Shown here piece by piece: positions 1-64,000 of a stretch of DNA of 64,000 nt. The stretch is taken from NCBI GenBank assembly GCA_964057225.1, contig OZ059894.1, positions 14,322,001 to 14,386,000 on the forward strand, written 5' to 3'. The notes under the pieces were generated by a model. The model did no database searches. It saw nothing but the letters and a program-made list of their open reading frames with translations, and was not told the origin of the DNA. Within the stretch, counting starts at the first letter, position 1. Every line of letters begins with the position of its first letter. The translations under genes and the position numbers were made by a program. The DNA is from Auanema rhodensis. Taxonomy: Eukaryota > Animalia > Nematoda.

Positions 1-301
1 ATAATAATAATAATATAAATAGTTATATAAGGATGTATATTCTTTACTTGTTGCAGTACCGCCTCTTTAAATTTTTATATAATAGATTGTATATGTATGT
101 AATATATTTTAACTATAATTACATTATATGATTATTTTTTTCATATAAATAGAATATTTTAATTAAAAAAAGATCAAATAGAAAGTATTTTATAACATAT
201 ATAGAATATTAAATATACAACAAATCAATTTACTTTATAATATTATATTACACTTAAACTGTACAAGATATACGAAATACCTCCCCCCCCCTCTATAAAT
301 A

Positions 302-815
302 CCGGGTGGGTGAGAAGTATGTGTCGCTCTTTAAATTGAATATTTCAATAAAAAAAAGTTATTTTAACATCAAACTTTTTTATTAAAAAGACTATTATGT
401 TATAAATAAAGTTTAGAAATTATGCTTAAAATGGTGGTCTTTTTCTTTTAGTTACAGTAATTAATCCCTTTTTGAAATTATTGTGACGGTTGATCACAGG
501 TACTCTTCTTCTATTCTTTCTATTCCCATGTTTTACACAAAGCTAGCTTCAGAGGTTTCAAAGAAATAATATGTTACTTCTCTATTTTTGATTGAAGTAA
601 TTCCCAAGCATAATAGTCCATTCAGACGAGCCATACCAACATGGTGTGAAGAAATTCTTAGAATTTGGAAGAGCGATTGATTTAAAACACTTGTTGTATT
701 TAATTGTATTGAGAACATACATAACTATAATTTTATAAAAATCTGTAATTTTTTAAACTAATAACTCTTATAAAATAATTTTGTAAAAAACGACACATAC
801 TTCTCACCCACCCTG
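302..815 (-). mobile_element. Internally deleted Tc1/mariner-superfamily DNA transposon (non-autonomous)
   Basis: 25-bp terminal inverted repeats CCGGGTGGGTGAGAAGTATGTGTCG (302-326) and CGACACATACTTCTCACCCACCCTG (791-815), one mismatch, flanked by TA at 300-301 and 816-817. The minus strand carries a decayed transposase C-terminus (MDYYAWELLQSKIEK*HIISLKPLKLALCKTWE...IEEEYL*STV), resembling the segment after the WP..SPDLNP motif. Confidence 0.85.
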
Positions 816-821
816 TATATA

Positions 822-1015
822 CAGTCGTGTCCGATGAAAGTCGGATGCTCACTAGAAACCCTTATATCTTTTCATACAAACTACAACTTTTCAGAAAAAA
901 AGTTTTTTTGAGTATTAAAAACGATAATGAATTCAGAAAAAATTTTAAAAAATCAATTAATCGTTTTGTGGGGCCTTGTGAGTTGTAGGTGTCCAACTTT
1001 CATAGCACATGACTG
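822..1015. mobile_element. Tc1-like MITE (194 bp)
   Basis: Imperfect TIRs CAGTCGTGTCCGATGAAAGTCGGA (822-845) and TCCAACTTTCATAGCACATGACTG (992-1015), about 20/24 matching, with the CAGT start typical of Tc1-type TIRs; TA at 820-821 and 1016-1017; no ORF inside. Confidence 0.75.
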
Positions 1016-2289
1016 TACATAGTTAACCTCATGTTCAATTACAGTAATATTGAATATAATATTGAATAATATTTATATAATTATGTTTTTAATTTAAATT
1101 TATAAGAATATATCTGTTTTTTGATTTTTTATTTTGATAAATATTCAACATGATTCATTGATTCTCTATCCCAGAAGTATTTACTAGCAGTTGATCGATG
1201 TCTTTTCTCTTAAATTTCTAAAAAAATTTAAACAAAAATCAAATAATGAAAATGTAAACAAGTGATTGAAAAAGGAGAAATATTCATTATTCTTAGAATT
1301 TCTTAATTTTCTAGAGATTTGTCCTCTCTTTATCTTTATCCCAACTCGTTTAATTCATAATTGATCATTCTTTGATAAAGATTTATAAGATTAAGACTGA
1401 CTGATGACATAGTTATGTATAGTTATATATCTTAATTAACTAATCATTATTATTTTATTTGTTTATAAAATATAAAAAAAGAAAATAGATAAAACTTTCA
1501 TTTATAATTAATTATGTTAATCTCTTTGAGTTTCAAATTATTTGTTTGTCATTTTAAGAAAATATATAAGAAACCGCATAGTTTGAGCATAGATAATTGA
1601 TACAATATGTAAAAAAGAAAATAAAATAAAGTGAAATAATTGAAATGAGAAACACCAGTATAACATGGAATATTGATGAAAGAAAATGAAAAAAGATTCA
1701 TAATTCATCAGATGACATTGGGAATGACTGTACAAAGGAATTGAATAAATATGTTATATAAAATGTAAAATAACAATACAATCAAAAAAAAAAGAGAAAA
1801 CAGAAAAAAAAGTCTAATTTATACTTTTCTATCTAATATTTAATTATCAAATATTATTGAGAATACCTGAAGTATGAAATAAACTGCGAAAAATTAAGCA
1901 TCACTTGATGACGCTATCCTAGATTTTTTTTTCACTAACTATATATTAACCCATAATTTATGTGATATGCTAGGAAAAAGTTATAGTTATGCATATAGTA
2001 TAGGATAGATGATGCTAATTTTGGCATAATTTCATTATGGATAAGCATGACAGCATCATCATCATTGTCATGCTTCTCACTGCTCAATAGACATTTGATG
2101 TCATGCACAAGCTTCAGTGTTATTATGACTCTCCTCTCTCTCTCTCTCTCTCTCACCCTCTCTCTCTCTTTTTTTCAGATCTACAGTCTGGTCTACAACG
2201 AAGAAAAATAATTTCCAAGCCGGTTGTTAGACAGGATAGACTAACGAGGCGACGGTATGGACGAACAAGACGCAACGGATATCTGACTG

Positions 2290-4021
2290 TCAGCATTCCT
2301 CTTCAACCCGTGTAGCCTGCTCCAAGCAATTACGAGAATGAGCCGCTCGCACAATTAGTACTATTGACATCAGGATGCAGATGCAAACTAAAATTTAAAA
2401 TTTATAAATAACTCAGTACTATATGAACAAGTTTTTCTTTTATTTATTTAACTTATAACATATAATTAAAATAATTTGTTGAGAAGAAAAAAACCCACCA
2501 GCCATTACAAGTATGTATAACTTAGTGAAGACAAATATGTAGAGAAGCAGAAATACAATAGACATTAAGAGAAACGCTACAGCTGTTGATAAGTAGATTT
2601 GGCATTGCTGGCGAGCCTGAAATGCAAGTTTTCAGTTCAATTGTAAAAAATATAAATATTTTTTTTGAATTTACAACAAGTTAAACTATACTTTAAATTT
2701 GAAAAATATTTTATATTTAACTATTCTAGGTATATATCTAAACATCAATGCATGTACATGCGTTAAGCTAAAGGTCAAATTGCTCTTTCATTCACTTAAT
2801 TTTTTTTTTGACTTTTCATCTGTTTTTGCCATTAAGGATTAGCAGTTAAACTAATCTGTGAGCAGTACATTTTGCCACATCGAACAACGACTGATCATCA
2901 TCGTCAATTCAAACGAGTAATGTCAACAAGAGATTTATACAAAAAGTTAAAATAAAACGGAAAAAAAGACTAATCATTTACATTTTCTTCTAATATCCCC
3001 CATTTTTTTACGTCAATGCTCATCAGAATAAACCTTACTAATAACATAGCAAATGCAGCGAATTTTTGTTTCCTTAATCTTCAATGCATTTGAAATATTG
3101 AAAAGTTTGATTGATGGTCAAACTATTTTATATTTTTCTATTCACATGATCATCTCTCCTCATTGAAGAAAACCGGAAAAAAATAACATAAAGATTTACA
3201 GAAAAAAACGAGGCGAAGATGATGCGAATCATATGAGCACCGCATGATCATGATTTCGCAGACAAGTTTAGAGATTATTCCAAAAAAAAAGAAAGTTTTT
3301 CCATCTTTCAAACAATAAATAATCTTTCGTCTTCTAATTCAAAAATATTATATAAATATAAATAGCATTTTAAATTATATGATATGATTAAACTTACATA
3401 TCGTCCAACAGATACTGTATTATAACAAAAAGGGCATAACACAACACCATTTAATCGATGAAACTGAAACAAATATAAAAGATTAATAAATAAATAAATA
3501 TTATTAATAATGGGATTAAAAAGGAATGTAACCGGTTATTCTGTATGAAATAATTCAAAATCATTTTTACGTGAAGGTATCACGTACTCGAATATTAGCA
3601 TAACCTTCCTGGCTTTTCCTACTGTATTTTTAACACAAAAACAGATTTTTTTGAAATTTCTTTAGAATTGTGTGTGAAAAAAATTATTTTTAACTGTATT
3701 GTATACATAAAAACATTAGAATTTGCTTTGTAGTTGTTTAGTCGACTAACCAGAAACTGCTCTTGACAGTGAGGGCACATATATCTTGGAGCACATACAT
3801 CCCTTGGATATTTCACTTTTGATAGATTAGGTCCTTAAATGAATAATATATTAAAGTTTTAAAAGAATTTAAATTAAAAAGGAAGTAATGTAAATAGAGA
3901 AAGTCTTACCAGCTGGATATGGTGGCAATGGCTCCAATGGAAATGCCTGGCCAGGCGGACAATGCAAATGTGCTTTCTCTGAGTACGGAGGTGGTGGCGA
4001 CGATGATGCTTTTATCATCAT
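2290..4021 (-). CDS. Short TMEM55/PIP4P-like membrane protein (PPxY motifs, two CxxC pairs, two TM helices), about 158 aa
   Basis: Five exons with canonical, phase-compatible junctions: 4021-3910, 3833-3751, 3463-3398, 2616-2499, 2387-2290. Protein: [16 protein letters not shown]...LPPYPAG...[105 protein letters not shown]. This matches the C-terminal CxxC..F...CPxC...SxG plus 2-TM layout of TMEM55. A TTTCAG acceptor lies about 11 nt upstream of the ATG. Confidence 0.8.
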
Positions 4022-6168
4022 GATTTTATCGTCTGAAATATGATAAATATAGAAATTATATATAAATAAATAATAATATAAATAAATATAATAATTAAGA
4101 TAACTATTTAAATAGTTAACGAGAGAAAAAAACATATAACTAGCTACATGAAGAAAGAGGACATCAATGACGTGCAGAGAAATGGATAAAGGAGGGTCAA
4201 ATACATTTATATGTATGAAAAAACAAAGCATTTAACAGATCAAACAACTTCTAAAGAACGCTGTACTTCTTGAAATAGATTTTATTGAAGAAAAACAATC
4301 AATAAAAATAGTTTTTTCTTGCATTCTCAGAATAAAATTCAGAAGAAAATGCGTCTCTGACTATCTATAAATGATCGAAAAAAATGGATGAGCAATTCGT
4401 GTATGTTTATAATATTATGCTTTTCAGAATTGTTTATGCATAGATGTCACATATGTCAAAAAAAAAACAAAAATATTGGAAATTTTTAAAAAAGAACAGT
4501 TTTCTTTTGTTTTTTTCCGTTTTCTTATGAAAAAAGGCTAGTGCAGTAACATCTTTATGAGCATATTTGACATGTTAACTAGTTTTCTTATAGATTTATG
4601 AAGCTTTTTGCAATAGAACTGATCATTATAAAAGGAAATACCGGTGCAAATCGAGAAACATATTCTTGAAAGAGCGGAGATATAGTGATCTGGTAAACCA
4701 TGAAAATAGAGAAATAGCCAAGACAAGGAGAAGAAGAAGAGACTTTCCTTCACGAATGCCACGAGAATTTAACTAAACAGCATGGTTTTTGGGGATTAAA
4801 TAAGCTTATCAAATAGAGGTAAAATTGTTGATTTAATGAATACAATAATACAAATACAAATGAATTAAATCAGTGAAAGGTCATTGCTCTCTGATAGTTC
4901 ATATGGCATGATGCCAATGAGGGGAAAAATCAGTAAGATTAGATGAAGTAAGCAAGAACAAAATCAAAAAAATCAACACAATAATTGAAGTTAATTCTTT
5001 GTTTACATTAATGAAAACGATTCTAATATAATAAATAGTATATAACTAATCAATTTATATTATATGAAAAGATAATATCTTAATATTGATTTGAAAAAAA
5101 AATTGAAGAAAAAAAACCATTTCTGAAATAGTCATTCAATTTTCAAATGATTTCAGAATTAAAAAAATTTTTTTTTCAATTTTTTAAAAACAAACTAACA
5201 TGTTATGATGATGATAATAATTATATAAGTTTGTTTATATATATATAGATTAAGCTTTAATTTCATTATAATGCTCTTAAAGTTGAAAAACATGCTCATA
5301 TGTTAGCAAGCAAAAAACTGAGGTCAATAGCACGATGATGAGGATGACATTAGGATAGAAATCAGTACAATAGTCAGAAGCAAAACTTTCACATATTAGC
5401 CAGATGTGTGATACAAGTGGGAAAAACTATAAAATAATAGAAAATAGTTTCTGAATGTCATTGTGTGGAAAAATCATAAAGTTTCAGGGTTGATGAACTG
5501 AAAAATCAATTCAAAAAAAAATGGAAAGAAGCAAAGAGAAAAACAAAATATAAAAAAATAATCTTCAAAAGAAGAAGAATAAGAAGAAGAAAAAGGAATA
5601 TTGTCTGGAAAAATGAAAGAAACAGATGAGATGATGTGTCAAAGAGCAGAATAACTTTACTATTATGCCATATTGAACTTTTAAACAAAAAAAAATAGTA
5701 GACAATAACAAAATAATAGAATGATCAGTAAAATTAGATGATAATTGTAGTTACATACGTACTATAACTACGAAGTATAGAAGTAAAATGGTAATAGAAT
5801 AGACAAAAGACGAAAAGACGTTAACTATGAGTGAATATAACATCTATATACTTGCCTAGTTTACCCAAATATTAACAGAAAATGACTTGGAAATGAGCAA
5901 AAAGTCATGAACATGATGAATCATTGTCATGTCTACTGTTATGCATGACGTCATTTGAAAATTTGAAGATGCGTTGACGAGACGAAAATGAAAACTGGTG
6001 TTCAAGCTTTTCGTTAACGAAGAAATATTGGTGAGAATTTGATGAACGAGATGAACAGGAACACGTGTAATGAGAGATATGAGTTCAAGATTTGATGTCA
6101 ACTTGAAAAGTTCAAAATGAGACTCGCAACTCATAAGAAATCTAAATATATAGTTAGATATAAGTAAA

Positions 6169-6200
<32 letters not shown>

Positions 6201-6841
6201 TAAATTTATAACATAAAGCTGTTGAAAATTTTATTTTACCGGCTAAAAGCCTTTGAGAAAAAAATCAGAATTTGAGACAAAAAACGACAAGTCATCAAAG
6301 GAAAATACAAGAAATATTTATTGAAGAAATGTTATTTTTGTCACTTTGTTCTTATTTTTTTTATTTTTTCTCCTTTTTTTTAGAAAAATTCAACAAACAT
6401 GATCTAGAAGAGTAGTAGACAATCGGAAAAAATCTAAGATTAAATCATCAAAAGTATATATTATGGAATATAAAAATATGAAAGAAAACTAAAATTAACT
6501 AGAATTTAGAAACTATATTCCTATTTTGGAGAGGAATCCCAGTGAATGAGAAACAAAAAGCATATAACATATAGCAGCACAATGTGTCTGATTGAGGTAA
6601 TTTGAAGCCTGAACATGCTCATATTTCATGGGAAGTCAGTATTTTTTCCGAAACAAAAGAAATATTGTCTATTTTCTGTGTTGTTGAGGTTAGATATAAA
6701 GAGATAATAAAAAGCATTATGAACTGAAATATAATTTTGGAAGAGAAGCTACATGAAGAATAAGATATCTCGGTAGGAATGAATGAGATAAAGAGTGGAT
6801 GAAAATAAGAAAATAAAAAGTATACACAGTTATCAAGAGAT

Positions 6842-6882
<41 letters not shown>

Positions 6883-9500
6883 AAAGGATGGAGTAACGAG
6901 GGAGATAGGACAGCTTTCGGTATTTCCGTTAAACATGCCGATGATTTCAGATGTTTTGTATGTACATATGCTGTCTTTGATGTGCATTTGAGTAGCTTAA
7001 AGCATTTTTTTCAGTGTCTGATAAGAAACTGAACGAAAAGATAAAAAAACAAACTGTTAGTACAGTGCTTGATGTTTGTGAAATGTTGTCAAATAAGGGA
7101 AAAAAATGAAAAAGAAGAAGAAAAATTAGTATCATCAGATGATCAAACATAAATATAAATAACTAATAGTATAAAATTGAATTTTTGAAGTAAATATCAT
7201 CAATTATTCAGATTATTTAGAATGAAATATGTTTAATAGATAGAACAGTTCATGAACATGAAATAGAAAGTTCAAGACTATAATCGGTTGTATTGTTACG
7301 AAGAAAATGACTAAAATAAGATACAAGTGGGAAAAAGAATTAAGATGGTATAGAGAATGAAAAAACAAGAGATAGAACATGAGAGGACATAGAGAGAAAT
7401 GAGAGGGAAAGGAGGAGAATTTGAAAAAACTAGATTGTATATGTGTAAACGTAAGATAGAGAATCATAAAAATAATGAAAAGACAGTATTCTTGGAAACG
7501 TTCACAGTTCTTGTAACAATTGACTCAAGAGAGACGGCTGTTTTCCATCATGTAAAAAGTAAAAAAAAATTGAAATTACGGTCAATAACTGAAATTTACA
7601 AGAAAATTTACAGTTAAAATAATATTTTGTAGACTTTCAAACACTTGTTTTCTTGTTTAGAATATTGTTTATTCTTTGAAATTAAAAACAATTAATATTC
7701 AGAAGCTCATATCAATAATTCAAAAATGAGAGAATGAGGATACACACACACACACATTGACCTGAAGCGCGCAAAACTGACCGGAACCGGAACGGAGCTG
7801 ATCGTTTGATAGGAAGGTGGCGGTGGCGATGGTGTTGGTGGTGTGTATGTGTGTGTGTGTGTGTGTATGTGTGTGGCTCTGAGCACATGACAGCCGAAGC
7901 GGCTTGTGCTCAGCCATCCGTCCCACATTGAGGGTTGATTTCCGTCTATTCTCATCCTAGGACTCTCTTCTTCTGGAACCTTTTTTTCCGGACGAGGAAA
8001 AGGAACAGAGCAATAGGCAGTTTTCTGTCTAATTCATTTTCTTTTTGTCCTTTGGACTGAGAAGCAAAGAGAAACTAGATAGTAAAGTCTAATTCAGTGC
8101 GAAGAAGATGGGCTGTGAAAATACCAATAAATCAGATGAGATGGATATGAAGGAGAAGGAAATCATATCTATGTATGTAAGCACATAAAAACAAGTAGAT
8201 CTCATCATATTAATACTAAGATTAAGATAATGTCCGATGCTTAAAATTAATAATATTGCTTACTATATATGTATAGTAAAAATAATATATATATTCTAAG
8301 TTCATAACAATAATGCTAATAATAGAATGAAACCTTATAATTAATTTATTTAAAAAAAAGAGGATATTTTCAAATGCTAAGCCGCTTGTCACGTCATGTC
8401 AAATTCAAATGGCTTTTGTGTCGGAGCAGCCCACGATCTTGGATGAGCAGGCAGTCCCACGTACGTGAATCAGATACCCCCACGTGGAAAAACAACGTAA
8501 AAAGAGGAAAAAAACGGAAATTTTTGTTTCGAGAAACAAGCTTGGATTTCTAGTAAGTGCGTAGTAGTAAGAGAAAATTGAAAAAAAATAAAAGAAATAA
8601 CCATTGCTTTTCAGAGGGAATATATCAGAGTAGTAGCTACCATAGGCAAGTTAAATAAGAGTGAAAAGCTGTCATGTAGTTGAAAAACATTAGCTGTCAG
8701 AAAAGGCTTTTTGAGCAAGAATTGGTGAAGTTTTTTTTAGCCAAATCAATAAATTGATGAAAGTAATACGACTGTTAACTAGATAAGCCGTTCTACTAAA
8801 AGCTCTATACGATTATTGTCATTCAAAATGGGCTTCAAAGACGGAGAGATGTGCATGGATATACACAGGAAGAGTAGGTGAAAGATAAACGATGGATAAA
8901 GAGACAAGAGATGGAAAAAAAGATGATTAAGAGAGAAAAAGATTAAGAGTTGGAAAGGGAAGCTGTTATAGAGAAGAGATGCAGATAAATGAAGTTGGAA
9001 AAAGATATATGGCCATATTCAACTTTTTAATTTTAAAAGGATTCAAAAGCTTTCACTATATATATTATAAATTTAATCATAAATAATTATAAAAAAGAGT
9101 CTTAAAGATAGATAAAAAATATTTTAGTAGATTAGTTATTAGTATAAAAATAATAATAATAATAATATTTTTAAATTAATTATTAATATTTTATTTACAA
9201 AGTTAAAGAAAATTACTATATATAACTACTAATGAACTTTAATAATTTAAAAAAAAAAGAAAGAAAATAATAGGAGTTTGATTAATTGAATTTCTATAGA
9301 AGCAAGATACAAATTATTATTTAATTAAATTAATTTAGAATTACTTGTATATTTGTCTTTATTTTTATATAATATATAGTTTATATAATATATATTTATA
9401 ATATAATAAAGTTTTTTCAACGAAAAAAAAAGAAGATTTAAAACTAAATCTTCATTTAAATTTTTTATTTTATTTTGTTGTTGCAAAAACAAAAAAAAGA

Positions 9501-9566
9501 AAGTACATATAGTTAGATATATATATAATATATATAATATATATATATATCTAACTATATGTACTT
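9501..9566. repeat. AT-rich inverted repeat (hairpin/cruciform-capable)
   Basis: AAGTACATATAGTTAGATATATATAT ... ATATATATATCTAACTATATGTACTT: about 26-bp arms around a TA-rich spacer. Confidence 0.8.
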
Positions 9567-11582
9567 ACTTTATTATATCTTTTTTTCCAGATAACTTCGT
9601 TATGTAAAGAAATAAATTGAAGAAAAGAAAGACAAGAAAGAGGGCAGTACATTGTAACTTTGACATCAAATGTCAAATTTGTAAAATTTAAAATACTCAA
9701 AGTGTTAGAATAATTCGTATTGTACTTTTATAGCAAACAATAAATAGTTCTTTGATGTAAAAAGATGTTTAAAGTTTAATGTAATGAAAATTTAAAATTC
9801 TTTAGATATTTCTAATTATTTATAAAAAAAAATAAAAAAAAAAGAATTAACTACATACCGAACTGTTTAGAGGGAATGTCAATCATATTTTGTTTGGCTC
9901 GGATTACCTTGTTCAATTCTGGAAAAATGATGAATGAGATTATAAAGATATTAAAAAATAAATTAAAAATGAATACACATAGTAAAATTGAAAGAAAATA
10001 AAAAAGAATAAAGAGAAAGTGAGAAGTTCAGTTGTTAGATTTGGGACATGAGGTACAAAAGAATAGAAGAACTATCATTGACAGTTGAACGATGGATTAA
10101 AAAAACGTTTTTCTTCATAAAAATGCAATTTAATAAAGTTGAAAAGAAGAATTTCAAAGGGAAAATTGAATGAATCATATGAGATAAACATCAAGTTGTT
10201 CTTGTAAATACGGAAGTTTTATAACAAAAAGTTAAAAACAAAAATAAATAAATTTATTTATTTAGGAAAACCTAAAATAATAAATAAATAGATTTCTTTT
10301 AAAAGAATTTACATACATATATATCTATATCGATATCTATATCTATCTATATTGATTATTTCAAACAAATTGATCTTCCTCAAAAAAATTTTTTTTGAAA
10401 GAAAAAAAGAAAAGAACTTTGGAAATGAAAACAATAGATGGGTTTTGAAACAATTTGTCATTTGATTATAAAATATGTTTAGATGACCATTTTGACAGAA
10501 GTGATGTTAATTAGGAAAAGCCAGAGAAAAGACAAAAGAGGAGCGTCAAGGTCAGCTTGAAATCAGAAATGGTTTCTCATTCTCTTCATCATCATCATCG
10601 TCAGAATCAGTGGAATTTTCGCGGACAACATGTTTCAATGTGTAATATAAGCATTTAAATAGAAAAATATCTTAATTAGACGTATGAGTCACATAATAAT
10701 AATAATATAATTATATAATTATAATTATAAATATAATATTAAATGAATATTGACATTATAGTTAGAAAATAAAGAATAAAGATAAATGTTCGATCTTAAT
10801 ATTATAGACAAGGATTGTATTTTAGACCCATATTACATATAGAATATGTTAGGAAAATGATAGAACTTTGAAGGTGGTAGATCTGACGGTTATCTAGACG
10901 ATAAAGATGAAGAAAACGGAAGAATTAAAGGTATTTTCAAAGAGGTAACAGACACACCCTATAGAGAGAAAGGATACGAGAAAGGACTAGAAAGAGAAAG
11001 AGAGATAGAGAGAGAGAGAGATCTCTTCCTTCCTTTTTTTGCTGTACCGCTTTCCTCTTTTTCGAGGTCAATCGTTTAGAATGACCTTATCAGTCAAATA
11101 GACGGTATGGTCAACTGCTCGTCCAGAGATCTAGTGCCTTAGGCGATGAGTAATCAGTAATCAACAACGTATCATATGATTTGTGTATATAGCTTTACTA
11201 CATTAATATAAAATAAATGAAATTCCAAGTTTTTAAAGATTATTGTTATTGAGATAACATTCCGTTTACTTTTGTGTTTCCGAAGTTAGAGGTCATCCGA
11301 TTCGCTCTGCGGTGATCATGGACTGGACGTCGTCATGAAGATAGGGGCCAACGTAATGTCCATCAGATCGCTTTTTTTGATGGCAATACGATATTATACT
11401 TTGAAAACTTACAAGAAATGGTTCCTCTTTTCTTTTTATAAAATAGTGTGAACAATAGAAACATTTTTCATATAAGAAATTTAGTTAAGAAAAGGAATCT
11501 TAGCACAAACAAGACATCTAGAAGCCATTTTATTATGATAAAAGAGAATGGAAGATGAGGTTATGGATTGGGAGGGTGGATG

Positions 11583-11614
<32 letters not shown>
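11583..11614 (+). repeat. (AGAT)8 microsatellite
   Basis: Read directly from the sequence. Confidence 0.9.
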
Positions 11615-13630
11615 GGATGTTTGGAAGGAAGAAGAAAGACGAGTTGAGTAGTAGATAGAAGGAGTATATAGTGAGATGAAGTTATAAATAGAATATAATT
11701 TTCCATAAACTAAAATACAATTAAGTCAAAGAACAAGTACACAAAGTATAGTATCTCATGATTTTAATTCTTTAATACTAATGCGTAATTAAGTTTCAAA
11801 ATTTTTATATTTAGAAAATGAAGAAGAGAATGCCGAAAATGAAATCCTCTGAATAAACATAGCAAAGACAAAAAAAAAGTCATAAAATTTTTCTTTGATA
11901 CGCTAGACAAACAATTGATTATAAATAAAATCATGAACTAATTAATAAATTAAAAAATTTCATAAGTGAAACGAGTTATTTTTGTAAATTCTTTGCATTC
12001 TTATCAAAAACATCCAAGACATGCCTCGGGAGGTTAGAAGTACTTCTGTCGTCGTCTTCATCTTGTTAGGTCAGAGTACAAGAGCAAGTTGTAAATATGG
12101 ACCATTATAATAAAAACTACAGCATTTTAATATATTTTTTGTTGAATAAAATATAAATGAAATAGCCAAGCAGCCAAATATAAAAGACAAATCATATTAC
12201 TTGAAAGACATTATAGAAACTGAACAGGTTTGATACCCCAAAATGTCAAAAAATGGTCAGAACCAGTGAACATTTTGACTGTTAGATTTGGAATAAAAGT
12301 TAAAAAAAAAAGATTCTTTAATTTAATATTCTTCAATCAAAAGATAATGTGTGAAAATTTGTAATTGAATGATTCGGGAAAAATGTCAAAGAATTTGAAA
12401 TTTATCTGTTGAAATATTAAATAGACAAGAAGATTATTATAAAAGTTATACTGAGAATGCTTAATAGTTAATACATATTTTTTATAAAAAAAATTAAAAA
12501 AAAATGAATATATTTTTAATTATAATATTAAAATATTATTGATTTATATAAAATATAATATAATTATAATAAATATTATGATAATATGATATATAGTATA
12601 TTACATTTGTAATAATAATAATCTATATCTATATCTATATATATATGTATTTCTACTTTTAAAATTGTTTTCAATAATTTTTCCTATGAAATAGTTTTTA
12701 AAAGGTTTCGAAAAATAAAAAAAAAACAATGTGTCACAAACATGTTCATGCTAGAAGTTTATGTTATTGTGATGCGATGATGATAATAAGATTAATTAAT
12801 GATTTAAAGAAGGTTTATAGCTATTTCTTTATATAAATTAAAAGTAAAAATAAATAAATATACATATACATATGTATATCTTAATCAAGACTAAATGTTC
12901 TAAAAATTGATGAATGAAAACAAGAGAAATCGACTGCCGACAAGTCTTCAAAATCCAGTTTTCTTTACTCTTGACAATAGAGGAGAAGAGGACGTTCCAG
13001 TATTAATTTGGCAAAACATTTTGTATTCTGAGGTTTGAAATGTTTACAAAAATTCAAATTTGATAACTATGTTTTAAGATTAATTAATGTACAAATCAAT
13101 TTTTCATTTATGAAAAAGGAAGGAAAGACAGAGTATGAGCAGTAATGTATGAGTAATAAAGAATGAGTAAAATAAAATGTAAAGAAATATATAAATTTAA
13201 AAAAAAAAACTTTAAGAACTTTAATAATATTATTTAGTTAAAAAATTATTTTTTTTTTTGCAAAATTTGAGTTTAATAAGACGTCAACAATCCAAGGAGA
13301 GATTTTGTATGAAGACAAATGAATGAGAATGAGAGACTGGACTGTAACTAGATCAGTTGAGAAAATAACATTAATGCTATTTCTTATTTTAAAAAAAAAT
13401 ATAAAAAGTGTGTTAAAGAAATATTATGTTGAACAACAAGTGATTATATATCTTTATTATTTAATAGCAAATCATACAGTTGAGAATACTAGTAGTAATA
13501 GTAATAGCTACATCATCATATAGTAGTATACTGTGATTCATTTATGCCATTATAGGTTGAATGAAGGAATTAAGAAGAAGAAAAGAAGGAAAGAAAAATC
13601 CGAATATGATAGACAAGTCTTTATCTCTTT

Positions 13631-13663
<33 letters not shown>

Positions 13664-16600
13664 ATCTCTCTTCGTCAAATGTTCTTTTACTCTTTCTCTC
13701 TACGTATAACTATAACTGTCTTCATCAAATGTTTGTCTTGATATTTTCTATGTGAAGATATTAAGAATAGCTGTGATAGCTATAGAATAAGGAAAAACAA
13801 TAGCTGACACATACAACCTTCTCGATGTTTCGTATGAGTTGATACATCTAATTGGTCAGAAATTGTCATAAGACAATCGGCATCTTTAAAGATAAATGTC
13901 TCTCAAATTTAACTTAAATTATATCAAAAATATATTTTAAATCTTTTTTAATTTTAATTTTATTATGTTTCTAAAAAAATATATTAATTTGATCATTGTT
14001 CTTGACATTGATGAGCTCTACTGATTGAATGATGCAAAAATCATCCAACAAATTGGTCAAAGAGATAGTAGGAATTGTTGTGACGAAGCTGTTGGTTGGA
14101 ATTGACATGCCCATAGATCAGCCTGTTTTCTTCTGGGCCTATATGTTTATGTTCATACTTACATACATCTATGACTTTGATAAATTTACATGAAATTATT
14201 ATTTAAAGTAAAAAAAAAAGAAAAAAATATATTAGAAAGAAACAAAAAAAAGAAAAAAGCAGGAGAAAAACAAAAAAACAACATTCTAAGATGAGATAGA
14301 ACAGCTTAACAAACTATGAAAAAGGATTAAACATTAATCAGTTGATAAATAAGTTTGATATTCGAAAATGTTGAAAAGTTCATAATGATTATAGAATGTG
14401 TATGATTTCTGTGTTATTATGAATAACTTGAATAATAACCTAGAGAATTAAAGAGAAGAATTAAGGAAAAGAAGGATAAAGGATGGAGGAGGTGGATGAA
14501 GGTGGAGTAAGAAGCGTAGGACGAAGTTAAGACGATTCTCGATGCAACCTGCTAAATGAAGGAACTAAACAGTTGAGACTGAAGAAGAAAAAAAGGGAAA
14601 AAAAGCAAAACTGTGAAAACTAAACGACCGTTCATCATCTGGACATGGTTGAAAATGACAAAGAAGTTACTGTTTCACGTCGAAATCTATACGTGAAATG
14701 ATGTTGATGAAGTTGAATCGCTTCATCTTCTCATTCAGTTCATTTAGTAGAAGTTAGAAATTAAGATTCAGGTGACATTCAAGCAGTGCTATCATACCTA
14801 TCGTCAGATAAAATTATAGGTGAAGTAAGATGACATATAGTTGCTTTCTTAACAACTGAAGCTGCGAAACTGGAGATAAAGAGATCGATTGTGGATTTGT
14901 GATTTGCTACATCGTCATCACCAAAAACGATGAACTGGTTGATGTGTGTGACGAAGACATCATCAGCAACGATAACGACGACGACAAGGAAGATATACAT
15001 GTATGCATGTGTGTCTGTGTGTTAGAACAAAGCTTCATCTTTCATTTACTTTTTAGTTCGAACATTACAAGAAAGAATAAAGAATATGATGAAAAAAGGC
15101 GATGAAAAAGAAGAGGATTAAAAGGAAATAAGCTAGGATATAGACTAAAACGACCGGAGGGGGTGTTGAAGCTATAAGCACAAGCCTCATTTACCATTCG
15201 TGAGAGAGATAGAAAAGGGGAGAAGATTGAACATACTAGCATAACAACAGAAACAAGAAACAAGAAAAGATTCTCGGTTAGATACTACTTGATCTTCTAT
15301 GATTCTCTCTTCTTTTACTGAATTAACTTCTGAAGCTTCTGTTTCTCTTCAGATAAGAATGTGTAAAGCCTGTTTCTTCAAATATGAAAACTAAACTACA
15401 TAACATTCAAGCTGAAAATAGAAGTTGAGATGACATATCTTATACTAAGTGGCTAGAAAGAGATCTTCGGCATTTTGAATTTGTTTAATAGAGATTCATG
15501 ATTTGAGATAAGCAGATTTGTTGAGGGAGACAAATGTGAAAATGAATCTAGAGAGGAAGAGGAAGAACAGAGAAATAAGAAAGCGTATGTAGACTTATAA
15601 GAGGGGGGAAAGAAGTATATGCTAGACAGATATCTCATCATGTTATCGAAAGTTCTAATCTGACGGTAGATACACAATTTGGCGAAGAATACAATAAAAT
15701 TTAAACAGTATGTTCTATGCGGTATACCTAGACCCAAATGAAAGAAGTTCTCATCGCCCTTCTGATGTGTTTCCTTTTTTTTTCACCGTTTTATCTAACG
15801 TTTCAAATGCAAGTGTACATCGTCTGAAGCAAACGCTGTTTTGCAGCTTGACAATCGTCAGGTTTGACGCCTCATGTCGTCTTCGTCATCACCCTCTCCG
15901 ACAGCGGAACCGGATTCCGTGAAGAAGCGAACGTGGTAGACAGCAGCGATTACATGACATGAAGAGTCTCTTGTCTGTGAAACGGTGGACAGTGATAGAA
16001 ACGGCAAAACCGATGGATAATGCTGGCAATCAAGCTGTTCCATAAACGACAAACATCAAACCTGTCACATATAGCCGAAGATATGTAAATCAACTGATAG
16101 ATAGGAATGTTGAAAACTTAATTGAGCTATAAGAGGAATTACCTTAAAGATTGTCATTCGTTGAATAGATGAGATGGTGCATGAATTTACAAGAAAGAAA
16201 AGATATTTGAAAGCAAAGTTTCAAATATAAAGAACAAAAAAATTAAAAAAAGAAAGATATAAACATTGAAATTCGAATTTTCACTGATGTTATCGTGTTA
16301 TATGGGCCAACAAAACCGTTAGATTGTTGTCAAAACTATTGACATATAGAATGATAACTCGTTTGAGAACTCATGCCGTATGATTGTTTATCCAAACTTT
16401 TTAGGCATATTTGACCAAGACATTTGAGGAAAAAAATAAAATTTTAAGAAGAAAAAAGAAAAACATAACATCTAAACGAATATATAAGGAAATAGATATA
16501 CAGACATACATATATGTCATCATATAAGTTTTAAAGAAAAGATGAAATTTATGAAAAACGAGGAAGAGATGAAAACTTTTTTTTTTTTTGCAAAACTGGA

Positions 16601-18838
16601 AGACATTTTGTAAGAAAACGTTATCAAAAGCTATCAGTCAAATGATAGTTATGTCTATATATTTACTAATATATAGAATAACCTATAATTTATTTTAAAA
16701 AACTAAATAATAAAAAGTTAAAAGAAAGTAAATGATTAATGTCCTTACATGATTAAAAATTAAAATAATAATTGTTACATAAATAGAAAATATTTTGAAC
16801 TTTGATAAATATAAAAATAAATATTGAAATAAAAGCAAATAAATGGGTTATTCGTAAAGGAAATATATCAATTGAATATTATTGACTCAAAAAAATTATT
16901 TTTAAAAAAAATATTTATTATATATTATAAGTTAAATATATATATATATACATATATGTATATGTATATCTCTAACTTATATATATATATTTTTATTTTT
17001 TAATCTATTAATTGATTATTAATGTCTTAAACATCTCAAAGTAAAGATTACTTCTCTCTCTTTCTCTCTCTCTCTTTCTAGACCTGAAAATAATATTAAA
17101 GAGCACGACGGTTACGGTGCTCGAATATGCTTGGTAGTTGACAGGAGTGCAAGTGTTTTTAAAGAAAATTTAAAATATTTGATAATAATATTGATATTTC
17201 AGATGAATTGTATAAGGTTCACATATTGAATAGTTTTAAAATGAAATTGGGTTGAGGTAGTCTACTGGACATGCATGATAGAGGTAACACATCATCATCA
17301 TCATCGTACATGTACTCCATCTTAGGTGTCATGTCATGTGTTTACAATAGACAGTCATCATACATGAAAGAGGAATTTCTATTGATTCAAAGCTTTTTTT
17401 CAGTTTTCCTGATTAGAGCTTCTTCTCTTTTTCTGTGTTTTAACATCAATAATCATAAATGCAAGTTAGTTTTGAGAGAAAAGAAAAAAGAAAAAGAGAG
17501 AGAGAGAGAGAAAGATCAGTTGATGAATATCTAAAATGATGTCATTTCAATAACTTAAAGGTTAAAAAAAATAGAAATCGAGAATAACAAATCTATTAAT
17601 GGATTTAAATAAAAAATATTTATAATTTTCTAATATAATTATGATTAAAATATATTTATATATATATTTATATTTATATATATAATCATCTATCCATATG
17701 ATGTTAAAGACATTTGGTCAGCCAGAAATGGCGACGTTTAGACGCATAAATTTCTTTTTTTTTTTTGTTCGGTGATTAGCATCGTATGAATAGTTAAAAA
17801 AAGAAATAAAAATTAATGCGGTTGAAGAAGAATGATGAAGAAGATGAAGAAGAAGAAAAAGAAGAAATATTGAAAAAATTCTGTGAATAAATCAAGAAAG
17901 AAAACTTTCTTTTAAACGAAATATTTCTACAAATCTATTAAAAGAAAGTAGGGATTTCATGAAATAGTTTTAAGAAAATAATAAGATGGAACAGTCTTTT
18001 TCCGGATCATTACATCGAAATAAAATTTTCTTGACGATTAGGATAATCATACTGAACTAGATCTAACACCGGATCTAGTGATTAAAATGAAATAATAGTA
18101 AAGTATGTGAGAATCTGAAGACATTTTTTACTTTTATGATCTTTTCTATAAACTATATATATATATATATAGTTAGTTAGTTATGATATATAGATTTATA
18201 ATATATAATATAACTATATTAGAAAAAACTTTATTTGAATATAAAATGAGAAATTGGAAATTTTATAAGAATTTAAAGATATTATTGAGGAATTTTCTTT
18301 TATAAATAATCAAAAATTCATTAAAAGATTACTAATTTCAAGGAGGCGTTCTAAGAGAAAAGAACGAAATGAAATCAATAGATAACTAGGATTCTGAAGA
18401 CACAGTTAAATACAGAAATGAAAGGACTTTACATGAGATAGAAGAATTAGATCTCATGTCCAGATAACTGTCCATCCCAACATTCAGCCAACCATTTTCA
18501 CTTCAATCGTCTATCTCCTATGCATCTCTTCTTCTTCATCTTTTTCAATCTTTTCTCTCATTTTCTCTTTCACTTTACATATGTATCTTATCTCTCTCAT
18601 TATCTCTCTTTTTCTCTTTTTCTTTTCAATTCTCTTCAATCATGTAGTCTTTTCAAACTTATTCAATCTTGCGCCTGCTATATATGGAACTCGAGAATCG
18701 TCAATTCATAACAATTGAAAATTTAAATGATGAAATTAATATATTAGGCAATTTGAAAATTAACAATTTTTTTGGGATAAACGTTTTTATTATTATTATT
18801 ATATTTAAATTATAAATAATTAATTAAATACTTATATA

Positions 18839-19512
18839 TTATCCTATAATTACTTCTTCATCTGTATTAAAACACACAAATTTCTCAAGCTTAGCTGATG
18901 CTTCTTCATGTCCAACAACAAACAATACCCATTCCATATTATCATTACAGATTAGATATACTGTATCCAAATCAAATAACTGAAATATTTGAATTTTCGA
19001 AACAAAACTTCAGATTGTTGTAACGAACGGTTGGATCCCACTCAGCCGCTGCCCAATTTTCACCTTCAAACAACATTCCGATGTAGTCGTAGCCATCACA
19101 GTCCGGAATAGTCTTCAGGATAATGAGTTAAAGAAGTTTTTGATTCAATATTCACTAATATAAAGAAGAGGAATAGAAGCTTACTCTTAGACATGGTCCA
19201 TCTGATTCCACAGGCTTAATCGAGACATCTACTGGCTTTAGCTCACATTGGGTAATTCCTGGAGGACATTCAATAGCAACAAGATCAAATGGATCACATG
19301 TTACACAAACTGCAAAAATCATTATTGAAAGATTAAAAAATATAAATTGTAAGAATTCTACCGTCTTCTTTAGGTGTTGTAGTCTCAACAGGATCCTGAA
19401 AAAAATGAAAATAATTAGCAAAATTGGGTTGGCTATATGGAGGTACCTGAGATTTAAGACAAGCCAAAGATAAGTTGAATGAAATAAGAATAAGAATTAG
19501 TCTTGGAATCAT
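18839..19512 (-). CDS. Small secreted cysteine-rich protein, nematode C6-domain-like
   Basis: Five exons giving a signal peptide MIPRLILILISFNLSLAC, then LKSQDPVETTTPKEDVCVTCDPFDLVAIECPPGITQCELKPVDVSIKPVESDGPCLRTIPDCDGYDYIGMLFEGENWAAAEWDPTLFDLDTVYLICNDNMEWVLFVVGHEEASAKLEKFVCFNTDEEVIIG*. The CxxC...C...C...LxCNxxxxW...VxC spacing is typical of the C6 domain. Confidence 0.75.
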
Positions 19513-19978
19513 TGTTTGAAATGATTTTCTTCATAATTTTCCTTTTATATATTAAACATTTTCTCATTTTCATTACATTTTATGATTCACTTCAATCACA
19601 TTCAATACTTTTTCTTTATTATCTTAATTATTCTTTTTATATTTCTTTAAACAACATTACATTCACATAATTGGAAAATCATATATGTATATAGAGATAG
19701 ATAGATAGATAGAGATATGTGACAGTTTGATATTAAAATCTTTAATTTAACTTTTAATTTATATTCTTTTATATTAACTATATGTATATATACATACATG
19801 TACATACATATATGGATATAGATAGATAGATCATAAAACTTTTTTAGAAATACAATATTCTGGTATTAGAAGAAAGTATCTATTAAGGATATGTATGTAT
19901 TATATAGATATCATGTCTACAAGATACATACATAACTATGATTTTAACCTCTTTTTCTTATAAATTCCAGTTATTCTA

Positions 19979-20014
<36 letters not shown>

Positions 20015-20856
20015 TTTTCTCTCTCTGTCCTTTTTTCTTTCTCAATTACTTCAACAGTTGTTCATAGTTCATCCATGATTTGTTATCCAAAGAGAAGTGA
20101 CGAACGATTTGCTTGTACTGCTTAGAAGAATAAACAATCAGATTGTGAAGTGAAGTAGAATACAATGAGGAAAAGCTTATAACTGACCATGTAACTTAAC
20201 AAATAATTGGCACACCCTATGTTTCAACAGTATTATTATCAAATTCAAACTATTTGTTTCAATTTTTTTTTCAAAATTTCAACTTATACTTGCTCAAGCC
20301 GACACAAAATCATAAGTTCGAAATCGATACTTATATGTAGCTTATCGGCTATTTTTCGATTATCAGGTTTTCAGCATAGTTCTCGAGGGTTCATGGGATT
20401 CTATTGTAGTTGTCTGTATAATTTTCAAAATATTATAATTATTAATAAATAAAATATAATAATATTTACTATTTATTTATATATTGAAAATAAAAAAAAA
20501 AGATTAATATAATTAATGCACACGAGGTTTTTCACGAGTAAGTATATATTCATCATCATCTTATTATTTTAAAATAATTTTAAAAATAAGAAAGAAAATA
20601 AAGATACAGAGATGGATAAAAAATAAAAAAATATAAATTTTAAAATTAAAAAGAAGATATTAAGAGAATATTATAAGAAATTACTTTTCTTATGAATACA
20701 TAGATCATATACATCTACATGGTATGTAATATTTCAATTATTTAAAAAGATAATTTACTTATGTAATACATGTTATAATGGCAATGTTTTATATAAAAAA
20801 AAGAAAAGAAAATGAAAATTATTATAAGAAAATGAATTTATTTCTCATTTAATTGA

Positions 20857-21699
20857 TTAAAGCATTTTAATTTGTTCAATCAGTTCATCTAAGAATACTG
20901 TAATTTTATCCATTGATGCTGGACAATATTGTCTTTGTAATTGTTCCTAAAAAATATTTTTAAGTTTTTATAATTTTATAATAAAACTTACAAACATAAA
21001 TTTTCTTTTATCATGAACTGATGGCATATCCAATAGTGTATCCAAATCAACTTCAACTCCCTAAAGCATAAGTTGATGTAGGAAATAACTTCAACTTTCA
21101 AACATACATTATCATCTTTGCCATTAAAAAGCTTTGTAACTTGTTCTTCAATCCAATTTTCAGTCTGAATTTATAAAATTTTTGTATAAATAAAAGAATA
21201 AATAATAATAATATTTTAATATATCAAAGATATTTGGATAATCACTACTTTTCAAAGATTCAACCCTGTTTCAATCTTGTTTGATACCTATGAATCTGAA
21301 AGCTTAAAGCTTGGTAAAGGTCAATATATCAAAAAACATTTTATTTTTACCTTCAAATATCTTTGATACATACATATATGTATATGTATTTAATGAATAA
21401 ACTTGATACCTGCATTCGTTTTCGAATAATCATCATCTGTTGTTTACCATATTTCATAGTTAGAACACGATTTCTTTCAATCTTAAATAAACTTGTATAT
21501 ATATATATATATATTAGAATAAATATTATTTTGTTTAAAAGATTAAAAAACAATTTTTGATTCAAATTCAAAAGTTCAAAAAAAGTGTTTTTGAATATGC
21601 TCGACCTTGTGTGAAATGAAAGCTTACCCTGCGAGTATTAGCATCAGAAGCAAAACGAGGATGCTTCACCTCTTCAGAAACATTAGAACTTTTCAACAT
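20857..21699 (-). CDS. PKC-potentiated protein phosphatase 1 inhibitor (CPI-17/PHI-1/PPP1R14 family)
   Basis: Exons 21699-21628, 21481-21410, 21164-21108, 21060-20992, 20946-20857, all joined in phase 0. Protein contains RNRVLTMKYGKQQMMIIRKRMQTENWIEEQVTKLF...GVEVDLDTLLDM...FLDELIEQIKML*, matching the family pattern T.KY....RKR...E.WI.EQ...L...E.D.D.LLD. TTTCAG acceptor 5 nt before the ATG. Confidence 0.88.
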
Positions 21700-24600
21700 T
21701 TTTCCTGAAATAATATATTGTTATTAACAAAAAAAAACGAAATATATTGAAATATTATAAAGAAAAAATGGATTTATAAGTTTGAAGTGAGAGAAAAAAG
21801 TTTTTTTGTAAATTGTAGATAGGCTAGAATTAAAAACAAAATATAAAAATCATATATATAAATAATAATTAAAAGAAAAAAAATATAATTAGTTAATTAT
21901 AAGTTATATATAAATATATAAATATAAATAAGGTAAATGAAAATCAAATAATTTGATAAAAAAAAGCAAAAAAAAAACAAAATGTATGTACATATATGAG
22001 TATATACATACATGTACATGTACATGCTACATATAAAATGAATAATATATAAGACAAATTAAAGAAAACTATTTTTAAATTATTTTTTGAAACAAAAGAT
22101 ATAACGAAAGCAAGACTATTGAAAGGGAGAGAGTTGTTGTAAAAAATAGAGAGAGCATGAGAAAACGAAGGAAGAGAGAGAGAGAGGGAGGGAGAAAGAG
22201 ACGGAGGGAGAGAGGGAAGGAGATATGGAATACAAGATGTAAAGTTTAACGATGACAATATTTTGTTTTTTTGGAAACATATATAGAAATTCAGAAGACA
22301 TAATCTTCGGACATTGGTGAGCAAAGAAATTGTTGAGCTTGGCAATGACGATATGATCATGCTCTTGTGATACAACTTATGGGAGATTCAACCACGTGAA
22401 CATGTACAATTATATATAATTCATATTCAAAATTGAGGTGAGAATATAATAAATATTGTATTTTATTTTATTTTATATGAAAAATAAACTTTTACATAAT
22501 CAAATAGCTTTAAAAAAAATAATTAAATCAGAGTACTGCTTAACTATAGTGATGAAATGGTAAAATTCTGCCGTGTGAATTGGCGTGAGAGCACAGAAGT
22601 TCGAACATGGATGAATATGATGGTATTGGGGGAGGCATGATGCGATAGGCGGAGAATGATGATGCGAGAGATTGAGTGAAGAAGAAACACAAGTCAACAG
22701 ATATTCTTGTCTTTTTTTGTTGAAAATCAGGGAGGGAGATAGAAATATGAAGCAAAAGAATCTTGTCAGACGGTGGGTGGATAGGGTGGCGCCAAATCCT
22801 CTCAAGATGATGAAGCTGAGAGCAGAGACATACTGGCAACTACGTCGCACAACATTCAAACTATCTGTGTCAAAAAGTAAAAAAATGAAGTTGAAAGTCA
22901 AATGGAGCTAACAACGGAAATTGAATAAAAACGAAAATGATTTATGGACCTCTAATCTGAAGACAAGAGGAATATCAAGTATATTGAGCTCTGCCTGAGA
23001 CTAAGGAATTTGAGAAGACCATTGAGAAATTGAAATAATTTTGAAACTTTGCACGAAAACTTGAAGACATAGGCTTAACATTTCGATGCCGATGAAGAGT
23101 TAACCTATTGTATGACCAGAAGAATGGAAGAAAAGAACAATAATCTAAGATGAATAGAAATTTTAGACGGCGTGTTGGACAGGTCATACTAGCCGACAGG
23201 TTGTCTTAGACCACACTGAGAAATACTAAGAAGAACTGAAATGAGACAAAAAGACAGATGCTGACCATAATCTAGGTTTTGAAGAATCAGGAAGACAATT
23301 ATTTGAAGAAAATACTGAAGAAGGGGGTCCATGAGTTCAAGACTACAATGATGACGATTTTGACTATGATGATGAAGAGACGGCTATAGAGAGTAGAAAA
23401 TGAATTGTTGATGACGATGCATATGTGCAGTATGTAGCTGAATGTTCTAGTGGAAACAAACTGAAAACGAGACCAGATATATACATCTATACTATGTATG
23501 TTTCAACTTCTAATATATATAAATATATTTGAGAAGAAACTTTGTTGCTTTGTCAACTGACAAGATTCATTATTTTCCCAAAAAAAATTATTTCTTTTAA
23601 TGTTCACGTGAAGAGTGGTTGTTCTTTATTTCGTTTGTTTCCGATCATTTTCATCCAGCTGTTACCCTCTCTCTCTCTTCTGACACTTTATCGTTTTGTT
23701 CATTTCAAATCCATTTATGTTTGCAAAAAAAAAGTTGTAAACCTTGAACTTGATGAAAACTAAAATCTTAGATACAATATAGTTATATAGAAAATACATA
23801 CTTATATAGAGAAATATTATTATAATTCACATAATATGGTAGATATTAATAGCGAACACAATACAATTTTTAATTTTGTATTAAGAAAAATATTCTGGTA
23901 TATGAGTGAAGAATTAAAGAGGAATCAAAATTTGAGCTTACTTGCATGATGACATAGATCAAACGAAGCTTGTTGGACTGAGCAAGGGTCAACTATGAAA
24001 CATAGACAAAGCCTAAGGGGAATTGAGAATCAATTATCTTTTTTCTTTACATCATAAAACTTTTTAAGTTCCTTCTTCTTTCAAGATTCCGCTTAACGGC
24101 GTTTTAGAAAAAAAATTTGGGTTTTGATATGATTTTTAACCAAAAAGGAGACGACGAAGCCGAAAAAATTGAATGCAGTTCTTTATCAACGAAAGGATTA
24201 TAAAATTGAAAAGTTTGTATAACTTTTGATGACGTAACAAGAAAAAAAATGAAAAGAATACAGATTGATTTGCAACTTGTTTTGAGAATGAAAAAGCAAA
24301 CATGAAAATCAACAAACATTTCTGAAGCAGATAAAGAAGAAGAAGAAGAAGAATTTCGATATCTTATTTAGAAATTGCCACTTCAATTTAATGTGAAACT
24401 CTTCAAAGATGAAAAAAAAAAGAAAATAAAAACTGTTTCCAAATTTTAAAAATTGAGGTGTGTGAATAGGCATTATAAATCGGATGTTCCAAGTTTTTCC
24501 AAAATTTTTGTGCGAATTTTCAGGGGAAAAATTAAAATTTGAAATGAAAAACAAATAGCTACATGGCAAATGAAGACATAAAAATTACCCACATTAAAAG

Positions 24601-25428
24601 GACTATAATGAAGAATAAAATGAATAAAAAGTTGTTTAACAAAGCGCTTGATGAAACATATGACAAAAATTTTGATGAAAAGACATTGCTAAGAAGAGAC
24701 AAGAGAATGAAAAAGATTTTTGAAATATAAAAAAGGATGAAATTATAACAGAAAAGTAAAGAGGGTAAAGTTGTTATTGTTGTCAAAAGTTTTTTTTTGG
24801 TATATTAACTGGTTCAAATTCCAAAAAAAGTGACAAAAACATAGAGATTGTTAAAAAAAAAAGAAGAATGATTATATAAATGTATTTATATATAGTATAC
24901 TATATTGTACATATAATATATACAATGTACTTTAATATTCAAAGAAAGAAATATTAATTATGTAATTCATGTGAATTTATAGAAATAATAAGTTGAAAAA
25001 CTTTTAAAATATTTTTATTCATTTAATGATAATTAGAAAATGTTCATATTCTGATAAAATAGGATGAAATGTATGTAACTTTTATGTAAAATATATTATC
25101 ACATGATGATAATGATGATAAACTTTGATTTTAATAGTGAAATTCAACATTTTGCATCATAATTCTCATGGTATATGAGGTAGATTGAATTAAAATAGTT
25201 TTTATACAGATAATAAACTGGTATTGTTCTTTGATGTTGGTAAAAGGTTGTGTTGATTGCTGGATTTTTTCATCTTTTAAAAGTTTTTTTTACCATTTTC
25301 AATTGTTTTATAAATCTGAACGGTTTAACGATTAGAGTATATGAAGTGAGTATTCTTCCACTTATTCGCTTGAGTACTATGATTTGAATTGGATTTAAAG
25401 CCTAGCAATACTACACTCATCACAGTGT

Positions 25429-25462
<34 letters not shown>

Positions 25463-27646
25463 AAGAGAGAGAGAGAGGGAGAGAGCAATGCTTCTTTTGA
25501 TTTTAGAAATCAAATAAGATTGTATATGATAAGAAAATTGAAAATGGTAGTTTTTTTGAGAAAATATACAAGAATATATGTATGTATCGAGAATAATATA
25601 CATATATATTGAAAATAAAGTTAAAAAAAAGAGTTATAATGACTTGTTTTCATAAGAAAAAAAATAGATTTAATCATTATTTTATTTTGATAACAGCATA
25701 TTTCCAAAAAATAAACTAGTTTGATTACAATAGTAAGAAAATAATTTTAAGTTATAAACAAAGATAAATTGAGGACAAAATGTTGTAAAAAACTAGATTT
25801 CTTTATGTTGTTATCAGTTAAGTTGAGTAGAAAAGTGAATAGAGTGTGGACAAGTTATGAGTTTATAGGCTAAAGCTTTGTCTAATTTGCCTCATTTCAG
25901 AAAAAGTTTTAAGAAAAATGAAGAGAAAAAGCAAGTTTCATAGATTATGAACTTTTATGTTATCAGCTTTATGATATACTAGAGGGTATGAGGAGTTCAA
26001 GTATTATTTGAATAGTCATCTCAAAATGTAGAGTTCAGCAAAATTATGAAAATAAAAAATAAAAAACGATATGAAACTGAGAAAGTTCAAAACATATTCT
26101 ACAAAAAAAATAAGGATTTGAATAAGTTTCAAATGGTTGAAACTGAAATAAAAGAAAAATTTAATGAAAAATATGTTTGTTTCGAGCAGAGCAGCAAGTT
26201 CTGAGTAAGTACTATATAATCGACTAACAATTAATATATCATGTGATTATTTCTTATTAAATTATATAATATACTGTTTTTCAGTGAAAGAAGAGAGAAA
26301 ATAATATTGTTGGCATACAATGCCAGTAATTACTTCCCCTGAAACCATTTGGATAACTCAAAATGAAATAAAGGAATTGAAATTCAATGACAATTGTACA
26401 GAGTAGCCTTCGTTGGACTTCCTTGACAGTGTTCCCTTTGAATACCAATATATATATATTTATATTTTTAGAGAGAGAGAGAGAGAGAGATAGAGAGAGA
26501 GGGGGGAAGGGAAAGAGAGAGAAAGACTGAGGAATTTCGGAATTTTTAACAATTCTTTTAAAGTAACCCACATACTCCTTCGAGTAGAAGGATTTGTCTG
26601 GTTGCAAATCAAGTTATATGTTCATATATACGAACAATTCAAGAAATAATTTTAAAAAATGCGTGAAGAAATTATAAGATGATGTACTTTTCAATTTGGA
26701 AAAATTTCTGACAAAGTGATGACAATGGTACTGGTGACAGGAAGGATCAGCTGATGGCGACTATATCAGAATTCATGTTCAAGAGGAGCACTAACAAGAA
26801 TACTTCGTCCTTGCATCAGAATCTGAGAAGTATGGCTGATCGACTCAACAAACTCATATTGGGTACTCGATACAGATTCAAACTAGTTTTGAGTTTTCAA
26901 TAGGATACAGATGAAAAGCGACAGAGACATTAGGATGGATTTAAAGCGCCACAGGTGACAGAAGACGGTGTTTTTTAAAAAAACAAATTCAAATAATGAG
27001 GACACATCGTTTGAATGACATGTATACTATGAAAACTGAAAAAGGGGAAGACGAAAATGGCAATCTTTGCAAGAATTTGAAGTTGAAGCCACAAAGAGTT
27101 GTCACTGGTTGAAGAAAATGATTGTCATTCTTCCTGTGGAATCTCAACTAACTCTTTAAGTTGCTATAGAAGAAAACTTAGAATGTTTCAAAGTTTTAAA
27201 AAGACAATTGACAGAACAAAATGATATATATGTGTGTATGTTTATGAAGATAAATAAAAAGAGCAAAAAAGAAAGAATTTGAATAAAAATAGAGAGACAA
27301 AGGAAAAGAGAAGAGAAATGAGGGAGAGTAAGATTAAAGGGTTGAAAAGAAGGGAAAAGGAAATTGTTGTGTCAAGACAAATTGCCCCTTTTGGTCAACA
27401 AAAGCAAATAAAGAGAAGAAAATCCGGTGACGTCCTTGATGTTTGAGAGAACATTCTAAAAGAAAAAGAAACACAAATTGAACAGACATGATCGTTTCTG
27501 ATATGGAGAGACAGGTGGTTTAATCAGTCCTGTTCACACCTTCTCCAGTAAATATCTGCCTTTTGTGTAGAAAAAACTGTAGAATTCTTTAAAATAAGAA
27601 AGATAGATTGAAAGGAGAAAGAGAGAGATAAAGAGAGAGAGAGAGG

Positions 27647-27678
<32 letters not shown>

Positions 27679-30600
27679 AGAGAGAGGGAAAGGGGATGGA
27701 CTGGAAAGAAGGTTAAGAGAGTAGGTAAAAGGAATATGAGATTCGAAATTTCAACTATCAAACATCATGTTAAGTTTAAACGAAACACGGATTTTTTTTG
27801 ATTTTGAGTATAAGTATGATAGATAGATGGGCGGAAAAATAAAGAATAAAACACCAATGATGATGTTGATCAACATCAAAACAAGAACCATCAAAATAAG
27901 AAATGAAAAAAGCTTTGCATTAAGCAGTAGAAAAAAATTTAATAGATGTTACTTTAAGTGGATAACATCATTGAGAATGAAGAAAAAAATTGAAAATATG
28001 AAAAGGGCGCTACAGTGGTCCGTGTTTCCTGAACTCTTGATCCCCTTGAGTCTTTAAGTTTCTCCATAATTCTCTTCCTTTCTCTTACTTACTCTCATTC
28101 CATAGCTATCCTCTAATGGAAGAATAGATGAGTGTTGTGTCAGTATCACATGTTTCATTCCAAAAAGAAAATAAAAAAAAAGAAAAAAGAAATAGAGTAT
28201 GCTGAAGATTATAAAAGTTTTGGAAAACAAAAATAGAAAACTATGTTGTGTACATTATTAGGTTGTGAAATACTTATAAGCTTGAGAAGGTTGATGTATT
28301 TGTGAATCTCAATGTGATTTCTTCATAATCACAAGCAAAGAATTCAAGAAAATATCTAAATTAGTTAATTGAATTCAAATAGAATATGAGATGTATAGAA
28401 TACAGATAGAATGATTGAAACTGGACTTCTTGTGAATCTTATAGACGATAATATTAATTAACTTAAATTCTTCTCATGACCTTTTAAACAAATATCTATT
28501 TTACTTGGAAAACTAACACAAGATAATTCAATTTCTCTTCTAGTTTCGGATAAACTTTGAAGTTTCCTTGCACTGAAAGTTTCAATACTACATCCAAATG
28601 TTGAGAGCATAAAAGGAAAAAACACAAGAACTTTTCTCAAAAATTCTTCAACTATTTCTCCCTCATGCATAGTAAAAAGAAATCAAAAAAAAAACAAAAA
28701 AAGTTATTTATGAGTATGTTATATATCTAAAAGAAGTTTTATGTTTTCATACTTTAAAGAAAGAAAAAGTCAGAGAAAAGGTTTCCGATCGACAACTTGA
28801 TTACTTGGGATTTGATATTGGATTAGCTGTGTAATAGAAGGTATAATCTTTTGCCTAGTGAGCCTATTCAGGATGAATATTCTTCATAAAACATATTGTT
28901 TTTTTTATTTGAAATCGTAATAAATATATGTATAAACCTGATTTGTGGTCAAGAAGCCTGTAAATTGACGAAAAAAAAAGCTGAAAGACCAATATGAAGT
29001 AGATATCTGTTATATATATTGTTAAAACATAAAGAAACGTTAAATCAACACAGATCAACAGTTGTATAGATTTAAAAAATTCTGGGATATATGTATTATA
29101 TGTAGGTAAGAGATAGATTTAGAAAATAAAAAGAAGAAAATCATTTGAGAACAAATTATTCTCCATGATGTAATGAGAGAAAAGATGAAATTGTTCTTCA
29201 AAAGTTGCATAAAAGATTTGAAAAAGCTAAAGCCTTCACAAACTTTTCTTTTGATATCAAAAAAAAAATTTATAAAAAAAAAAACAAAAGCAAATATTAT
29301 AAAGTTAAGAAGAAGATAGAACCTGGAAAAAAAACTGAAATCTAGTTCACGAAACTATTTTTTTGCTCAAAATTCCACAACAATCACAGTGTGTTGGTAA
29401 GCTTGATGATGCTTTGTATTACTAACAACACAACTATTTACTTCAATACATTTCAAGTAAATACATATGACTCTAGCAGAACAAATGAAAATTGGCTGGC
29501 ATGAATGGCGTCTTCGCTCGCCAATTTTCGTTTTGTCATCTTAATCCTTCTAGCTCATCAACATCATTCAACTTATTTCCATTTCATGATCATCTCTTGT
29601 TCACAGACAACTTTCTCTTTAAAAGTTTACCCAACTTTCTATGAGAACTTGAGGACAAAACTGGCCGCCACCTACGCACTTGCGGACCAGATAGAAACAA
29701 CATACCCACGAGAATTACATTTCTATTTTCTATCGTCCTTCATGAAATAGAAGAATAAATTGCTAAGAAACTTCAACATCTTTGTGAGTTCACTACTTAA
29801 AACAAAAAAATTAGTAAAAAGGAAGATATATAGAAGTATATATTAGAATTTATAGAATAACTGAAGCATTATTTCTTATTTTACTTGTTATGTTTCAGAT
29901 TTAACTGGTACATAGAACATAATAATTAAGCTTTTGGATAAGTACTTGATGATGAAATGAACGATTTCTGTTCTGAAAGGTTCAAAAAGAATTAATAATT
30001 TGTTCTGCAAAAGAAGATGAAGAACTGTTAAAAGGTCTGAGTGAAATCAAACATAAAGCCTCTAGAGATTATTTTGATCTTTGAAGCAAATATTATACAT
30101 TTTGGTCATGAATTCAAAACACATACAGACAGACAAGAGATGTGAAAATAACATGAAAAACTGAGAATTTCCAGAATAATCTTTGGAAAAAGCACTTTCT
30201 TTTAGAAAAAAAAAGAAAAGAAATATACAAATAAGTATATTCAAGCGTATAAATTTTCTGATGGACGTCCATAGCCCTACGAATCATCTCAGATAAATCA
30301 ATATTATGTAAGGTTTTCAGTCATCTAGTTAATTCTTGACGATTTTAACAAAATCAAAAACCGATGAAGTCCAATGGCAGAAAAATGAAGAAAAAAAAGA
30401 AAAAAAATTGAATTAAAATTGAAGAAAGCTGATTAGATGAAGTTAAAGCTCAAGTTTGAGCATAATATCGTTTGTGTCAGTTCAGTAAGATTGAAAATAA
30501 TTAAATAAACGTAAATATTTTCTTTTTTTCTTCTAAAAATAGTATTGTACCATCAATTTAAGGATTTTCCACATTTATAATTTCACTGAATTAGGAGGAA

Positions 30601-31693
30601 AATGAAAAAACTGGTCAATTTAAAATTGAAGATGAATTGAATTCTTTGACTACAAATTGGTTTGTAGATGTGAAGTGGAAATAGAATATATGCCTGTATA
30701 TATATATATATAGAGAGAGAGATAGATATAGATAGATATATAAAATACATGTAAATGCATGTTGATGAGATATTCTGATTGATTTATGCTGAAAATTTAG
30801 AGAAACAATTGCTCGAAAAAAAAAATTAGAAATTAGAACAATTAAGAATGAAAGAATGTAAACTAATATGCTTAGTATTTATTATTTATTTAATTATATG
30901 TAAAGGTTAATATGCTTATTATTATAATTATATTTCACTCTTTGGAATTTATTCAAAACTTATTTGGTAAAAGCAGAAGCTTCTCCGTTCAAACCAACAT
31001 CAGAAATTACGTTCAATAGGCTTTTGCGTTTAAATTGATATTTCATTTATTTATTAATTTGTTTATTTTTCTAAAAATTTATAATAAACATATTTGTATA
31101 AAAGAAAAATTATCAAATTTTACAAAATCAAGGTTATTTTGACGATTAAAAGCTTCTATGTATCATCCCAAATTCTTTATATTCATATCATTATCATGAG
31201 ATTTTTCATAATTAAGTTATATTCTATCATTTATATCTAAGATCATATTACATATTCAAATATAAAATTTATAAATAATAAAAACTATTTAATTTTTTAA
31301 TTTTTTGGCTTAAAAATTATATTGTGCATCATATCTTGACACATACTCCCATAGCATAACGTCTTTCAATTAAAAAAAAATAAGATAAGTTCTATATTTC
31401 CGTATTATCACGACAGCATGTTCTTGAAATTTCTCGCTGTACCTCGAACTCTAGGAGGAACTTGCGTTTCGTTCAATTCGTATTTTTATACCATTTCAAT
31501 TGTCTTTCTTAACTGTCTGTCATTGAATATTTTTATTTTTAATAATGTAAGAAATTGTAATAAATTTAATATTATATTGTAAAAATTAATAAGAATATAA
31601 TTATAATTAACATATAAATTAAACATTTCATACACATAATTTCAATTATTATCATTTTCATATGATTTTAGTTTTAATACTATTTTATGCCCT

Positions 31694-32939
31694 TTAGTAC
31701 AGCTTATTTATGATCGATAAAAATACTGTAAGAGAAATTATAACAATTCCAAATGACCCATTTGCACCTCCGGTCCTCTTATCTAAGTCTGTTTTATCGT
31801 ATATAATTCTGAAAAAAAATTATAATAAAATAAAAATAGTATATACATGTAAAGAGATAAGAAAAAAACTTACTCAGCATGATATATACTACAGCTTGAA
31901 GCATGAGGAGCCTTATGAATCACCGATGGCAGTAACCAACCGCCATAATTGGTCAGAGTGAACTGCGAGACAAGATCATCCCTGTAATACGAATAAAATA
32001 GTATAAAAACTAAGCAATATCAATAAAATAAAAAGGAATTAACGACTAACCAAAGAAGATAACCCTTTTTAGAAAATTCATCTGTATTTAACATGTGTTC
32101 AGTCCAACTATCTTTTGTTGCTATTATATCTGCACGGATATTTTGTTTCTATAATTATCATTATTATCAAATTGATAATTATTATATTTTATTTACATCT
32201 GCAAATCCTATCAGTTTTTCAATGAATCTCACATTAGCAAGGCCATTAGGATTATTCATAAAAGCGGTCTGAATATTCAGCATTTAAATAGAAAACTTTA
32301 AGTTTTCAAAGAAAATATTCTTACATCAATCCACATAAATGTCTTAGATAGTGATATACCAGACAGTGCTGATACGATTTCATTTATAATAACTTCTGGA
32401 TCTTTATTAGAAGTATCATTTCCAGTAAAACTTGGAAGAATCATAAGCTCCAATTTAACGGCATTTTTTGCTAAATATTAGAATCAGAATAAATATATCT
32501 ATCATGTTAAACATACACACATTAAACAGTGCTTGAATAGTCTTGATAGCTTCAGGTTCAACAGCATTATCATAGTAAACACTTAAATATTGAAACATAC
32601 ATACATCTGTACTTTTTAATGAAATAAAAAAGAAATGAAACATACTAGATAAACAACGATTCGTAATCTTTAGCTGTAAAGCAACCAATATAATTTACCA
32701 ATTGAGGATTGTACCAATAATACATTCCAATTCCATATCCTAACGATGCTTTCTGATAAAATATATTATTGTATATTATTAATTTATTTGTAATTTGTAC
32801 ATACTTTGTCAGTTACCGAGCTATGAAGTGTTGTTTCATTAACGAATAATTCCCGTTCTACTAATTTATTGCGAGAAATGAAGGAATACACAGAAGGTAA
32901 CAATGTTGCTAATGATAGAAACAGAATAGTAGATTTCAT
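31694..32939 (-). CDS. GH25 (protist-type) lysozyme-like protein with signal peptide and GPI-type hydrophobic tail, no mucin stalk (paralogue C, about 280 aa)
   Basis: Eight exons: MKSTILFLSLATLLPSVYS...YGIGMYYWYNPQLVNYIGCFTAKDYESLFIY...KLELMILPSF...TFMWIDTAF...ADIIATKDSWTEHM...YLLWDD...TNYGGWLLPSVIH...TGGANGSFGIVIISLTVFLSIINKLY*. The C...Y...F, W.D, I.....W, LW and YGGW..P motifs are those of nematode lys genes. Intron phases 0,2,1,0,0,2,2 are the same as in the 35.5 and 39.8 kb genes. Confidence 0.8.
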
Positions 32940-33232
32940 ATTGTAAAAAAAATGAATAAAAGATATGTTTATAACAAGATGACGATAGGATACGTATTGA
33001 AGTTGATGTAGCTGATAAGAAATAGACAGTTATAAATACTATTCATGATTGTGCAATGGTTATCAATTCGTCATCGATAATCATAGAAAAAGCCTTATAA
33101 TAGTTATTTTTATATTTCTTAAACAACCACAATTTAAATCTGTTTCAATCATATGTATCAATTAAAAGGTGGGACAAAAGAAAAAATTAAAATTTCTATT
33201 AGTCATTTACATACTTATAACGAATGAAAATA

Positions 33233-34511
33233 TTAAATTTGCTCATTTAAAATACTGGAGAGTGTTTCACAAAGTGAAATTTTATTTTTGTCATCCATTG
33301 AAATATAATTTTCATCAGTAAATAGATTTCTTAAAGAAGATTTAGTTTTCGTTTTTACTGCTTTTGAAATTACAGCAAACTAGAAGACAATAGTTAGATT
33401 TGTATGAAAGTATGATTAACTATACCTTCTCATACGATGTATCGTAATTCCAGACTAACGCTAAACGAGTAGTGATCGATATATCCTCATATTGATAATT
33501 CGCTAGATAATCCACTACAGCATTTAAAATCTTATTCATTTTGAAGATTTTTCCAAAATTTAATAATTTCAAGTAATTCTTTTCTTAAAATAAAAATTAT
33601 TACATGATTATTATAAAGAAAACAAACCAGTGATTATATTATTAGCATCATAGAGTACATAAAGTACATTTAGGAGATCAAGATAATCAAACCCATCAAG
33701 CTTAAAGTGTAATTCACTCTTTTCCTGTAAAATAGCGACAATATGTAAAATACAATATTAGTATAACATACATTTGGATCTTCTGGTGTAATAAGCTCAA
33801 GAGATTTACTTTCCTGTTTATCTAAATTGAAGAAATAACATAATATTCTATATTTATATTATTAAACCTAATAAGACACCTTTAATAATATCTGAATTAA
33901 GGCATAAAACCTAAACGATAGTTTAACTAATAAAGAAATAGATCGTGTTATTCTTACTTGGCTATGGCAAAAGAATCTTGCACTGCTCATACAGACTATA
34001 ATACTCGAAAACCCTTCAGTCGAGAAAGAATGAATAGGTAGACTTCTAAAATGAAACAGAATTCATGAAATAAACAAAATTTCTCAAAACAAATGTAGTA
34101 AAAACTACCTTAACCCAGATAACTTTGTTATCATAGCTGTAACAACACATTTTACATCGGGGACAGTTATATTCAAGGAACACTGTTTAACTTTGTTTGT
34201 GAAATGCAATGCCAGCAGATGTGAATCCAAATCTCCTATTTTAGATTTTAAATTATTAAATTGAACATTATGATATTATATTACCATTGACTTCGCATTT
34301 ACAGGTAAGTTCTATCTCAAATTGCTCTTCGTCTGGAAATTTCGTGTTCGGCTCACAGCACAGATCCATATCATTTGATTGTAACATCAGAAACCTATAT
34401 ATTTTGGTTTTTGTTAAATGAAATAGATGAATTGTACCATTTCATTGGTCCGTAAATAACATCTGGAGATCGTTCATTATTCTGTTGAGGATCATATTCA
34501 AGATGAAACAT
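33233..34511 (-). CDS. BTB/POZ-domain protein with a possible degenerate N-terminal MATH-like region
   Basis: Multi-exon model with roughly 45-60 nt introns: MFHLEYDPQQNNERSPDVIYGPMKWFLMLQSNDMDLCCEPN...HSFSTEGFSSYIVCMSSARFFCHSQVLCLNSDIIKGVLL...FKLDGFDYLILLNVLYVLY...LKLLNFGKSSKMNKILNAVVDYL...SSILNEQI*. The F.CH..VL...S and later helical pattern fit a divergent BTB domain. Confidence 0.6.
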
Positions 34512-34788
34512 GGTTTAAATAATAGCACAACTTAGAAAACTTTGAATTTATCATTAATTTCATCAAAATATGATTTTAAATTGATTGGATTTCGTAATTT
34601 TTAGATTTCATTAATAAAAATCGATTTGTTATCATGAAATATTATACATCAGGCTGTGTTGTAATTATGCAAATTTCATAATTCACACGTTTAATGGCAA
34701 AAGAGAAAAACAGAAAGCGATAGCTTGAAACTGATATTCAAATTTTTATTGATCGAAAATAACAATTTTACGGTAAAGTAGAATCTTA

Positions 34789-34855
34789 TATTACAAATTA
34801 TTTGTAAAAAGATGAAGAAGTTTAAGTAATACTTCAAGAATAATACAAAATGTAC
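34789..34855 (+). repeat. 67-bp direct repeat, copy 1
   Basis: TATTACAAATTATTTGTAAAAAGATGAAGAAGTTTAAGTAATACTTCAAGAATAATACAAAATGTAC, identical to 37363-37429. Confidence 0.92.
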
Positions 34856-35146
34856 GATAAGTTTATTAGAATGAACATTCGTTCAAATATGAACATTAAA
34901 AAACAGTAATGATCTGTTTGATTCACTGAAATAGGGTCTTCTAATGAACTTGTGTTTGATATTTCTTGACAGGAGCTGACCATATAAGATTAGCAAACGG
35001 AGAAATTAATACATAAGTCGGGAAGTATGTACTTGCTCATCAAGGACAAGTTCAAATTGACTGCTTTTCTTTCTTTATATGGGAGGGGTTTCTACTAGAC
35101 AGAAATATGAGATAGAGATGTCATTTTCCTTTTGTTTCGTCACTAT

Positions 35147-35393
35147 CTTATCATATTTATTAGCGTATGAAAATAATGTTTTCGAAAAAGGGAGTTACCC
35201 GAGAGAGGCGTGGGTTTCTCTTAGTTCCATATCCTTTACGATCAACTTTATCTTTAAACAACGCCTTTAGATAATTTGTTTATCATTTCTTTATCAAATA
35301 CTAATGGTTAAGTTAGAAAGAATTCCAAAAATTTAATTAAAATTAAAAAAATATTAAATTACAGATTAAATAGATATGTGTTTATGTGATAAG
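35147..35393. promoter_or_regulatory. Cluster of TGATAA/TTATCA GATA sites upstream of lysozyme-like copy A
   Basis: CTTATCA 35147-35153, TTATCA 35280-35285 and 35291-35296, TGATAAG 35387-35393. TGATAA is the established nematode intestinal (ELT-2-type) motif; function here is inferred. Confidence 0.45.
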
Positions 35394-35546
35394 AAAAAAG
35401 TTGAGAAAACGTTTGGAATGCAGTTCAAATACAAAAATGAAAATGGGCGTATGAATCAAAATATAATGTTGAAATGATATTTGAAGATGTCATCTATCTA
35501 AGATTATAAAAGCAATTGCTTAGACCACATTCATATGATATGAACC

Positions 35547-37357
35547 ATGAAGCTTCTAATATTCTTTTCAATTATTTCTCTAAATCTAGTATTAGCAGAT
35601 GATAATGAGGTTTAAGTTTATATGAATTTCTTTTTTAATTTTATATATTTAGCATGGTAAAGCAATAACACAACTAGTTTATGATGATAAACTTATAAAT
35701 CAAATTGAATGTTTAAAAGAAGCTGGATATACTAAACTATTCGTATAGTAATCATTTCTTTTTCTTTTTTCCTTTAAACAAAATAATTTATTTTTAGTAT
35801 TTCTACAGGAAATCAAGTATATCCATATGTGAATACATTAAAAACTATTGAAGAAAGTATGTTTAAACAAGATTATCTAAGATTCAAAATTAAAATTTCA
35901 GATGGAATATCACTTGAACTCATAATATTACCAAATTATTCAATATCTCTAGATCCAGCTGATATACAAAATGTTACAAATGCAATGAAATTGAATAATA
36001 TTAAATCAAAAAATTTATGGATGGATGTTTGTTTATTTGTTTGTTTTTATTTGTTTTTATTTTTTGATTTTAAGACTTCATTAATGCGTTATGAAGATGC
36101 AGACACAGAAGAAAATAAAAAAGATTTTTCTCGTCAGTATCTTATGAGTGTCACAGATACTTTAGAGGTAAATATTAATTATTTCAAGTTTATTCATTAT
36201 TTTTTCATTTTAGCCCATTAATTACAATTTAAATATTTTTTCAAATGAAAATGATTGGAAAAAGAATGTTGGAGATGATTTTAATGAACCAGCTGTTACG
36301 AAAAAACAACTTTTATGGTTAAAATAACTCAAATTATCTTCAAATTATTTATTTTCTTTGAAGGGAAAAGGAAAAGACTTTCAGTACATTTACTCCTTAT
36401 GGTGGATGGACTAAGCCTTCTGTTACTTTCACTCAACACGCCGTTAAGATTTGTGATTTAACTTGTGACGAGTTAGTTCATTCATTTCCTAATTATACTG
36501 ATTATATAAAATATTCTTTTAGTACCTTATATAACATTGCTGATCTTCAAGCTCGACCTCATATTGAAGAAACAACTGATCCCACCGTTGCTTCTACTAC
36601 TACAGCCGAGCCCACAGTCGCTTCTACTACTACTGTTGAGCCCACCGTTGCTTCTACTACTACAGCCGAGCCCACCGTTGCTTCTACTACTACAGCAGAG
36701 CCCACCGTTGCTTCTACTACTACAGCCGAGCCCACTGTCGCTTCTACTACTACAGCCGAGCCCACCGTTGCTTCTACTACCACATCAGAGCCCACCGTTG
36801 CTTCTACTACCACATCAGAGCCCACCGTTGCTTCTACTACTACAGCCGAGCCCACCGTTGCTTCTACTACCACATCAGAGCCCACCGTTGCTTCTACTAC
36901 TACTGTTGAGCCCACTGTCACCTCTGGAGGTTCAACGAACGCCCCTCCAGTCACTTCTGGAGGTTCAACGAACGCCCCTCCAGTCACTTCTGGAGGTTCA
37001 ACGAACGCCCCTCCAGTCACTTCTGGAGGTTCAACGAACGCCCCTCCAGTCACTTCTGGAGGTTCAACGAACGCCCCTCCAGTCACCTCTGGAGGTTCAA
37101 CGAACGCCCCTCCAGTCACTTCTGGAGGTTCAACGAACGCCCCTCCAGTCACCTCTGGAGGTTCAACGAACGCCCCTCCAGTCACTTCTGGAGGTTCAAC
37201 GAACGCTCCTCCAGTCACTTCTGGAGGTTCAACGAACGTTCCTCCAAACTCCGACCGTCCATATAGTACTACATCTAGAATACCAATAACGACTTCATCA
37301 ACATCATCGATAAGATATTTGACAGCGTTATTTGTGATATTAATTATTTTAATGTAA
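35547..37357 (+). CDS. GH25 lysozyme-like protein with Thr/Ser/Pro-rich mucin stalk and GPI-type tail (copy A, 493 aa)
   Basis: Exons 35547-35609, 35653-35747, 35798-35856, 35902-36026, 36075-36167, 36214-36317, 36364-36471, 36523-37357, all GT-AG and in frame. MKLLIFFSIISLNLVLA signal peptide; IECLKEAGYTKLFVY; LELIILP; NLWMDTS; LNIFSNENDWKKNVG; LLW; FSTFTPYGGWTKPS; then (STTTAEPTVA)x11, (SGGSTNAPPVT)x10 and STSSIRYLTALFVILIILM*. Confidence 0.88.
36581..36916 (+). repeat. 30-bp coding tandem repeat, about 11 units (STTTAEPTVA type)
   Basis: Unit CCCACCGTTGCTTCTACTACTACAGCCGAG with variants TACTGTTGAG and CACATCAGAG. Confidence 0.95.
36917..37246 (+). repeat. 33-bp coding tandem repeat, 10 units (VTSGGSTNAPP), unique to copy A
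   Basis: Unit GTCACTTCTGGAGGTTCAACGAACGCCCCTCCA. Confidence 0.95.
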
Positions 37358-37362
37358 TCCTG

Positions 37363-37429
37363 TATTACAAATTATTTGTAAAAAGATGAAGAAGTTTAAG
37401 TAATACTTCAAGAATAATACAAAATGTAC
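37363..37429 (+). repeat. 67-bp direct repeat, copy 2
   Basis: Identical to 34789-34855; begins 5 nt after the stop codon of copy A. Confidence 0.92.
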
Positions 37430-37675
37430 AGAAATTTCTTATATACATATAGTCGAAATAAATTGTTATTTTCCAATATATTCTTAAATTTATTTTCTAG
37501 CAAACTTTCCGAACAATGTTTCTTCATTGAACTCAATTCTACTTCTTACTTATTTGGAAAAGTGTGCTTGATTATTAAAACAATAAATATTATTTAACAT
37601 ATAATAACATATTCACATAGTTAAGACCAGAATATTTGATATCGTGCAAATTGAAACAAACATAATTACTAATAA

Positions 37676-39819
37676 TTAAATTAAAATAATTAATATCACA
37701 AATAACGCTGTCAAATATCTAATCGATGATGTTGATGAAGTCGTTATTGGTATTCTAGATGTAGTACTATATGGACGGTCGGAGTTTGGAGGAGCTCTAG
37801 AAGTGAAGGGAGTAGTCTTCTTCTTTTTTTTATGCTTAGTAGAAGCGTCCGTGGGCTCTACAGAGGTAGTAGAAGCAACGGTGGGTTTTGCTGTGGTAGT
37901 AGAAGCGTCCGTGGGCTCTACAGAGGTAGTAGAAGCAACGGTGGGTTTTGCTGTGGTAGTAGAAGCGTCCGTGGGCTCTACAGAGGTAGTAGAAGCATCC
38001 GTGGGCTCTACAGAGGTAGTAGAAGCGTCTGTGGGCTCTACAGAGGTAGTAGAAGCGTCTGTGGGCTCTACAGAGGTAGTAGAAGCGTCCGTGGGCTCTA
38101 CAGAGGTAGTAGAAGCAACGGTGGGTTTTGCTGTGGTAGTAGAAGCGTCCGTGGGCTCTACAGAGGTAGTAGAAGCGTCCGTGGGCTCGGCTGTAGTAGT
38201 AGAAGCGTCCGTGGGCTCTACAGAGGTAGTAGAAGCGTCCGTGGGCTCTACAGAGGTAGTAGAAGCATCCGTGGGCTCTACAGAGGTAGTAGAAGCGTCC
38301 GTGGGTTCTGCTGTGGTAGTAGAAGCAACGGTGGGCTCAACAGTAGTAGTAGAAGCAACGGTGGGCTCAACAGTAGTAGTAGAAGCAACGGTGGGTTCTG
38401 CTGTGGTAGTAGAAGCGACTGTGGGCTCAACAGTAGTAGTAGAAGCAACGGTGGGCTCTGAAGTGGTAGTAGAAGCGACAGTGGGCTCGGCTGTGGTAGT
38501 AGAAGCAACGGTGGGCTCTGATGTGGTAGTAGAAGCAACGGTGGGCTCTGATGTGGTAGTAGAAGCAACGGTGGGCTCTGATGTGGTAGTAGAAGCAACG
38601 GTGGGCTCGGCTGTAGTAGTAGAAGCGACAGTGGGCTCGGCTGTAGTAGTAGAAGCAACGGTGGGCTCTGCTGTAGTAGTAGAAGCAACGGTGGGCTCGG
38701 CTGTAGTAGTAGAAGCAACGGTGGGCTCAACAGTAGTAGTAGAAGCGACTGTGGGCTCGGCTGTAGTAGTAGAAGCAACGGTGGGATCAGTTGTTTCTTC
38801 AATATGAGGTCGAGCTTGAAGATCAGCAATGTTATATAAGGTACTAAAAGAATATTTTATATAATCAGTATAATTAGGAAATGAATGAACTAACTCGTCA
38901 CAAGTTAAATCACAAATCTTAACGGCGTGTTGAGTGAAAGTAACAGAAGGCTTAGTCCATCCACCATAAGGAGTAAATGTACTGAAAGTCTTTTCCTTTT
39001 CCCTTCAAAGAAAATAAATAATTTGAAGATAATTTGAGTTATTTTAACCATAAAAGTTGTTTTTTCGTAACAGCTGGTTCATTAAAATCATCTCCAACAT
39101 TCTTTTTCCAATCATTTTCATTTGAAAAAATATTTAAATTGTAATTAATGGGCTAAAATGAAAAAATAATGAATAAACTTGAAATAATTAATATTTACCT
39201 CTAAAGTATCTGTGACACTCATAAGATACTGACGAGAAAAATCTTTTTTATTTTCTTCTGTGTCTGCATCTTCATAACGCATTAATGAAGTCTTAAAATC
39301 AAAAAATAAAAACAAATAAAAACAAACAAATAAACAAACATCCATCCATAAATTTTTTGATTTAATATTATTCAATTTCATTGCATTTGTAACATTTTGT
39401 ATATCAGCTGGATCTAGAGATATTGAATAATTTGGTAATATTATGAGTTCAAGTGATATTCCATCTGAAATTTTAATTTTGAATCTTAGATAATCTTGTT
39501 TAAACATACTTTCTTCAATAGTTTTTAATGTATTCACATATGGATATACTTGATTTCCTGTAGAAATACTAAAAATAAATTATTTTGTTTAAAGGAAAAA
39601 AGAAAAAGAAATGATTACTATACGAATAGTTTAGTATATCCAGCTTCTTTTAAACATTCAATTTGATTTATAAGTTTATCATCATAAACTAGTTGTGTTA
39701 TTGCTTTACCATGCTAAATATATAAAATTAAAAAAGAAATTCATATAAACTTAAACCTCATTATCATCTGCTAATACTAGATTTAGAGAAATAATTGAAA
39801 AGAATATTAGAAGCTTCAT
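37676..39819 (-). CDS. GH25 lysozyme-like protein with longer mucin stalk and GPI-type tail (copy B, 604 aa)
   Basis: Mirror image of copy A for exons 1-7 (ATG at 39819). The last exon, 38843-37676, encodes about 31 decapeptide repeats (STTTAEPTVA, then STTSVEPTDA/STTTAKPTVA variants) followed by STKHKKKKKTTPFTSRAPPNSDRPYSTTSRIPITTSSTSSIRYLTALFVILIILI*. Confidence 0.88.
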
Positions 39820-39977
39820 GGTTCATATCATATGAATGTGGTCTAAGCAATTGCTTTTATAATCTTAGATAGATGACATCTTCAAATATCATTTCAACAT
39901 TATATTTTGATTCATACGCCCATTTTCATTTTTGTATTTGAACTGCATTCCAAACGTTTTCTCAACTTTTTTCTTAT
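37679..39977 (-). repeat. Right arm of inverted segmental duplication
   Basis: Homology to the left arm ends sharply at 39977 (partner 35389): the reverse complement here reads TTC|ATAAGAAAA versus GTG|ATAAGAAAA in the left arm. Confidence 0.95.
37837..38785 (-). repeat. 30-bp coding tandem repeat, about 31 units, in copy B
   Basis: Plus-strand unit AGTAGAAGCGTCCGTGGGCTCTACAGAGGT and variants; the first 8 units from the 5' end of the gene match copy A. Confidence 0.95.
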
Positions 39978-42900
39978 GAATCCAGTTATCCTTTGAGGCT
40001 AGCCAAAACTAGAACAGCGCAGCTTTTAGGTTGAAGTGTTGATTAGAAAAGAAACAATCATGATATTTGAGGATATAATATATACGTGTGTGTATATATT
40101 ACGTTGAGAGTCCACAAAAAATTTTTGTTTAAAAGTATTAATTGTTAATTTAGTTGGAATGAACTAAGGACATAATGAATTAATGAGATTTTAACATTTT
40201 TGCTCATTTTGGACGCCCTTTCGTCTTTGGAACTGAAACCAACTGTTTAGCGAAATAGATTATGGAGCTAGAAATCCATTAAATTGCTTTTTCTGCTATG
40301 TAAAACTATAAAATAGAAGAAAGAATATCTTTCGCAAAATTTTATGATTTTCAAACAATTGATTTTATATTTGTTTCAATTTTGATATTTATACTGTATC
40401 AATATATGAATAATAATTCTCAATAAAAACTAAAATAAAGTTTTTTGTGTCTCTTTCTCTCTCTCTTTCTTTCTTTCTCTTTCTCTCTCTCTCTTTCTCT
40501 CTCTCTCTTTCTTTCTCTCTCTCTTTCTTTCTCTCTCTCTTTCTCTCTCACAAATTCTCTTGAAATGTTTCTTATACTTCTTCCATCTATGTATTAATTT
40601 TTTGTTGCAATTTTTAGGGTGAAGAGCTGATATAAGATTCACAGAAGTATGAAAGATGGCTTTGATATTCAGATTTTATTTTTGATTTTCATAAAATGTT
40701 TGTACAAACCATTAATTTAAATATTTTATGAAAATTTAGTTTCTTTTGCTGGTTTAATGCGTTTGAATACTTTCAAAATACTTACTTCAAACAACTATTT
40801 TACATGTAATTACTCCTCAGAATTAACTATTGTTAAAGTGATCAATTAAATAATTAGGTTGTAAACTTGAAAAACTAACGAAGTGATGATGAGTATGAGT
40901 ATGTTGATCAAACTATCTCAATATTCTCTCTGAATCTTCAGTCAATTAAAGAATCTTTTTCAACTATTTGTTTTGTATCGAATTATCTTTTATATTTCTG
41001 TTTTGCATGATGAGGTTTGCATTCAGTGTAATAGTATAGTGTGAGAAGCATTTTGAAGACAAAGAACAGCAGAAGTTGATGATGAAGAACACATTTGACT
41101 CATCTGATTGTTGCACCTAGTTATCGGTATAGGATAAAAGCAGAGAGCAAAGGCGGAATATACCCTTGAAAAAGTTTTGAGAGAGAGAGAGAGTGAGAGA
41201 GAGAGAGAGTATGAGAGAGGGATAGAGAAAGAAAAAGTAAATTGCAGGAGAACTAATCGAAAAGCTCATCGGAAGTCTTTCATATTGACTTCAAAACATT
41301 TCATCTCCATATCTCTCTGGACGAGAAACTGATCATTTTGAGATATTCTTTCATCGCTTGAGGTAATCATACCTCAACTCTATCAACTTCGTACTGCCAT
41401 ACTCAGATCTTTGATCTCTAATAATTTTCAAAGACATTTATATTCCTCGATTTCTGTTCTTGCAGCTTATTTTCTGCATAATAAGTGTATGCAACATATT
41501 TCTCCAGCACTTTATGAAGTTCAACTATTTTATATGTAAGAGAATAAGAACTTGGTAAAACTATATGATAGATTACTATAATCTACAATAAAATTGTTTA
41601 TTCTTTTACCATTTTATGTATTTTATACATAACTATATGATATTTGATAAACTTTATAGTTTAAAAATTAGAAATCAAAAGTAATTGTAAAATATTTTTA
41701 TTTATTTTATGTATCATTTATGCATGGAAATATTTAAAATATATAGCTATGTACATACACATATTTTACTATTTTTATAGATCAAAGAATTCAATCAGTT
41801 TTTATTATTTTACAATAGAAAATAAATAATAATATTAGGTGGTGATTCAATTGATTCATTGCCCAAAGTTTTTAATTTCCTCGACATTTTTGAAGTTTTC
41901 ATCCCTCAAATTGTATTTTCTTGACCTAAACAGATGAAAATCTGTTGAAGCAAGGCTTGGCGAGTAAGAGTATGTGGTTCAGGACGGTCCAGCCCAGTTC
42001 CAGAAACATCTAATAAAATTTTAAAAAAAAACGATTAGTTACGTATACTATATGAATAATGTAAATAGAATCAAACTATATATAAGTTTTATTAACTATA
42101 TAATATTATTTATTTAATTTATAATAAATAGATATGAATATAACAAAAACCATTTTTTTTCAACAAGGACAAGCTATTTTATAGAAATAGCTATTATTGT
42201 CAACATGTTGAGAAGAATAAGTTTGAAAACTTAAAAACAATAATCGAAAATCTTAAACTATGGTCTGTAAAATCGTTCTGATTCATTGGTCCAGATAATT
42301 TAAAGAAAAAAAAATAATTGAACTTTTCGGACAGGATTTGACTGTTTGCATACTTTATGTATATACACATGTATTTATGTATCAAACATCACAACTTAAA
42401 TATCCATAAATACATGGATATTATTATTATTTTCCATCTTATAACATCAAAATATAATATTTTCTGATTCTTTATATGATTTGACTCAAATATACTTCGG
42501 CTTCAATGCGTTTGGTGGATACTTCAGAGCATCGTTCATTGTTAGATCATCATCGTTTCACCTTTCTTTTGTTAAAAAAAATTTATTCCCCCCCCCTTCT
42601 CCTTCTGTTCTATTTTCTTTTTATAATGTTCTTTCCGAGAAAAGTTTTTCGAATTCTTAATAAATAGTCTCAGATATTCTATAGAAAATTTTAAATATTC
42701 TGAATTCATTTGTCATTTTTGGCTCACCTGAATGCCCTGATTTTGAGCTGGGATGATTACGTGAACGAATTCTCGTTGTCTTTCATATTGTCTTGAAGAC
42801 TACATCCTTTAACAACTAGATGACATTTGTGATTCCATACAATTTCATTTTCTTTTCTTTTTTTTTTGAATTTTCATTTTGCTATTTATAGACTTTTGTT

Positions 42901-43104
42901 GGAAAAAAAAGAGTTTTTGAAAAATGAAATACAATTTAAAAACAACAGACTGTTATAATTGAATGATGAATGTGTTAATGTTTAATTTCTTTTATTTTTC
43001 TTATTTTTATCATTATCAATAATATTATAGAAATTTATATTTATGCAGATAATTTCTTTCTTTTTTTTAAACTCCCCTTCTCTCTCTCTATTTCTATCTC
43101 TCTT

Positions 43105-43108
<4 letters not shown>

Positions 43109-43182
<74 letters not shown>
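43109..43182 (+). repeat. (TC)37 microsatellite
   Basis: Longest of many GA/TC tracts in the window (others near 6845, 19980, 25435, 26470, 27620, 40450, 41180, 45545). Confidence 0.9.
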
Positions 43183-43189
<7 letters not shown>

Positions 43190-45016
43190 AATTATTAAGA
43201 AAAAAAGAAGCAGAAGACGAGATAAAATCTCTCTCTCTCTCTCTATTAGTAATTTGTAGTTCTTTCTATCCCTTTATCATTCATACCTATTATTTTTGCT
43301 CTTTTCTTCTTGACCAACGGACATTTTAACAAGCGATAAATACAACATGTCCTTCCTACTTTACAACTAATTTGAAGCTTTTCTTCGTTTTCTTTTTATT
43401 TGTACATTTCTTCTCACCAAACGCGTGAAGTATTACGATTTGAAAGTTTTAGTGATGAAAAGCTTTAAATTATCTGAGTGTGAACATTTATATTTAAAGA
43501 AAAAACTTTGTGATGTACATAAGCAACAATAAAATACGAGAAAGACATCATTTTCTTTTTACTTTGATCATATATACATACATATCTTCTTTCGACCATC
43601 TGTTACTTTTATATATTTTATTTTTAAATTTGTTAAATCATTTCGTAAAGGATAGTTAACTCACATTTCTTTTTATTTCGTAAATGTAAATCGTTTAAGA
43701 CTTTTTGACAATAACAACTTGTGATTGTTAGCTTGATTGAGTCAGATGATAGTAGTCGAAATGGGATATGGTTCACTTAATGATTGTTTAGTGCACTTTT
43801 CATTCTATATCTTATACATGATAGACTACTAACTATTGTAGCTTAAAGAGCTTTGTTGAAGACAACTCATGATGGCATCAGGTGTTTCCACCAATAGTTT
43901 TATCCTTCGAGCAGGAGACTTACAGCCGGAAACAAGCTCAAGCTTTAGACAAATCTGTGAAAAAGATTTAGAAATTGCATATGTACGTCATCTGAATATA
44001 TGAAGTAAAATTTTCTTTTTTTTCTTGTTTCTCAACCGGAACGTTTTTCTTCAATTGGTACTAGCCAACGTGGCTTCCGAACATGTGACCGCGACTATTA
44101 AGCAGATTCTTACCTTTCAACTTTCAAAAACGTTCAATTCATATTTATTTTCCTTTGTTCAATAGATTTTCATTCAATTTCATTCAATTTCTAGTAACAA
44201 GTTAACATTTTTCATGCTTAAACTTTTATTTCTTTTATAAAAATTTATTTTGTCTTCAATCTTTTATCATTTAAATACTTCTTCAGAATTTATTACAATT
44301 TATTAGGATGTAGTAGCAATTCATAGAATGCTGTATGTTTTTCTTTATTCATTTTGGCCTCCATGCTTAAAAAGTGCAAAAAGTTTCAAGTTTATAGCTT
44401 CTAATGACTAAACTTTAAATTACAAATTCACTTTTTAACGGAATCTATTTTCTTTTTTTGAATTTTTAAACCAAAAATATGAACAGCAGCATTTCTGTAT
44501 AAGAACTGTCATCCAATTTTTTTCTTAGAAATCCTATCAGATTGTCATTGCATATATCAGAATATTTACAAAACAATATTAAAAAAATAATATAAAATGA
44601 CAGATTAGATACAACTCTATCTATCTATCTCGTCATGTTATCCAAAAATAAAAATTTCATTTATGGTATTCATATACATGTACATATACACAGACATACA
44701 TAATGTATAAATACATTGTACATGTGTATAGCAAGGATATATCAAGCTTTTGCCTAGTTGATACATAGAGAATTGAGTATGTATGTACATATCTATGTAT
44801 GTATGTATGTATGTATATGGTATGTTATATCATATCATATCATATTAGATACATATATACTATATATTATATAAAAAAAAATATTTTTATAACAAAAAAA
44901 AATTATATAAAATAATAAAAAAATTTATTCAAATTATTCAAATCAACCTTTTTTTTCGATTTTTTTTAAAATTAAAATTAGTTTATTAACAGTACATATT
45001 AATATATTTTATATTA

Positions 45017-45053
<37 letters not shown>

Positions 45054-45540
45054 ATTCTTCAATAGTATTATTTTTGAAGAAATAACGAAAAAACAATAGA
45101 TGAATATGCTATGTATGCTGTATGTGTCCTATTTGCCTATCATATTTCAAGTAGATTTTATTTTTTTTTTTTTTGTTGCAAAAATCTTTTTTTATTCAGA
45201 TTGTAATTAACAAATTTAAATATATTCTTGTACTGATATACAGGTGAAATGATGTATCAAAATGAAAATACAGTCTCTTTGTCGTATTTCATATTGCTGG
45301 ATCATTAAAAAACATTCAGCTGATTTTCTTCTCTTTTTTTTGTTTTGTTTTTCAACTTATGTGTATCTATTTCACATTTCATTTGCTCTTTTCTATTATA
45401 GATCGTACTCAATTTAAAAAAAAAAAAGATTAGGACAATGAGAGAATAAAAGAGATTATAACAGAATAAGAGATAGAGAGAGATAGAGAGAGAAACATGA
45501 AGAGATTTGAACATAAAAACAAAATTTGCCATTTGTAGGC

Positions 45541-45595
<55 letters not shown>

Positions 45596-48500
45596 TGTAT
45601 GTTATAGTAATAAGTAGCAGTGCATTTTGTCTCAAGACAAATACTAGGTTATCCTGAATGAATTGGTACAACTCATCATATATCTCAAGCATTATCGTCT
45701 ATCATCATTATCAAAATATTTCTTTCAACTGATACCTTTTCCTCAAAATATGATCTTTTTAGATAAAAAAGAAAAATTCAAACTCTTCATACTATTGTAG
45801 AAAAACAGAAGATTTTCATTTCTTTTCTTTGCTAAAAAAATCCAAATAATCCCATATAAGGAAACATAAAAAAATTCTCTGTATATCCTTCTTATATTTT
45901 GATTCTTATCCTGCTTTTCATCAATTTTCTCGTTTTTAAAACAAATTTGTTCTATCAAAATCTATTCAAAATGTGATAAACTTTTCTCTTTACAGCAAAT
46001 TTTCCTTCCCTCTTCATGCAATATGTTTTATGATTTTTATTGGATTTTCATCAAAAATCTTTGTGCATTTCATAGCTGATCCTTTCGATATTTCTTCTCG
46101 ATCTTTCTTTTTTTTCTATTTTGCCGTTTCCATCTTGTTTTACAAAGGTTGTTCGTAATAAATGACCAGTTGTTAAACTAAATCAATCTGTCGTTTTCAA
46201 TTCCCTTATTGAATATCCTCTAATCGGTGTTCCAAATTGAAGGAAAATTTCCATATTTTCAACTTTATTTCCTTCATTAATGTTATTAACAAGTTTTTTT
46301 TTATTATTTTGTCTTAATATCTCATTTCATTATTCTTTGTTTTAACTTGATTTGAGAGTTATGATGATTATAGACGAATTTTTAAATTCATCTTTCATCT
46401 CGTATGCAGTCTATGAGTCTCGTAAATGAAAGTAAAAATAACGTTTTCCTGGTTCAAAAATAGAAATTTGTTAATTGGACTAGAAATTATTTTGAATTTC
46501 TGTTATTATAAATGTATTTGACTTATATAACGACATCTTAGTATCTCATCTATTTGTTTATATTCTATTCTTCTCTCAAGGTGGCCCCCAAGAAAAGACA
46601 AAATATTCAGAAAATTTTTAAAATTTCGTTTCAGCCCAGTAAGGTAACAGATCAAAACCTTTTATTTCAGATTTTTTATATTTTCACAGTTGAAATTAAG
46701 CTCGATTATAAGCTCAATTAAACAGTTGGTCAGTGAGTAGTGGGTGAACATTTTCATCAAAGACCACGAAGCTCACCCAATTGCGTCACCCATTCAGAAC
46801 AACTGCTTTTAATATTCAATACAATAAAAGAAGCGACGTTTCTGTTCATTTTTTTTCTAAAATCATCTCTATTTTCATATACAATCACTATATCAAATAA
46901 TAATCTTTGATTCTCTCTATTCTCATATTGGACATATTACTTTATATCTCTCAAACTTTATTTCTCTCTCTCTCTTTCTCTCTCTCCCTTTCTCTCTTGT
47001 TTTCAAAATCTGTATTCTACTTCTCTCGTATCTTTCAACATCTTCAAAGCATTTCTCTCTGCTGGATAAAATTTAAAAATAGATTTCCTGCAGAATACCC
47101 CCTCCCCCAGCTGATAGGTTGTACAGGCTAACTCCAGAAGATATAGCAGACCACACAGATGTCCTTTTAATCTGTTCAACAAACTTTCAATTGTTATATC
47201 TAACTATATGTATATAACTATATATCTATATATATATATATATATCTATATATTTCTTATAAAGTATATATTTAACATATTTTATTTGATTAGTTTCTAT
47301 ACTTTTTTTCATAAAATTTGCAAACAATTCATTAACTATATAAATATCTTCTTCTATTACTCCTCCAACCACAAAGAATCAAAAAATCAGTTTTTCTCAC
47401 TAATTGCTGATGTTTTTCCCCTGAGTACAAACTTAATTTTTAGATGATATCATCAATAGTATGCATTACTTTCTCATAATTTATCAGCATCCTAAGTTTG
47501 CCCTTGTAATATCCTCAAACTCTTTACTATATCTTCTCCTCCCTCACCACATTTTATAATATACTATAAACTTAACAAACATATGCAGTCACAGTTATTT
47601 CATAAAATTTGAATCAAATAACAAACTCCAATATAATTTTTATACTTCTAACAGTTGATCTAATACTGAGTCTTTTTCTGCTATAACATAACTCAATACT
47701 TCGAATATTGGCAAAAGTAGTTTGAGTATCGTACGAGATGACGTTTGATGCGTTTAATGGCATATTTTTTGTTCTTTCAATCATTGTTAGAACAATGTTT
47801 GATCACAATTTCTTGGAGCTTATGCTATTGCACCTTTTCGGCATGCTTAACTCAATACTTCTAAAATTCCTTCCGTTTTTCTTTTTTTTTCTACTTCTTC
47901 TTTTTGTCACTTTCACTGAAATATATACATAAATTGTCATCTTACACGCATTTTTCTTCCTTTTTCTTTCTAAATAAACCTTTTTCTATCTCAATTTTAA
48001 TGTGAATGAATAAGCACTAAGGTAATAGCATGTGAATATGTTTGTGAGTGGGTGCTATACCACGATCTTTCCCTCTTACATTTCCTCAAACCAACATCAT
48101 TATCCTGGCATCGCCTGACCAAAAGAATCACCGATCTACTATGCATAGGCCTCATGTCACATTAGACCTTCATGTGCTTCTCGTCCTCAACTATCAACAA
48201 GTGCTCTAAGAACAGAGTTTGTCACCACCTTGACTAGATGCTGGCATCTGGTATAAGATGATGTTTTTCATTAGCTCATTCACTAACCCAATTATCAGTA
48301 ATATCAACACTGTTAATTGATCTATTAAATTATAATAAATTACTACGTAAAGCTCAAATCTTATATAGAAATAGTTCATACATATATTGGAGACAATTTC
48401 CATAAATTGCTTAATATAGCAACAAAAAGATGTAAAAAAGAAATGGTGAGTATGAGTCAACGAAATGGAAATGAATGTATAAAGATAGAGAGATAGGGAG

Positions 48501-51500
48501 AGAGAGAGATAGATATAGAGAGAGAAGGTTGAATATTACTTACTTTTCATGCAACCTTAATAGAGTAATGTGCTGACGTAGGAAATAAATGAACTGCTAA
48601 AACAATAACTTCAATTGCACACAAAGATAATATTGGAATGTAAAATGACAAAAAAATCTTTTCCTTCCAATAGCTTTTCATCAATTACTTATGAAAATAA
48701 TTTCTTTTTTGAATATATAAAACATAAAGAAAATTAATTAATTGTTTATTTCATTTTATTCTTTTCATTTTCACTTCCGAATTAAAAAATATATGATTTC
48801 ATTGATCTATTGTTCAGATTATATTTCATTATTCCTCATAATATTAATATTACTATATATTATTATATAGTTAATTCATATATACATATATTCTTTATAG
48901 TTTCTTCAATTTATTTTTTTATTTTGTGAAAAAAAAAAGAATAAAAAAATATTTAAAAGAAAGTGAACGGCAATCTTATTCAATTTCCTTTGGCATCCGG
49001 ATCATCTATGGCTTCTTTTCTTTTTCAAAATTGTTAAATGTTCTTATAGTTTGTCTTCAGCCTATTTCCGAATTTCGAAATCTTTTCATAATGTTCATTA
49101 GAACGTTGAGCAGTCCGTCATCTGAATCCTCTAAATGCGGTCCTCGTGGTCTTCACCTCATCTTCTCCAGATTCGTTCACAGCATCATAATGCCTACCAT
49201 ATACACATAGTATACCGGATTGAATGTCCTTCATCATGTAACTCGACCCTCCCTCTATCTATCTCTCTGCCTTTCGCTTTCTCTTTTACCAGGTTTTCAA
49301 CATCTGCTGGTGTGAGCTACGTCCTTTATACTTTTTTTTTATTTCATGCTCTGAACTATGGGTTAGTATCATACAACAACAATTTTTTTTGAGCTATATC
49401 TTCAGCATTTTTTCTTTTTCTTTCCCATAAAATCTAAGAAGTTCCCTGAAAGCACAGCAAAAATCATGATGACAAGCCTTTAGGCTAATTCTCACGTTGG
49501 TAACGCTTTCACGTATCACGCGTTCAAGTATTCAAATTCATATTATAGCCTATTGCCACAATTGAACGGTTGTTACATGCTTCTCTCTTATCTCTTCATA
49601 TACATACAAATAATAATTCATATTATATTATATATATGTATATAGTATATACATACATATCTCTGTATAGTTTAGAAACCTGATTCTACTACAATCTTTT
49701 CACATGGAATCCATATTTTACTTTCTTTGAATGAAAAATCTCGAACATCTACTACAATGTTATTGAAAACTGTTTTAAAATAGTTAAGAATCCTTCAAAG
49801 ACTTATTGCTGCTTTTTGCGATTCTCAACATTCCCTGTCACATTTCAATAAAAAACAAGTAAAATCGTCAGATTTCACTTGTTTCATTTTCTCATTGACC
49901 TCTATTCTTCAGCATATGAAGCTTGCTAGTAATCCTTATAGACAGCTCCTCTATTTCAATTAAGAAACATTACAAATGATCTTTACTGCTCTTTATTGAA
50001 GCTTCACAATGATTTTCCTCAGGCAACATCTTGACATCTATTATTCTATAGCTTAACAATTATGTTTTGGAGTTTCTTCCATTCTTCAAACCATACTCAA
50101 ACTTTTAATGTTTCCAAAAAGAGCATAAATGAAGCCGTAGAACTAAGTGGAGATCTATCGTTAAACCCATATTTTCATATTTTTCATATCAAAAGAGAAA
50201 ATATTTGTCTATATCTGAAAACATTTAGTAAAGAAGCTTGAATCTAACATAAATGTACGTGCTTCTTCGCGTTTCGTAGATTTTTTCTTGTTATGCTATT
50301 GCCTTCAGGTAGTTTTCAGAGGTCATATTTGGCTTACTTCCACAATTTTCCAATTCCTCTTTCACATTGCTTGCCTTCTCGTTTTTCTCTATCATCTGAA
50401 TATTTCCGTATCGAGAGTCAAATGATGTCGTGTGACACGAAATCATCTGTGAATTTCTTAGAAAAGGTTTGATAAGCCTGACAGGCGACGATAAAATATC
50501 ATTTGAAACAGTAGAACAAGACAGAGGGTGGGAGAAAGCTTTCAGAATCTCATCAACTCTTTACATCCTTCTTCAAATAGTTAAAATGACATTTTTATTA
50601 GATATCGTTGATAAAACATGAGAGCTAATTGAAGTTTCAATATAAAACAACTTGTGCTCATGATAACACAGATCACGCTATATGAATTCGTTTGCATTAA
50701 CCGCTTTAATAGCTTTGAGTCCACCTCCACATTCCATGTGGGTCGTTAAGAAGAACAGAAGCTCTTAAACAAGCTTTACGGCCTTTGATTTCATGAAATC
50801 ATACCTTTTAGAATGATCTTCGTACGAGCTACATACTTTCTGATTTCAAAAAAAAAAATTATGTTGAAAAGAAGAATCAATATATCTCTCATTTGTATCT
50901 ATTTCTGTTGTTTATTAAATATAAAATAATAATAATTCATCATATTATTTACTTAAAAACTTTTGTTTCACATCTATTAATAACTATTAAGAACTAATTG
51001 TTCCTGCTTCGTTGTCCATATCACCTGTAATCTCACAACCTTTTCTTTAAACCAAGTTTTTTCATGTTATGTTTTCATGTAAACAGCAATCATATTATCA
51101 GTTTGTTGACGTCATAACTTTCCAGAATCTACTTTCAAAATAAAGAACAAGAAGATTATCCACATTTTAATATTACTTAATCCAAATAAATGACGTTGAA
51201 GAACCGAAGTGTTCCCCCCCCCTATGTCATCTTCCTCATTTGTCTTACCTCTCTCTGTTCATCTCACATTGTCTATTTCTCTTCTGTTACACAACTACAT
51301 GGCTTGTATTCTAGCCTGTTGAAGCTATTTCCAAACTAAGCCACCTTAAGCTATATCTGCTTCGTCAGCAGTTTGGAAGTCATTGGATTCTATGTGACGC
51401 TTTCTTATTCTGAGCTTTTCGATCAGGTCGCTCAGATCATTTGACCATCTAAGTTCAACTGTTCAACCGTTATGTAGTTCCAATATGAATTAATATATAA

Positions 51501-52994
51501 ATATAGTTTACCCCCATCGATCCCACTAATATCTACTTCACTTGATCTTATTGAAATGTATTAGAATTAGAAAACAAAGCTTATTCATTATTTTCTACCA
51601 ATATTTGTGAGTAATCACTTCTGTTATCTGTTTCATTGAGTAGGACTTATCTTATCCTAACCTTGCACTCTATCCTCCACTTTCTCTATTCATTATGATT
51701 TGAAAACATTTGTAATACGTTTGTTAGCATTTTTATAAATTGCCCAGACATTTTTTAAAATCAAAAACTCAACCGCTCTTATAATCTAGTTAAATGAAAA
51801 TGATTTCTCTTTATCTTATTATTCTAATTTATTTTCTTCTAATCGTGTAATTTCTGTTTACATTTTTTGAAATTGCTTAGTTGTCAATATACTTATACAA
51901 CAAACAATAATTGAAGTACCTTTCTGATCTTTCCAATGAAAACGATCTCTTGGGCAGAGCTCATTTTTGCATTTAGATTGACTTCTCATCCTCACAATGT
52001 AGAGAAAAGGAGACGCGTAGTTCAATCTATGTACCTTTTCGTTTTTTTCTTCGAATATTAAACAATCTACTTGCAGAATAAGAAGAATTTATAATTGCCC
52101 TCTTGAAAAATCTGAGTTTTTTTCCATCCTGATTAGTAAATGGATGATATTACTTCATTGTCTGCTCATCAAAGATCGTTCAGTTGATCAAATCTTAAAT
52201 TTTGATTGAGTTCTTTCCTCTTCGGTTCTTATAATATTCAACAAGTTAAAAATCGTTTTTATCATTTAACCTTTATAATTTGACAAAATGATAAATGATG
52301 ACATGTATCACATATGCTTCATATAATTCAAAAAAATAGTTTATTTTTATTTCAAATGCTGATGTTAGAAGCACGAACTAGTATTCATTGATTCTTTTAA
52401 ATTTTGTATATTTTGTCTATTCTAGCAGAATCTTTTATGGTCTAAGAACAACATTTAGCAGATGTTCTTCGTTTTTTCAATATTTAAATGACTTCCTTAT
52501 ATGAAAGTCATATGATCCAACACTCTACCCCTTCTCCAATCATCATAGGTCATGAATAGTTGTGTCCGTTTTCTCGTTCAGCTTGCAAAAGCACATGCCC
52601 AATAGACTACAGAAAAGTATAAGAAGGAAGATATCAACCAGGCTTATTCGAGCTCCAGTAAGCTCCTTGAACCTACTTGCATCATTAATTCACTACATAC
52701 AACTGCTGCAAGTTCACAAAAAAAGATTAAGAATAAGTATGTACATGATACTGTTTTAATTACTAAGCAAGAATTGTAGTGTACTTGGAAGTTTTAATTT
52801 GAAATCTGCAGCGCTATATCCAAAAGATCTTTGGCGTCGTAAGATAATTCTTCATTTTGTGGATTGGGTCTCTATACTATTCTCTTGTTTTCTTATATTG
52901 TGTCATTCTATATGCTCTTTTCTATCTATTTTATTTATTAATTTAAAATTATTAATTTATTTATTTATAGTGAACGAATGCTAGTCAACTTTTT

Positions 52995-53609
52995 ATGCTG
53001 CTCTACATCACAATAGGTATTCTTTTAGCCTATACTATCATATTGATCGGCTTTTTCATGGGATGGTGTACTTTAATACCAACAAAGTAAAACATTTTTC
53101 ATTTTTTTAAAGATATTTATGTTTATTTAACAGATGCCATCCACGTCGAGGCATTCCTTTCAGTTCTGTCAAATCTCCTCGTCGGAATACAAAATTTGTG
53201 GAAATAGATTCTATATCATCTAGGTATGATTCTTAAAATAAATTGCATTTTGAATTGTTTTGATTTAAGCATTTCTAGCACATCATTGGATGTATGTAGA
53301 CAAGTTCCACGCAAATTCTCAAGACCAAATAAGAAAAAATTATCTTTAAATGTTCCTAGTAGGACACAACCATACAAAGTTAATGATTATTTGCATCCAA
53401 AATATTCTTTACCACCAGTTGATATGGTTGATGGAAGGGTTAGTTCATATTTATTAATTTATTAATTAACTGATATCAATGAATTTCAGCTTCAATGGGA
53501 GTTTCATCAGTTGCTTCGAACACCTGGAAAATCTGTTCGACAGTTCTCCTCCAATCCTCCCTCACAGAAGGTTTCTGAGTGTGAATCTGTAGTGATTCAA
53601 ATCAATTAG
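52995..53609 (+). CDS. Uncharacterised single-pass membrane protein, about 156 aa
   Basis: Exons 52995-53086, 53134-53223, 53270-53438, 53490-53609 with 46-51 nt GT-AG introns in frame: MLLYITIGILLAYTIILIGFFMGWCTLIPTKCHPRRGIPFSSVKSPRRNTKFVEIDSISSSISSTSLDVCRQVPRKFSRPNKKKLSLNVPSRTQPYKVNDYLHPKYSLPPVDMVDGRLQWEFHQLLRTPGK...VVIQIN*. Confidence 0.75.
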
Positions 53610-54058
53610 TTGTATTCGTTTTATTATTCTCCTCGAAACGGTGTCGAAACAATGTCGGGTATCTCATTCATTATTTTAACTTTCACGTTATACCGTAATA
53701 GTTCTTAATATCCAAGTTGAAATGCGTTTGTCCTCGCTATATTAGATCTTACTGCAAGTCACTCTTCATCTTTCGTTCACAAAATCTCAGTTTCAATATT
53801 AAATTCTTTTTTTTTTGGTATTTCATTGTGTCACTGGTTTTTATTTATTCATAATTTTGAAATATATTTTGTTCACATCTCGTGATTATGTGGTTTTGGT
53901 ACAGGTTTTTGCTAAATTAGAACTAAGTATATTGCTCATTTAAAGTTGAAAATCTCTGTAAATATAGACTTAAATAAAATATTTCTATTTTTTTACATAA
54001 TTAGTATTAAGAATACAATATATGATACATAAGAGATCGTAAACTTAAAAGTATAATT

Positions 54059-57000
54059 TCAAACTTCAAGCAATGCTTTCATTTGAGAAAGTAATAAGTT
54101 GTCCTCGACAACATTTTCCGTTCTTTCTTCCAATTCTTTTATTTTCATTGATAAAACATTTAACAATGTTTTAACATCCTCAGAAATACGAAATACTACT
54201 GAAAAGCATGATTCATGTAAGTAAAATACACACAGCTAAGATTTACCTGTCGTACTTTGTTGAACTCTCTTAACACCTTTCAATTCTAAATCACATTGAT
54301 ATGAAAGTTGAGCACAAGCACCTAGTCTATGAAGACAGGTGTCAGCATCAATACTATCATTAACTAGCGTATCAGCAATAAAGATACCTCCTAATGTGGA
54401 TAAAAACTTCCTAAAAAAATTCCTTTTCTTTTTTTTAAAGAATCTTCGATAATACCTCACAAGTGTTTTACTTTTTAAGAAAACTCGGTTTAAAATTATT
54501 TGAATAACTCGAGGTACTTCATAATCGTGAAGTCTTGGATCTGCTATATCATGATACTGAAAATTGCATTGCAAAGATTAAATCGAAAGTATATCTTCTG
54601 AAACCTGTTCAATTGTTTCAACCAAATGATTTAATAGAAACACTGCAACCTTGTTGATAATTCTAAATTTTACAAAGTTTTGAAAGAAATTTAATCTTCA
54701 GAATACCTATCAACGTAAACATCAGTGCATTCCACACAATCAAGCACACTCTTCCATATTTGTGCATAAGTATCTCCGATTTCTAAAATAAAACAATTGT
54801 TTGTTGGTTTCCCTTCACTACAATCCATACTCTTATCATCCATTTCTTCGTCATCTTCTTCTTCACAGCGAGCAATTATCCACTTAGGCAAGAATTCAAA
54901 GATGTTTGAAATGTCGTTGAAACTGCCTTCCTTCTATAAATATCTTGTTCTAGAATTTTCGAAAATTATTAATATTACTAATTCCAAGATTTGTTTTGTA
55001 GCTTGTATAACAGGACAAATTAAGGATGATGGTGTACTTTTGGAACAAAAATCGGTTATCGTTCTTAAATGAAAACGGTCAGAGAAATCAGAAAAGGTTG
55101 CCCTGTAAATACCTTACGGCCAGATCGAAGAAATTAATCTGATTTCTCATAATTTCTGAAGCATCTTCTGATTCATGTGAACCTCGAATGAATGAGGGGG
55201 CTTGAGAATACGTGGGTACTTTTGTAAAATCCCACGACATCATTAGGAGACCAATATGTCTTAAGACAGCCTAAATCCTAGGAAATTATTTTGCTCTATT
55301 GAACCAAGATTACTTCGCTAAGTGAGATGATTAATTCTAATCGAGAATCATTGGCGAAGAGAGGAATTTTTGACAGAACATCAGAATTGAACCACATAAG
55401 GGTATCACATATGTCACGCACAATTATGATAGAGCGGTCCACGTCATCTCTCTGAACCAAAAATTAAAAAAAAAACCAAAAAAAAAATTGATACATGGCA
55501 ATTCAAAAGAATTGAAGTCAACGTAAATCTAGTGCTGAAAGCATCTAGAAGACTTTCATCTGGTATATGAACATCGGAATCAAAACTTAAGCGTCGATCT
55601 ATCACCATGCGAACACTATTCAATTGCTGAAAGCAAGATTGATTATTTTGTTTTTTTTTAATTTCAACCTTGAAAAATGCTTCCAATTCATCCATATGTG
55701 TATAAGTCATAAGCTGATGAGTACTGTAACTTCTCATCAAATACTTGAGATAAGTTAATGCTTTTCTCAAATGATCATTAGGTGTCAACTAAATCATGAT
55801 TAAGATTCAAGTAGCTTTTGTTAATCCTCCTACTTTTGTTATAGTTCCTGCTTTTGCTTTTTTACGAGCTGGTGAACTGGTGAGTGAACATGAGTTGAGC
55901 ACATCAAGGCCTTAATACAAAGTCAAAATAATGTTTAGTATATGGGCATACCAGATCTAATAATATCAAAAAGATAATTAATGTTCCATTGAGCAGTGGC
56001 TTCTAAATAGGGTTCTAACACGCATTCATCCACGGCCTGAAAACAACAGCGTTTCTATGAATATTTTGAAACTTTGTAACCTTTTCATTCAAAAGTGTTA
56101 GAACAGATGATGTTACACCATCCAAATGCTTTTGAGGAAGTATACTTCCTAATACCATAGTCGTGCCGATCAAGGAAGTCATCTGTAATAAGTAATACTT
56201 TTCTTACAAATGTGGAAAAAATAGGCGTACTCTAAAACATTTAAACATTTTTTCAAACATTTTTTTACCAAGATTTTCAAGTTTCATCTTAGAAGCAGCA
56301 TTGCTTGGGTCAAGAAGTTGCTAAATATAGCATCATTATTTATATAGATTAAATTCAGTTACTTTACGAATACTCATCCACATTACAACTGCGCATTCAA
56401 GCATAATTTTTAAACGTTGCCATTCTGGACTATTTTCATCTGAAAATCACTGTTGATTATGATAACTCTGAACCTGCAGAAAACACCTCCTGCCGATAAT
56501 TCCATTGTTGGACCACTTAATGTGCCAACAGTATCATTGAGATTCAGAGTTCCTGACATGCTCACATCTTTGCCTAATCCAGCATTAGCTGAACGATAAA
56601 CGGCAATAGAAATAAAAGTGATATGCTCAACTATAAGTAAATATATAATATATAACATGTTCTTTTCATCATTACCTGCTTCTGAAACCGAAACAAGATT
56701 CAAATCATACAACATACGATGGAATGTTAAAGCTGCAACTCGTCCATATTTAATCAAAATACCAACTCTGCGGAGTTTTTCATTCTGATCCACATCCACA
56801 GGATAAAATGACTATAATTTTGATAATTAAAATTAGACAAAAACAATTAGAACAAACTCTGAATATAAGCGGTACAATTTCCTTTCTAACTGCCTCAGAC
56901 GTTTCGGTTTCTAACCGCGCTAGAATATGATCCATTGGCACAATATCGAAGAACTAAAAAATTATTTCAATGAGAAAACTATGAGAGATTTTTATAGATT

Positions 57001-58525
57001 TCTCACTTTGATAAACCTATGCCCCTTAAGTTTTCTAAGCAAATTGAAGGCTCGAATTCGAATTCGGTCATTTTTATCATCAATACCACTCGGAATGATA
57101 CATTTCAAAGCGTGTTCGGTAGCATTCAAGCAAAGCGACACCGGGAGCATGAATTGCATTCCTTCATATACAGCTAATCGTGTACCAATATCAGCATCTT
57201 TGCTCAATTCATCACAAATCTGTATTAGAAAATGAACTAATTGAAACAATCAGTTCCACTAACCGTTGTAAGATATTCTTTTTTTCTAATTGGTGGTATG
57301 AAATTCCAAAACAAGCTGACAATTTTCAACAACTGAAAATGAAAATGATGACGATATGTGAATCGAGCACAATATTAACCCTTCTAGTTGTTTCTTGCCT
57401 AATCATGACGCATGGATCTTTGAGCAATGTCAGAAAGGTTAAATGCTGTAGATCAATCATTTCATCCCTGTCATCATCAGGAGATACTATTGGATAAAAG
57501 TCCAGGAGCATAATAGCTGCATTATAACGAACTTTATCGTTGTTTGCCTAAAAATAGCTATTCTTACTTGAGCATGCTTGCTAAAAAAACCTTTAGGTCT
57601 CTCCATAAAACAGGCTGTAAGCATTTATATAGCATATGATCCATTTTGGCTTTATCAGTTTTGCTTGAAACGAAAAAGGATAAAACCTAAAATAGACAGT
57701 AGTGAACAAGAACCCAATCAGCAACTTACATGTTGAAATTTCACAGACCAGGGATCTGAAGACTCAAGAGCCGCAAAAGCAGATACGGTAATCATCTCAT
57801 TCTAAAAAATAGCAATATCATATGATATTCAATTCTCATAATACTTCTATCTGTTCTCTCAACTCTTCATTTTCAGTTTTGAAAGCTTTCTTCCAAGCAA
57901 GGCAAATAACTTCACCATAATGATTACAAGTTATGCTGAAAATAAATGTATACTAGACAATAAAATAGACAAACAATACTTAGTAGCTCCATTTAAAATA
58001 GCTTTTTTTATCAAATTCAGAGCCTCTCTCGGCTGAATTTTCTCGATGGCATGAGCACAGATTTTACGACCTTTAAATATTCTTCAAACAGGTTTTGTTT
58101 AACTAATTACCTTCCGGTACAGTTAGAAAAGTATCTGACCATAGTCCTTTCCTCAATAAATTGACATCGCATTTTTCAATTAATTCTTCATATTGTGAGT
58201 AGAGAGTCTTTATAAGAGTTTTCTTTAAAAAAAATGGCAATTGAAAAAATATTGGAATACCAACATACGTTTCCTTTTATATTTGTAATTACTTTATCAA
58301 AAACGGCAGGAAAATCTTCAATAATCATATGCTCCTTTTCAGTTTTAACATTTTCTGATTTTATTGGCTTTGATGGCTTAGTATCCTCTGCAGCTTTCTG
58401 AAAAAATGTTAGGCAACAATATATTATTCAAAAAAAACCTTTTTTGGTAGTGGTGGTTTTTTTACACCACATGATTTTGGAGCCACATTTTCTTTATCAG
58501 TTGTATTTAAACCTCTACGACTCAT
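54059..58525 (-). CDS. capg-2: Condensin II complex subunit G2 (CAP-G2/NCAPG2), multi-exon HEAT-repeat protein
   Basis: Exons encode HMLYKCLQPVLWRDL, ANNDKVRYNAAIMLLDFYPIVSPDDDRDEMIDLQHLTFLTLLKDPCVMIRQETTRR, IVSLFWNFIP, ICDELSKDADIGTRLAVYEGM...IDDKNDRIRIRAFNLLRKLKGHRFIK and FFDIVPMDHILARLE. These are collinear with the conserved NCAPG2 core (PILWR.L.A.N..VR.NAA.L....FPI...LL.DP...VR). Start MSRRGLNTTDKENVAP; end QMKALLEV*. Not all internal junctions were verified. Confidence 0.88.
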
Positions 58526-58594
58526 ATCTTTGCTAAATTTATGGTAATTATTATAAAAAAATAACTTATTAAATCAAGTATAAAGGAGCCATTA

Positions 58595-58616
58595 TTTGAA
58601 TATTTATGTCTCGCGC
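58595..58616 (-). promoter_or_regulatory. Possible E2F/CHR-like (DREAM) promoter element of capg-2
   Basis: Minus strand reads GCGCGAGA-cataaata-TTCAAA, 70-90 bp upstream of the ATG of a cell-cycle gene. CGCG is rare in this AT-rich DNA, but the spacing is not the canonical 4 nt. Confidence 0.3.
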
Positions 58617-60208
58617 TATTGCTTAATTACGTATATCACAATGTTACGTCCACAATTTTTGTATTAACGAGATTTCCTTAAAAGTAGGTTCATTGAATTT
58701 ATAGAGATGAAGATTTGCTTCGATGCTGCAAAAGAATAAGAACATATTTAGCCTAACCCATGAAAACAGTTTGTTCTGGTTTAATGAAAGTGTTTCCTTA
58801 GGCCATATTCGGCAAGCAGTACATTCGTATATGTAGATTGAAAGTTTCAACCCTTTATTTAAATACTCTTGAGGCGTCTAATTTCACACAAAGATCGAAA
58901 TTCAAGAAACGAATCATTTCTTTTCTGCAAGCGGGCAGAGCGGTTGTTCTCTTAAATTTTCTTTTATTCAAAATATTATAATAGAATTGATACTTTTTTG
59001 ACAAAGAAAAACATTTGTATTAATATATCAACAGTCGTCTGTCCCAAATATAAAAGCTTTTTTCCGCTCACAAAGACATAATCTCAAAATTAATCTATTT
59101 TATATTCGTTTGCAATATAGAGGCTGCAATTTTCCATAAACAACTTGAGATATGGCACTGAATTTGTTTATTCCTCTTATGGGCAGGAAGCCACAAGTGT
59201 CAATTTTTCAAGTTTTTAGTTACGCTTAACTGCTAAGCTTTTCCTGATGAATCAACATAGAGGTTCTATATATGTTCATAGTAATTTCGTTGAAAATTTT
59301 GTATTTTACATAGTTTTGTCCTCATTTTATAATCCGTACATCGAACTGCTGTTTATCATTCATGCATGTCCCGATGCCATTGTATGAAAAAAATGCAGCA
59401 CTTGAGTTTTTTCTTCTTGAACAATCTATTAAGTACCACATAGACAGCTAAACGCAACGAGAATGAAGCATATGTTCTCAAAATATTGTTCGATATCGAA
59501 CATGAGGTTTGATTTTCAGTACATCATAACCAAATAATGTTAAATAAACTTATTAATGCTAATCAGGCCTCTGTGGTATGCTCACTATTATTAACGGCAT
59601 ATTGCGTATTTTGGAAAGTTTGATAATAGTTTTCATATATATATATATATTACAAACATTCTTAATCACTTTTCGACTTCAACAATGTAGTAAATTCGAT
59701 TGCGAGGGTTCTTGTTTACCGAGAGTTGACAATTCAAGGTGATATTCATTCTTTCCACTTTTCCATTTTTCTTAAATCTTGTTTAACAACCATGAACATA
59801 TTTTGTTGCACTGATAGCCATAAAATTTTCGTTTGTCGTTCTTTCTTTAATTGTTTTATTTAATTATTTTATATATCTGCCTTCAGATTGTTTACTTACG
59901 AAGATGATGATTAACGTTCTAACGAATTGTTCAACATGACTTAAGATTAACATTTTTGAAACTTTTTTTCCCTACTTTTCTTTGTTCCAAGTTCCGCCTA
60001 AAGTTAAGTCAAACAGCTTCAGTTCACCAAACAATCGTCTTCTGTGTAAACAATCAGTTGTAAATGAGTAATTAAAATGTTATGATTTTTTACTTCTCTT
60101 TTTCTTGCCATCTTTTTTTCAACTATATGTAGACATCTGTCTTATCTTGCTTATATTATTTGAATGTTTTTCTTTAGTTGTATAGTTAATGCAGAGAATT
60201 TTGCAGGT

Positions 60209-61421
60209 ATGATGATATTGCCACTCATTCCCATCTATTTGGTAACTTTAACCGTCGGTATTTCAACAGCTTGTTTATTAACACTATATTTCCCATACTG
60301 GTCTACTATCCCTGCTCTGACAACATATGGAAAAACTTCATGGATGCTAAAGGATCAATCAAAATTGGTTCAGCTTATTGCCATTCCTAAAAGGTATTGA
60401 AACTTCAAATTACTTTCATAGTTTACTAATTCACAGATGGTTCTCACATTTTTATCAAGTTGGAGTTTTAATTACTTTTTCATCAATCTTACTTTGTCTT
60501 TCCTTGTCATATTCATGCGTAAGTTCGAATTACTTATAAATGTATATTTTTGTGGTTACAGTATAGCCCGCCAGCATATATTCCAAAGTATTTAAAAATG
60601 CTAACAGCTGTGAAGCCTCACTGTAAGATTTCAATATATTTCAAAAGATTTTAAGCTTTTTAGTTAATTGGACAACTACAATTACCGCTCTCAGTTTAAT
60701 TTTATTCCATGTATATAGAAGGTATGCAAGTTTACTTCAAGTTACTTATTTTCTTATGAATGTTTAAGGTTTTATGAAACTCTCGCTATATCAGTTTACT
60801 CTGACTCTACCATGAACGTTGCCCATTATCTGACCGGAATCATTCATTATATTCTTCTTCCTCTTAGTATTTGTTGTGAATCAAGTGGAATTGTTAACTT
60901 AAGACGTTAGTGTTTAACTTTTTTTTATATTGTAGTTATATATTTTCAGCTGGATCATTTAATTTACATAATCTGACTTATTACCAATGGTTTGGAATTT
61001 GTGTTTTCTTTTACTGTAATCTCCAACAACATCTCATAGTACGGCAAATGGCTAGTTTGAGAAAAACATCATCAGGTATATCAGGAAGATTTTAAAGAAA
61101 ATTTATGTATTTCTTTCAGGGCTTACATCACATCATAATCATGGTTTACTATTCGGCGGTTGGTTTAATCTTGTGTCCTGTCCACATTTTCTTTTCGAAG
61201 TTCTCATATATATTTCATTATGGATGGCTATACAGGGTGGTTTTGCCTACAAGGTTTGCTTTATTTTATTCTTAGTGATACACTTTTTGTTTTAGTTTAT
61301 GGTTATGTTTGTCTGTGTTAATCAAATGTTCGCAGCTTTAATTAATCATCAATGGTACGCGACGAAATTCCCAGATAAATTACCTCCTCAAAGAAGAGCA
61401 ATTATTCCATATGTTTTATAG
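60209..61421 (+). CDS. SRD5A3: Polyprenal/polyprenol reductase (SRD5A3/DFG10 family)
   Basis: Multi-exon: TTYGKT...[122 protein letters not shown]. These are diagnostic SRD5A3 motifs. TTGCAG acceptor 2 nt before the ATG. Confidence 0.93.
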
Positions 61422-62215
61422 TTCCAATGTTTCACACTTTTCTGTGATGAATTTATACATCATGCTAAATTTATTTGGTGGATTGAAATGTTTTAATTTT
61501 TCAGCTCAGGTTTCTACAGATATCTCTAGCTTTAAATAAAATAAAAAAAAATAGATGTCTTCAACATCACTCTGATACATAGTTTGTTTTAATTTTCAAT
61601 GTTTCATAAAATGTTTGATGAAACTTAACAATTATTATGGATACACGATTAGCAAAAGCGAAATACCTTTACAGAGAAGAAGAAATATTACGATAATTAT
61701 ATTTAAAGTTACATAAGATTATACATCAAGTTTTTAAATGAGAAATAGTTAAGAAACAAAAAAAACAATAAATCAAAATAATTGAAATGAGTAATACGTT
61801 TAAAATATTATTGATTCCTTCTTAACATTTTTACATTTAGAATTATTATTAAGTTATTTTTATTCAATTATTAAATTAATTATTATTATTATTAAATAAT
61901 AAACCATGACTAATATTGAATTGTTTGAAAACTATGAATGAATTCATTTCGCTTGTTTAAAAATGGTCCCATGTGGAGAATATGTTCTATGCGGCATTTG
62001 CATGGTTACTGACCCATTGTTAATCAATACTTGCCTTTTAAGAGAACTTTTCTGATTTCTAGCTTTTCGAGTAATCTTAATTTTAATATGTTTTCTTGTT
62101 CATAAACTTCTTAACATAACAGAATTTTTATATATTGGTTCACTACGTTTTTGTTTTACTTTATATATACTTTTTGTTTGCAAACTATGCTATAAGGGTA
62201 CATTTTCAGGTAGTC

Positions 62216-62783
62216 ATGATCCGGTTTATTCTTATTCAGAACCGTGCCGGAAAAACACGATTGGCAAAATGGTATATGCATTTTGATGATGATGAGAAGC
62301 AGGTAGAATAAACTTTTTTTTATTTGCTTGATGTTATATTCTTTCATATTCTTTAGAAACTTATTGAAGAAGTGCATGCTTGTGTAACCGTTCGCGATGC
62401 CAAGCATACCAATTTCGTTGAAGTAAGCTTTTTAAAATAGTTTTTAATAGTTGAATTCATTTCTAGTTCCGAAATTTCAAAATTGTTTATCGTCGCTATG
62501 CTGGACTTTACTTTTGCATTTGCGTTGATATAATGGATAACAATCTCTACTATTTGGAAGCTATTCATAACTTTGTCGAAGTTTTGAATGAGTATTTCCA
62601 TAACGTTTGCGAGCTTGATCTTGTATTCAACTTCTATAAGGTAATTAAAAGAAATGGTTTAATATTTATGTGATTTTTTAGGTTTATTCGGTTGTGGATG
62701 AGATGTTTTTAGCGGGAGAAATACGTGAAACTAGTCAAACGAAAGTGTTGAAACAATTGCTTATGCTTACTTCACTAGAATAA
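62216..62783 (+). CDS. aps-2: AP-2 clathrin adaptor complex sigma subunit (AP2S1)
   Basis: Four exons: [29 protein letters not shown] / [22 protein letters not shown] / [58 protein letters not shown] / [40 protein letters not shown] acceptor at 62203-62209. Confidence 0.97.
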
Positions 62784-64000
62784 GGAGTAGTATATGTTGC
62801 GCTTTTGTCTATTCTTGTCCATAGGAGTAACATTAACATAAGATGCATTTTAACTTATTTATTAACTTTGTATAGTGCTTGGTCGTTTCGGTGCGGCGAT
62901 TTTCGTTGTATATAGCATAATTTATAAGCAAAGAGTTCACTTCTGATAAGCTTTTCAAATTTTTGAATGAAAATTTATCTTAATTTTGTTTTTTTTTTAC
63001 ACTGCATGAATTTTTTTTAACATCGAGAAGTCTGTGAATTCTTATGTTGGCTTCATCCAATAGAATGAACTTGTTTTCAAACGTTTTTCAACATTGCTAA
63101 CGCAAACAAGCTGTGATTGTGAAAACGAATCCACTTAAAGGAAATGATCCATATACGCGGAAGGAAGTTGTGTTTAAGGTCAAAGTGATATTTCTTGATT
63201 TTAAAAACGTATGATTCATGACTTATTTTGCTCATTTCAATCTGGTTCATGGTATATTACAAGAGCATTATAAAGCGTCAAGGTGGGAAAAGGACAATTG
63301 GTTTAACTAGCTAGTTGTATTATTCAATGTTTCTTTGTTGCATTTCAAGCTATTGACATATGCAGAAATAGGTGATATAGCATTCATTTCCAATAAATTT
63401 CAATAAAAGCTGTGTTCATCCCATAGACCAAATCCGATCTGATGAATTGCCACCTCGCAACTACTATCGGCTAGTTCTGATACAGTAGCTTATTGGCATT
63501 TTGAGTTTAAAAGATTTACATGAACTCGTTCATTCGTCTGAATCTTATCCCTTTAAATATCCTGAGGTAGCTTGTCCAAAAATCATCATATTGAATCTGA
63601 TTGGGAGAGTATATACGAAATCGTAATCAAAGTTTTATTGAGAGAATCCAAAAACTACTAATTATATTCACGTTTTTCTTTATTTTCACAATATATTCAT
63701 AATATTTACTGGATGTTTTTTGATTGTATATTGTATGACTCAAACATCTTTACAGTTTCATAATTTCTACCATAAAAGGTAAAACCAGAAACCGTAAAGC
63801 CGATTATGTTGCATGCCCCAATGATGCCATCATCGGCCACAAATATAGCTTATTTTCAAGTTAGTCTTCTCTCTTGTTAGCTTTGTAATCATTTAGTTCA
63901 ACTTCAAACTTTAATTTTTAATAAGTTGTTTAGTTACTATCCTGGAATTCTTTTTTATTATATGAATATATATTAGATAATGATATCTATCTCTACCTAC

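Follow-up and report, generated by a model that had tools for sequence, protein, structure and literature searches.

Nematodes lack the classical peptidoglycan receptors known from insects and mammals, and how they detect bacteria at their epithelial surfaces is therefore still an open question; to our knowledge they possess neither PGRPs nor any accepted bacterial pattern receptor. A 64,000-nt window of the Auanema rhodensis genome (contig OZ059894.1, positions 14,322,001 to 14,386,000 of the forward strand; all coordinates below are those of the window) holds three related genes, which a preliminary description took for surface-tethered, non-catalytic relatives of GH25 lysozymes. The locus raises the question whether their globular "heads" are lysozyme-fold proteins that bind wall sugars without cutting them. 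If they are, the three genes would be a natural and directly testable candidate for a recognition, decoy or adhesion layer; if they are not, the genes would be ordinary lineage-specific surface mucins, of local interest only.

Gene models and transcripts

Models built from the sequence comprise three genes of eight exons each, in which all introns are GT..AG and 43–69 nt long:

31694..32939, minus strand: g1, 8-exon model, 281 aa; at least six of seven introns seen spliced out in RNA contigs of four runs
35547..37357, plus strand: g2, 8-exon model, 493 aa; at least six of seven introns found as joints in RNA contigs
37676..39819, minus strand: g3, 8-exon gene, 604 aa; model mapped through the inverted repeat

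The region originally delimited runs from the stop codon of g1 (31694) to the ATG of g3 (39819), and our models end at both points. The g1 product consists of a signal peptide, an N-terminal extension of ~25 aa, a head of ~200 aa and a hydrophobic tail, and has no stalk. In g2 the signal peptide and head are followed by a stalk of 227 aa and the tail, and g3 is a mirror copy of g2 whose head and tail are the same and whose stalk measures 338 aa.

Spliced RNA contigs, taken from four runs (X1–X4) of a single study, reproduce as joints at least 12 of the 14 introns modelled in g1 and g2. In g1 these are 31981/32051, 32148/32197, 32268/32325, 32470/32517, 32581/32646 and 32752/32805; in g2 they are 35609/35653, 35747/35798, 35856/35902, 36167/36214, 36317/36364 and 36471/36523. 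Two introns, 31808/31874 and 36026/36075, are absent among the joints listed; RNA reads are "cut" at either place, and an RNA joint confirms the intron of g1 whose position corresponds to 36026/36075. Hence g1 is expressed, together with g2 and/or g3, whose transcripts are indistinguishable in the RNA contigs because their heads are identical. The heads of g1 and g2 are only ~20–25% identical, and all seven intron positions are common to both genes; together with the gene models, these positions support the proposal that the three genes are related. The possibility that the exon 2/3 boundary marks a frameshift or pseudogene was considered and rejected, as the true donor (GTAATC) lies two bases further on; the intron at this boundary has phase 2 in g1 too, and its joint is confirmed by RNA. 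The intron motif CAACCG(C/T)TCA is absent from g1, g2 and g3.

Secretion signals, stalks and C-terminal tails

The segments that flank the heads are as follows:

32883..32939, minus strand: g1 signal peptide, 19 aa, with the cleavage motif V-Y-S, by inspection of the translation
31697..31771, minus strand: g1 C-terminal tail, with a small-residue patch (GGANGS), a 15-aa apolar stretch and NKLY, by Kyte-Doolittle analysis
36581..36915, plus strand: g2 stalk array 1, 11.2 copies of a 30-nt unit encoding the 10-aa unit EPTVASTTTA and variants
36917..37246, plus strand: g2 stalk array 2, 10 copies of a 33-nt unit encoding the 11-aa unit VTSGGSTNAPP
37292..37354, plus strand: g2 tail, with a Ser/Thr patch (..S-S-T-S-S), IRY and an apolar end of 12–13 aa, with nothing after it
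37837..38785, minus strand: g3 stalk array, 31.6 copies of a 30-nt unit, with a distal block of the variant EPTDASTTSV
37679-37741, minus strand: g3 tail, with 2 differences from the g2 tail in ~115 nt

Inspection of the N-termini bears out the signal peptides ascribed to all three genes: each has a short n-region, a hydrophobic core of 10–12 aa and small residues at −3 and −1, and the signal-peptide-like segment ends in VYS|F in g1 and in VLA|D in g2 and g3.

The stalks, previously estimated at 0, about 220 and about 310 residues, measure 0 (g1), 227 (g2) and 338 aa (g3), the last being somewhat longer than claimed and equivalent to about 31 units of 10 aa. Of the second g2 unit a single degenerate remnant is left in g3. 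Thr and Ser together account for 44–50% of the stalk residues and Pro for 10–14%, and the stalks make up 46–56% of the g2 and g3 proteins. Tandem repeats rich in Thr, Ser and Pro are the mark of a mucin-like domain, and both proteins have them; such a composition suggests that the stalks are O-glycosylated.

At the C-terminus we find, as first described, a hydrophobic tail whose cytosolic part is very small or missing: 13–15 apolar residues, after which there follow no residues in g2 and g3 and four (NKLY) in g1. Small residues (S/G/A/N) lie 5–10 positions upstream of the terminal apolar stretch, and in g1 Kyte-Doolittle 19-residue windows reach at least 1.6 at residues 258–263. The tails display the features of a GPI C-terminal signal (small residues at omega and omega+2, a short spacer and a hydrophobic tail of 10–20 aa), which are a rule of thumb only. 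Alternatively, the tails could be single-pass membrane anchors of type I proteins without a cytosolic domain. We consider this unlikely: it agrees with Kyte-Doolittle 19-residue windows above 1.6 at all three C-termini and with the four residues that follow the apolar stretch of g1, but the unbroken apolar run amounts to no more than 15 aa in g1 and 13 aa in g2 and g3, where it ends the protein, and the small-residue patch is found at the expected omega distance. Since 13–15 aa do not suffice for a normal membrane helix and small residues precede the run, a GPI signal fits better than a transmembrane anchor, and we predict GPI attachment for the products of all three genes.

Possible relationship of the head to lysozymes

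The GH25 fold assigned to the head in the preliminary description is unsupported in Pfam, PDB, HMMER, hhalign and hmmsearch analyses. These tests are weak, as the homology searches were run exon by exon (19–48 aa), the query profile of the head comprised two sequences and the GH25 domains used as templates were of phage rather than nematode type, and they leave GH25 neither shown nor excluded. Pfam hmmscan with ten references (exons or E3–E5 read-through) gave no match to PF01183 (GH25) even at E≤10, and the stalks matched only low-complexity families (Extensin_1, Pro-rich) below the cut-off. No relatives were retrieved from protein libraries with the g3 tail, a 144-aa read-through and exon 7 within a 330-aa stop-free reference; these libraries evidently lack this proteome, because the genome's own proteins were also unmatched. 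Neither phmmer searches of the PDB with three pieces nor scans of JGI metagenomes with exon 7 and exon 4 alignments identified any relatives. HMMER comparison of the E3–E5 read-through with 1.84 billion representatives returned only two bacterial repeat proteins (cadherin/RTX and CHAP/He_PIG), which we rejected as spurious. The ESM Atlas feature matches Band_7 and Methyltransf_FA were likewise rejected, being below the informative level. An AlphaFold model of the E3–E5 stop-free genomic piece, in which two introns are translated, was unusable (pLDDT 51, pTM 0.31).

For direct comparison we used eight phage GH25 domains, namely Cpl-1 and seven diverse ones; a Cpl-1 search of viral contigs yielded relatives only at ≥79% identity. 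Against these domains the heads gave an hhalign probability <1% and hmmsearch scores at the level of shuffled sequences (500 shuffles). Our own global sequence-profile and profile-profile alignments gave z = −0.2 for g1, 2.5 for g2 and 1.0 for the profile, none of which is significant.

In the unsupervised global alignment with the eight domains (z ≤ 2.5) the conserved blocks nevertheless fall in GH25 order: L-W-M/I-D is placed on L-x-L-D of the DxE strand, L-L-W on S-L-W and P-S-V on P-S-M. The order in nematode LYS sequences is presumably the same as in the heads, i.e. a helix that contains Cys, then G-Y, a hydrophobic strand with Pro at its end, an L-W-x-D strand, L-L-W, then G-G-W..P-S-V..Q and finally Cys. 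We regard this collinear run of motifs, which resembles both GH25 and the nematode LYS proteins, as a lead only.

Catalysis in GH25 enzymes depends on an N-terminal Asp (G-x-D-x-S) and on D-x-E, corresponding to D10, D92 and E94 in Cpl-1. The motifs originally quoted for these sites are indeed present, HGKAIT and WMD|TS in g2 and g3, YGIGMY and WID|TA in g1. In the best global register (z ≤ 2.5) the equivalent of D92 is kept in all three genes as W-M-D or W-I-D, the E94 position is Ser or Ala, and the D10 position is Ala or Gly; the claim that the head is non-catalytic thus depends on a GH25 alignment that is itself statistically unsupported. In g2, Y-E-D occurs five residues after W-M-D-T-S, so an acid close to the site may exist; in g1 the 20 positions that follow W-I-D hold no acidic residue. 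The proteins might be still-active muramidases, tethered at the gut or pharyngeal surface and using non-canonical acidic residues, for example the retained Asp of W-M/I-D or those of Y-E-D in g2. This we judge very unlikely. All three genes retain the Asp of the strand equivalent to DxE, and acidic residues come just after it in g2 and g3; moreover, in 2011 the protist-type LYS proteins of C. elegans had still not been shown to be biochemically active (PMC3169628), which means that the rules of catalysis in this clade are not yet settled. On the other hand, g1 lacks the downstream acids, the N-terminal Asp is replaced in the only plausible register, and heads that are only 20–25% identical are unlike a constrained active site.

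The head could also be an orphan nematode-specific domain unrelated to lysozymes, which would make the genes GPI-anchored or secreted mucin-like proteins of the surface coat or glycocalyx, with a role in lubrication, barrier formation or immune masking and no link to peptidoglycan. Such an origin is possible, if doubtful: all homology tests were blank, the collinearity of motifs is not statistically significant and the stalks occupy 46–56% of g2 and g3, but the order of conserved blocks matches GH25 without guidance, and g1, which has no stalk, keeps the head and the tail. The latter observation points to the head as a conserved functional unit.

The explanation that we favour, with moderate confidence, is that the three genes encode GPI-anchored, O-glycosylated surface proteins with a non-catalytic head most likely diverged from nematode LYS. 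They would be paralogues from a fast-evolving nematode gene family, each encoding a secreted globular head of ~200 aa that is held at the outer face of the cell membrane by a C-terminal GPI-type signal and, in g2 and g3, is raised on an extended and heavily O-glycosylated Thr/Ser/Pro stalk. The head would most likely be a diverged relative of the "protist-type" (GH25-like) LYS lysozymes in which the N-terminal Asp and the DxE Glu have disappeared, and because of this loss it would bind glycan, not cut it. We infer the GPI attachment, the O-glycosylation and an origin from LYS/GH25, as well as the loss of catalysis, the binding of glycan and the tissue; as a matter of pure conjecture, the proteins could act as receptors or decoys.

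We found no description in the literature of a GPI- or mucin-tethered GH25-like nematode protein. The closest known proteins are the protist-type (Entamoeba-type, GH25-like) LYS lysozymes of nematodes, such as lys-1 to lys-10 of C. elegans (PMC2383907, PMC3169628). Like them, the proteins described here would be secreted, with a head of ~200 aa, and belong to a large and fast-diversifying multigene family. Unlike them, they carry a C-terminal hydrophobic tail and, in g2 and g3, a mucin-like stalk; they would also have substitutions at the presumed catalytic Asp and Glu positions, and they gave no significant sequence match. Pattern-recognition proteins derived from dead enzymes include PGRP-LC and PGRP-SA (amidase fold), GNBPs (glucanase fold) and chitinase-like lectins. 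The concept proposed for the heads is the same, a hydrolase fold without catalytic residues reused as a surface glycan binder, but their folds and phyla are different, and binding and signalling have been demonstrated for them. The plant proteins LYM1 and LYM3 are GPI-anchored peptidoglycan receptors (PMC4683077); GPI tethering (predicted here), an extracellular position, peptidoglycan binding (a proposal here) and the lack of a signalling domain would be common to both groups; LYM1 and LYM3 have LysM domains and neither a lysozyme-like fold nor a mucin stalk. Two groups of nematode mucin-like proteins, which are secreted into a lumen or onto a surface, likewise join a Thr/Ser-rich tandem-repeat stalk to a small globular domain. 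One is formed by the TES mucins, surface proteins of Toxocara. The other comprises the PHAT proteins of the C. elegans pharyngeal glands (PMC2563036). In contrast to g1, g2 and g3, the globular domains of both groups are SXC/ShK, and GPI anchoring is not known for either group.

The g2/g3 palindrome

g2 and g3 form a tail-to-tail palindrome:

35389..36925, plus strand: left arm, with 158 nt of 5' flank, exons 1–7, seven introns and the first repeat units
38441..39977, minus strand: right arm, inverted-repeat partner of the left arm
37376..37661, no strand: palindrome centre, unique and AT-rich, between the two 3' ends

The arms extend over 1537 nt at 99% identity. Between 35389 and 36840 (1452 nt) they do not differ at a single base, and this part takes in the 5' flank as well as all seven introns; all 15 differences sit inside the repeat array, and identity stops abruptly outside both arms. 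g2 and g3 would thus be a tail-to-tail duplicate in which heads, introns and promoters are held identical by gene conversion or by the recency of the duplication, and the repeat arrays may expand and contract independently, leading to different display heights. The fullest version of this scenario, namely a family of GPI-anchored, catalytically dead lysozyme-fold lectins that capture peptidoglycan at the gut or pharyngeal surface, with a gene-converted pair and array slippage tuning how far the head stands above the glycocalyx, we regard as quite unlikely.

The base identity of the arms over 1452 nt, and the fact that RNA contigs do not tell the two heads apart, might also indicate an assembly artefact that joined two alleles, or two array-length variants, of a single gene. 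To this we assign little probability: fold-back assembly artefacts give palindromes that are perfect throughout, but here the centre (37376–37661) is unique, the ends of the arms are sharp with unrelated flanks, and the arrays are unlike in the type of their units as well as in copy number. The locus thus presents a clean palindromic gene pair, in which identical coding heads, introns and promoter are combined with diverging internal repeat arrays.

Gene models and transcripts

Reading all three frames of both strands, with boundaries set by script, we modelled three related genes (g1, g2 and g3), each encoding a signal peptide, a head of ~200 aa and a hydrophobic C-terminal tail:

31694-32939, minus strand: g1, 8 exons, 281 aa
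35547-37357, plus strand: g2, 8 exons, 493 aa
37676-39819, minus strand: g3, 8 exons, 604 aa

The preliminary description had placed three related genes between 31694 and 39819; these outer coordinates match the ends of the g1 and g3 models exactly, and the models together with the RNA joints described below bear out the three genes themselves. The window is AT-rich (GC 23-39%) with short, nematode-like GT-AG introns, and in the three genes all 21 of 21 introns are GT..AG, with lengths of 43-69 nt. The intron motif CAACCG(C/T)TCA is absent from g1, g2 and g3. Between exons 2 and 3 the reading frame at first seemed broken, but a donor two bases further on restores it; the phase-2 intron at this boundary is also present in g1. 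The heads of g1 and g2 are only ~20-25% identical, and the fact that they nevertheless share the position and phase of every intron is good evidence, at the level of gene structure, of common descent.

Spliced RNA contigs were available from four public runs of one 2019 study. Among the joints listed, six of the seven introns of g1 and six of the seven of g2 are matched to the base; the ends read GT..AG in g2 and CT..AC in g1, which is on the minus strand. The remaining two joints, one in each gene, fall at positions where reads "seem cut". Thus, g1 is transcribed and spliced as modelled, and so are g2 and/or g3, which we assign jointly because their heads are identical and the g3-specific array lies outside the stretch compared with the contigs. 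Introns 3, 4 and 7 of g2 and g3 measure 45, 48 and 51 nt, and since all are multiples of three and stop-free (35857-35901, 36027-36074 and the mirror positions in g3), their retention would preserve the reading frame. If retained, intron 4 would add 16 very hydrophobic residues directly after the W-M-D motif. Joints for g2 introns 3 and 7 are present in the RNA contigs, and that for intron 4 is absent among the joints listed.

Termini and stalks

The N-termini read by inspection as signal peptides (...V-Y-S|F in g1, ...V-L-A|D in g2/g3). At the C-terminus, g2 and g3 carry a Ser/Thr patch, I-R-Y and 12-13 apolar residues up to the end of the protein, and g1 carries G-G-A-N-G-S, 15 apolar residues and N-K-L-Y. 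An apolar run of 13-15 residues is typical of a GPI signal and short for a membrane helix, and by this rule of thumb all three tails are typical predicted GPI signals. Between head and tail, g2 has a stalk of 227 aa (a 30-nt unit repeated 11.2 times, followed by 10 copies of a 33-nt unit) and g3 one of 338 aa (31.6 repeats of the 30-nt unit, including a distal block of variants), with Thr+Ser at 44-50% and Pro at 10-14%; g1 has no stalk. On the minus strand of g3, 37790-37840 encodes a Lys-rich linker, K-H-K-K-K-K-K, derived from an A-rich run between array and tail, and the same region holds the only remnant of the 33-nt unit in g3, a single degenerate copy. Linker and remnant show how the g2 and g3 stalks diverged. 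The earlier reading of these proteins as tethered at different stalk lengths is well supported by their sequence features, namely signal peptides, stalks and hydrophobic termini.

The head domain and its relation to lysozymes

The same description had taken the head for a non-catalytic GH25 lysozyme domain, which our searches did not recover. The spliced models were searched exon by exon (exons of 19-48 aa), the longest stop-free pieces being E3-E5, with two in-frame introns translated, and E7-E8. Pfam at E<=10 gave no glycoside hydrolase for any exon or stop-free piece, and phmmer with three pieces gave no match in the PDB. Three word-index protein searches returned zero matches, even the proteins of A. 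rhodensis itself being missing; ESM Atlas look-ups were uninformative, and two metagenome scans yielded zero relatives. An exhaustive HMMER search retrieved only two bacterial repeat proteins, which we rejected as irrelevant on their Pfam content. AlphaFold reached a pLDDT of 51 on the E3-E5 piece, introns included.

As a reference we aligned Cpl-1 and seven diverse phage GH25 domains, in which D92, E94, W149 and Q175 (Cpl-1 numbering) are invariant (n=8). Some of the comparisons used the spliced heads and others exon-pair alignments, with a query profile of two sequences only. The hhalign probability was <1%, hmmsearch scores lay inside the shuffle distribution, and forced global alignments gave z = -0.2 (g1), 2.5 (g2) and 1.0 (profile-profile). 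As none of these is significant, homology to phage-type GH25 is not detectable with this two-sequence profile. The nematode LYS clade is itself remote from the phage enzymes, so a LYS relationship stays compatible with the blank comparison.

In unguided global alignments the conserved g1/g2 blocks land in GH25 order:

Conserved head blocks and the GH25 motifs aligned with them (z <= 2.5)
G-x-[A/G]-I-[T/M]: G-V-D-V-S
L-E-L-x-I-L-P: G-x-Y-H-F strand
L-W-M-D, M-W-I-D: L-x-L-D
strand after the L-x-L-D equivalent: Y-Y-S-Y
L-L-W: S-L-W
P-S-V: P-S-M

In this register (z <= 2.5) the catalytic D-x-E motif would keep its first Asp; Ser (g2/g3) or Ala (g1) would stand in place of its Glu, and Ala or Gly in place of the N-terminal Asp. 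An acidic residue may still lie near the putative site in g2/g3, because Y-E-D occurs five residues downstream of W-M-D-T-S. The blocks are presumably closer to C. elegans LYS than to phage GH25, in what we take to be LYS-like features: a Cys-containing helix before G-Y, a strand with Pro at its end, and G-G-W..P-S..Q with a Cys after it. Block order and this presumed likeness make a LYS origin of the heads a lead; a GH25 fold is plausible, as is a "dead enzyme" devoid of catalysis.

What is directly observed comprises the genes and their transcripts, the repeats and the hydrophobic termini; from GPI attachment onwards we infer the mechanism. The proteins would enter the secretory pathway and exchange the C-terminal signal for a GPI anchor, and O-glycosylation of the Thr/Ser/Pro arrays would yield stiff stalks displaying the head ~0, 227 or 338 residues off the membrane. 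Provided that the head is a barrel of LYS descent lacking the acid/base Glu, it could bind glycans and serve as a receptor, an agglutinin, a decoy or part of the glycocalyx. We give this account as a whole, that of GPI-anchored, stalked, LYS-derived glycan-binding surface proteins, an even chance. In Caenorhabditis there are up to 15 lysozyme genes, of which ten are protist-type and fall into two clades (PMC2383907, PMC3169628). Neither of these papers refers to a GPI anchor or transmembrane segment, "membrane" appearing in PMC3169628 in other contexts only; as of 2011, canonical C. elegans LYS lacked biochemical proof (PMC3169628). The open-access literature on nematode lysozyme, GH25, GPI, mucin and surface coat gave no account of the head, stalk and tail architecture. 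Should the fold hold, it would represent a lysozyme-like pseudoenzyme that bears a GPI signal and a mucin stalk, a variant on a known theme.

The g2/g3 palindrome and its surroundings

The genes g2 and g3 form a palindrome with their tails facing each other:

35389-36925 and 38441-39977, inverted: arms, 99% complementary
37376-37661: centre, unique sequence

Over 35389-36840, which takes in exons 1-7 and each of the seven introns as well as 158 nt of 5' flank, the arms show zero differences; the 15 differences between them are all confined to the repeat array. The final ~115 nt of coding sequence are near-identical (2 differences), and beyond the arms identity ends sharply. An assembly artefact is unlikely because the arrays of g2 and g3 differ in the type of their units and the centre is a unique sequence. 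The pattern is consistent with gene conversion acting between the two inverted copies, or with very recent duplication, the arrays expanding and contracting independently.

About 700 nt upstream of g2, 34782-34868 (plus strand) repeats, over 87 nt and at 93% identity, the beginning of the g2 3'UTR (37356-37441). RNA contigs span 34789-35094, and in two runs a contig "goes back", by way of the shared sequence, from 37362 to 34789; the upstream copy may be the 3'-end relic of a lost third copy, or the contig an assembler cross-join. The interval between g1 and g2 holds a further spliced gene:

33124-34234, minus strand: gene with RNA contig joints 33379/33426, 33723/33771 and 33821/33868 (CT..AC ends)

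Its contig depth is below that of g1 and g2, and by tblastn it does not resemble any of the three heads. In the gene-poor, AT-rich flanks of the cluster, long (GA)n/(CT)n microsatellites occur at scattered sites (27530-27700, 40420-40640, 43000-43250, 45300-45700) and give rise to spurious Glu/Arg/Lys or Leu/Ser ORFs.

What the first reader, a model, noticed from the sequence alone, without database searches (positions are those of the whole stretch)
35389..39977. Gene palindrome with apparently identical heads and introns but different stalks
Seen: about 1.45 kb (proximal promoter, 7 exons, 7 introns, first 8 repeats) is indel-free and looks identical in both arms. The distal stalks use different units, and the shared tail has substitutions (ATA/ATT, ATG/ATT). 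Inference: the arms are older than their identity implies and are homogenised by arm-to-arm gene conversion, with the tract ending inside the array near 36840/38526. Recombination between the arms would also invert the centre and swap stalks between the two promoters, a possible surface-variation switch.
Basis: partly seen in the sequence, partly recalled or inferred. Interest (0 to 1): 0.75.

Follow-up and report, generated by a model that had tools for sequence, protein, structure and literature searches.

The report
Mirror-image pair of surface mucin genes
Two mirror-image copies of a roundworm gene for a probable surface-anchored, sugar-coated protein are letter-for-letter identical over their first 1.45 kb but carry different stalks, most likely because one copy recently overwrote the other, a process already known for roundworm gene duplicates.

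Summary
Window 35389-36840 and the reverse complement of 38526-39977 are 1452 nt with no mismatch or indel. Outer flanks and the 316-nt centre are unrelated.

The arms are two intact convergent genes. Each has a signal peptide, a ~230-aa head, a Thr/Ser/Pro 10-aa repeat stalk and a GPI-like hydrophobic end.

Divergence rises inward:
- about 5 differences in 108 nt after a one-unit indel
- private stalk units in each gene
- 2 substitutions in the 111-119-nt tail

A third family member lies 115 kb away. It is a headless mucin of about 1750 aa. It matches the left gene's promoter, exon 1, intron 1 and start of exon 2 at 99.4%, its linker at 90-93% and its tail at 77%.

One recent overwrite cannot be told from ongoing exchange. 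The "surface-variation switch" has no support here and cannot be tested without reads.

The head has weak paralogues in this genome. A GH25 lysozyme link could not be verified exon by exon.

The scan noted similar inverted gene duplicates elsewhere in this genome (s1-420664, s1-422426). This is a new example of a known kind, of moderate interest.

The parts
35389..36840 (+). Left arm: tract identical to the right arm (158 nt upstream, exons 1-5, start of the last exon, first 9 stalk units)
   Evidence: 1452 nt, 0 mismatches, 0 indels against the reverse complement of 38526-39977
38526..39977 (-). Right arm: identical tract, mirror image of the left arm
35547..37357 (+). Left gene L, coding region. 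Exons 35547-35609, 35653-35747, 35798-36026, 36075-36167, 36214-36317, 36364-37357. 525 codons plus stop. Optional in-frame intron 36472-36522.
   Evidence: GT-AG introns of 43-50 nt, phases consistent, open frame to TAA at 37355-37357
37676..39819 (-). Right gene R, coding region. Head exons mirror those of L; last exon 39002-37676. 636 codons plus stop.
   Evidence: open frame of 442 aa in the last exon, TAA at 37678-37676
36572..36915 (+). L stalk part 1: 11.4 units of 30 nt (10-aa Thr/Ser/Pro-rich repeat)
36917..37246 (+). L stalk part 2: 10 units of 33 nt (11-aa unit), 97-99% alike, found only here in the genome. It looks like an expansion of a pre-tail segment that is single-copy in R.
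37837..38794 (-). R stalk: 32 units of 30 nt. Units 1-9 match L (only the last base of unit 9 differs). Units 17-32 are an R-private Asp-containing type interspersed with Lys-containing units.
37239..37357 (+). L tail: shared unique C-terminal segment ending in a hydrophobic GPI-like stretch
   Evidence: 2 substitutions against R over 111-119 nt
37676..37794 (-). R tail: counterpart of the L tail
37359..37674 (.). Unique centre holding both 3' untranslated regions. AATAAA for L at 37457; for R (minus strand) at 37494-37489.
   Evidence: no similarity between the two sides or to the flanks
35188..35388 (+). Distal upstream region of L. It is shared with the third gene T but absent from R, so 35389 is R's duplication breakpoint.
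   Evidence: 2 substitutions, a 1-nt indel and a 110-nt indel against T
34782..34868 (+). U': direct copy (93-97%) of the first ~86 nt after L's stop codon (37356-37441). Unexplained relic.
31700..32939 (-). Neighbour gene N: a distant paralogue of the head with a signal peptide, a hydrophobic C-terminal end and no stalk

Best explanation
This is a real tail-to-tail (convergent) inverted pair of paralogous genes, L and R, in a nematode chromosome. Each encodes a secreted protein with three parts:
- a ~230-aa globular head
- a mucin-like Thr/Ser/Pro repeat stalk
- a GPI-type C-terminal anchor signal

The pair is older than its perfect 1452-nt identity suggests. The 5' module (proximal promoter, signal peptide, head with its introns, first nine stalk units) was recently homogenised by intrachromosomal gene conversion. 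The tract is bounded outward by R's original duplication breakpoint (35389/39977). Inward it ends inside the repeat array, where register shifts and unit divergence stop heteroduplex extension.

The stalks then evolve separately by minisatellite-type expansion and contraction. The same 5' module has also been exchanged with a third, headless family member 115 kb away.

Shown: the structure, the identity gradient and the mosaic third copy. Inferred: conversion as the mechanism, its direction, and the cell-surface location and glycosylation of the products.
For: 1. The arms are exactly identical and both outer boundaries are sharp.
2. Both genes are intact, with canonical short introns.
3. L versus R identity falls in steps from 5' to 3':
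   - 0 differences in 1452 nt
   - about 5 in 108 nt after a one-unit indel
   - private unit types in each stalk
   - pre-tail substitutions plus a 12-nt indel
   - 2 differences in the 111-119-nt tail (Fisher p = 0.006)
4. Third gene T (L003, minus strand) compared with L:
   - 3 substitutions in 516 nt from 35188 to 35703
   - an in-frame head deletion junction at 35703|36530
   - 5 differences in 72 nt of linker plus unit 1
   - a tail only 77% identical (Fisher p = 1e-16)
   A neutral promoter and intron cannot be about 40 times more conserved than the coding tail unless they were exchanged recently.
5. The family exists only at these three loci on one contig, and no haplotig copy exists.
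6. Precedent: conversion between adjacent inverted paralogues, reaching into introns, with tracts of 12-2958 bp, is documented in Caenorhabditis (PMC3966223).
Against: - The L/R case alone rests on two tail substitutions plus differences inside repeat arrays, which mutate by their own fast process.
- A single assembly cannot show shared polymorphism, direction or recurrence of conversion.
- No sister-species locus could be compared, because the tools hold no nematode genomes.
- Short-read polishing could in principle have homogenised near-identical arms.
- The signal peptide, GPI signal and O-glycosylation were read from the sequence, not predicted by a tool.
Confidence: 0.65

Rival explanations
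1. This is a very young inverted duplication with no gene conversion. The whole gene, from 158 nt upstream to the stop codon, was copied in inverted orientation so recently that no substitution has hit the 1452 nt. All differences arose afterwards in the hypermutable arrays and by chance in the tail.
For: Young inverted duplicates are common in rhabditid nematodes (PMC3966223; scan note s1-420664). Repeat arrays change fast. Most L/R differences lie in or next to arrays.
Against: - Two substitutions fall in the 111-119-nt unique tail against none in 1452 nt (p = 0.006).
- The pre-tail has substitutions plus a 12-nt indel.
- Sixteen R units are of types (SVEPTD-, TAEPTD- and TAKPTV-type) that differ at 2-7 positions from any L or T unit; the SVEPTD-type units differ at 3 or more.
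- L has a private 33-nt array.
- The third gene shows that this family does exchange its 5' module.
Confidence: 0.17
2. This is an assembly or polishing artefact. Two alleles or a fold-back read were assembled as an inverted pair, or polishing copied one arm's consensus onto the other.
For: No reads are available here, so this cannot be excluded directly. Perfect identity over 1.45 kb is what polishing collapse would give.
Against: - Alleles would share flanks, yet the outer flanks and the centre are unrelated and unique in the genome.
- A fold-back chimera would give a symmetric centre, yet each side has private arrays and its own 3' region.
- The locus lies 14.36 Mb inside a 24.7-Mb contig.
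- The third copy keeps a single-base difference inside the same stretch, so near-identical copies were not all flattened.
Confidence: 0.1
3. This is a regulated inversion switch. Recombination between the arms flips the central 1685 nt to change which stalk is expressed from the fuller left promoter, giving surface variation.
For: The geometry allows it. Crossing-over within a chromatid between inverted arms inverts the spacer, as seen in about half of the species comparisons of primate X palindromes (PMC8327919). R keeps only 158 nt of the shared upstream region, whereas L and T share about 200 nt more. The two promoters may therefore differ in strength.
Against: Both genes have the TATA-like proximal promoter and intact frames, so both products stay encoded in either orientation. 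No recombinase or short recombination site was identified. An inversion in a worm germ line would be a heritable polymorphism, not a switch. Nothing in one assembly shows two orientations.
Confidence: 0.04

Closest known systems
C. elegans hsp-16 inverted-repeat modules and other adjacent inverted paralogues with interlocus gene conversion (reviewed in PMC3966223)
   Same: These are small gene-bearing inverted repeats in a rhabditid nematode with a short unique centre. Their arms are kept identical or nearly so, conversion reaches into introns, and reported tract lengths (12-2958 bp) cover the 1452 nt seen here.
   Different: Here the identity covers only the 5' two-thirds of each gene. The 3' parts (stalk arrays) have diverged into different repeat types. 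A third, distant and headless paralogue shares the same 5' module.
Mammalian sex-chromosome palindromes with arm-to-arm gene conversion (PMC8327919, PMC8600007)
   Same: The arms are near-identical, rearrangements are concentrated around the centre of symmetry, and spacer inversion by recombination between arms is expected.
   Different: The scale differs (1.5-kb arms against 8-140 kb or more). The locus is autosome-like in context and unknown in expression. Age has not been shown by cross-species comparison.
Membrane-anchored mucin-like surface glycoproteins with variable-number tandem repeats
   Same: The layout is a signal peptide, a Thr/Ser/Pro-rich 10-11-aa tandem repeat stalk of very different lengths among paralogues (about 21, 32 and 165 units) and a C-terminal hydrophobic anchor signal.
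   Different: Two members carry an N-terminal globular head related to a worm-specific gene family. Surface location and glycosylation are inferred only.
Nematode LYS-type (GH25) lysozymes
   Same: Exon by exon, the head aligns with tandem gene clusters on contig C5 of this genome. From my memory of C. elegans LYS proteins, the C5 genes look like GH25-type lysozymes. That is a lead, not a test.
   Different: No Pfam PF01183 signal was found in any exon or in the six-frame genome scan. No match was found in the PDB. Where the C5 genes have an Asp in their first conserved motif, the head has Thr. Membership is unproven.

Membership tests
Gene-bearing palindrome homogenised by arm-to-arm gene conversion | Inverted arms with near-100% identity around a unique spacer | tested here: met
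   1452 nt at 100%; 316-nt unique centre.
Gene-bearing palindrome homogenised by arm-to-arm gene conversion | The duplication is older than the arm identity implies (a divergence step inside the duplicated unit, or an orthologous palindrome in another species) | tested here: met
   Internal step: 0 differences in 1452 nt against 2 in the 111-119-nt tail, plus pre-tail and array differences. The third paralogue is a mosaic (99.4% against 77-93%). The cross-species test was not possible.
Gene-bearing palindrome homogenised by arm-to-arm gene conversion | Polymorphisms shared by both arms, or spacer inversion polymorphism, in a population | not testable with these tools
   No reads or population data are available.
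GH25 (LYS-type) lysozyme | Significant match to Pfam PF01183 (Glyco_hydro_25) | tested here: not met
   Exon-wise hmmscan found nothing for L/R, the neighbour N or the C5 paralogues. The six-frame scan of the genome gave 0 hits. This is a weak negative.
GH25 (LYS-type) lysozyme | Catalytic acidic residues (N-terminal Asp motif and the Asp-x-Glu motif) | tested here: inconclusive
   In alignment A4 the C5 genes have Ala-Ile-Asp where the head has Ala-Ile-Thr. Exon 3 ends Trp-Met-Asp and is followed by Thr. The assignment of these motifs to GH25 rests on memory.
GH25 (LYS-type) lysozyme | GH25 barrel fold | tested here: inconclusive
   The AlphaFold2 model of the only multi-exon open frame (123 aa) had mean pLDDT 51 and was unusable. 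The whole spliced head was not folded.
GPI-anchored mucin-like surface protein | N-terminal signal peptide and C-terminal hydrophobic anchor signal | tested here: inconclusive
   Both were read directly from the translations. No signal-peptide or GPI predictor is available.
GPI-anchored mucin-like surface protein | Long Ser/Thr/Pro-rich tandem repeats | tested here: met
Programmed DNA-inversion switch | Dedicated recombinase and defined recombination sites, with both orientations present | not tested
   No recombinase search was made of this intron-rich region. Orientation needs reads.

The most novel reading that the evidence does not exclude
The family may be a modular surface system. One promoter, signal peptide and head cassette would be kept identical by directional conversion across genes with stalks of about 250, 360 and (headless) 1700 residues. 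Inversion between the arms would be a standing polymorphism that re-pairs the fuller left promoter with either stalk. In addition, read-through across the abutting 3' ends would give an RNA with a perfect 1.45-kb hairpin able to trigger RNA interference against all three genes.
Probability: 0.08. Interest if true: 0.6.

Novelty: new member of a known kind. Interest (0 to 1): 0.35.

Why it matters
This is a clean, small example of concerted evolution acting on only part of a gene. The promoter, signal peptide and head are kept identical, while the repeat stalks diverge freely. An independent third copy dates the process.

If the products are surface-coat proteins, stalk length and composition vary among otherwise identical heads. 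That would be relevant to how a worm's surface is built.

It does not open a new question. Conversion between inverted duplicates is well documented in rhabditid nematodes and in mammalian palindromes.

Tried and rejected
Searches for the head's identity that found nothing:
- Pfam on every exon of L/R, of the neighbour N and of the C5 paralogues.
- PHROGs.
- PF01183 over the whole genome: 0 hits.
- Word-based protein search with the head part of the last exon and with a C5 two-exon frame.
- HMMER against 1.84 billion representatives with the 123-aa exon 3 / intron 3 / exon 4 open frame. It gave only two spurious hits to long repetitive bacterial-type proteins.
- PDB sequence and profile searches.
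- ESM Atlas: low recognition and no consistent family.
- AlphaFold2 on the 123-aa frame: pLDDT 51, so it was not used for a fold search.

Other negatives:
- Rfam on the window: no hit.
- The bacterial promoter/terminator scan of the centre was uninformative.
- No hidden similarity between the centre, the outer flanks and the upstream region.

Rejected ideas:
- Allelic mis-assembly, because the flanks are unrelated.
- Fold-back chimera, because the centre is asymmetric.

Full report
**Context.** The window is AT-rich (about 28% G+C). It has almost no long open frames and no Rfam hit. It lies at 14.32-14.39 Mb of a 24.7-Mb contig in a 181-Mb, 112-contig assembly. Earlier notes of this scan describe the genome as a roundworm. 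Genes here are split by many introns of 43-50 nt.

- An ungapped comparison anchored at 35389/39977 gives 1452 consecutive matches. The first mismatch is at 36841/38525, and matching beyond the outer ends is at chance level.
- This is the only large inverted repeat in the 64-kb window.
- Searches of the whole assembly with head exons, the upstream region, the array and the tail find these sequences only here and at one further locus on the same contig.
- There is therefore no haplotig copy.

**Gene models.** On the plus strand an ATG at 35547 opens a typical signal peptide. Five GT-AG introns join six exons in consistent phase. They give 525 codons to a TAA at 37355-37357.
- A sixth intron of 51 nt (36472-36522) is possible and is in frame.
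- The right-hand gene has the mirrored head exons and a longer last exon, 636 codons to a TAA at 37678-37676.
- The protein plan is: signal peptide, head of about 230 residues, short linker, stalk of 10-residue Thr/Ser/Pro-rich units, a unique tail, and a terminal hydrophobic stretch of the GPI-signal type.
- Signal, anchor and glycosylation are my reading of the sequence. No predictor was available.

**The stalks.**
- L has 11 units of 30 nt followed by 10 nearly identical units of 33 nt. The 33-nt unit occurs nowhere else in the genome.
- The 33-nt unit corresponds to a pre-tail segment that is single-copy in R and 12 nt shorter there.
- R has 32 units of 30 nt. Units 1-8 match L exactly; unit 9 differs only in its last base, the first mismatch at 36841/38525.
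- R then carries one extra unit. The next 3.6 units align with about five differences in 108 nt.
- R units 17-32 are mostly an Asp-containing type (SVEPTD) that differs at three to seven positions from every unit of L and of the third gene; the interspersed TAEPTD and TAKPTV units differ at two or more.

**The tail and centre.**
- After the stalks, the two genes share 111-119 nt of tail with exactly two substitutions, one synonymous and one Met to Ile.
- Similarity stops one base after the stop codons.
- The 316 nt between are unique. They hold an AATAAA for each gene only about 30 nt apart, so the convergent 3' ends probably abut.

**A third family member.** A search with the left upstream region found a match 115 kb upstream on the minus strand. 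I fetched it as L003. It is gene T, at G000 C1 14,237,464-14,242,768.
- T shares with L the stretch 35188-35703. That is about 200 nt of distal upstream sequence that R lacks, then the proximal promoter, exon 1, intron 1 and the first 17 codons of exon 2.
- Over this stretch there are three substitutions, a 1-nt indel and a 110-nt indel.
- T then jumps in frame to 36530, so the whole head is missing.
- It continues through a linker with 4 differences in 42 nt, about 165 stalk units and a tail only 77% identical to L and R. The frame is intact for 1732 codons.
- The contrast between 3/516 at the 5' end and 28/145 in linker plus tail is extreme (p = 1e-16).
- The 5' part is largely promoter and intron, so constraint cannot explain this. 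The 5' module of T was exchanged with L recently, up to the point where homology breaks.

**Interpretation.** L and R show the same direction of gradient in weaker form:
- nothing in 1452 nt, about 390 nt of which is intron or upstream
- about 5% in the next units
- private stalk types
- 1.7% in the tail (p = 0.006)

The duplication is older than the arm identity suggests, and the 5' module has been homogenised by gene conversion. The tract is limited outward by R's duplication breakpoint and inward by the array. Whether this was one recent event or is ongoing cannot be decided from one assembly.

The process is well known. A review of Caenorhabditis paralogues reports conversion between adjacent inverted genes (for example the hsp-16 modules), extension into introns, and tracts of 12 to 2958 bp (PMC3966223). 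Primate X palindromes likewise show near-identical arms with instability concentrated at the centre of symmetry and frequent spacer inversion (PMC8327919).

**Artefact?**
- Allelic mis-assembly would leave homologous flanks. Here both outer flanks and the centre are unrelated and unique.
- A fold-back chimera would be symmetric. Here each side has private arrays and its own 3' region.
- Polishing collapse cannot be excluded without reads. However, T keeps a single-base difference inside the same stretch.

**The switch idea.** Crossing-over between the arms would flip 36841-38525 and re-pair stalks with outer flanks. Both genes keep the same head and proximal promoter, so both proteins remain encoded. 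The only asymmetry is that L (like T) has about 200 nt more shared upstream sequence than R. I found nothing that suggests regulated inversion, and I rate it as an expected by-product polymorphism at most.

**What the head is.**
- The head has no detectable relative outside this genome. This holds for the word search and for a full HMMER scan of 1.84 billion representatives.
- Within the genome, its last two head exons match tandem gene clusters on contig C5 (E = 3e-6 genome-wide).
- Exons 2 and 5 align collinearly with the same genes and with the stalk-less neighbour gene at 31.7-32.9 kb.
- From memory, the C5 genes resemble the GH25-type LYS lysozymes of C. elegans. Another note of this scan (s1-397675) reads the head as a non-catalytic GH25-like domain.
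- I could not confirm this. Pfam, PHROGs and PDB searches of single exons were negative. The only foldable open frame gave an unusable model.
That step is the obvious way to settle the point.

**Verdict.** The finding is real, and the conversion reading is supported and extended by a third, headless copy. The switch reading is unsupported. It is a new example of a known kind.

Noticed in passing
L003:1465-6769 (minus strand) = G000 C1 14,237,464-14,242,768: A headless giant mucin gene T. It has the same promoter, signal peptide and intron 1 as the left gene, then an in-frame loss of the whole head. About 165 ten-residue stalk units and a diverged GPI-like tail follow. Its open frame is 1732 codons.
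   Followed up: yes
window 34782-34868 and 37356-37441: A direct repeat (93-97%) of the first ~86 nt after the left gene's stop codon lies about 520 nt upstream of the left arm. Only these two copies exist in the genome. Its similarity starts at the stop codon, the same spot where L/R similarity ends. It may be a relic of an older tandem copy or a templated insertion; this is unexplained.
   Followed up: partly
window 31700-32939 (minus strand): The neighbour gene encodes a distant paralogue of the head (28% identity over exon 3/4, same exon boundary). It has its own signal peptide and a hydrophobic C-terminal end, but no repeat stalk.
   Followed up: partly
L001:3300-8200 and L002:2500-9800 (G000 C5 6.27-6.28 Mb and 6.915-6.925 Mb): Tandem clusters of at least seven genes share a conserved C-terminal exon (Phe-Gly-Gly-Trp ... 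Gln-Tyr/Phe-Ala-Lys ... Cys). They are the nearest relatives of the head, and from memory look like LYS-type lysozymes. Pfam does not detect them exon by exon.
   Followed up: partly
window 36027-36074 and 36472-36522 (and mirror positions): Intron 3 (48 nt) and the optional sixth intron (51 nt) are in frame and free of stop codons. Retaining either would keep the reading frame.
   Followed up: no
window 37457-37494: The polyadenylation signals of the two convergent genes lie about 30 nt apart on opposite strands, so the transcripts probably abut or overlap. Read-through would give an RNA with a 1452-nt perfect hairpin.
   Followed up: no
window 40450-40549, 41179-41232, 43021-43227, 45531-45600: Long (TC)n/(GA)n microsatellites lie in the apparently gene-poor stretch to the right of the palindrome. 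A similar tract lies near the third gene (L004 about 5207-5310).
   Followed up: no
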